The notes: generated by a model from the sequence alone, not told the origin. DNA of 64,000 nt from an uncultured delta proteobacterium (GCA_963716725.1 CAVQUB010000008.1:64001-128000); one strand, 5' to 3'. Positions 1 through 64,000 are shown, counted from the first letter of the stretch. Made by a program: numbers and translations.

Positions 1-3000
1 TCTCCTCGTCGCTGCCGACGGGACGATAGCGCCGCTCGGCCAAGGCTCGCAGCAGGGTGGCCTGTCGCATCATGGGCAACTCGCCGATTTCGTCGAGAAG
101 CAAGCTGCCGCCCTCGGCTCGGGCGATCAGGCCGGCGCGCGCGCGATCCGCGCCGGTGAAGCTGCCGCGGGCGTGACCGAAGAGCTCAGCCTCGAAGAGA
201 GCGTCGGGCACCGCGCCGCAGTTGATCGCCACGAAGGGCGCGGAAGCACGTGGCCCGCTGTCGTGAAGCGCGCGTGCGAAGAGTTCCTTGCCGACGCCGG
301 TCTCACCGGTGATCAGCACCGGCAGATCGCTGTCGACGGCGGTGTCGAGCCGGGCCAGCGCGCGCTGAAGGGCCGCGCTCTCGCCGATGATGTTGGGGAA
401 CGCCCGGTGTCCGTGGCGAGAGGGCAACACCGTGCTCGGCTCCCGGAGCGAATCGGGGGCTTCCGATCCGCGTTCGCGGGACGGCGGCGCGGCGGCCGCA
501 GACGAGCCACCGGCGCCCAGCGCGACAGCGAGCGCGGCGCAGATCCCCCAGCGTTCGACCTCGCGCCGGTCGAGCTTCTCGAAGGCGTTGGCGACGAAGC
601 GATGCTCCAGCACCAAGAGCGCCCGCTCCGCCCGCGCGCTCTCGGGCCCCAGGGCAACCAAGCGCGACCCAATTCCGCCGCGGGTCGCCACCGTGGGCTG
701 ATGGCTGATGTCGCCCGCACTGAGCGCGCTCTCGAGGGTCTCCGCCGACACTCGCTCCAGCACGTCTGGGATCGGCACCCCCTCGATGTCGACACCGACT
801 CCGCCGCGCGCTCCGGACACAGCCATGGCGATCACAAAAGCACGTTCGGCGCCGCTCGCTTCCACCACCCATCTACACAGCGCGAGTGCGGCCGCTTCGC
901 TGTCGGCCGCGATGCTGGCCGCCGACAGAAAGCTCCACAGCTGTTCGTCCCCTGCCATGCTCGGGACCGAAGCGTAGCCGCGCGTTGGCGCCGAGGCGAA
1001 GCGCCTTCGCGCTGCGGCCAAAACCCCGAGCGCGCGTTGCTCGGGTTCGGGGAGCCCCGCTGCTCGCGCGCGTCGCGCCGCGGCCACGGCGGCGCGGGCC
1101 GCTCGGCCTCGATCGGCGGGCAGGGTGCACAAATGGGCGCTGGCCCTCAGCGTGAGCGATCGCGCCCCGAGCAACGCATCTTGCTCGACGAGCGCAGCGT
1201 CGACGCGCCCGAGGTGGGTCAGGGCCAGATCGCCTTTGCCTTCCGCGAGCGCGATCTCGGCGCGCAGCAGCGCGAGATCCGCGTGCACGGGCTTTGGGAT
1301 CACGTCGCCCAGATGCTCAGCCTCGGAAACGAAGCGCTCTGCTGCGGCGCGATCGCCTCGGCGCAGGGACACGTCGGCCAGCGCCGCCAAACACCAACCT
1401 GCACCCGAGAGCTGCGAAAGCGCGCGACAGGTCGCGACGGCTTCGAGCAAGGCCGCCTCGGCTTGGTCGTACCGAGCGAGCTGTGAACACGCGAGACCCA
1501 AGTTGAGAAGGCACGCCCAAGTGCCGCCTCGGTCTCCCATTTCGCGCTTGGCGCGGAGCGATTGTTCGAACGCCTCCAGCGCTTCGTCGACCCGACCGCG
1601 ATACAGCGCGACCACGCCCCGGTTGTGATCGAGCCTCGCGAGTTCTTCGCTGTCGTCTACCGCCGCGGCCGACAACGCATCCGTGGCCCGCGCCAGAGCC
1701 AGCTCGGCGCGCGTCCAGTCAGCGCGGTACAGCGCGGTCGAGGCGAGGGTCGAGAGCGCGAGCACCTCGTCCGCAGGCTGCTCTGCCAGCGCCACCGCTC
1801 GCTGCGCCAGCTCCTCCGCCGCCTCGTGATCTCCAGCCCGCGCCTGCTGCTCTGCGTGGCGGCGCAGCGCAAGCACCGCGAGCGCGGGGTGGGTCGCCGC
1901 CGCTGCTTCGAGCCAGGTCACCAGCTCCGGATGCAGGCCGGCGCTGCCCCCGCCCCGCGTCGAGCGATCCAGCGCCGTCAGCGTCTGGGGCGTGCGCTCC
2001 CGGGGATCTGCGGCCAGCGCCAGCAGTGCGTCGGTCTCTTGGGATCGCAGCCCGGCGTCCCGCGCTGTACGCGCCGCGAGCGAGAGCAGCTCGCCTCGGC
2101 GGTTCGGGGGAGACAGCGCGCGTGACAGGGACAATAGCTGCGCCGCGGAGACGCCGACGGGGTTTGCGAGCACGTGGTCGGTGATCGAGTCCACGATCTC
2201 GAAGCTCGCCAGCGCGTCGGCGATGTCCGACTGGATCTCGGTGTGTGTGAGCCGCCAGCTGACGCCTGCGTCTCCGGCGCGTCGCTGTAGCAGGCTCGCC
2301 CGCGCGAGTTCCGCGCACGCCTGGCGCGCCTCGCCAGCACCGAGCACGTCGTTCAGCAGCGCGTCGCTGGCGTGCCCGTCGAGCACGGCCACGGTGGCCA
2401 AGGCCCGGGCTGCTGTCGGCGCGAGCGCCTTGGCTCGCGCGAGCACGGCGGCGCGCTCCAACGGGACTCTGCCCGTGAGCGCTGCGATGAATCCAGGGTT
2501 GCCATCGCTCGCGCTGCGAAGCTCTTCGGCGCGCTCGGGATCCACGTCGAGCTCCGCGCACAGACCGCGCACGCCGCGCAGGTCCAGGGCACCGAGCACG
2601 ATCGCGTTCGCATCGGCGGGCGCTTCGCGCAGCGCGGCGATCAGCGTGGTGTCGTCCGGGGACCAACGGGAACCCTCGGCAGGGCCGCGCCGACGACAAC
2701 GAAACGCTTCGAGGGCCGAGCGGACTTCCATGGGCGCGGCGTGGGCGTCGTCCAGCGCCACCAAGAGCGGCCCCGCCGCAAAGGGCCGAGCGCGCTCGGA
2801 GCCGCGAAGCCAAGCGATCAGCCGGGAAACGAGCTGATGGTCGTCGTTCGGAAAGCGCAGGAGCCGCGCAGCGTGGCCCGAGAGCAGCGCGCGCGTGACC
2901 AGCTCGGAGATCACCTGGCTCTTGCCCATTCCCGGCGCGCCCACCAGATAGGTGAGCCCCGGTTTCGCCCGCTCTAGTCTCGAGAGCTGGGGCTCGCGCA

Positions 3001-3814
3001 CCGATCGCTCGGCTCCTCCCGAGCGGAGCGATCGCACGGGACGCGGCGCTCCGAAGACCACGCTCTGACCCAGGAGCTGGAGCACGTCTCGAGCATCGCA
3101 GGGTCGATCTGCGGGATGCTCGGATCGCAGGCGATCGACGACGTCCGCCAAACTGGGTGGAAGCCAGGTTGCGAGACTGCGGACGGGCGCGTGCGACTCG
3201 GGCGGTTTGCCCGTGGCGACCGAATACGCCAGCGCGCCGAGTGCAAACAGATCGGTCTTCGGACTCGGAGGCGCTCCGGCGCGAAGCTCGGGCGCGGCAT
3301 AACCAGGCGTGACCGCGTTCGGTGCGAGATCCAAGCGTGCGCGCGCTACGGCAGCGCCCAAGTCAATGAGGGTCGCGCGACCGTCCTCGGGAATTCGCAC
3401 ATGTGCGGGCTTCAAGTCCCCGTGCAAGAAGCCGCTGTCGTGAACCAGCGCTAGAGTGGCGGTCACCTCGCTCAGCAGGCCAGCCAGACGCTCCGCACGA
3501 GCGCGATCGCTGGGTGCTGCTTCGAGGAAGCGGCGCGCGTCGGGCCCGTCGACGAAATCTTCGACCAGGAACGGGGCCTCGGAGACTTCGTCGCGTCCCA
3601 GGTCGTGCGCGCGAACCAGTCCCGGAACGTGCAGGCGCGAGAGCAGCGCAAACTCTCCCCTCAAGAGCTGCTCGTCGAAGGCTCCTGGCTGCCACAGCTT
3701 TGCGACCAAAGCGCGCGACGGCGACTCCCGATCGGTGACCCGCAGCACCACGGCCTGCGCACCTCGGCCGAGGACCGGGCCCGGCAGGTAGCGGGGGTGC
3801 TGCAGGAGGGACAT
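1..3814 (-). CDS. Ser/Thr kinase - P-loop ATPase - helical/TPR - sigma54 enhancer-binding protein fusion (partial, runs off left edge)
   Basis: Read by hand (absent from the ORF track because it has no stop in the window). ATG at 3814: MSLLQHPRYLPGPVLGRGAQ. Kinase motifs HGDLKPAH, LIDLG, TPGYAAPE; Walker A GAPGMGKS; bEBP motifs ITGETGVGKE, ELFGHARGSFTGA, LLDEIGELP, all in the same frame. Confidence 0.88.
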   Translation of the reverse strand, partial: MSLLQHPRYLPGPVLGRGAQAVVLRVTDRESPSRALVAKLWQPGAFDEQLLRGEFALLSRLHVPGLVRAHDLGRDEVSEAPFLVEDFVDGPDARRFLEAAPSDRARAERLAGLLSEVTATLALVHDSGFLHGDLKPAHVRIPEDGRATLIDLGAAVARARLDLAPNAVTPGYAAPELRAGAPPSPKTDLFALGALAYSVATGKPPESHAPVRSLATWLPPSLADVVDRLRSEHPADRPCDARDVLQLLGQSVVFGAPRPVRSLRSGGAERSVREPQLSRLERAKPGLTYLVGAPGMGKSQVISELVTRALLSGHAARLLRFPNDDHQLVSRLIAWLRGSERARPFAAGPLLVALDDAHAAPMEVRSALEAFRCRRRGPAEGSRWSPDDTTLIAALREAPADANAIVLGALDLRGVRGLCAELDVDPERAEELRSASDGNPGFIAALTGRVPLERAAVLARAKALAPTAARALATVAVLDGHASDALLNDVLGAGEARQACAELARASLLQRRAGDAGVSWRLTHTEIQSDIADALASFEIVDSITDHVLANPVGVSAAQLLSLSRALSPPNRRGELLSLAARTARDAGLRSQETDALLALAADPRERTPQTLTALDRSTRGGGSAGLHPELVTWLEAAAATHPALAVLALRRHAEQQARAGDHEAAEELAQRAVALAEQPADEVLALSTLASTALYRADWTRAELALARATDALSAAAVDDSEELARLDHNRGVVALYRGRVDEALEAFEQSLRAKREMGDRGGTWACLLNLGLACSQLARYDQAEAALLEAVATCRALSQLSGAGWCLAALADVSLRRGDRAAAERFVSEAEHLGDVIPKPVHADLALLRAEIALAEGKGDLALTHLGRVDAALVEQDALLGARSLTLRASAHLCTLPADRGRAARAAVAAARRARAAGLPEPEQRALGVLAAARRRFASAPTRGYASVPSMAGDEQLWSFLSAASIAADSEAAALALCRWVVEASGAERAFVIAMAVSGARGGVGVDIEGVPIPDVLERVSAETLESALSAGDISHQPTVATRGGIGSRLVALGPESARAERALLVLEHRFVANAFEKLDRREVERWGICAALAVALGAGGSSAAAAPPSRERGSEAPDSLREPSTVLPSRHGHRAFPNIIGESAALQRALARLDTAVDSDLPVLITGETGVGKELFARALHDSGPRASAPFVAINCGAVPDALFEAELFGHARGSFTGADRARAGLIARAEGGSLLLDEIGELPMMRQATLLRALAERRYRPVGSDEE

Positions 3815-3937
3815 GGAGGGCAGGGTACGGTCCTTGTAAGCAGGGGGCGATCCAGAGCCCCGGTTTGCAGGGAATCCATGGAAATCAAGGACGGATGGAC
3901 GATGGTTGCCGGCAACTCACGGGAGGCGAAGTTACCA

Positions 3938-5704
3938 GTGACTCGGGCGCTGGCCCTCGCCACGGGCCTGGTCGTGGCCAAGGCCGTTCTGGTCGGGCTT
4001 CGCGTCGTCGACGGCGGCGGCGGCGCGACCCTCGTCGATGTTTGGGCGCCGCTCGCCCTCCTGCACCAAGACGCGCTGGTGGTCGGAGCGTACCTCTTGC
4101 TCGACCTGGTGGTTTCGCGGCGGATCCCCCGGGCGCTCTGGGCGCTCGTCTGGGTGCTGGTCGCGTACTCGGCGATCAACGTGGCCGTCGCGCGGGTGTT
4201 CTCCACACCGTTGACCATCTCCATGCTTGGCGCCGCTGGTGGTGCGCTCAGCGACTCCATCGGGACCTACGTGACGGCCTCGAACCTGTTGGCGATCGCC
4301 GTCGTGATCGCTGCCAGCGCGGCCGCGACCCGCCTTCGCTTCGCACCGCGTGCGCCTTGGCACCTGCTCCTTGCCAGCGCAGCCCTGCTGTTCGCCGGCA
4401 TCGCCGGTTCCCACGCGGCGGCCCGCGTCGAGACGCTGGGGCTGCACCGGAACGCCGCAGTTGCCCTCGGGGTCACCGGCATCGCTCGGCTCTCACCCTC
4501 GCCGCGCGCCACGCAGGTCGGCGCGCTCGCGGACGAAGGACCGGCCCTCGACCTGAGGCAGTTTGCCGGTGCGGCGCGTGGGCGCAACGTCGTTTGGGTC
4601 ATTCTCGAGTCCACCGCAGCCGAATACCTCGGCGCCTACGGTGCGCGCCTCGATCCAACGCCCAACCTGACTCGGCTGAGCGAGGAATCACTGGTATTCG
4701 ACGCGGCCTACAGCGCCTATCCCGAGAGCATCAAGGGTCTGTGGTCGATGCTTTGTGGCGCATCGCCCGCAGCCCAGACCACGGCGAAGGACTACGCTGC
4801 CGGGCGCCTGCCCTGCGCCTCCATCGCGACGTCGCTCGGCGCGGCGGGGTATCGCACCGCGTTTTTCCACTCGGGGCGCTTCCGCTACCTCGGCATGCAG
4901 GCCGTCGTCGACGACCGCGGCTTCGGCGCGCTCTTCGACGCCGAGACCATCGGGGGCACGCACGCGTCGAGCTTCGGCACCGACGATGCTTCGACCGTGC
5001 GGCGTCTGCTCAGCTTCGTGGATGAGGCAGCGGGGGATCGATTCTTCGCGGTGTACTCGCCGATCTCGGGCCATCACCCCTACAAGTCCCCGGGCGACGG
5101 GCCGCGCCCTTTCCCGGCCCGCACCGAGAAGGACCACTACCTGAACGACCTCTTTGCCGGTGACGCCGCCTTCGGCAAGCTCGTGGATGGGTTGGTTCAA
5201 CGTGGTGTTCATCAAAACACGCTGTACGTGATCGTCGGCGATCATGGCGAGGCGTTTGGGCAGCACGAGGGCAACTTCGCTCACACCCTGCACCTCTACG
5301 ACGAGAACGTGCGCGTGCCGTTGATCGTGTCGGCCCCGGGCTTGACGGTCGGGAGGCTGCGTGTGCCCCAGATCGCCAGCCTCACGGATCTCGCGCCGAC
5401 GACCCTGGCGTTGATCGGACTCCAGCTGCCTTCGCGCCACGAAGGACGGTCGCTGCTGGCGCCCCAGCCCGGCGTCGCGCGCTTCTACACCGATCACGGT
5501 CCCCTCTCTCTTGGGCTCCGGCAGGGGCGTTTCAAGGCCCTGCACTCCACCGAGCACGACCGCACGCGCCTCTTCGACCTGGACCGGGATCCGGGTGAGA
5601 AACGCGACCTTGCGGCGGAGCATCCGGAGCGAAGCGAGCGCTATCGCAGGCATCTGCTCGAGTGGTCCGCGTCGCGTCGGGCAGCCGTCGCGAACGCCAA
5701 CTGA
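3938..5704 (+). CDS. Membrane-anchored sulfatase / LTA-synthase-like alkaline phosphatase superfamily protein
   Basis: About 5 N-terminal TM segments, then NVVWVILES, HHPY, VIVGDHGEAF, LYDENVRVPL and DLAPT motifs. Start uncertain (GTG 3938 has GGAGG upstream; ATG 3878 or 3902 are alternatives). Confidence 0.8.
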   Translation: MTRALALATGLVVAKAVLVGLRVVDGGGGATLVDVWAPLALLHQDALVVGAYLLLDLVVSRRIPRALWALVWVLVAYSAINVAVARVFSTPLTISMLGAAGGALSDSIGTYVTASNLLAIAVVIAASAAATRLRFAPRAPWHLLLASAALLFAGIAGSHAAARVETLGLHRNAAVALGVTGIARLSPSPRATQVGALADEGPALDLRQFAGAARGRNVVWVILESTAAEYLGAYGARLDPTPNLTRLSEESLVFDAAYSAYPESIKGLWSMLCGASPAAQTTAKDYAAGRLPCASIATSLGAAGYRTAFFHSGRFRYLGMQAVVDDRGFGALFDAETIGGTHASSFGTDDASTVRRLLSFVDEAAGDRFFAVYSPISGHHPYKSPGDGPRPFPARTEKDHYLNDLFAGDAAFGKLVDGLVQRGVHQNTLYVIVGDHGEAFGQHEGNFAHTLHLYDENVRVPLIVSAPGLTVGRLRVPQIASLTDLAPTTLALIGLQLPSRHEGRSLLAPQPGVARFYTDHGPLSLGLRQGRFKALHSTEHDRTRLFDLDRDPGEKRDLAAEHPERSERYRRHLLEWSASRRAAVANAN

Positions 5705-5705
5705 C

Positions 5706-6530
5706 TCACTCGAACAGGGTCTGACCCATGCGGACTTCGGGGCCCTCGCAGCAGCGGGTCGGGGCGCCTGGCGGCAAGAGCACGACCACGGTCGATCCGA
5801 AAGCAAAGTGCCCGACTTCGTCGCCATGCCCCAGGCTTCGGCCGAGCTCGAAGGGCCGCGGTCTCACCCACTCGCGCCGGTCGGTGCCCTCGAGGTGGAT
5901 GCCGCCGATCAGGCTCGCGCCCACCATCACCATCAAGAACGGTCGCCCCTCTCCATCGCGGCAGCTCAGGGTGGCCCGCTCGTTGCGCTCGTACACCCGC
6001 GGCACAATCCTGAGCGCGTCCGCGTTCTGCGGAAAGTAGCGACCCGGGATCCATCGCACCGCATCGAGCGTTCCGCGGACCGGCATGTGCACGCGGTGGT
6101 AGCCCCGCGGCGTGAGGAAGATCACCGCGTACATGCCGCCGTCGTACTCCGAGAGGTCGAGATCGTAGAGCCCACCGTTGACCACTCGATCGACGCTGAG
6201 TCGCTGCTCCTTGACCACGAGCGGGCGGCCGAGATCGAGGCGGCCTGAAGCAATCAGGTTGCCGTCCGCGGGCGCGACGAAGCCGCGCCCGATGGGGCGC
6301 GCGCCGGGCGCCAGACGACGCAAGAAGAAATCGTCCAGGGATTCGAAGCGCCGATCTTCGAACTCCGAGAGGTCGATCCGGTCGCGCTCGGTCCAGCGCG
6401 CGACTGCGCGGTCGACGGCCCACGCGGGCCGGGTGGCGGAGGTCAGGAACGCGGTGGTCCGGTTCAGCCAGCGGTGCGGCAGAAAGGCGTAGCTTCGGAG
6501 AAACGCCTCGGTCCGGTGTAGCTCGGTCAC
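5706..6530 (-). CDS. psd: Phosphatidylserine decarboxylase family proenzyme
   Basis: FFLRRL..GARP, APADG, FLTPRGYHRVHMP, RNER and the FAFGSTVV self-cleavage motif. Confidence 0.85.
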   Translation of the reverse strand: MTELHRTEAFLRSYAFLPHRWLNRTTAFLTSATRPAWAVDRAVARWTERDRIDLSEFEDRRFESLDDFFLRRLAPGARPIGRGFVAPADGNLIASGRLDLGRPLVVKEQRLSVDRVVNGGLYDLDLSEYDGGMYAVIFLTPRGYHRVHMPVRGTLDAVRWIPGRYFPQNADALRIVPRVYERNERATLSCRDGEGRPFLMVMVGASLIGGIHLEGTDRREWVRPRPFELGRSLGHGDEVGHFAFGSTVVVLLPPGAPTRCCEGPEVRMGQTLFE

Positions 6531-7777
6531 AGCTGTCCCCGGCTCAATGTCATGCGCTTGAGCAGGAGCCAGGAGACGATCCGCGAGCAGCCGGTGGGGC
6601 GAGCCCAGAGCCAGTCGTGTCGGAGCACCGGGGTGGCGCGCGCGGCTTCGAGCAAGGTCGCGTCGTCACCGACGAATCCCAGCGGTGTGACCACGAGGTC
6701 GCAGACGGAGTGTCGGCTTGGGTCGAAGCTCTCGATGCAGAAACGGACGCGACCGAGGGGGAAGCGACGTCGCTTCAAGTGGTCGATAGCATGGGACACG
6801 CTCGCGGCCGAACGATCGACGACCACGAAGCGAGCCTGTGGGAGCAGCTTTGCGAGCACCAGCAGCGAACGCGGGAACAAGCCGCCGCCGACGATGGCCA
6901 CTCGCTTCGGGAGCTCCGGCAGGCCGCCAAGCAGCGGCGCCATGGCGCGCGCATGGGTCCAGAGCATGAAGCGTTGCAGCAGCGACGAGCCGAGCGCGAT
7001 CCGCTCGAGAGCGCACAAAAAGAGCCCCTTGAGCTCGTGCGGTGTGGCGCGTTCCAGGAAGCGCAGGTGCGGGGGAAATGCGCTCGACGCGAGGGTGATC
7101 TGCCCGCGCAACGCCGACACGCGGGTCCAGTGCGCGCGCGGGGACAGGTGATGCTCCGCGTGATAGCCGTCGTTGAACCAGAAGAAATTGTAGAGACGAC
7201 CGTAGTGGCTCACGCCGGCCTCGGGGCGCTCAGTCCGCGCGTGCTCCATATCGCCCTGCAGGCGAGCGAGCCCCATCCCGAGCAGATAGCCCGGCGCGTA
7301 ACCGAACAGGAACAACTCGGGCGCCACCCCGAGGAACACGAGCCAACTGACACCCACGATCCCAATCTCGATCAGCGCACGGCGGCTGAGCCGCCGGCGC
7401 GGGCGGGTGGGCTCACCTGCGTGGTGCCAGAGATGGCGCGCTTTCCAGATCGACTGCGGGACGCCCAGCAGCAGGCTGAGCCAAAGGTCGAAGCCGCGGT
7501 TCAGCCTGCGCGAGCGGAACAAAGCGTTGTGCAAGTGATTGTGGGAAACCGTGTTGGAGCACCAACACACCCCGATGCCGAAGATCAGCGCGGAGACGCC
7601 CGCACCAACGCTGCTGGCGGGCGCCACGAGGCCGAAGGCTATCAGTGTCACGCAGGCCTGAGCCAGCGTCACCGCGACCAGCCAGGCGTCGCTCGCGGAG
7701 TGGCGGAACACCGAACGAGCTCGTCGCTTCGTCGCCGAAGCGTCGCCGAAAGACCACCACTCCGCGGGCATCGCCAT
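6527..7777 (-). CDS. Fatty acid desaturase fused to a C-terminal Rossmann/SAM-binding-like domain
   Basis: His boxes HNHLH, HLWHH, YHAEHH with TM segments; C-terminal RVAIVGGGLFPRS...VVVDRS. Overlaps psd by 4 bp. Confidence 0.75.
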   Translation of the reverse strand: MAMPAEWWSFGDASATKRRARSVFRHSASDAWLVAVTLAQACVTLIAFGLVAPASSVGAGVSALIFGIGVCWCSNTVSHNHLHNALFRSRRLNRGFDLWLSLLLGVPQSIWKARHLWHHAGEPTRPRRRLSRRALIEIGIVGVSWLVFLGVAPELFLFGYAPGYLLGMGLARLQGDMEHARTERPEAGVSHYGRLYNFFWFNDGYHAEHHLSPRAHWTRVSALRGQITLASSAFPPHLRFLERATPHELKGLFLCALERIALGSSLLQRFMLWTHARAMAPLLGGLPELPKRVAIVGGGLFPRSLLVLAKLLPQARFVVVDRSAASVSHAIDHLKRRRFPLGRVRFCIESFDPSRHSVCDLVVTPLGFVGDDATLLEAARATPVLRHDWLWARPTGCSRIVSWLLLKRMTLSRGQL

Positions 7778-7780
7778 GGC

Positions 7781-8605
7781 TCAGTTCCTCTTCCTTCGCC
7801 GCAGCGCGAACGCGAGACCCAGGCCCGAGAGCAGCCACGCGATCCCGCCTTTGCGGCTCGGATCCGCGAGGCTGCAGCCGCCTTCATCGTCCGAGTCCGA
7901 ACCCGATTTCCCCGCCGCGCCACCGGTCGCAGCGCCGCCGCTCGCCGCGCCGCCGCTCGCCGCGCCGCCGCTCGCCGCGCCGCCGGAGCCAGCGCTGCCC
8001 GCGGTGCCTCCGCCAGCCCCCGCCGTTCCGCCGGTGCTGGTCGAACCGCCAGCCCCCGCCGTTCCGCCGGTGCTGGTCGACCCGCCAGTGCCGGTCGCGC
8101 CACCGGTACCACCTGCACCACCGGTGCCGCCGTCGGCCTGGCTGTTCAGGAACTTGTCGATGACCTGGCAGGGGGTGAAGCCGGCCAGCACTCCCAACGC
8201 GATGGGATAGACGTCCGGCTTGACGGGCGTCGCGTTCGGCGCCCGCAAGCTGCCCGTGGGCAGACTCTGATCCCCGAGCCCGATGCAGACGTCGTCCTTT
8301 TCCTTGATGTTCTTCTCGACGTCCGCCCACTCGCTGACGCAGGTCTTCTCCTGACCGGACGGGCAGGAGTAGTACAGATACCCGAACGCGGGCTCGGTGT
8401 ACCCGGCGTAGCTGGTGCCGGTGCTCTTGTCGTAGAGCATCGCGGCGCCGTGGATTTGGATCTTCGTGGGCGCGGTGGCGCTGGGTTCGAGCACCACCTT
8501 CTTCACTTTGACCCAGACGCCGGCTGGCAAACTCGCCGACGCGTCGCTCGCGCTGAACACGACGCCGAGCGCGAGCAGGGTTTTGAACACATTTGCAGAC
8601 CTCAT
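7781..8605 (-). CDS. Secreted Cys-containing protein with Gly/Ser linker and MYXO-CTERM sorting tag
   Basis: GGAGG RBS, signal peptide, C-terminus GGCSLA...WLLSGLGLAFALRRRKRN. Confidence 0.8.
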   Translation of the reverse strand: MRSANVFKTLLALGVVFSASDASASLPAGVWVKVKKVVLEPSATAPTKIQIHGAAMLYDKSTGTSYAGYTEPAFGYLYYSCPSGQEKTCVSEWADVEKNIKEKDDVCIGLGDQSLPTGSLRAPNATPVKPDVYPIALGVLAGFTPCQVIDKFLNSQADGGTGGAGGTGGATGTGGSTSTGGTAGAGGSTSTGGTAGAGGGTAGSAGSGGAASGGAASGGAASGGAATGGAAGKSGSDSDDEGGCSLADPSRKGGIAWLLSGLGLAFALRRRKRN

Positions 8606-8639
8606 TCCTGACACCTCCAGTTGCAGAGGAGACCGTCTG

Positions 8640-8656
8640 AGCAACAGGCGGGCCAG
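8640..8656 (-). promoter_or_regulatory. sigma54 -24/-12 promoter for the MYXO-CTERM/desaturase/psd operon
   Basis: Minus strand CTGGCCCGCCTGTTGCT = TGG-N8-TTGCT, ~35 nt upstream of ATG 8605. Confidence 0.65.
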
Positions 8657-8816
8657 GACCGGATCCAGTGATTACGAACGGTTCCCCGTGGTCTCCGCGC
8701 GTTTCAGTTACCGGTAACCGCGGCTCGGGCCGGGGGGGCCCGGCGCCGCTCGAATCGCGCCGATTGCGCCCGCTCACGGCAGTTGGTACCGAGCGGCCGA
8801 ATACGGTTGACCCCAA

Positions 8817-10544
8817 ATGCGACGTTCCCCTCTCTTCACGCTCACTGCCGTCACGCTGCTCTGTGCCTCCACCGCGCTCGCGGAGGGCGGCTTCGCCCTC
8901 GATCGCTACGAGCCGTCCGAGCGCGGCAGCGATTGGTTCGCCAACGAGTCCCTCGATCTGCGAGGCAACGGTCGCCTCGCGCTCGGGGCAGTCGGTGACT
9001 ACGCGTACAAGCCGCTGGTCTTTTACGACGCCAACGGGGACGAGCAGGCCGCCGTGGTCGAGCACCAGCTCTTTGTCCACCTCGGCGGTGCGATCGTGCT
9101 CTTTGATCGACTGCGGCTCGGCGCGAACCTGCCTCTCCTGGCCTACAGCAAGGGCGACTCGCTCGACGTCGCCAACTCATCCTTCTCGACCAGCGACAAA
9201 GCGAGCGTGGGCGATCCGAGGTTGACGGCCGACGTTCGCGTGCTCGGTGAATACGGCGGCGCAGCGACCCTCGCCTTCGGGGTCCAGGGGTTCATCCCGG
9301 TGGGCAACGAGGAAGCCTTCGCCAGCGACGGCAAGCTGCGCATCCGGCCGCGCCTGATGCTGGCCGGTGACGTCGGCGACATGGCCTACGCGGCACAGAC
9401 GGGGTTCAACTATCGCGCCAGGGGCGACAACCTCGGCGAGGAGGCCTTCGGGAGCGAACTCACTTTTTCGGCGGCGGTCGGCCTGCGCGCCCTGGACAAG
9501 AAGCTGATCGTCGGCCCCGAGGTCTTCGGCTCGACCGTGGTCAGCGACGGTGGCGACGGCGCATTCAAGAAGCGAACGACGCCGCTCGAGCTGGTCTTCG
9601 GCGGGAAGTACCGGGTCACGCCGGATTGGCGAGTCGGCGCTGCCGTCGGACCGGGCCTGAGCCGCGGCGTCGGCGCGCCCCAGGTGCGCGTGCTCGCGAG
9701 CATCGAGTGGTTCCCCGCGATGGAAAAGGCCGCGGGTCCGTCGGACCGCGACAGGGACGGGATCCTCGACGCGGACGACGCCTGCCCGGACACCCCGGGC
9801 GTTCGTACGGACGACCCCAAGACCAACGGCTGCCCGCCGGCGGATGCGCCCTCCGATCGCGACAAGGACGGGATCCTCGACGTGGACGACGCTTGCCCCG
9901 ACGTGCCCGGGGTCAAGAACGACGATCCCAAGAAGAACGGCTGCCCGCCCCCGAAGGACTCGGACGGAGACGGGATCACCGACGACGTCGACGCCTGCCC
10001 GACGGAGGCCGGTGTTGCCAACGTCGATCCGAGCAAGCACGGCTGTCCCGCCCCGAAGGACACCGACGGCGACGGCATCCTCGACGCAGAGGACGCCTGC
10101 CCGGACAAGGCCGGCCCTGCCGATCCCGATCCCAAGAAACACGGCTGCCCGAAGGCCCAGATCGACAAAGGGCAGATCAAGATCATCGAGCAGGTGCAGT
10201 TCGCGACCAACAGCGCGAAGATCCTGCCGGCCAGCGATCCCGTGTTGAACGCGGTCCTGGAGATCCTGCGAGATCACCCCGAGATCACCAAGGTGAACGT
10301 CGAGGGCCACACGGACAACCGCGGTGGCAAGGGCCACAACAAGGATCTCAGCAAACGCCGGGCCGCCAGCGTGGCCAAGTGGCTGGTGGACAAGGGCATC
10401 GAGGCGAAGCGGCTCTCTTCGGCGGGCTTTGGCATGGAGCGTCCCCTCGACAGCAATGACACCGAGGACGGCCGGCAGAAGAACCGGCGCGTCGAGTTCC
10501 ACATCCAGGCGAACGAAGGTTCGACGACCGTGAAGACGAAGTGA
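8817..10544 (+). CDS. OmpA-family protein: N-terminal beta-barrel, TSP3 repeats, OmpA_C (TraB-like architecture)
   Basis: Signal peptide, alternating beta-strand pattern, DxDxDGIxDxxDACP repeats, VEGHTD...LS..RA...NRRVEF. Confidence 0.88.
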   Translation: MRRSPLFTLTAVTLLCASTALAEGGFALDRYEPSERGSDWFANESLDLRGNGRLALGAVGDYAYKPLVFYDANGDEQAAVVEHQLFVHLGGAIVLFDRLRLGANLPLLAYSKGDSLDVANSSFSTSDKASVGDPRLTADVRVLGEYGGAATLAFGVQGFIPVGNEEAFASDGKLRIRPRLMLAGDVGDMAYAAQTGFNYRARGDNLGEEAFGSELTFSAAVGLRALDKKLIVGPEVFGSTVVSDGGDGAFKKRTTPLELVFGGKYRVTPDWRVGAAVGPGLSRGVGAPQVRVLASIEWFPAMEKAAGPSDRDRDGILDADDACPDTPGVRTDDPKTNGCPPADAPSDRDKDGILDVDDACPDVPGVKNDDPKKNGCPPPKDSDGDGITDDVDACPTEAGVANVDPSKHGCPAPKDTDGDGILDAEDACPDKAGPADPDPKKHGCPKAQIDKGQIKIIEQVQFATNSAKILPASDPVLNAVLEILRDHPEITKVNVEGHTDNRGGKGHNKDLSKRRAASVAKWLVDKGIEAKRLSSAGFGMERPLDSNDTEDGRQKNRRVEFHIQANEGSTTVKTK

Positions 10545-10558
10545 CCAAGAGGACGACC

Positions 10559-13672
<3,114 letters not shown>

Positions 13673-13691
13673 GTCGCCCCGTCGTGTGCTC

Positions 13692-13721
13692 GGGTCCGGC
13701 GGCTTTTGTCCGCCGGGATCC
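13692..13721 (+). terminator. GC-rich hairpin after the adhesin gene
   Basis: GGTCCGGCGG-CTTTTGT-CCGCCGGGATCC; no U-tract. Confidence 0.4.
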
Positions 13722-13759
13722 GGGCCCGCGCGCGCCCACTCGATTCTCGAGCGGCCACC

Positions 13760-13826
13760 CAAACCATTGATAACATTATAGAATAGACATGTTCGCGGCC
13801 CACGGGGGGCAGGTCCCGCCATTGCC
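13760..13826 (+). promoter_or_regulatory. IHF site plus putative sigma54 promoter upstream of the HzsA-like gene
   Basis: CAAACCATTGATA (13760-13772; reverse TATCAATGGTTTG = WATCAANNNNTTR) and AGGTCCCGCCATTGCC (GG 13812-13, GC 13824-25). Confidence 0.5.
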
Positions 13827-13871
13827 GTCTGTGCCCGATTCCACCAAGATTCGGGTTCGGAGGACGGCGCT

Positions 13872-16800
13872 ATGTCTAGAATTCATACAGTCGCGGTGCC
13901 CTTGCTCCTCGGCCTGACGGTTTGGGTGAGCTCGAGCTGCAGCCAGCGGGAGGTCGAAGCAGAGGGTACCTACTTCGACAAGAAGATCGCGCCCATCCTC
14001 AACGGCTCATGCGCGACGAGCCCGACGGGGTCGCTCTGTCACGTCACGGCCGACCAACGCGGCAACGCGCTCGGCAACCTCGACGTTACGAGCTACGAGA
14101 TGCTCGCGAAGCGGCAGGACCTGCTCGAGGACTTCGGTCCCTATGGGATGCCGGCGCTGCTGGCCAAGGCGGTGTCGCCGCAGACGCTCAAGCTCACCCA
14201 TTTCGATGGCACCGAGGACGCCATCGAGACCGATATTCCCCACGCCGGAGGCAGCGTCTTGGATGGCAGCTCCGCATCCTTCCGCACGGTCCTGAACTGG
14301 TTGGAGCGCGGCGCGCAGAAGAACAATTCTCAATCGAAGCAGCCGACCATCGATCGCGATCCCTGCGTGGAGAGCATTGGCAAAGATCCGCTCTTCGACC
14401 CGACGCAGGATCCAACGAACCCCGCCTACCAGACCTTCGTCGACAAAGTGAACCCGTGGCTCGTGAACAACTGCGCCGGCGGCAACTGCCACGGCACGGA
14501 CGAAGCCGCGTTTCCGCTCTCGTGCGGCAAGACGCCCGAGCAGAAGCGCTGGAACTATTTTTCGGCGAGCGACTATGTCGCCCTTGCGCCCCAGTTCAGT
14601 GAGATCCTGACGCGACCGCTCAACCCGGCCTACGGAGGAGTGCATCACCCGGGCGGTTGGGTCCTCGATTCGACCGACGACGCCGCGTACAAGGCCGTGC
14701 TCGACTGGGCCACGCAGCAAGGCGGAGCCACCAACGTTCCGAAGGACCCTGGCTTCGCGATGTTCGCCAAACGCGTGCAGCCGATGTTCGTCAAACGCGG
14801 CTGCGTCCTGCTCGGCTGCCACTCCTCGCCGGTGTTCAACGATTTCCGTCCGCGTCCGCCCAGCGCTGGGCATTTCGGCCTCGCCGCGACCCGCCACAAC
14901 TACCAAGAAACGCTGGAGCAGATCGCGCTCGAGTCGGCCGATCCCAACGCGAGCCGTCTGGTCCGGAAGAACCTGCCGCCCGGGCCGAAGGGTCCTGGCA
15001 TGCGTCACCGCGGTGGATCGCTGTTCGCGCTTGGCGGCGACCCCGCTGCCTGCGATCTGGTCGCCGCGGAGACCGGTCCCATCGATGAACAACCGCCCTA
15101 CTGCGTGGTCGTGGCGTGGATCGCCAAGGAGCGCGCGGAGCGCATGAAGAACGCGGTGCCTCTCGAGGGCATCGTCTATGTCAAGCGCGCGCCGCTCGCC
15201 CAACCCGAGATGATGCAGGACTGGGAGACCTATCGCCCCGGCGCAGATCTGCGTTGGATCGGCGCTTCGATGGACGCCGCCGGAGCCGTCAGCACCAGCG
15301 GCGGCGACAAGAGTCTGCTCGCGGGCTGCGGACTCACCGCGACCAGCGCCGACTTGAGGCGACCCATGGTGTCGTGGGACGGGAAGAAGGTCGCGTTCGC
15401 TGCGCGCAGCTCCGCCAACGAACCGTACCGGGTGTTTGTCATGAACGCTGACGGGTCGGCCTGCGCGCTCGAGCCGACCATCAACGCGGCACCGACGGAC
15501 ACCGGCGGCGCGCCGCTGCCGATCAACGGAGAGTTGATCCACAACTTCGATCCCGCCTTTGCGCCCGATGGCACCCTGGTCTTCGCGTCGAGCCGCGGCA
15601 ACATCTTCAAGGGCCACCTCTTCCCAGGCCCCCAGCGCTCCGCGGCCGATCCGGCCAAGCTCAACGCGAACCTGTACGTGCTCGAAAACGGCAAGATCCG
15701 CCAGCTCACCTTCCTCTCGAACCAAGAGCTGTACCCGGCGTTCAAGTCCAACGGGCAGGTGCTGATGACCAGCGAGAAACGCGCGCCGGGCTTCTACCAG
15801 CTCGCGTCTCGGCGCATCAACTTGGATGGCGGCGACTACCACCCGAACTTCGGGCAGCGCGCTCACTTCGGACATCTCCAGCTCACCGAGACGTCGCAGC
15901 TGATGGATCACAACTTCGTCGGTATCGCCAGCGACCGCGGCGCCGCGAATCTGGCTGGCGCTCTGGTGGTCATCAATCGCTCCATCGGCCAAGACAACGT
16001 CAGCGAGAACCCCGACGACTACGCTGAAGATCCGGACGCGCTCGACTACGCGAAGACGGCATTTTACCAGCGCTCCCTCTCGAACGTGGATCCTCCGGCC
16101 AATGGTCGCGTCGCCCAGACCATTCAGGGTGCGTACCGCAATCCGACGGCGCTCCCGAACGGCGGCATCCTGGCGAGCTACGCCGGCAACGTGGTCAACC
16201 TCGAGACCTTCAGCGGCAACTTCGACGTCGTCGCCGTCGATCCATCGACCGGTCAGCGCACCTCGCTCGCCGGGCTGGCCGACCCCAACGCCGACGAAAT
16301 CTGGGCAGTGCCGGTCTTCGGCCGCTACGACCGCGGGGTGTTCCGCACCACCCCTGGCGGCGACTCGGTGTTTCACGGTGTGGTCTATCCCGAGGACGAC
16401 GACCAGCCGCGCGTCGATCGCTTCCAGCTCACCATCGTCGATTTCCCAATGCTGGCGGCGCTGTTGTTCCAGAGCACGCGCTCGGCGCGGCGGATCAACA
16501 CGGACATGACCTCCTTCGAGGCGTGGGCCAGCTTGCCTCCGGATACCGAGAAGAGCCTGAACGACCCGAGCCCCTACATCGTCGAGGACGAGTACGGCAA
16601 GGTGTACGCCCGGCGCGTCAAGGTCGGCACCGTCCCGCTTCTCAGCGACGGATCGGTCAAGCTGCAGGCGCCGGCGGGGTTGCCCGTGGTCCTGGCCTAC
16701 GAGCAGCAGCTCAAGGGTGAGAGCAAACCGACCCTGCACCACCAGCGCGAAGAGCTGCAGTTCTACCCGGGTGAGTGGTTGACCTTGTCGTTCCGTCGCG

Positions 16801-16976
16801 AGGTGTTCAACAACTTCTGCGGCGGCTGTCACGGCCCGACCACGGGCAAGGAGTTCGACCTCTCGGTCAAACCCGACATCATCAGCCACGCGTCCAAGAG
16901 TCAGGCTCGCAAGGCGAAGCCCGTGGACGCCACCGGCGCCAAGCTCGATCAGATCATGGGTCCGCCCTTCCCCTGA
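13872..16976 (+). CDS. Multiheme c-type lipoprotein with TolB/PD40-like propeller (HzsA-related)
   Basis: Lipobox-like SSSC; CATSPTGSLCH, CAGGNCH, CVLLGCH, CGGCH; PD40-like PMVSWDGKKVAFA and DPAFAPDGTLVFASSR; GGAGGA RBS. Confidence 0.75.
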   Translation: MSRIHTVAVPLLLGLTVWVSSSCSQREVEAEGTYFDKKIAPILNGSCATSPTGSLCHVTADQRGNALGNLDVTSYEMLAKRQDLLEDFGPYGMPALLAKAVSPQTLKLTHFDGTEDAIETDIPHAGGSVLDGSSASFRTVLNWLERGAQKNNSQSKQPTIDRDPCVESIGKDPLFDPTQDPTNPAYQTFVDKVNPWLVNNCAGGNCHGTDEAAFPLSCGKTPEQKRWNYFSASDYVALAPQFSEILTRPLNPAYGGVHHPGGWVLDSTDDAAYKAVLDWATQQGGATNVPKDPGFAMFAKRVQPMFVKRGCVLLGCHSSPVFNDFRPRPPSAGHFGLAATRHNYQETLEQIALESADPNASRLVRKNLPPGPKGPGMRHRGGSLFALGGDPAACDLVAAETGPIDEQPPYCVVVAWIAKERAERMKNAVPLEGIVYVKRAPLAQPEMMQDWETYRPGADLRWIGASMDAAGAVSTSGGDKSLLAGCGLTATSADLRRPMVSWDGKKVAFAARSSANEPYRVFVMNADGSACALEPTINAAPTDTGGAPLPINGELIHNFDPAFAPDGTLVFASSRGNIFKGHLFPGPQRSAADPAKLNANLYVLENGKIRQLTFLSNQELYPAFKSNGQVLMTSEKRAPGFYQLASRRINLDGGDYHPNFGQRAHFGHLQLTETSQLMDHNFVGIASDRGAANLAGALVVINRSIGQDNVSENPDDYAEDPDALDYAKTAFYQRSLSNVDPPANGRVAQTIQGAYRNPTALPNGGILASYAGNVVNLETFSGNFDVVAVDPSTGQRTSLAGLADPNADEIWAVPVFGRYDRGVFRTTPGGDSVFHGVVYPEDDDQPRVDRFQLTIVDFPMLAALLFQSTRSARRINTDMTSFEAWASLPPDTEKSLNDPSPYIVEDEYGKVYARRVKVGTVPLLSDGSVKLQAPAGLPVVLAYEQQLKGESKPTLHHQREELQFYPGEWLTLSFRREVFNNFCGGCHGPTTGKEFDLSVKPDIISHASKSQARKAKPVDATGAKLDQIMGPPFP

Positions 16977-17082
16977 GCACCCTGAAAGAAATTACTGTCG
17001 CGCTGCGAGCCCAGTGTGGCCCGAGGCTGTTGCACAACCACCACGAAACGCGAGTCGTGGGCGCGATCAGCGCGGGATTCTT

Positions 17083-17099
17083 CCGGCACGAGCCTTGCG
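17083..17099 (+). promoter_or_regulatory. sigma54 -24/-12 promoter
   Basis: CCGGCACGAGCCTTGCG, near-consensus GGCACG-N4-TTGC, upstream of 17160. Confidence 0.65.
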
Positions 17100-17159
17100 A
17101 TGGGCCTTCATGAGCGACGCGCCCCGCGACGGGGTGCGCCGCGCTCGCAGGAGGTCCAC

Positions 17160-17543
17160 ATGCTTTCCAAATTCATTTCAATCTTCACCGTACTGTCCGC
17201 CGGAGCGCTGGCGCTCGGCTGTAGCTCGTCGCGGGACGTCGAGGTCAAAGGTCAGGTCAGCTCAGCGTCCGCGCAAGGGCAGATCCTCCTCGAGTTCTTC
17301 GACGTCGACGGCGCGGACAAGACCAGCGTGCACACCGCCAAGGCCGACGCCGACGGTTCGTTCAAAGCGACGGTCGCGCTCTCGGGCGACGAGGTCCTGG
17401 TGCGCGCCATCGCCGACGCCGACGCTGACGGAGCGTGCAGCCAGGGAGAACTCTGGGGCGAGACCTCGGCGAAGATCCAGGATGATGCGGTGGAGCCCAT
17501 CACGCTGGTGCTCGGGGCCGAGGCTTGCCCCAAGGCCGAATAG
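17160..17543 (+). CDS. Small lipoprotein (beta-sandwich-like)
   Basis: GGAGG RBS; MLSKFISIFTVLSAGALALGC lipobox. Confidence 0.75.
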   Translation: MLSKFISIFTVLSAGALALGCSSSRDVEVKGQVSSASAQGQILLEFFDVDGADKTSVHTAKADADGSFKATVALSGDEVLVRAIADADADGACSQGELWGETSAKIQDDAVEPITLVLGAEACPKAE

Positions 17544-17609
17544 CCCTGCGCCTTGGAGCTCGGGCGGCGGAGTCGGCGCCGCCCGGGCGCTTGCGCTAGA
17601 AATGGCAGC

Positions 17610-18140
17610 GTGAGCTCGCGTCTCTTCGATCTGCGCATGGCCGACGGCAGCCGCCACTTCGCGGATCTGCCCGAGACCCTGGGCAGGTCCGAGCCCGAGT
17701 GGGATCGGCTGCGGGATGCGGCTCAGGGGCTCGAGGGATCGACCTCGTGCTCGCTCACCACCGACGGCGTGACCGAAGCGTGGATCGAGTTCGAGTACCG
17801 CGACCTACGGTTTGCGATCAACAACCAGCACGGGCTGTGGTGGTTCTTCGTCTCGGATCCGCTCTGCCCCGACCAAGTGCTGCTCCGGGTCCACGATCAC
17901 TTCGAGCGGGCGCTCTCGCCTCACGCCGCGCGAGCGCGTGCGGCGGGTGAACTCGCGACCGGCGCTCACCGGGTACTGACCTACGAGCCAGACTCGCGGG
18001 TCGGGAGCAAGGATTTCGCTTCGCGCGCCGACGCCCAAGCCTACGCCGACGACGCAGCCTCGGAGACCGAGAACGGGATCGTGTCGGCCTACGTGTTCGA
18101 CGACTGTTTCCGGATGGTCAGCGTCGGGAAGCACTACTGA
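17610..18140 (+). CDS. Hypothetical protein
   Basis: Protein-like composition (TDGVTEAWIEFEY..INNQHGLWWFFV); start uncertain. Confidence 0.6.
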   Translation: MSSRLFDLRMADGSRHFADLPETLGRSEPEWDRLRDAAQGLEGSTSCSLTTDGVTEAWIEFEYRDLRFAINNQHGLWWFFVSDPLCPDQVLLRVHDHFERALSPHAARARAAGELATGAHRVLTYEPDSRVGSKDFASRADAQAYADDAASETENGIVSAYVFDDCFRMVSVGKHY

Positions 18141-18212
18141 AGCTCACGGCGCCTCGGACACGAGGATCAGGGTTCGCCTCGAGCCGTCGCGCGGTCGGCG
18201 TGGAAATCGAAG

Positions 18213-18229
18213 GTGGCGCAGGCATTGCA
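18213..18229 (+). promoter_or_regulatory. sigma54 -24/-12 promoter
   Basis: GTGGCGCAGGCATTGCA upstream of 18271. Confidence 0.6.
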
Positions 18230-18270
18230 GCGAGGCTCCGGAACTTACTTCTCGTGATCGGAGGTCTTCG

Positions 18271-18693
18271 ATGAGACGTGCGCAGATCTGCGTGGTGGCG
18301 ATGGTGTGTCTGGTGCCGACGCTCTGGGCTTGTGGGTCGAGCAGCGAAACGGACCCGGGTTCGGGCGGCGAAAGTGCCAGCGGTGGAAGTGGCGGTGCCG
18401 ATGCTGGTTCTGGGGGTACCGGGTCGGCGAGCGGCGGCTCGAGCGGCGCTTCGAGTGGTGGCGGCGGAGCGGGCGGTTCGCCCGGTGGAGGCGGCAGCGG
18501 CGGGGGCAGCGGGGCGTCCGCCGGGTCCGGTACGGGTGGAGGATCGCAGGTGGGATCGGGGCTCTGCGCACCGGGCGCCAAGTGCGGCGGGATCAACGTC
18601 TGCCATGAGGACTGCTTCAGCGCCGACTGTTGCTGGGTCACGTGTTGGTGTGACAACGGCGAGACGCTGGAGTGCAACATGGACTGCACCTGA
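18271..18693 (+). CDS. Lipoprotein with Gly/Ser linker and small Cys-rich C-terminal domain
   Basis: LWAC lipobox, Gly-rich spacer, 10 Cys in the last ~45 aa. Confidence 0.7.
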   Translation: MRRAQICVVAMVCLVPTLWACGSSSETDPGSGGESASGGSGGADAGSGGTGSASGGSSGASSGGGGAGGSPGGGGSGGGSGASAGSGTGGGSQVGSGLCAPGAKCGGINVCHEDCFSADCCWVTCWCDNGETLECNMDCT

Positions 18694-18725
18694 GGCAGCC
18701 CCCTGCGCTACGATGTCGCGGAACG

Positions 18726-19613
18726 GTGCGCGGCCTCGGATTTTCGCTCTCGCTCTTACTCGTGACGATGCTCGTCGCGAGCTGCGTCGTGGACGAAGAC
18801 TTCGACGACGGGCACTTTCTCTGCGATCCCGGCGGCGGCGAGGACGAGTGCCCGGAGGGGCTGCGTTGCGCCCAAGACGGTCGTTGCCGCAAGTCGCTCT
18901 CCCTGCCCGACGGCAGCGCTGGGACCGGCGGCAAAGACAGCGGCGCCGACGGGAGCTGCTTCCCGACCACGTGCCAGAGCCTCGCTCCAAAGTGCGGGGA
19001 CTTGGACGACGGCTGCGGGAACAAGCTCAATTGCGGCTGCCAAGCTCCGGACAGCTGTGGCGGCGCGGGCACGCCAGGCGTCTGCGGCTGCACCAAGAAG
19101 CAGTCCCGGACCAGGTTTGCAGACGCGGTGTTCGAAGCCAAGATCACGGGCAATACGGCCTGGACCAACGTCGCGGATGCCGCCCTCTCCGACGACAAAT
19201 GGGCCACCACCGCCGTGGCCCTGGACGCCGGCAAGACCACCAATCAGCTGAAGGCTTCGGCCTTCGGGTTCACGCTGCCGCCCAAGGCCGTGGTGCTGGG
19301 CGTCGAGATCGGCATCGAACGCTCGGCGCTCGGATCGGCGACGGCGCTGAAGGACAAAGAAGTGCGGGTGCTGGTGAAAGGCGTGGCGCTGGCGACCAAC
19401 GGCGCCAGTGCCGCAGCGTGGTCCACGACCGACGCCGAAGCGAAATACGGCTCCGGCACGGAGCTGTGGGGAGCGACCTCGATCTCGCCGGCCGACGTCC
19501 AGGCCGCTGACTTCGGTGTGCTCTTGACCGTTACGGCGACGGCCTCCGGCACTCCGCGCGTGGACGCGATTTCGATCACGGTTCACTTCGACGATCCGGC
19601 GTGTCCCAACTGA
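18726..19613 (+). CDS. Cys-rich lipoprotein with C-terminal beta-sandwich domain
   Basis: LVASC lipobox; CFPTTC...CG..DDGCG..LNCGC module; FGFTLP..VLGVEI..YGSGTELWG..SPADV..DFGV domain. Confidence 0.7.
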   Translation: MRGLGFSLSLLLVTMLVASCVVDEDFDDGHFLCDPGGGEDECPEGLRCAQDGRCRKSLSLPDGSAGTGGKDSGADGSCFPTTCQSLAPKCGDLDDGCGNKLNCGCQAPDSCGGAGTPGVCGCTKKQSRTRFADAVFEAKITGNTAWTNVADAALSDDKWATTAVALDAGKTTNQLKASAFGFTLPPKAVVLGVEIGIERSALGSATALKDKEVRVLVKGVALATNGASAAAWSTTDAEAKYGSGTELWGATSISPADVQAADFGVLLTVTATASGTPRVDAISITVHFDDPACPN

Positions 19614-19620
19614 GGTCACG

Positions 19621-20145
19621 ATGAGTCCCTATCGGACCAGCACGGCGACCATTCGTCCCGAGGATCTCGACCAACTCTTCGCGGCCAAGAGCAACTTGAA
19701 GGCGGAAGATGGGCTCAGCGTTTCTTACCTTCTCCTGCCCTGGAAACGTCACGTGTTCGTCGTGCGCTACGAGCCTGCCTCGATGGGTGCGTTCCTCCAA
19801 CCTCTGGCGAGCAACGCAACGTTTCGCATCGACGTGCTTCGCTCGGATGAGGTCGCGATCGGTCGTTATGGAATCGATGGCGACCGGCTGACCCGCCAAG
19901 ACGCGCGGGAGCACGAGTTCGAACGCGAGAGCCACGACCTGGAGGTGCTGAGTCGCGTGACCAGCGCGCAGGTGCGCGTCGGTGGCGTGCGCTTCGGCTT
20001 GGCCGAAGGCAAGCTGCTGTTCGAGGTCTCGGGCTTCGAAGTCGACGAGTTGAGCCAGCGCTTCAGCGCTGCATTTCCATGGCAGGCCCTCGGGCTGCCT
20101 GCCTTGCTGGGTCGAGAGTGGCTGGTGCTCGACCGTCCGATGTGA
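19621..20145 (+). CDS. Hypothetical protein
   Basis: ATG with GAGG upstream, 7 nt after the previous stop; no recognisable motif. Confidence 0.6.
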   Translation: MSPYRTSTATIRPEDLDQLFAAKSNLKAEDGLSVSYLLLPWKRHVFVVRYEPASMGAFLQPLASNATFRIDVLRSDEVAIGRYGIDGDRLTRQDAREHEFERESHDLEVLSRVTSAQVRVGGVRFGLAEGKLLFEVSGFEVDELSQRFSAAFPWQALGLPALLGREWLVLDRPM

Positions 20146-20232
20146 CCCGGGAATGCCAACCGGGGGTTTGCGTCGGCAAGACGCGGTTGGCGGCTCAGCC
20201 CCGACAACATCGTGAAATCGGGGGGGTCCGCT

Positions 20233-20249
20233 CCGGCCTCGGACTTGCA
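20233..20249 (+). promoter_or_regulatory. Putative sigma54 promoter for the propeller-NlpC/P60 pair
   Basis: CCGGCCTCGGACTTGCA (GG 20235-36, GC 20247-48), ~17 nt before ATG 20265. Confidence 0.5.
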
Positions 20250-20264
20250 CTGGACAGCGTCTAC

Positions 20265-21344
20265 ATGCGCAAGCGGCTGATGGTTTGGGCCTTCGGGGGG
20301 ACGGCAACGCTGGCGCTGCTCACGCTCGTGCTCGGCAGCGGAAGCGAGCGAAGCGTCCTTCGGGCGAACCCGGTTCGCCTCTCGCTCGGGAGTGCTGCGG
20401 GTCGCGCCGCTCCAAAGCCCACGCCCGCGGCCTCGGCGCTGCCCGCTGTGACCACCGCGACCGCGCAGAACGGCGTGAGTTCCGAGCAGGTCTTCCACGC
20501 GCCTTGGGGTGCGGCAACCGGTGAGCTGGGCAAGAAGGCCGCAAATGAGTCCTCCCCCGAGGGACCAGCCAGCTTCGCGGTAGACGCGCGCGGTCGGGCC
20601 TTTGTGCTCGATCAGGTCAACGGCCGCGTGCAGATCTTCGAGCCGGGACTGAAGCCTCGCAGCGTCCCGCTTCCGGGAGACACCTACCAAGACGTCGCCC
20701 TGAGGTCTGACGACGGCATCGTGTTGCTCGATCGTCTGACCAAAGAGACGGTGGCCTTCGCCGACGCCAGCGGCAAGGTCACCCACGAGATCCGCTTGCA
20801 GGGCGAGGGCGTCGTCGAGGCTGGCGACGTGACCGGCTTGTTCCAGCGCAACGACGGCACCTGGGTCGAGGTGAAACACGCGAACTTGGTGCAGATCGCC
20901 GACGCCGACGGCGCCCCGCTGGAAGATCGCACCATCGTGCAGGGTCGAATGGCGGCGGACGGCAAGGTGCTGCGCGCATCGAAGTCGGGATCGCATGCCG
21001 CATACGTCGCAGAGAAGACCAGCGACGGCGTGAGAGCGCTGGCCAAGGTCAACTTCGACTTGCCGGTGTGGCAGCTGCTCGAGCTCGACACCGACGCCCG
21101 AGGGCGCGTGTTTCTGGGGGCGAGCCTGCTGGAGGAGTCCGCCGCGCCCCCCTTCCAGGTGATCGAGGCGCGCGAAGTGGTGGTCGTGCTCGACGACGCC
21201 GGAGTCGAGCAAGCGCGCGTGGACCTTCCGGCCAGCACCGGCGCCGAGGAGAGCTTTCGCCGCATCCGGATCGGCGCCGATGGCGTCCTGTATCACCTGG
21301 CCTACGAGGAACGCGGCGCGACCATGAGGAGGTTCTCGCTATGA
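20265..21344 (+). CDS. Exported NHL/beta-propeller-like protein
   Basis: N-terminal hydrophobic anchor; EGPASFAVDARGRAFVLDQVNGRVQIF (NHL-like blade); ATGA overlap with the next gene. Confidence 0.7.
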   Translation: MRKRLMVWAFGGTATLALLTLVLGSGSERSVLRANPVRLSLGSAAGRAAPKPTPAASALPAVTTATAQNGVSSEQVFHAPWGAATGELGKKAANESSPEGPASFAVDARGRAFVLDQVNGRVQIFEPGLKPRSVPLPGDTYQDVALRSDDGIVLLDRLTKETVAFADASGKVTHEIRLQGEGVVEAGDVTGLFQRNDGTWVEVKHANLVQIADADGAPLEDRTIVQGRMAADGKVLRASKSGSHAAYVAEKTSDGVRALAKVNFDLPVWQLLELDTDARGRVFLGASLLEESAAPPFQVIEAREVVVVLDDAGVEQARVDLPASTGAEESFRRIRIGADGVLYHLAYEERGATMRRFSL

Positions 21345-22921
21345 TCCGCTGGCGTCACCTGGCGCTGGTCGGCGCCGCTCTCGGTGTCGCGTTGCCGGCG
21401 CTGGCCGCGCCGCCCGCCATGACCCGCGACGAAATCCTCTCGCGGGGCAAGGGCGTCGTGAAGTTCTCCTATTGGTGGGGCCATGGCCGCTGGAGCACCA
21501 GCTCGACCTCCCACGGATCGTGCTCGGGTAGCTGCCCGGGCTGTTCCCACTCGGGCTCCTACGGGGCGGACTGCTCCGGCTTCGTCGCCAAGGCGTGGCA
21601 GGTGCCCGGCGCCATCAGCGTGACCACTGACTCGCACCCCTATTCGACCTATCACTTCGACAACACCAGCACCCACTGGACCACGATCTCGCGGAGCAGC
21701 ACCAAGCAAGCCGACGCCTTCGTCTACAACACCAACGGCGCCGGCCACATCGTGCTCTACGAGAGTGGCGACCCCTGGGGATGGGTCACCGCCATCGAGT
21801 GCAAGGGATGCAGCTACGGTTGCGTGCGCGGCAGCCGCACCCTGAGCTCGAGCTACAAGGCTATCCGACGCCACAACGTGCAGGACTTTGCCGACAAGGA
21901 CGGCGACGGAGTCGCGGACGCCAAAGACAACTGCGTATCGACCAAGAACACCAGCCAGACCGACACCAACAAAGACGGGCAGGGCGACGCCTGCGACACA
22001 GACGACGACGGCGACGGCGTGGCGGACGCCAAGGACAACTGCGCCTTGGTGAAGAACGCGACCCAGACCGACACGGACAAAGACGGCAAGGGCGACGCCT
22101 GCGACACGGATGACGACGGCGACGGCGTGCTGGATGCCAAGGACAACTGCGCGCTCGCGTCCAACAAGAGCCAACTCGACACGGACAAAGACGGTAAGGG
22201 CGACGCCTGCGATACCGATGACGACGGCGACGGCGTCTTGGACAGCAAGGACAACTGCGCGCTGGTGAAGAACGCGACCCAGGCCGACACCGACAAAGAC
22301 GGCAAAGGCGACGCCTGCGCGGTGGATGACGACGGGGACGGCGTCGTCGATACCGACGACAACTGCAAGCTCGACGCCAACTCGGACCAGACCGACAGCG
22401 ACGGGGACGGCAAAGGCGACGCTTGCGACGACGACGACGACGGAGACGGCGTGGTCGACGCGGCCGACGTCTGTCCCAACGTGACGGATTCGACGCAGGC
22501 GGATGCGGACGGCGACGGACTGGGCGATGCGTGCGACGATGATCGCGACGGCGACGGAGTCGCCAACGCGAGCGACAACTGTCCGGAGCTCGCCGCCGAG
22601 AGCCAAGACGACAGCGACGAGGACGGCGTGGGCGACGCGTGCGACGACGATCTCGACGGCGACGGCGTCTTCAATGCCGTCGACAACTGCCCGACCGTCT
22701 CCAATCCCGATCAGAAAGACGGCATTGGCGACAAGGGTGCAGCGTGCTCGGCCGGTGATCTCGGAGATTTGGGCTTCGATGGCGCCGGAGGCTTCGACCC
22801 GGGTGAAGAGATGAGCGGCGGCTGTGGTTGCTCGCTGCCCGGCGACGGGCGCGAGTCGTCGTTCGGGCTCCTGGCCCTGATCGCCGCGCTCTCGCTGATC
22901 GGCCGTCGGCGCTCCCGCTAG
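21341..22921 (+). CDS. NlpC/P60-type cysteine peptidase with 8 TSP3 repeats and MYXO-CTERM
   Basis: Signal peptide ALA-A; YWWG...[12 protein letters not shown] and GHIVLYE catalytic Cys/His; DxDGDGVxDxxDNC...GDAC x8; GGCGCS...[11 protein letters not shown]. Confidence 0.82.
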
Positions 22922-22971
22922 GGCCAACCGCCGGTTGGCAGTTGGCGGCGGCGGTGACGCCAAGACTCAGC

Positions 22972-23018
22972 CCTAACCAGCTGAAATCACACGCTGGGAA
23001 GCTGGTCCCGCCTTTGCA
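22972..23018 (+). promoter_or_regulatory. IHF-like site plus sigma54 promoter for the SpoIID-M15 pair
   Basis: CTAACCAGCTGAAAT (IHF-like, 1 mismatch) then CTGGTCCCGCCTTTGCA (GG 23004-05, GC 23016-17). Confidence 0.55.
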
Positions 23019-23031
23019 CATACATCAGCCC

Positions 23032-24531
23032 ATGGCGCACTGGGCTCGCTTCGGGTTGTTGTTGACCGTCCTGTTCACCTTCGCGTGTCAGGCAGGGCCA
23101 ATGGGAAACGAGGAGCCGATCCTCGAGGTGCATCAGGACGTCAGCGCGCCGCTCGCCAAGGCCTACTGCTCGGTCCCGGTGACGGGCGTCGGGACGAAGA
23201 ACATGGAGGAGGACTACCTCCCCCACGTGATCACCTGCGAGAACGGCGGCGCCAATCTCCAGGCGTTGAAGGCGCAGGCCATCTCCGCGCGTTCCGTCGC
23301 CTACTACGCGATGGCCACCAAGGGATCCATCTGCGACGGACAAGGCTGCCAGGTGTACTCGTGTGGCGCGAAGCCCTCGGCCAAGGCCTACCAGGCCGTG
23401 AAGGAGACCGCGGGCATCTACCTGTCGTTCGGCGGGATGCTCACCTACGGCTTCTACGTCAGCGGTGACAACAACACCTCGGCGCCAAGCTGCAAGGGCA
23501 GCTCGAGTCACGCCATGGAGAAGTACGTCACCTACAACTCCGGGCTCAGCGGCACGAGCGTGAAGCAGACCTCGCTCGGGTACATCGGGCCGCCGGGCTA
23601 CGGACAGAACCGCGGGTGCATGAGCCAATGGGGCGCGCGCTGCCTCGAGGCCAACAAGGGCTACGACTACAAGCAGATCTTACAGTTCTACTACGGCTCG
23701 GACATCAAGCTCCTGACCGCCTCGGGGTCGTGTGTCGGGCCGGCCGACGGCGACGGCGACGGCGTGACCGACGACAAAGACAACTGCCCGAGCGCCAAGA
23801 ACGCGGATCAGAAAGACACGGACAAGGACGGCAAGGGTGACGCTTGTGACACCGACGATGACGGTGACGGCGTCGCGGACACGACGGACAACTGCCCCTT
23901 GGTGTCGAACAAGGCGCAGACCGACACGGACAAGGACGGAAAGGGCGACGCTTGTGACACCGACGATGACGGCGACGGCGTCGCGGACACGACGGACAAC
24001 TGCCCCTTGGTGTCGAACAAGGCGCAGACCGATACGGACAAGGACGGCAAGGGCGACGCCTGCGAGACCGATGACGACGGTGACGGAGTCGCCGACGACA
24101 CCGATAACTGCCCTGGGACTCCCAACGCTGACCAGACCGACACGGACAACGACGGCGAAGGGGACGTCTGCGACGACGACGGAGACGGTGACGGAGTCGC
24201 CGACGCGAGCGACAACTGCCCGACCACGTCGAATCCCGATCAGGCCGACTCGGACGAAGACGGAGCGGGCGACGCTTGCGACTCGCCGAGCGGCACCGGC
24301 GGTGCCAGCGGCAGCGGCGGCTCGAGTGGTGCCGGCGGTTCGAGCGGCGGCAGCGGTTCGGGTGGCAAGAGCACCGGCGGCGGCGCGGGCCAGCAGACGA
24401 AGGTGGTCGACGATGGCGACGACGACGGTGGCTGCACCACGTCGCGCGGACCGGCCGGGTCTGGCTTCGGACTGATGGGCGCGCTGGTCGCCCTTGCATT
24501 CGCCGGGCGCCGGCGGACAATGGCGCGATGA
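23032..24531 (+). CDS. SpoIID/LytB lytic transglycosylase domain with 5 TSP3 repeats and MYXO-CTERM
   Basis: FTFAC lipobox; [36 protein letters not shown]...[12 protein letters not shown]3 x5; GGCTTS...ALAFAGRRR. Confidence 0.82.
23821..24036 (+). repeat. Near-exact 108-bp tandem duplication of one TSP3 unit
   Basis: 23821-23928 and 23929-24036 encode the identical 36-aa unit and differ only at a few synonymous sites. Confidence 0.85.
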
Positions 24532-25766
24532 TCGCCCGCGCTTTGGTGCTGCTCGGCGTGCTGGGGCTCGCGGGGTGCGCCGTCGAGGTTCAGCCCGACG
24601 AGCCCGACGGTCCCGAGCCACAGGAAGAGATCGCGACCGTCCAGAGCGGGCTCAGCGTGTCCCAGGCCCTCTCGAGTGGCTGCTCGACTGCGATCGTCGA
24701 AGGCCTGAGCAAGCAGATCATCGCGGAGATGAACTGCATGAACCCGAACGCGCTGAAGGCGGTGCCGTCGCGCCCGAACCTGGTGAAGAACGCCTCGCAC
24801 GTGTTCATGGTCATGCAGCCCAGCGCGGTGGACGCTCTGGTCAAGGCGGTGGACTCGAGCCCGAGCAAGACGCTGCACATCAACAGCATGCTGCGCACCC
24901 TGCCCCAGCAGTGGCTGCTCTATCACTGGTACCAGGCCGGCAAATGCGGCATCCCGCTGGCAGCCACGCCCGGCAACTCGAACCACGAAGGCGGCACGGC
25001 CTTCGACACCGGGGACTACACTGCCTGGAAGAGCGCGCTCACCGCCAAGGGCTTCCAGTGGTACGGCTCCAGCGACGTCTACCACTACACCTACGTTGGC
25101 GCCGGCACCGTCAACCTCAAGGGCAAGGACGTTCTCGCGTTCCAGCGGCTTTGGAACCTGAACAACCCGGGAGACAAGATCACGGAGGACGGCGACTTTG
25201 GCCCGGCCAGCGACTCTCGCTTGGGCAAGAGCCCCACCGAAGGATTCGCGAAAGGGTCGACTTGCTCGCAGCAGCCCAGCGACTCCGATGGCGACGGCGT
25301 CGCGGACGCCACGGACAACTGCCCCGGCGCGAAGAACCCGGGCCAGGAAGATCTCGACCAGGACGGCCAGGGCGATGCCTGCGACGATGACGACGACGGT
25401 GACGGCGTCCCCGACGCGACGGACAACTGCCCGAGCGTGGGCAACGCGACCCAAGTCGACTGCGACCAGGACGGCAAAGGCGACGCCTGCGACGGCGCCA
25501 GCGACTGCGGAACTGGCGGTGCGGCCGGTGCGGCGGGAGCCGGCGGAAGTGCGGGCGTGGCGGGTGCGGCCGGCAGCGGCGGTGCGATCAGCGCGTCGGG
25601 TGGCAGTTCAGGCACCGGCGGCGGAGGCGGGCAGTCGACCAAGACGCTCAGCGACAGCGGCGACGGCGGCAGCTGCACCGTGAGCGCACAACCGCGCGCT
25701 GCGGGCTTCGCTTGGCTGCTCGCCGCGTTTGCACTGGGTTGGGCCCGACGCCGACCTGTTCGCTGA
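24528..25766 (+). CDS. M15 (VanY-like) Zn peptidase with PG-binding-like motif, 2 TSP3 repeats and MYXO-CTERM
   Basis: LAGC lipobox; [22 protein letters not shown] (SxHxxGxAxD), [14 protein letters not shown]...EDGDFGP; GGSCTVS...LGWARRR; ATGA overlap. Confidence 0.82.
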
Positions 25767-25863
25767 ATTTCACGCTCTTGGGTGGCCCTCGGCCCGCGGG
25801 CCGTGCTATTTGCACTGCACCGAGGGGCACCCCGCGTCGCTCGGCTCAGCGAAGGAGCATCGC

Positions 25864-27045
25864 ATGCGTCGAGGCCTGGCTTTCGTTCTCGGTTCAGTCG
25901 TCATCACGATCGCCGCTGCGGCGTGCAGCAGCGCTAGCGGCGGAGGCGGCGACGGAGGAGGAGGAGGTTCGAGCGCCTCGGGCGGCGGTGGCAGCGGCGG
26001 CAGCGGCGGTGGCGTGAACATCGACGGCGGTGGCGGCACCGGCGCGCTGACGGGCTGCGAGAAACAGGTCTTTGGCGGCGAGCTGGTCCCCGTCGACATG
26101 TTCCTGATGTTCGATCGCAGCGGGTCGATGCAGGACGGCGGTAAGTGGAGCTCCGTCACCGGCGCCGTGAAGAAATTCGTCGCGCTGCCTGGGCTCAGCC
26201 AGCTCGGCATGGGGCTCGGTTTCTTCCCGGTCAACGCCACCGGCCCCATCCCCACGGCCTGCACCAAGGACCTCGACTGCGGCTTTTACGGGCCGTGCAT
26301 GCCCGGCTTCAACAACTGCTCTGGTTCGCTGCTCGGCATGAAAGACTCATGCGTCTCGACCGACTACCAGAAGCCGGCGGTCGGGATCGAAGACTTCCCG
26401 GGCGTTGCATCCAAGATCACCGCCGCCCTTGACGGTGCGACCCCGGGCGGCGATTCGACTCCGGCGGGGCCCGCCCTCGAAGGCGCCATCGATCACGCCA
26501 CGATCTGGCAACAGGATCACCTCGACCGCGTGGTGGTGGTGATCCTCGCCACCGACGGCGAGCCCAACAACTGCACGCCCAACACCGTGGCGGACGTGGC
26601 TGGCCACGCCGCCGAGGGGGCCAAGCAGACGCCTCCCATCAAGACCTTCGTGATCGGCGTCGGCGAGCTCTCGGTGCTCAATCAGGTCGCCGCGGCTGGA
26701 GGGACCGACAAAGCCATCATCGTCAGCACCGGCAACGCCGAGAAAGAGTTCCTCGACGCGCTGAACAAGATCCGCGGCGCGGTCGGCTGCCAGTACCTGA
26801 TCCCCACCGGCGGCAAGTCCGACCCCAAGAAGGTCAACGTGCTCTTCACGCCCGAAGACGGCAGCCCGGGCGTGCTCATCAAGCAGTCCCCGAGCGCGTC
26901 CGCCTGTGTCGGTCAAGTTGGCTGGTACTACGACAATCCCGACTCGCCCACGCAGATCATCTTGTGCCCCGGTGCCTGCGACCTCGTCACGAACAAGAAG
27001 GGCAAAGTCGAGGTCGTGGTCGGCTGCAAGACCGAGGTCAACTAG
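25864..27045 (+). CDS. vWA-domain lipoprotein
   Basis: AAAC lipobox, Gly linker, MIDAS DRSGSM...TP...ATDGEP, Cys-rich insert, [15 protein letters not shown] tail. Confidence 0.85.
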
Positions 27046-27443
27046 GCCGCCTTCTTCGTCAAGGCGTCTCGAATCTCGGTCAAGAGCTCGACCTCGGGCG
27101 ACGGACCCGCGGGGGCCGCCTCCGGCTCGGCGCGCTTGAGCTTGTTCATGGCCTTGATCGCCATGAAAATCGCGAGCGCCACGATCAAGAAGTCGAAGAT
27201 GGTCTGCAGAAAGACGCCGTACTTGAGGATCACGGCGGGCTTGTCACCGACCGCTTCCTTCAGGGTGACGCCGAGCGCCGAGAAGTTCACGCCGCCCACC
27301 ACGACCCCGAGGGCAGGCATCACCAGGTCGTTCACGAGCGAGGTCACTATTTTCCCGAAGGCGCCGCCGATGATCACACCGACGGCCATGTCGACCACGT
27401 TGCCCTTGACCGCGAACTCTTTGAACTCTTGAATCAAACCCAT
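27042..27443 (-). CDS. mscL: Large-conductance mechanosensitive channel
   Basis: [28 protein letters not shown]...LLTEIRDAL. Confidence 0.97.
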
Positions 27444-27506
27444 GGCCGGGTTCGTACCGCTTTCTCAGGGTGGGTCAATAGAGCGGGTTTCGCGCGGCGG
27501 GATGCC

Positions 27507-28379
27507 ATGACCGACCCTCGGAACCGAGGCTTCGGCGCAGCCCCCAATGCGCCGTTCTGGCTCGTATCGGAGCACCACTCCGTCGGCCTGGTGTCCGGCA
27601 GCTACGTGCTGGGTCGCGCCGCCGATGCTGACGTGCAGATCCTGTCTGACCCCAACGTGTCACGCCGTCACGCACGGCTGGTCGTCACTCAGGACGTGGT
27701 CGAGGTCGAAGACCTGGGCAGCAGCAACGGGACTTGGCTCGACGGTAAGCTGGTGCAGCACCCGCTCCGCATGCCGGTGGGCGCCAGGCTGCGCGTCGGC
27801 GCGGAGATCTTCGAACTTCGTCGATTGCACCCCTCCCGCAGAGACCGGAACACGGCGAGGACCTCGCCGGAGGCGCCGAACGCGCGGCAAGTGCAGATCC
27901 GGGAGATCTCTGGGCCTGACGCGGCGACCGCCCAAGAGACGCCCGTCGACATGGTCTACGACCAGGTGATGGCGCTGCTCGAAAAGAAGGACGTGGCAGG
28001 CGCGCGGCGCTTCGTCGATCCGCTCCTCGACCTGCTCGAGCTCGGGCATCGGCCGCTGCATGCCGCCGCCCTCGAGCGCGTCTCAGCGCTGACCCTCGGC
28101 CTGGCCGAGGCGTCGGGCGATGGTCGCTACGTCGAGTGGACCCTCACCGAGCATCGTCGCCGCTCCCGCCTCATGAGCCAGCGCACGGTGGACCTGTTCG
28201 AGCGGGTGCTGTGCACCGGCGTTCCGGTCGATGCGGAGCCCGTCGAGAACTACCTGGCCGCCATCGACGAGCTCAGCCTCGCCGTCACGCCCGGGGATGT
28301 TGTGCAGGTCTCGCGCATCCGGGCCGCCGCGGAAAGCCGCGGTTTCACCCTGCCGGCCCCGCCGCCGGAGCGGCACTGA
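27507..28379 (+). CDS. FHA domain protein
   Basis: LGR..DV..SDPNVSRRHA...DLGSSNGTW. Confidence 0.85.
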   Translation: MTDPRNRGFGAAPNAPFWLVSEHHSVGLVSGSYVLGRAADADVQILSDPNVSRRHARLVVTQDVVEVEDLGSSNGTWLDGKLVQHPLRMPVGARLRVGAEIFELRRLHPSRRDRNTARTSPEAPNARQVQIREISGPDAATAQETPVDMVYDQVMALLEKKDVAGARRFVDPLLDLLELGHRPLHAAALERVSALTLGLAEASGDGRYVEWTLTEHRRRSRLMSQRTVDLFERVLCTGVPVDAEPVENYLAAIDELSLAVTPGDVVQVSRIRAAAESRGFTLPAPPPERH

Positions 28380-28464
28380 GGGCGAATGCCCTGGGTATGA
28401 CGGGCCTCCCGCGACGGCCTCAAATCGAGTAGCGTCCGACCCGCCCATGGAAAGGACGAGTCGA

Positions 28465-29862
<1,398 letters not shown>

Positions 29863-29883
29863 TCGCGCGCTAGAGCCGGCCTG

Positions 29884-29907
29884 CCCCTCTCCCCTGCGGG
29901 AGAGGGG
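29884..29907. terminator. REP-like hairpin between convergent genes
   Basis: CCCCTCTCCC-CTGC-GGGAGAGGGG inverted repeat. Confidence 0.55.
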
Positions 29908-29915
29908 AGCGGCGC

Positions 29916-32657
29916 TCAGTGCGTCGCGCTGGCCGGCGCCGCAGGCTTCCGGTGGGCCGCGAGGTCCAACGGCGACAGTCCGGCGCCCGTCAGCGCCGTG
30001 CGCACGGCGACGAAGGGCACCTCACCAAAGACGGCCGCAGCCACCTCGGAGATCTTCACGGCGCCCTGCTGCGAGAACCAGACCTCGACGGAAATGGCCA
30101 GCGTGCGCCCCACGATGCCGGCGCATGCGAGGGCTTCCTCACCGCCCACGGTCAGCGAGCTAACGAAGGATCGGACGTCGACGCTCTTGCCCACGCCCTC
30201 GATCTGCCGGCGCACGACGTGGGTGTCTTTAGCCATGAAATCCCGGATCTGGCCCTCCACGTCGAGCACCTCGCCGCCCAGCCCGATCACGTAGCGCGCT
30301 CCGTCGAGGATGCGGTTGATCCCGGGATCGTTGGCCCCGAGCGCTTGCGCGCCGGTGAACCACAGGCCCGGAGCGACGGCTTCGTTCAGCTGGTCGAGCA
30401 AGCTCTCCGGCGCGTCAATCAGCTTGACGTCGACCCACTCGTCGAGGCTCGCGACGCCCAGCGACAGTGCGGGTCCAAAGCTCAGATCCGGTTTCGGGTG
30501 AAAGCCGGTCGTGTACGCCGTCTTGACGCCCGCACGACGGATGATCCGAGGCACCTCGCGCATCAGATCCAGATGACCCAAGAGGGCCGCGGCGCCCGTC
30601 TTGTGGAAGGACAGGCGATAGCGTACCGGCGCGCTGCCTGACCGCAGCGGTCGAAAGACCTCCGGTTGGTGCTTCCTCCGCTCCGCGTTCGTGATCAGCG
30701 GGAGCTGTCGCCGCTCGGCGGGTTCGTCCGCGCCAAACTCCCGCAGCGCCCCGATGCGGCGCTCGCGCATTTGCCCCAGGTCGCAGGCAATGCCGCAGTC
30801 GTAGCAGACCAGGCGGCGCTGATCGGCGGCGGCGTCCCGGGCGTTGTCGTGGTGCACGAACATGGCCTTGGCCTTGCCGCAGGGTGGGCTGAGCCGCCCG
30901 TGAAGGCTCTTGCGATACTCGCGAGCCAGAAAGCCGTCTTCGAGCCCGACGTCGATGTGGTCCCAGGGCAGCCGTGCGCCGACGGGAAGGGTTCCTAGGT
31001 AGCGCGCATCATCGATCTCGTGGGCCTCGAAGGCGGCGCGCCAGAGATCCAACTGCACCCGGCCTTCCCAGCTGTCGAAGCGCGCGCCCGCGCGGTAGGC
31101 GTGCTCGATCACCGCGCCGAGGCGCCGATCTCCGCGGGCGATCACCGCCTCGAGGAAGCTAGAGCCCGGCTCGTGCATGCGAAGCTTGAGCCCCCGGGCG
31201 TCCCGGGCCGCGCCCCGCAACAGGCGCTGCTTGTGGGCGATCTGGTCCGGCGTGTCCATTGCGCACCACTGAAACGGGGTGTGCGGCTTCGGCACGTGCA
31301 CGCTGACGCTGGTGGTGACCGTCGCGCGAGCGCCCAGTCGTTTGCCCACGGCGAGGGCGTTCTTGCCGACTTGCACGATGCCGAGCACGTCCTCGTCGGT
31401 CTCGGTAGGCAGGCCGCAGATGAAGTAGAGCTTCATCTTGTCGAAGCCTCGGGAGAACACCCGGTTCGCGGTCTCGATCAACTGCGCTTCGGTGACGTTC
31501 TTGTTGATCACGTCACGCATGCGTTGGGTGCCGGCCTCGGGAGCGAAGGTCAGCCCAGTGGCGCGCACTTGGCGCATGTCGTCGAGCAGGTCTTCCGCGA
31601 GGCCGTAGGCGCGGAGCGAGGCCACGCCCAAGCTCACGCGCTCGGGCGCCGTCTTCCGGGCCAAATCGCGGATCAGCGGGGATATCGCGCTCACGTCCGC
31701 CGTGGACAGGGCCGTCAGGCTCACCTCGTCTTGCCCGCTCTTGTCGAGCGCGCGCTCGACGGTGCGCACCACCTCGAGCGGGTCGCGCTCGCGCACGGGC
31801 CGGTAGATCATGCCCGCCTGGCAGAAGCGACAGCCCTCGGTGCAGCCGCGCGCCACCTCGATGCTCATCCGATCGAAGATCGCCTCCGGGCCGCCGACGG
31901 GTCCGTCGTCGGGAAACGGAAACCGATCCAGGTTCTCGAGCACACGGCGCCGGATCGGAAACGGGACGGGTTCGAGCGCGGGACCGCTGACCACCTCGAG
32001 CCCGGTGTCGGCGTCCACGTGGGTCGCATAGAGCGATGGCACGTAGACGCCCTCGAGGTTCGCCAGTCGCACGAGGCGCGCCCGGCGGCCGAGGCCCTCG
32101 CGCTTCGCTGACGTCCAGCAGAGGGCGATCTCGGCCGCGGCCTCCTCGCCGTCGCCGATCAAGAAGGCGTCGATGAAGTCCGCCATCGGCTCGGCATGGG
32201 TGGCCACGGGACCGCCGGCGATCACCAGCGGGTGCTCGTCACTGCGATCGGCGCTGCGGAGCGGGATGCCGCCCAGGTCGAGCATGGTCAGGATGTTCGT
32301 GTACGTGAGCTCGAACTGAAGCGAGAAACCGACCACGTCGAAATCCGAGAGCGGCCTCCCGCTCTCGAGAGACACCAGCGGCAGCTGCCTCGTGGTGAGC
32401 TCGGCTTGGAGATCGACCCAGGGCGTGTAGCAACGCTCGGCCAAGGTGCGCGGATCGTCGTTGAGGATCTTGTAGAGGATGCGATAGCCCAGGTGGCTCA
32501 TGCCGATGTCGTAGACGTCGGGAAAGGCCAGGCAGATCCGCGCCTGCACGGCGCTCCAGTCCTTGCGCCGGCTGCCGTGCTCGCGGCCGGTGTAGCGGGT
32601 GGGCTTCTCGACCTTCTGCAAGAAGGCGGCGTAGGGATGATCGAGCAGGGCGGTCAC
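29916..32657 (-). CDS. TIGR03960-type radical SAM protein fused to a DUF2344/TIGR03936-like domain
   Basis: FPDVYDIGMSHLG, RGCTEGCRFCQAG (CxxxCxxC), TFAPEAGTQRMR; C-terminal LGHLDL...GFHPKP..SFGPALSLG. Start uncertain (GTG 32657). Confidence 0.88.
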   Translation of the reverse strand: MTALLDHPYAAFLQKVEKPTRYTGREHGSRRKDWSAVQARICLAFPDVYDIGMSHLGYRILYKILNDDPRTLAERCYTPWVDLQAELTTRQLPLVSLESGRPLSDFDVVGFSLQFELTYTNILTMLDLGGIPLRSADRSDEHPLVIAGGPVATHAEPMADFIDAFLIGDGEEAAAEIALCWTSAKREGLGRRARLVRLANLEGVYVPSLYATHVDADTGLEVVSGPALEPVPFPIRRRVLENLDRFPFPDDGPVGGPEAIFDRMSIEVARGCTEGCRFCQAGMIYRPVRERDPLEVVRTVERALDKSGQDEVSLTALSTADVSAISPLIRDLARKTAPERVSLGVASLRAYGLAEDLLDDMRQVRATGLTFAPEAGTQRMRDVINKNVTEAQLIETANRVFSRGFDKMKLYFICGLPTETDEDVLGIVQVGKNALAVGKRLGARATVTTSVSVHVPKPHTPFQWCAMDTPDQIAHKQRLLRGAARDARGLKLRMHEPGSSFLEAVIARGDRRLGAVIEHAYRAGARFDSWEGRVQLDLWRAAFEAHEIDDARYLGTLPVGARLPWDHIDVGLEDGFLAREYRKSLHGRLSPPCGKAKAMFVHHDNARDAAADQRRLVCYDCGIACDLGQMRERRIGALREFGADEPAERRQLPLITNAERRKHQPEVFRPLRSGSAPVRYRLSFHKTGAAALLGHLDLMREVPRIIRRAGVKTAYTTGFHPKPDLSFGPALSLGVASLDEWVDVKLIDAPESLLDQLNEAVAPGLWFTGAQALGANDPGINRILDGARYVIGLGGEVLDVEGQIRDFMAKDTHVVRRQIEGVGKSVDVRSFVSSLTVGGEEALACAGIVGRTLAISVEVWFSQQGAVKISEVAAAVFGEVPFVAVRTALTGAGLSPLDLAAHRKPAAPASATH

Positions 32658-32903
32658 GGAAATGTGGGCGATACGTAGCCCAAAACCGCCGACTGCGAAG
32701 TCCCGTACGCAACAATTATTGGATTTTGTCGGGGGATTCAGCGGCGAGTTCGCGTATACCGCCCTGTGGAGGTCCCCGAGTTGCAGCAAATTGGGCCCTC
32801 CGAGGGCTGCGCGGGGATGATTTCGCGTAGCTAGCCGGCGTACCCCACCCCGCAACGGAAACTCATTCACGCGCCGGTTCTCGTGTACCAGGAGGAAAAC
32901 TAA

Positions 32904-33668
32904 ATGATCCGTCGAATTTCGTCACTCGCTTTGGGACTTGCATTTGTGTTCACCGCCGCCGGGGCCTTTGCCGAAGAGGCCGCCGAAGAGGGCGGTGGCG
33001 GCGAAGAGAAGGCTGCGGACGCGCCGGCCGGCGACGAGAAGCCCGCGGGTGATGCCGCCGGCGGAGGCGAGGCCAAGGCCGAAGGCGCCGCCGAGATGAG
33101 CGGACCCCCGGACGCGGGCGGCAAGATCAAGGTCGGCCTGCGCGCCGGCTACTCGCTCCCCATGGGCGACGCGGTCAAGGACGGCAAGATGAGCGACGGC
33201 GTGAGCGGCGCCATCCCGCTGCAGCTCGACCTCGGCTACATGGTCACCCCGAACATCATGGTCGGCTTGTACGGGTCGTACGCCATCGTCATGCTCTCTT
33301 CAGACACCAAGGACCTGTGCGACGCCGCCAAGGTGGATTGCTCCGCCAGCCAGATCCGTGTCGGTCTGCAGGGCCAGTATCACCTGTCGCCGGGCCAGTC
33401 CCTGGACCCCTGGTTCGGTCTCGGCTTCGGCCTCGAAATGGTCGACCAGAAAGCAGGGGACACCAAGAGTGGCCTCAGCGGCTTCGAGTTCGTCAACGTG
33501 ATGGCGGGCGCCGATTTCAAGGCCACCGACAGCATCGCCGTCGGTCCCTTCGTGAACTTCTCCGTTGGCCAGTACTCGAAGACGACTGGCGACAACGGCG
33601 CGGACATCAAGGACAAAGCCATGCACCAGTGGCTGACCCTCGGTATCAAGGGCACGATGGGCTTCTGA
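32904..33668 (+). CDS. Outer-membrane beta-barrel protein
   Basis: AGGAGG RBS, signal peptide, amphipathic strands, C-terminal Phe. Confidence 0.8.
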   Translation: MIRRISSLALGLAFVFTAAGAFAEEAAEEGGGGEEKAADAPAGDEKPAGDAAGGGEAKAEGAAEMSGPPDAGGKIKVGLRAGYSLPMGDAVKDGKMSDGVSGAIPLQLDLGYMVTPNIMVGLYGSYAIVMLSSDTKDLCDAAKVDCSASQIRVGLQGQYHLSPGQSLDPWFGLGFGLEMVDQKAGDTKSGLSGFEFVNVMAGADFKATDSIAVGPFVNFSVGQYSKTTGDNGADIKDKAMHQWLTLGIKGTMGF

Positions 33669-33690
33669 TCCCGACCTGATCCTCGCGCGC

Positions 33691-33723
33691 GAGCGCCGTC
33701 CCGCTGGTCGGGGCGGCGCTTTC
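33691..33723 (+). terminator. Intrinsic terminator-like hairpin
   Basis: AGCGCCGTCCCG-CTGGT-CGGGGCGGCGCT followed by TTC. Confidence 0.55.
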
Positions 33724-33738
33724 GTGTTTCCGGGCGCC

Positions 33739-57681: not shown

Positions 57682-58211
57682 AATCTCGCTGGGTCTTGCC
57701 CTGTGCGGTGCTGGCCTTCTCCTGCGCCGAGCCCCCGCCCCCGAGGGCCGCCGAGAGTTCGTCCGCTCCGTCGACGCCGAGCGATCCGCCGCCGGCGCTC
57801 ACCATCGGGGCGCCGCCCCCGGCGCCCACCGGCACGCCCAAGACGGTGCCGACCCCTCCGCTGTCGTCACCCAACCCCACGGCGACCAACTCCCAGGACG
57901 CCCAGCCCCCACCCGCGGCGCCGCCCGCGGATCCGCGCACCGCGGCCATCCGCCGCATCGGCGAGGGCGCACAGTCGTGTCACGCGCGGCACGCCGCTGG
58001 CATCAAGGGCCGCCTCACCCTGAGCGTCGGTCGAGACGACACTGGCAAGGTCACGCGCGTCGTCGTGTTGCGTGCCCGGAGCTCGCCGGAGCTCGCTCGA
58101 CCTGCCTTCGAAGCCTGTGTGATCGATGCGGTGAAGCAGCAGCGTCTCTCACCGGCGCGCGACGAAGACCACGAACTCGAGCTGCCGCTGATCTTCGACC
58201 CACCGCCCTGA
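57675..58211 (+). CDS. Pro-rich lipoprotein with TonB_C/AgmX-PglI-like C-terminal domain
   Basis: AFSC lipobox; SCH..GIKGRLTL..GKV...ACVIDAV...LPLIF. Confidence 0.65.
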   Translation: MLKSRWVLPCAVLAFSCAEPPPPRAAESSSAPSTPSDPPPALTIGAPPPAPTGTPKTVPTPPLSSPNPTATNSQDAQPPPAAPPADPRTAAIRRIGEGAQSCHARHAAGIKGRLTLSVGRDDTGKVTRVVVLRARSSPELARPAFEACVIDAVKQQRLSPARDEDHELELPLIFDPPP

Positions 58212-58215
58212 GGCC

Positions 58216-59589
58216 TCAGAACTTGGTCAAGTACACCGTGCAGCCGTGGGGCTCGAAGGGCGCGTAGTCGGGATCGAAGGGGTGGGTCAGGGAGACGCCA
58301 CCGAGGTTCGTGCCCACGATCAGCAGGCCACGGGCGTCCTTCAGATCGCTGAGCGTTTGCTCGACCTTCGTCCCGCGCTCGACGAAGGGCGTGTAGATGC
58401 GTCCGAGCTCCCTGCCGTCGCCGGCGACGCTGACCAAGGCCCACTGGAAGGAGACCGGAGACTCCCATTCAGCCTGAAAACCCAGCTCTTGTTCCCCGAG
58501 GCTCTGGTCGAGGTCGAGCCAGACGTACATCGCCCCGGTCGGCTCGACGGGACGCAGCGACGCCACCCGACGTGGCAGGCCCGACAGCCGGAGCGACCAG
58601 TCGAAGCGCACACGGCCGAAGGAGCCCGCCCACTCCAGCGCTGGCAAATGCTCGCCGTCGTCGCGCACGCCGATGAAGGCGCGGGTCACGGCGAGATCGG
58701 CGAAGAGCATCGCCGTGTCGCGGGGGCTGCCGTCCAGCGCCGAGCGAATGGCGTCGAAGACGTCGGGGGAGTTGCTCCAGAGCAGCGAGCGCGGCTCGGT
58801 CTTCGCCACCGCGATGGACATGAGATGGGTTGCAATCGTGCCCGGCGCGCCGACTCCGCGTCGTGCGTCGAGATACTCGAAGAGCAGCGCGGACCCCTCC
58901 GAGCTGCCGCCCAGCTCGCGCGTCGCGATCGCTCGCTCGGGACTCGCTTGCACTTCGTCCACGGCCTCGAGATCCGCGCTGGTCGGTGTGCCGCGGAGTG
59001 CCCACAAGTGCGTGGCGTAGGCGCGGCGCAAGTGCGGCGTCTCCGCCGGATCGAGCGCGAGGGCTATGGCCTCTCCGACGCACAGCGATGCCTCCCGCTG
59101 CATCGCCTCCTGCCCCACGTCCCCCACGCTGCAATGGGCCGCGGCGCGATCGAAACGCCCGCCGACGAGCGGGTCCACTCCCACCCGCAGGCGCGATTGA
59201 CCGGCCGACAGGTAGAGATCGAGAGCTTCGCTGCCTCCCGCGCCGAGATCGCCCAGCGGGGGCGGCAAGCGCAGCACGTCCACCAGCGTGAAGTACGCGC
59301 TCTCAATTGCCTCGAGCGCGCCGAGGGCCGCCGCGGGGGTCACGCCGGCGCCGCGGTGAACACACACCGGCGCGCGGAACGAGCAGGCGGGCAGCTCGCC
59401 AGAGGGTGGCCGCTCGACCGAACCTTGGACCATGGCCCCCGTGGGCAGCCAGGGGTCGGTTTGGACTGGAGCCTTTTTCGAGGCCTGCCCGCCCCCAAAC
59501 AGAAAGGGGCGCTCGCGGCGCGGTTGCGCTTCGATCCGGCCGGGTGAGGCCGTTGCCAGCGCAACGAGCACCGTCGCCAGGTGCCTCAC
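58216..59589 (-). CDS. Exported hypothetical protein
   Basis: Long ORF with signal-like start; CSFRAPVCVH, LPPPLGD, LDLYL, conserved-looking C-terminus PFDPD..PFEPH; start uncertain. Confidence 0.7.
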   Translation of the reverse strand: MRHLATVLVALATASPGRIEAQPRRERPFLFGGGQASKKAPVQTDPWLPTGAMVQGSVERPPSGELPACSFRAPVCVHRGAGVTPAAALGALEAIESAYFTLVDVLRLPPPLGDLGAGGSEALDLYLSAGQSRLRVGVDPLVGGRFDRAAAHCSVGDVGQEAMQREASLCVGEAIALALDPAETPHLRRAYATHLWALRGTPTSADLEAVDEVQASPERAIATRELGGSSEGSALLFEYLDARRGVGAPGTIATHLMSIAVAKTEPRSLLWSNSPDVFDAIRSALDGSPRDTAMLFADLAVTRAFIGVRDDGEHLPALEWAGSFGRVRFDWSLRLSGLPRRVASLRPVEPTGAMYVWLDLDQSLGEQELGFQAEWESPVSFQWALVSVAGDGRELGRIYTPFVERGTKVEQTLSDLKDARGLLIVGTNLGGVSLTHPFDPDYAPFEPHGCTVYLTKF

Positions 59590-59679
59590 GCGCCGGAAAT
59601 CTCGCGGGGATTTGACATGCTCGCGCACGGCCGCCCTATACTGGCACACCCGGAGAAGGGCTCCGCAGCACGAGGCAGC

Positions 59680-60240
59680 ATGGCCGTTTCGCGATTCGAC
59701 CCGTCCCACTCGGTGAAGTTCGACTTAGGGCGAGGATCCGTGCACTTGGACGGTGCCGGTCCGCGCCTGTTGGTGCCGCCGGACGCATTGATCGAGCTCT
59801 GCAAGCATGCGGGCGACGATTCGCTCACGAATTTTGGGCGCACGCTCGGCACCGAGGTGGGACTCAGGATCACCGAACACTGGGGCGACGGCGGACAGAG
59901 CATCGGCGTCGAAGGGTTCGTCGATCACCTCGGCGGCAACTTGGCACTCCTGGGCTTCGGCTCGCTGTCCCTGGAGCGCTGGGGCAAGGCTCTGGTCTTC
60001 GTGATCGAAGGTTCGCCGCTGGGCGCTGCTGGGGACCCGCTGCTGGCCGCCGTGCTCGAAGGGGCGCTGCAGCGCTGCATGGGGCGCGATGGCCGAGCGG
60101 TGGTGCTCGGACGAGACGACGCTCACGTGCGGTTCTTGGTCATCGGCGCATCGGGCGCGGATCGGGCTCGCGCGTTGCTCTCGCAAGGCAAGAGTTGGGG
60201 CGAAGCCATCGCGCGGCTCCATGAAGGAAGCGCAGAATGA
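59680..60240 (+). CDS. Hypothetical protein, V4R/HNOX-like fold possible
   Basis: RLLVP...FGRTLG...LALLGFG...VLEGAL pattern; ATGA overlap with the next gene. Confidence 0.65.
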   Translation: MAVSRFDPSHSVKFDLGRGSVHLDGAGPRLLVPPDALIELCKHAGDDSLTNFGRTLGTEVGLRITEHWGDGGQSIGVEGFVDHLGGNLALLGFGSLSLERWGKALVFVIEGSPLGAAGDPLLAAVLEGALQRCMGRDGRAVVLGRDDAHVRFLVIGASGADRARALLSQGKSWGEAIARLHEGSAE

Positions 60241-61166
60241 TCAGCAGCCAGGATCAGATCACGCGGCTGCAGGGGCTGCTCGGTCTCGTGCAGAAGAACG
60301 CGGCCCGCCCCCGGATTCGCGCGGCGGCCGTCGCGGCGCCCACCGAGCCCGCGCCGGATCCGGGAATTGTCGACGAACCCGTGGTGATGGACGAGCCCGT
60401 GGTGATGGACGAGCCCGTGGTGATGGACGAGCCCGTGGTGATGGACGAGCCCGTCATGGCCGCGCCCGAGCCGGCGGAAGAGACCTCCATGGTGCGCGCC
60501 ATCGTGGACGACGAGGTCTCCGTCGAGATGGGCGAGGCTTCCATCGAAGATCTCGACCTGCTCGAGGACGACATCGTCGATATCACCGAGGCGTCTGTCC
60601 CCCCGCAATCAGCGGAAGAAATCTCGGAAGAATCGGAAGAAGAAGAATCGGAAGAAGAGGAGGCGCCGGCGTCTTCTCGCCGCGCTATCGCCGGCAGCAT
60701 GGGCGAGGCCCTGGCCGGCGCCGCCGATTCCGTCGCGATGGACGAAGGCCGCGAGATCCCGCTCAAGACCCCACCGCCGGAGTCCGGGCCTCAAGCAGCA
60801 CCGCTGCCCCAGGGCTTGGCCGCGCCCGCGGTTCCGGATTTGAGCGACCTTCGCGAGGTCGACATCGTGTCGCGCACCCAGCCCACGGCGGCGCAGCTCG
60901 GCGCGACCGTCGATCTCGAGCCTGCGCCGGACGACGACCTCGAGCTGGGCGAGCCGGTGGCCGAGGCGCCCCCGGTCCACGTAGTTCGCGAAGAGGCTCC
61001 CCCGGCCGCAGCCGCTGCGGTTGCCGCGACGCTGGAACCAGAGGTGGTGGGCCGTCCCAGCGTCTCGGCGGCGCCCGCCGCAGCCTTCGTGTCGGCGGCT
61101 CGCACCTTCAAGCCGCAGACCTTCTTGGAGCTGCTCGACGCGTCACTCGGTCTCGGGCGCGACTAA
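60237..61166 (+). CDS. Acidic low-complexity protein
   Basis: Short helical ends (RLQGLL..; TFLELLDASLGL) around a disordered acidic core. Confidence 0.7.
   Translation: MISSQDQITRLQGLLGLVQKNAARPRIRAAAVAAPTEPAPDPGIVDEPVVMDEPVVMDEPVVMDEPVVMDEPVMAAPEPAEETSMVRAIVDDEVSVEMGEASIEDLDLLEDDIVDITEASVPPQSAEEISEESEEEESEEEEAPASSRRAIAGSMGEALAGAADSVAMDEGREIPLKTPPPESGPQAAPLPQGLAAPAVPDLSDLREVDIVSRTQPTAAQLGATVDLEPAPDDDLELGEPVAEAPPVHVVREEAPPAAAAAVAATLEPEVVGRPSVSAAPAAAFVSAARTFKPQTFLELLDASLGLGRD
60372..60458 (+). repeat. 18-bp in-frame tandem repeat (DEPVVM), 4 full copies plus 1 partial
   Basis: GACGAGCCCGTGGTGATG units. Confidence 0.9.
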
Positions 61167-62054
61167 TACCCGCAGATCTCCAGATGCAGCGGCCCCCGGG
61201 TCGAGCCATCGAACCGGCTGGCTGCGGAGCCACGTGCGCTGTCTCCGAGCAAAGACCCGGGTGGCCCGAGTGATCCGCTCCGCGAGATCGCCGCCCGCGC
61301 CGCTCGCCACCGCCTCGTGCACTTGCCTGTAGCCCACCGAGGTCATCGCGCGCGCGCCGCCAAAGCCATCGGCGACGAGCCCTTGGACCTCGGCGATCCA
61401 CCCTGATTCGAGCATGCTGGTGACCCGCGCCGCTATCCTGGCATCGAGCCCAGCGGGCTCGTGTCGCACGCCGATCAGTCGATGCGGATGTCTGAGCTCG
61501 CGGAACTGATGTTCGGCGTGCCATTGGCTGAGCGTCACGCCGCTCAGCTCGAAGACCTCGAGGGCGCGGCTCACTCGAACGAAATCATTGGCGTTGAGCC
61601 GGGCGGCGCTGGCCGGATCCACCCCTGCGAGCTCCGCGTGCAGCGATGCGCGCCCCTCCGCCGCGGCGCGCTCCTCGTGGGCTCTGCGGATGCGGGCGTC
61701 CGCGGGCGGAGTCGCCGCCAAGCCCCAGAGCAGGGCACGCACCCACAGAAAAGTGCCCCCGCAGACGATGGGAGTCTTGCCCCGGCCCTCGATCTCACGA
61801 ATCGCAGCCTCGGCCAGCCGCGCCCACCCTGCCGCGTCCATGGGCTGATCCGGCTCGACGATATCGATCAGGTGATGCGGGGCGCGAGCGCGCTCTTCTG
61901 CGGTGGGCTTGCCCGTTCCGATCTGAAAGCGCGTGTAGACCTGCACGCTGTCGGCGCTGACGATCTCTCCGCCGAAGACCTCCGCCAGCCGCACCGCCAG
62001 CTCGGTCTTGCCCGACGCGGTGGGCCCGACGACGACCAAGAGCTCGCTCGACAT
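61143..62054 (-). CDS. miaA: tRNA dimethylallyltransferase
   Basis: GPTASGKT, SADSVQVY, IGTGKP, GGTFLW, RVSRALEV, ARRQRTW. Confidence 0.95.
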   Translation of the reverse strand: MSSELLVVVGPTASGKTELAVRLAEVFGGEIVSADSVQVYTRFQIGTGKPTAEERARAPHHLIDIVEPDQPMDAAGWARLAEAAIREIEGRGKTPIVCGGTFLWVRALLWGLAATPPADARIRRAHEERAAAEGRASLHAELAGVDPASAARLNANDFVRVSRALEVFELSGVTLSQWHAEHQFRELRHPHRLIGVRHEPAGLDARIAARVTSMLESGWIAEVQGLVADGFGGARAMTSVGYRQVHEAVASGAGGDLAERITRATRVFARRQRTWLRSQPVRWLDPGAAASGDLRVLVAPETE

Positions 62055-63901
62055 CAGCGCCGTCCAACGCGACGATCGAGCTCATGCCAGCTCGTGAAGG
62101 TCACCACGGGCCGACCGTGGGGGCAGTGTCCGGCGAAGTCAGCGCCGTCCAAGGCGCCAAGCAGCGCCATGCCTTCGCTGGCCGAGATGGGGTCGCCCGC
62201 GCGAATCGAGGCGTGACAGGCCATGGTGGCGAGGGCGAGATCCACCGCGTCCGAGAAGCCCCGGCCACCGCTGCGCATCACCTCGCTGAGCAGATCGCGG
62301 ACCAAGCGCTCGGGGCTGGTCTTCTGCAGGAGCTTGGGGACCGCGTGCACGCTGATGCTCTCGGGTCCGCGGACGCGCAAATCGAGCCCGACCGAGGCGA
62401 TCTCTTCGGCGCGGGCCGCGACCAGATCGGACTCGGCGCCCGTCACCTCCACCACCACCGGGAAGAGCAGCGCTTGGGACGAAACGGCGTTGTCGCGGTA
62501 GGCCTTGCGCAGCTTGTCGAACATCACGCGTTCGGCCGCGGCGTGTTGGTCGAGCACGTACAGCCCGTCGTCGGCTTCGCAGACCAAGAAGGTGTGACGC
62601 ACTTGGGCGACGAAACGCAGATTCGACCAGCGCATCTCCGGCCGTGGCCGGATCGGCGAACGCGCGGAGTCTTGCACTGCGACCAGCGGCTCGTCGGACT
62701 TCTCGTAGCGAGGTGACGGCGCTGCGGCCGAGGGAGTCGGCGCTGCGGCCGAGGGTGACGGCGCTGCGGCCGAGGGTGCTGGCGCTGTGCGAGCTGGCGG
62801 CGGAGGCGCCCCACCCGACAGCCCCCACGGGTCCGCCGGATCCGGATCCGGCTCCGGCGGCGGAGGAGGCGCCGGCGGGGCGGCCTTCTGCGGGTTCCAG
62901 CGTCGGCCCGGCGGCAACGAGAACGCCGTCGACAGCTCCCGCGAGAGGATCGCGTAGAGCGCGTCGTTGACCGCCCGCGGATCGGCGAAACGCACCTCGG
63001 ACTTCTGAGGGTGCACGTTCACGTCCAGCAGCGCCGGATCGATGTCGAGGTACACGACGCCCCGGGGGTAACGCCCGCGCTCGAGCACGCTGCCGTAGGC
63101 CTGGGCCACCGCCAGCGCCAAGGCGCGGTCGCGCACGGGTCGGTCGTTGACGAACAGCCGCAGCCCGCCCGCGCCCGCTCGCGCGCTCTCGGGTCGGCCC
63201 AGGAAAGCCTCGACCGAGAGCGGTCCCCGACTGCCCGCGCAGCGTGTGAGCTCGCCGTCCCCGAGCACTTGCGCCACGCGCTCGGCGCGACTCGCGACGT
63301 GGAGCCACTCGCGGACCGGACGCCCATCTCGTGTCAATTTGAAGGTGACGTCGGGGCGCGCCAGCGCGGCGGCCTCCACCACGTCGGTCACGTGTCCCGA
63401 CTCGGTGCCCGTCGATCGCAGGAACTTGCGCCGTGCCGGGACGTTGTAGAAAAGATCGCGGATCGTGACCCGGGTGCCGACGGGGGCTCCTGTCGGCCGA
63501 ATCACCGGCTCGGCTCCGCCCTCGATCGCCAGCTCGATGCCCGCGTCATCGTCGCGCGAGCGGGTCGTGAGCTCGAAGCGGCTCACCGACGCGATACTGG
63601 GCAGCGCTTCGCCGCGAAAACCGAAGGTGCGCATATGACCCAGCTCGGCAAAGGAGGCGATCTTGCTGGTAGCGTGACGCTGCACGCAGAGCCGAGCGTC
63701 GCTCTCGCTCATGCCAGAACCGTCGTCCGAGACCCCGATCAGGCCGACGCCACCGGCCTCGATCTCGACCTCGCAGCGGCGTGCTCCGGCGTCGAGGGCG
63801 TTCTCCAGCAGTTCTTTCACGGCGCTGGCCGGACGCTCGACCACCTCGCCGGCTGCGATCTGGTTCGCCAGCTCGGGGGGCAAGATGCGGACGCTCCCCA
63901 T
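62054..63901 (-). CDS. mutL: DNA mismatch repair protein MutL
   Basis: NQIAAGEVVERP, GFRGEAL, DVNVHPQK, DQHAAAER, ACH, CPHGRP. Confidence 0.97.
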   Translation of the reverse strand: MGSVRILPPELANQIAAGEVVERPASAVKELLENALDAGARRCEVEIEAGGVGLIGVSDDGSGMSESDARLCVQRHATSKIASFAELGHMRTFGFRGEALPSIASVSRFELTTRSRDDDAGIELAIEGGAEPVIRPTGAPVGTRVTIRDLFYNVPARRKFLRSTGTESGHVTDVVEAAALARPDVTFKLTRDGRPVREWLHVASRAERVAQVLGDGELTRCAGSRGPLSVEAFLGRPESARAGAGGLRLFVNDRPVRDRALALAVAQAYGSVLERGRYPRGVVYLDIDPALLDVNVHPQKSEVRFADPRAVNDALYAILSRELSTAFSLPPGRRWNPQKAAPPAPPPPPEPDPDPADPWGLSGGAPPPPARTAPAPSAAAPSPSAAAPTPSAAAPSPRYEKSDEPLVAVQDSARSPIRPRPEMRWSNLRFVAQVRHTFLVCEADDGLYVLDQHAAAERVMFDKLRKAYRDNAVSSQALLFPVVVEVTGAESDLVAARAEEIASVGLDLRVRGPESISVHAVPKLLQKTSPERLVRDLLSEVMRSGGRGFSDAVDLALATMACHASIRAGDPISASEGMALLGALDGADFAGHCPHGRPVVTFTSWHELDRRVGRR

Positions 63902-63910
63902 GCCGCGACC

Positions 63911-64000
63911 TCAGCTCTCTTCACTGGGGCTCGGCGCCGGACGTGTCAGCACCGCCCGCGCCGTGCGGCGAGTCACGCCGAAGGCACCCATGCCCAGCAC
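63911..64000 (-). CDS. C-terminal fragment of a probable membrane protein (partial)
   Basis: Open frame VLGMGAFGVTRRTARAVLTRPAPSPSEES-stop, 9 nt before mutL. Confidence 0.5.
   Translation of the reverse strand: MLGMGAFGVTRRTARAVLTRPAPSPSEES

What the first reader, a model, noticed from the sequence alone, without database searches (positions are those of the whole stretch)
20265..25766. Surface-displayed peptidoglycan-hydrolase arsenal: three different wall-cutting enzymes on TSP3 stalks with MYXO-CTERM anchors
Seen: three consecutive co-oriented genes share one design (export signal, catalytic head, TSP3 Ca-binding repeats, MYXO-CTERM) but have unrelated heads. These are NlpC/P60 (DCSG...GH), SpoIID/LytB (catalytic Glu in TCEN, ALKAQA) and M15 (SxHxxGxAxD plus a PG-binding-like motif). 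Established: these families cut stem peptides, glycan strands and peptide bonds of peptidoglycan, and MYXO-CTERM sorts proteins to the outer surface, away from the cell's own wall. Inference: a contact-dependent kit for digesting prey or neighbour walls (especially Gram-positive) or wall debris. I know of no description of such a tethered multi-enzyme cluster.
Basis: partly seen in the sequence, partly recalled or inferred. Interest (0 to 1): 0.85.

Follow-up and report, generated by a model that had tools for sequence, protein, structure and literature searches.

The report
Tethered wall-cutting enzymes with a safety-catch partner
A soil/wastewater myxobacterium carries an operon of three different cell-wall-cutting enzymes, each on a calcium-binding stalk with a surface-anchoring tag, preceded by an overlooked fourth gene whose product is predicted to plug the first enzyme's active site, probably to protect the producer.

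Summary
Window 21341-25766 (+) encodes three co-oriented proteins of one design: signal peptide, peptidoglycan-hydrolase head, TSP3 repeats (7, 5 and 2), MYXO-CTERM tail. The heads are an NlpC/P60 fold (no Pfam hit over threshold; AlphaFold model, Z 11.9), SpoIID/LytB (Pfam 43.7 bits) and a distant M15/VanY-like zinc peptidase.

G0 is a membrane-tethered six-bladed NHL-like propeller, translationally coupled (ATGA) to the NlpC/P60 gene. A G0 relative lies within 4 kb of a G1-head relative in 47 of 57 loci. All 3 head paralogs in this genome have one. In 201 sampled Myxococcota genomes, 21 of the 22 with the head have G0, and none of the other 179 do. A complex prediction (0.93; best control 0.00) puts G0 over the catalytic Cys/His/Glu.

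The genome has a myxosortase and GspD, so surface display is plausible but not shown. The full three-enzyme cluster is confined to a small Polyangiaceae clade. The head-stalk-tag design recurs more widely, one gene at a time.

Best reading: exported, tethered wall hydrolases with a periplasmic immunity-like inhibitor. This is a new variant of known kinds. The prey-digestion role remains inference.

The parts
20265..21344 (+). G0: 359-aa protein with an N-terminal hydrophobic anchor or signal, an Ala/Pro-rich disordered linker (about residues 25-66) and a six-bladed NHL-like beta-propeller. Predicted inhibitor/immunity-like partner of the G1 head.
   Evidence: No Pfam family. AF2 pLDDT 84.5. 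Foldseek hits NHL propellers at 4e-9. Stop overlaps the G1 start as ATGA. Complex ipSAE 0.93 against a best control of 0.00. Linkage.
21341..22921 (+). G1: signal peptide, NlpC/P60-fold Cys peptidase/amidase head (about residues 25-185), 7 TSP3 repeats, MYXO-CTERM.
21959..22714 (+). G1 TSP3 repeat array (108-nt tandem units).
   Evidence: 7 TSP_3 matches over cut-off. TRF period 108, 5.2 copies.
22814..22918 (+). G1 MYXO-CTERM tail (GGCGC, hydrophobic helix, RRRSR).
   Evidence: 26.2 bits and 20.6 bits (cut-off 20).
23032..24531 (+). G2: signal peptide, SpoIID/LytB-type lytic transglycosylase head, 5 TSP3 repeats, Gly/Ser linker, MYXO-CTERM.
   Evidence: PF08486 43.7 bits (cut-off 23). TIGR02669 71.2 bits (below 83.3). 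PDB 5i1t at 2.5e-5 with the catalytic Glu aligned.
23743..24243 (+). G2 TSP3 repeat array.
24424..24516 (+). G2 MYXO-CTERM tail.
   Evidence: 22.0 bits; 16.5 bits on the whole protein.
24528..25766 (+). G3: lipobox signal (LAGC), distant M15/VanY-like LAS zinc peptidase head, 2 TSP3 repeats, Gly/Ala/Ser linker, MYXO-CTERM. Its start overlaps the G2 stop (ATGA).
25260..25454 (+). G3 TSP3 repeats.
25662..25754 (+). G3 MYXO-CTERM tail.
   Evidence: 25.0 bits; 19.7 bits.
25790..25803 (+). Terminator-like GC hairpin just after the G3 stop. Weak: 6 such sites were found in the region against 4.3 expected.

Best explanation
This is a four-gene operon, G0-G1-G2-G3, of a Polyangiaceae-like myxobacterium.

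G1, G2 and G3 are Sec-exported peptidoglycan hydrolases. G1 is an NlpC/P60-fold Cys peptidase or amidase. G2 is a SpoIID/LytB-type lytic transglycosylase. G3 is an M15-like zinc peptidase. Each is built like the TraA receptor: an N-terminal head, a spacer and a MYXO-CTERM tag. Here the spacer is a run of Ca-binding TSP3 repeats.

Inferred route, from the M. xanthus model: the tag holds the folded protein in the inner membrane. Its Cys is lipidated, myxosortase removes the helix, and the T2SS moves the protein to the outer face of the outer membrane. There the head sits at the tip of the stalk and can reach peptidoglycan outside the cell, such as prey walls (above all exposed Gram-positive walls), lysed-cell sacculi or debris.

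G0 is a membrane-tethered periplasmic beta-propeller. It is predicted to bind the G1 head and cover its Cys-His-Glu site, acting as a safety catch that protects the producer's own wall while G1 is folded in the periplasm.

A possible division of labour, by analogy with SpoIIP/SpoIID (recalled): G1 strips or cuts stem peptides, G2 cuts the denuded glycan, and G3 trims peptides.

Shown here: gene structure, domains, conserved catalytic residues, presence of the sorting machinery, and G0-G1 linkage. Predicted in silico: the G0-G1 complex. Inferred: localisation, inhibition, substrates and ecological role.
For: Domains and catalytic residues.

Sorting machinery in the genome: myxosortase core at 150.4 bits (cut-off 100); GspD at 475 bits (cut-off 351); 56 MYXO-CTERM matches over cut-off among 150 scored of 241 candidates.

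Literature (passages of PMC11980579). [quoted passage not shown] TraA and MXAN_4924 need MrtX for cell-surface localisation. TraA is described as head, stalk and MYXO-CTERM (PMC12045341).

G0-G1 coupling:
- There is an ATGA overlap.
- A G0 relative lies within 4 kb of a G1-head relative in 47 of 57 loci. It is directly upstream and co-directional in 27 of them. These include all 25 long forms with a Cys/helix/Arg tail.
- 3 of 3 G1-head paralogues in this genome have an adjacent G0 paralogue.
- In 201 sampled Myxococcota genomes the head is in 22 and G0 in 21. Those 21 are all among the 22.

Complex prediction: ipSAE 0.92/0.93/0.93 against a best of 3 controls of 0.00. The mark was reached by 116 of 157 solved complexes and 2 of 215 mismatched pairs. 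Partner pLDDT is 92 and the runs agree in >= 98% of contacts. The interface includes G1 77-80 (C78), 134-136 (H136) and 153-160 (E153), plus the G0 loop 91-98 (nearly invariant E95 and P98).

Relatives of the G1 and G3 heads are fused to wall-binding or spacer modules typical of exported lysins: SH3_3, SLH, 3D, CarboxypepD_reg and FG-GAP.

In this genome, 20 of the 21 TSP_3 matches over cut-off lie in four ORFs: G1, G2, G3 and a VanY-headed ORF on C9. All four have wall-hydrolase heads.
Against: No localisation, activity or inhibition data exist for these proteins.

Two of the three MYXO-CTERM tails score just under cut-off on the whole protein (16.5 and 19.7 < 20). They pass only in the genome scan.

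The G1 and G3 heads are below Pfam's cut-offs.

In OmpA-type proteins TSP3 repeats lie in the periplasm between the barrel and the OmpA domain (PMC12045341 passages; two such genes are in this window). The stalk therefore does not by itself indicate the outside.

SpoIID/LytB enzymes are best known for remodelling the cell's own wall.

G3 and the C9 protein have an N-terminal lipobox as well as the C-terminal tag. This fits the simple head-at-the-tip picture poorly.

No inhibitor was found for G2 or G3.

A tethered enzyme cannot reach the wall of an intact Gram-negative neighbour.

The complex score is the model's own confidence, and my own alignments were used, so its calibration holds only roughly.

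RNA evidence is weak. There are three exact contigs in one metatranscriptome, no silent-stretch control was laid, and DNA carry-over is not excluded.
Confidence: 0.5

Rival explanations
1. Own-wall remodelling. The proteins stay in the periplasm, lipid-anchored to the inner or outer membrane. The TSP3 stalk acts as a spacer that sets the head at the height of the cell's own peptidoglycan. G0 is a regulator of an autolysin used in growth, division, gliding or spore formation.
For: In OmpA/TraB-type proteins TSP3 repeats link an outer-membrane barrel to a wall-binding domain, which puts them in the periplasm (window genes 8817-10544 and 28465-29862). SpoIID/LytB and NlpC/P60 enzymes with protein regulators are classic own-wall machinery; PDB entries LytE-IseA 8i2e and MepS-NlpI 8xup are among the fold hits. 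G3 has an N-terminal lipobox. The legend of Table S1 in PMC11980579 lists a PBP2 domain among M. xanthus MYXO-CTERM proteins.
Against: The MYXO-CTERM proteins tested in M. xanthus depend on myxosortase for cell-surface localisation and are reported to cross the outer membrane via the T2SS (PMC11980579 passages). The G1 head and G0 are found in only 22 and 21 of 201 sampled Myxococcota genomes, too patchy for core wall growth. Head relatives are fused to SH3_3 and SLH modules typical of exported lysins.
Confidence: 0.2
2. Released lysins. The tag serves mainly as a T2SS export route. The enzymes are then shed by proteolysis in the Gly/Ser linker, or leave on outer-membrane vesicles, and act at a distance.
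For: [quoted passage not shown] G2 and G3 have long Gly/Ser/Ala linkers before the tag.
Against: A long Ca-binding stalk would be wasted on a soluble enzyme. G1 has almost no such linker. There is no direct data either way.
Confidence: 0.13
3. Kin-directed toxin and immunity pair. G1 is delivered to neighbouring myxobacteria, for example with outer-membrane exchange, and G0 is the immunity protein that spares kin.
For: The G0-G1 pairs look like effector-immunity pairs. They are adjacent, strictly co-occurring, and present as three diverged paralogue pairs in one genome (G0 31-33% identical, heads 48-54%). Tse1/Tsi1 (4fgi) is among the fold relatives of the G1 head.
Against: A protein on the outer leaflet has no known path to a recipient's periplasm. 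G2 and G3 lack partners. No polymorphism analysis was done.
Confidence: 0.09
4. Adhesins. The heads bind wall material or other glycans without cutting, and the proteins act in cohesion like the TSP3/MYXO-CTERM protein MtsC.
For: NCBIfam's MtsC model matches the TSP3 parts (247.7, 176.7 and 71 bits). Non-catalytic NlpC/P60 domains exist; RipD 4jxb is among the fold hits.
Against: All three scores are below the MtsC cut-off of 350 and cover only the repeat region. The catalytic Cys/His/Glu of G1, the Glu of G2 and the His/Asp/His of G3 are conserved. A partner that covers a catalytic site is hard to explain for a lectin.
Confidence: 0.05

Closest known systems
MYXO-CTERM surface proteins of Myxococcus xanthus (TraA, MXAN_4924, MepA, MtsC/'MstC'), sorted by myxosortase MrtX and the T2SS
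   Same: They share the tripartite C-terminal tag (Cys, helix, Arg cluster), an N-terminal signal peptide and a head-stalk-tag layout like TraA. A myxosortase and GspD are present in the genome. MtsC also combines TSP3 repeats with MYXO-CTERM (NCBIfam NF047638).
   Different: The heads are peptidoglycan hydrolases rather than a recognition domain or protease. The stalk is TSP3 rather than TraA's Cys-rich repeats. The scores are below the MtsC cut-off. I found no studied example of a wall hydrolase on this anchor. The only trace is a 'MurNAc-LAA' entry in the legend of a table I could not see.
NlpC/P60 hydrolase with a protein inhibitor or immunity partner: Tse1-Tsi1 (PDB 4fgi), LytE-IseA (8i2e), MepS-NlpI (8xup)
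   Same: The G1 head has the same fold (Z 8.2-10.5 to these entries). It has an adjacent, strictly co-occurring partner gene predicted to sit over the active site.
   Different: G0 is an NHL-like six-bladed propeller with no Pfam family. G1 is Sec-exported with a surface-sorting tag, rather than injected by a type VI system or acting as a Gram-positive autolysin. Inhibition is predicted, not measured. That Tsi1 and IseA have other folds is my recollection; neither is among the 38 Foldseek rows listed for G0, and this does not exclude likeness.
SpoIID/SpoIIP wall-degrading machine of endospore formers
   Same: G2 carries the SpoIID domain with the catalytic Glu aligned. It sits next to a peptide-cutting enzyme, so peptide stripping followed by glycan cutting is conceivable.
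   Different: The organism is a Gram-negative myxobacterium. There is no SpoIIP or SpoIIM. G2 has a TSP3 stalk and a MYXO-CTERM tag. The order of action is my inference; the requirement of SpoIID for denuded glycan is recalled, not checked here.
M15 (VanY / L-Ala-D-Glu peptidase, LAS) enzymes such as Ply500 (2vo9) and LdcB (4ox5)
   Same: G3 shares the H-x6-D and D-x-x-H zinc motif.
   Different: The relationship is very distant: below Pfam's cut-off, with a best PDB profile E of 9e-4. G3 has an extra conserved C-terminal subdomain and the TSP3/MYXO-CTERM tail. Bond specificity is unknown.
OmpA-family proteins with TSP3 repeats (TraB type)
   Same: They use the same Ca-binding repeat as a spacer in envelope proteins of the same genome and window.
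   Different: In those proteins the repeats join a barrel to a wall-binding domain in the periplasm. Here they join an enzyme to a lipid tag.

Membership tests
NlpC/P60 (PF00877, papain-like wall peptidases/amidases), for G1 | Family HMM over its curated cut-off | tested here: not met
   No hit at E <= 0.01 on the whole protein. On the head alone, 18.9 bits against a cut-off of 23. The paralogue on C12 scores 21.4 bits.
NlpC/P60 (PF00877, papain-like wall peptidases/amidases), for G1 | Papain-like alpha+beta fold of the family | tested here: met
   AF2 model pLDDT 79.8. Foldseek top hits are all CHAP or NlpC/P60 (best E 7.8e-4). VIA Z 11.9, rmsd 3.4, 123 aligned to 3h41; 74 of the 997 chains aligned reach Z >= 8.
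NlpC/P60 (PF00877, papain-like wall peptidases/amidases), for G1 | Conserved catalytic Cys, His and a third polar residue in that order | tested here: met
   C78 (DCSG), H136 (GH) and E153 are invariant in 27 sequences. The assignment of E153 as the third residue is by position and order only.
NlpC/P60 (PF00877, papain-like wall peptidases/amidases), for G1 | Cleaves peptidoglycan stem peptides | not testable with these tools
   Needs enzyme assays.
SpoIID/LytB (PF08486, TIGR02669), for G2 | Family HMM over its curated cut-off | tested here: met
   PF08486 scores 43.7 bits (cut-off 23). TIGR02669 scores 71.2 bits, below its cut-off of 83.3.
SpoIID/LytB (PF08486, TIGR02669), for G2 | Catalytic Glu and the following ALKAQ motif | tested here: met
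   Aligned to SpoIID 5i1t and 5txu, with CEN against GEM and [10 protein letters not shown] against ALKAQSVAAR.
M15 / VanY (PF02557), for G3 | Family HMM over its curated cut-off | tested here: not met
   19.2 and 20.3 bits against a cut-off of 25. 26 of 27 aligned homologues match at E <= 0.001 (best 7.2e-7).
M15 / VanY (PF02557), for G3 | Zinc ligands H-x6-D and a later H with an acidic residue three before it | tested here: met
   H153, D160, D183 and H186 are invariant in 27 sequences. They align to SNH..D and D..H of 2vo9.
MYXO-CTERM sorting signal (TIGR03901) | HMM over cut-off (20 bits) | tested here: inconclusive
   Whole-protein scan: 20.6, 16.5 and 19.7 bits. Genome scan: 26.2, 22.0 and 25.0 bits, all over cut-off.
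MYXO-CTERM sorting signal (TIGR03901) | Tripartite tail at the very C-terminus: Cys motif, hydrophobic helix, Arg cluster | tested here: met
   Seen in all three translations.
MYXO-CTERM sorting signal (TIGR03901) | Cognate myxosortase and T2SS in the same genome | tested here: met
   NF040914 at 150.4 bits (cut-off 100). TIGR02517 at 475 bits (cut-off 351).
MYXO-CTERM sorting signal (TIGR03901) | Cell-surface localisation | not testable with these tools
   Needs shaving or immunolabelling.
MtsC cell-cohesion protein (NF047638) | Equivalog HMM over cut-off (350 bits) along its length | tested here: not met
   247.7, 176.7 and 71 bits, matching only profile positions of about 85-266, which is the repeat region.
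Hydrolase-inhibitor / effector-immunity pair (G0 with G1) | Conserved adjacency and co-occurrence of the two genes | tested here: met
   47 of 57 loci. 3 of 3 paralogues in the genome. 21 of 22 head-positive and 0 of 179 head-negative genomes have G0.
Hydrolase-inhibitor / effector-immunity pair (G0 with G1) | Partner binds over the active site | tested here: met
   In silico only. ipSAE 0.93 against a best control of 0.00. The interface includes C78, H136 and E153.
Hydrolase-inhibitor / effector-immunity pair (G0 with G1) | Partner blocks activity and protects the producer | not testable with these tools
   Needs biochemistry and genetics.

The most novel reading that the evidence does not exclude
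Some Myxococcota arm their surface with wall-cutting enzymes held on Ca-rigid stalks by a lipid tag, for contact-dependent digestion of foreign cell walls. They solve the self-harm problem of exporting folded lysins through their own periplasm with a dedicated, previously unrecognised family of membrane-tethered beta-propeller immunity proteins (G0). The G0/NlpC-P60 cassette is the ancestral unit. In one Polyangiaceae clade it has recruited a SpoIID-like glycan cutter and an M15 peptidase on the same stalk-and-tag chassis. Together they would form an extracellular counterpart of the sporulation wall-degrading machine.
Probability: 0.3. Interest if true: 0.8.

Novelty: new variant of a known kind. 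Interest (0 to 1): 0.62.

Why it matters
[quoted passage not shown] A class of wall hydrolases tethered to the predator's surface would be a third route. It is testable with standard tools: mrtX or T2SS mutants, shaving and zymography.

The G0 family is large, with 568 clusters at E <= 1e-30, and wholly unannotated. Its strict genomic coupling to an unannotated NlpC/P60 subfamily (866 relatives) gives both families a concrete, checkable function.

The work also gives annotators a warning. Repeat-driven scores can push a VanY-headed protein over the 'MtsC' equivalog cut-off.

Tried and rejected
- Single-sequence PDB searches of the G1 and G3 heads gave only chance-level rows, such as pilins and antibodies.
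- The profile of A1 against PDB returned only thrombospondins, because the aligned tails carried TSP3 repeats. It says nothing about the head.
The only support is a source's name on a 54%-identical homologue.
- G4, the VWA-like lipoprotein at 25864-27045, is not part of the unit. It gave no match in the 78 or the 57 related loci, and there are many paralogues in the genome.
- The promoter scan found 0 sites, which is uninformative for this organism.
- The ESM Atlas gave only 'NHL-like propeller' neighbours for G0.
- Earlier notes of this scan: none for this place.
- Sah et al. 2020 (PMC7237302) is not held, so its evidence is cited only through passages of later papers.
- RNA runs: most cover on the stretch comes from 90-95% alike TSP3 repeats of other organisms. 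Parts without cover are not interpreted.
- Habitat rows (biofilter, wastewater, sediment, groundwater metagenomes) were used only as a loose indication.
- The TraB identity of the OmpA/TSP3 gene at 28465-29862 is rejected (150 bits against a cut-off of 700).
- Tsi1 and IseA are not among the 38 Foldseek rows listed for G0. This is no evidence that the folds differ.

Full report
**1. What is there**

The window is about 68% G+C. On the + strand of the flagged stretch there are four genes, not three:

| Gene | Coordinates | Length |
|---|---|---|
| G0 | 20265-21344 | 359 aa |
| G1 | 21341-22921 | 526 aa |
| G2 | 23032-24531 | 499 aa |
| G3 | 24528-25766 | 412 aa |

- G0/G1 and G2/G3 overlap by ATGA. 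G1 and G2 are 110 nt apart.
- A weak terminator-like hairpin follows G3, but such sites are not enriched in the region.
- Database proteins identical to G0, G1 and G3 have the same lengths, which supports the chosen starts.
- The finding's start coordinate is the start of G0.

**2. The shared design is real**

*TSP_3 repeats.* TSP_3 matches strongly in G1, G2 and G3: 232, 174 and 52 bits, in 7, 5 and 2 stretches. The arrays are 108-nt tandem repeats.

*MYXO-CTERM.* All three proteins end in a Cys motif, a hydrophobic helix and an Arg cluster. The HMM is borderline on the whole proteins (20.6/16.5/19.7 bits, cut-off 20). It is over cut-off in the genome scan (26.2/22.0/25.0 bits).

*N-termini.* By eye these look like Sec signals, and G3 has a canonical lipobox (LAGC). 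No signal-peptide predictor was available.

**3. The heads**

*G2* is a SpoIID/LytB domain. PF08486 scores 43.7 bits (cut-off 23), and TIGR02669 is below its cut-off (71.2 < 83.3). The catalytic Glu and the ALKAQ motif align to solved SpoIID structures.

*G1* has no family at Pfam's threshold (18.9 < 23 for NLPC_P60 on the head alone).
- It belongs to a well conserved, unannotated subfamily with 866 relatives at E <= 0.001.
- An AlphaFold model from 27 sequences (pLDDT 79.8) matches only CHAP and NlpC/P60 wall hydrolases. Foldseek's best E is 7.8e-4. VIA gives Z 11.9, rmsd 3.4 and 123 aligned residues to 3h41, with 74 of the 997 chains aligned at Z >= 8.
- C78, H136 and E153 are invariant. So is a C61-x3-C65-x2-C68-x-H70 insert, which is poorly modelled and unexplained.

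*G3* is a distant M15/VanY-like LAS peptidase.
- It scores below Pfam's cut-off (19.2-20.3 < 25).
- The S-x-H-x-x-G-x-A-x-D and D-x-x-H motifs are invariant.
- 26 of 27 aligned homologues match VanY at E <= 0.001.
- Its best solved relative by profile is the L-Ala-D-Glu peptidase 2vo9 (E 9e-4).

**4. The missed gene, G0**

G0 has no Pfam family. Its model (pLDDT 84.5) shows an N-terminal helix, a disordered Ala/Pro linker and a six-bladed propeller. The closest folds are NHL domains (Foldseek 4e-9; the ESM Atlas agrees). By profile the family is large: 568 clusters at E <= 1e-30.

G0 is tightly linked to the G1 head:
- All 4 loci with a true G1 orthologue in the first scan have G0 directly upstream.
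- In a second scan with the head alone, 47 of 57 loci hold a G0 relative within 4 kb. In 27 it is directly upstream and co-directional, in 9 co-directional elsewhere, and in 11 on the other strand.
- Of the 10 loci without G0, 6 lack a full 4-kb flank on at least one side; in 4 of these one flank is under 600 nt.
- This genome has three head paralogues. Each has its own diverged G0 paralogue next to it (31-33% identity), one pair again with an ATGA overlap.
- In 201 sampled Myxococcota genomes the head is found in 22 and G0 in 21. Those 21 are all among the 22. The exception is the weakest head match (E 7e-19). Most pairs lie side by side on one contig. Kin are not independent, and the second search used a stricter first look, so these figures are floors.

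**5. Predicted G0-G1 complex**

- The G1 head (residues 25-185) was folded with the G0 propeller (residues 68-359). ipSAE was 0.92, 0.93 and 0.93, against a best of three controls of 0.00.
- The mark was reached by 116 of 157 solved complexes and 2 of 215 mismatched pairs.
- Partner pLDDT is 92, and the runs agree in >= 98% of contacts.
- My own alignments were used, so the calibration holds only roughly.
- On G1 the interface includes residues 77-80, 134-136 and 153-160, which are all three putative catalytic residues. On G0 it includes loop 91-98, which touches H136 and carries the nearly invariant E95 and P98.
- This is the geometry of an inhibitor. The model supports binding but does not show it.

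**6. Sorting machinery and route**

- The genome (7.9 Mb, 35 contigs, 84% complete) encodes a myxosortase core and GspD. It has at least 56 MYXO-CTERM matches, five of them in this window.
- Passages of PMC11980579 give the working model. The tag holds the protein in the inner membrane. The Cys is presumably lipidated, MrtX cuts off the helix, and the T2SS recognises the folded client and moves it to the cell surface.
- In that paper TraA and MXAN_4924 depend on MrtX for surface localisation, and 'most' of the 35 M. xanthus MYXO-CTERM proteins are predicted adhesins or hydrolases.
- On this model a folded wall hydrolase would sit on a long tether in the producer's periplasm before export. That gives a membrane-tethered inhibitor such as G0 an obvious job.

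**7. How general is the design?**

*In this genome.* 20 of the 21 TSP_3 matches over cut-off lie in four ORFs: G1, G2, G3 and C9:305954-307528(-). The fourth has a clear VanY head (56.9 bits), 8 TSP3 stretches and a Cys/helix/Arg tail by eye; TIGR03901 did not report it. A second SpoIID-like protein, with a MYXO-CTERM tail (19.9 bits) but no TSP3, lies on C2.

*Elsewhere.* I picked 18 of 78 TSP3-bearing loci by eye because their tails looked like MYXO-CTERM, and scanned them with Pfam. The sample is biased by the query.

| Head type | Number of 18 |
|---|---|
| G1-type | 2 |
| SpoIID | 3 |
| VanY | 2 (one sub-threshold) |
| CHAP | 1 (sub-threshold) |
| Astacin | 1 |
| Laminin_G_3 | 2 |
| PKD | 2 |
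| NIDO | 1 |
| None found | 4 |

The G1 head also occurs with other spacers before a MYXO-CTERM-like tail. Of 57 loci, 25 have such a tail (21 by a regular expression, 4 more by eye) and 13 carry three or more TSP3 motifs. It also occurs as SH3-fused or stand-alone forms.

*The cluster itself.* The three-enzyme cluster is rare. G0-G1-G2-G3 occurs in L082 and L084, and G0-G1-G2 in L124. A relative with an 87% identical head (L090) lacks G2 and G3 downstream.

**8. Reading**

The best-supported account is an operon of exported, lipid-tethered wall hydrolases with an immunity-like partner for the first enzyme.

- The outward direction is supported by the tag, the sorting machinery, the fusion partners of head relatives (SH3_3, SLH, 3D) and the logic of G0.
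- The direction is not shown. TSP3 repeats are periplasmic in OmpA-type proteins, and SpoIID-like enzymes usually act on the cell's own wall.
- What protects the producer from G2 and G3 is open. One possibility is that G2 needs glycan stripped by G1. That would make G0 sufficient, but it rests on recalled SpoIID biochemistry.
- The double lipid signal on G3 is unexplained.

**9. Expression and occurrence**

Near-identical DNA is held by runs of 9 studies labelled biofilter, wastewater, sediment and groundwater metagenomes. One metatranscriptome holds three exact contigs:
- 154 nt at 21576-21729;
- 139 nt at 21966-22104;
- 151 nt at 24863-25013.

This is a weak hint that G1 and G3 are transcribed. 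No silent control stretch was laid and DNA carry-over is not excluded.

**10. Novelty**

Every domain family is known, and so is the sorting tag. I found three things in no paper:
- wall hydrolases on TSP3 stalks with MYXO-CTERM;
- their clustering;
- the G0/NlpC-P60 pairing.

The searches behind this were: 'MYXO-CTERM' (24 papers); thrombospondin + Myxococcus + cohesion; myxobacteria + peptidoglycan hydrolase + predation + prey; thrombospondin type 3 + peptidoglycan + myxobacteria; and NlpC + Myxococcus + immunity protein + peptidoglycan.

The library lacks most subscription journals. Table S1 of PMC11980579 is an image; its legend names TSP_3 and MurNAc-LAA.

I rate the finding a new variant of known kinds. 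It is of real interest to people working on myxobacterial surfaces, predation and wall-hydrolase control, but it rests on inference for localisation and function.

Noticed in passing
window 8817-10544 (+) and 10541-13672 (+): An OmpA-family protein (barrel, TSP3 and OmpA domain) overlaps the start of a 1043-aa protein. That protein has DUF11, bacterial TSP3 repeats and a strong MYXO-CTERM (36.1 bits). The barrel/OmpA plus MYXO-CTERM adhesin pairing recalls TraB/TraA.
   Followed up: partly
window 7781-8644 (-): A 287-aa protein with MYXO-CTERM (28.2 bits) and no Pfam family. With it, five MYXO-CTERM proteins lie within 20 kb of this window.
   Followed up: no
G000 C9:305954-307528 (-) = L138:55-1629: A protein with a VanY head, 8 TSP3 stretches and a Cys/helix/Arg tail scores 428 bits on NCBIfam's MtsC equivalog (cut-off 350). 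The score seems to come from repeats alone, so annotation pipelines would probably name a wall peptidase 'cell-cell cohesion protein MtsC'.
   Followed up: partly
window 24528-24580 (G3 N-terminus); L138 (C9 protein): Both proteins have an N-terminal lipobox (LAGC, LGGC) as well as a C-terminal Cys sorting tail. This implies two lipid anchors on one protein, or use of only one of them.
   Followed up: no
window 21521-21550 (G1 residues 61-70): A C-x3-C-x2-C-x-H insert in the NlpC/P60 head is invariant across 27 relatives and modelled with pLDDT < 50. It may be a metal site or a disulfide knot.
   Followed up: no
window 44001-48000: G+C falls to 0.55-0.57 against about 0.68 elsewhere, with raised GC skew. 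This may be foreign or otherwise atypical DNA.
   Followed up: no
window 25864-27045 (+): A VWA-like lipoprotein (22.5 bits, just under the cut-off of 23.8) belongs to a family with more than 10 paralogues in this genome. It is not conserved next to the operon.
   Followed up: partly
L004 / L084 (same contig): In the closest full cluster from another genome, the G3 orthologue aligns as two overlapping pieces and the G1 orthologue's reading frame loses its tail. These are likely frameshifts or assembly errors.
   Followed up: no
G000 C12:312145-314513 (-) and C15:479245-481474 (-): Two further G0/G1-head pairs sit in the same genome with other architectures. One is a lipoprotein head with a Cys-rich C-terminal region. 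The other has two SH3_3 domains before the head. The C12 pair again overlaps by ATGA.
   Followed up: partly
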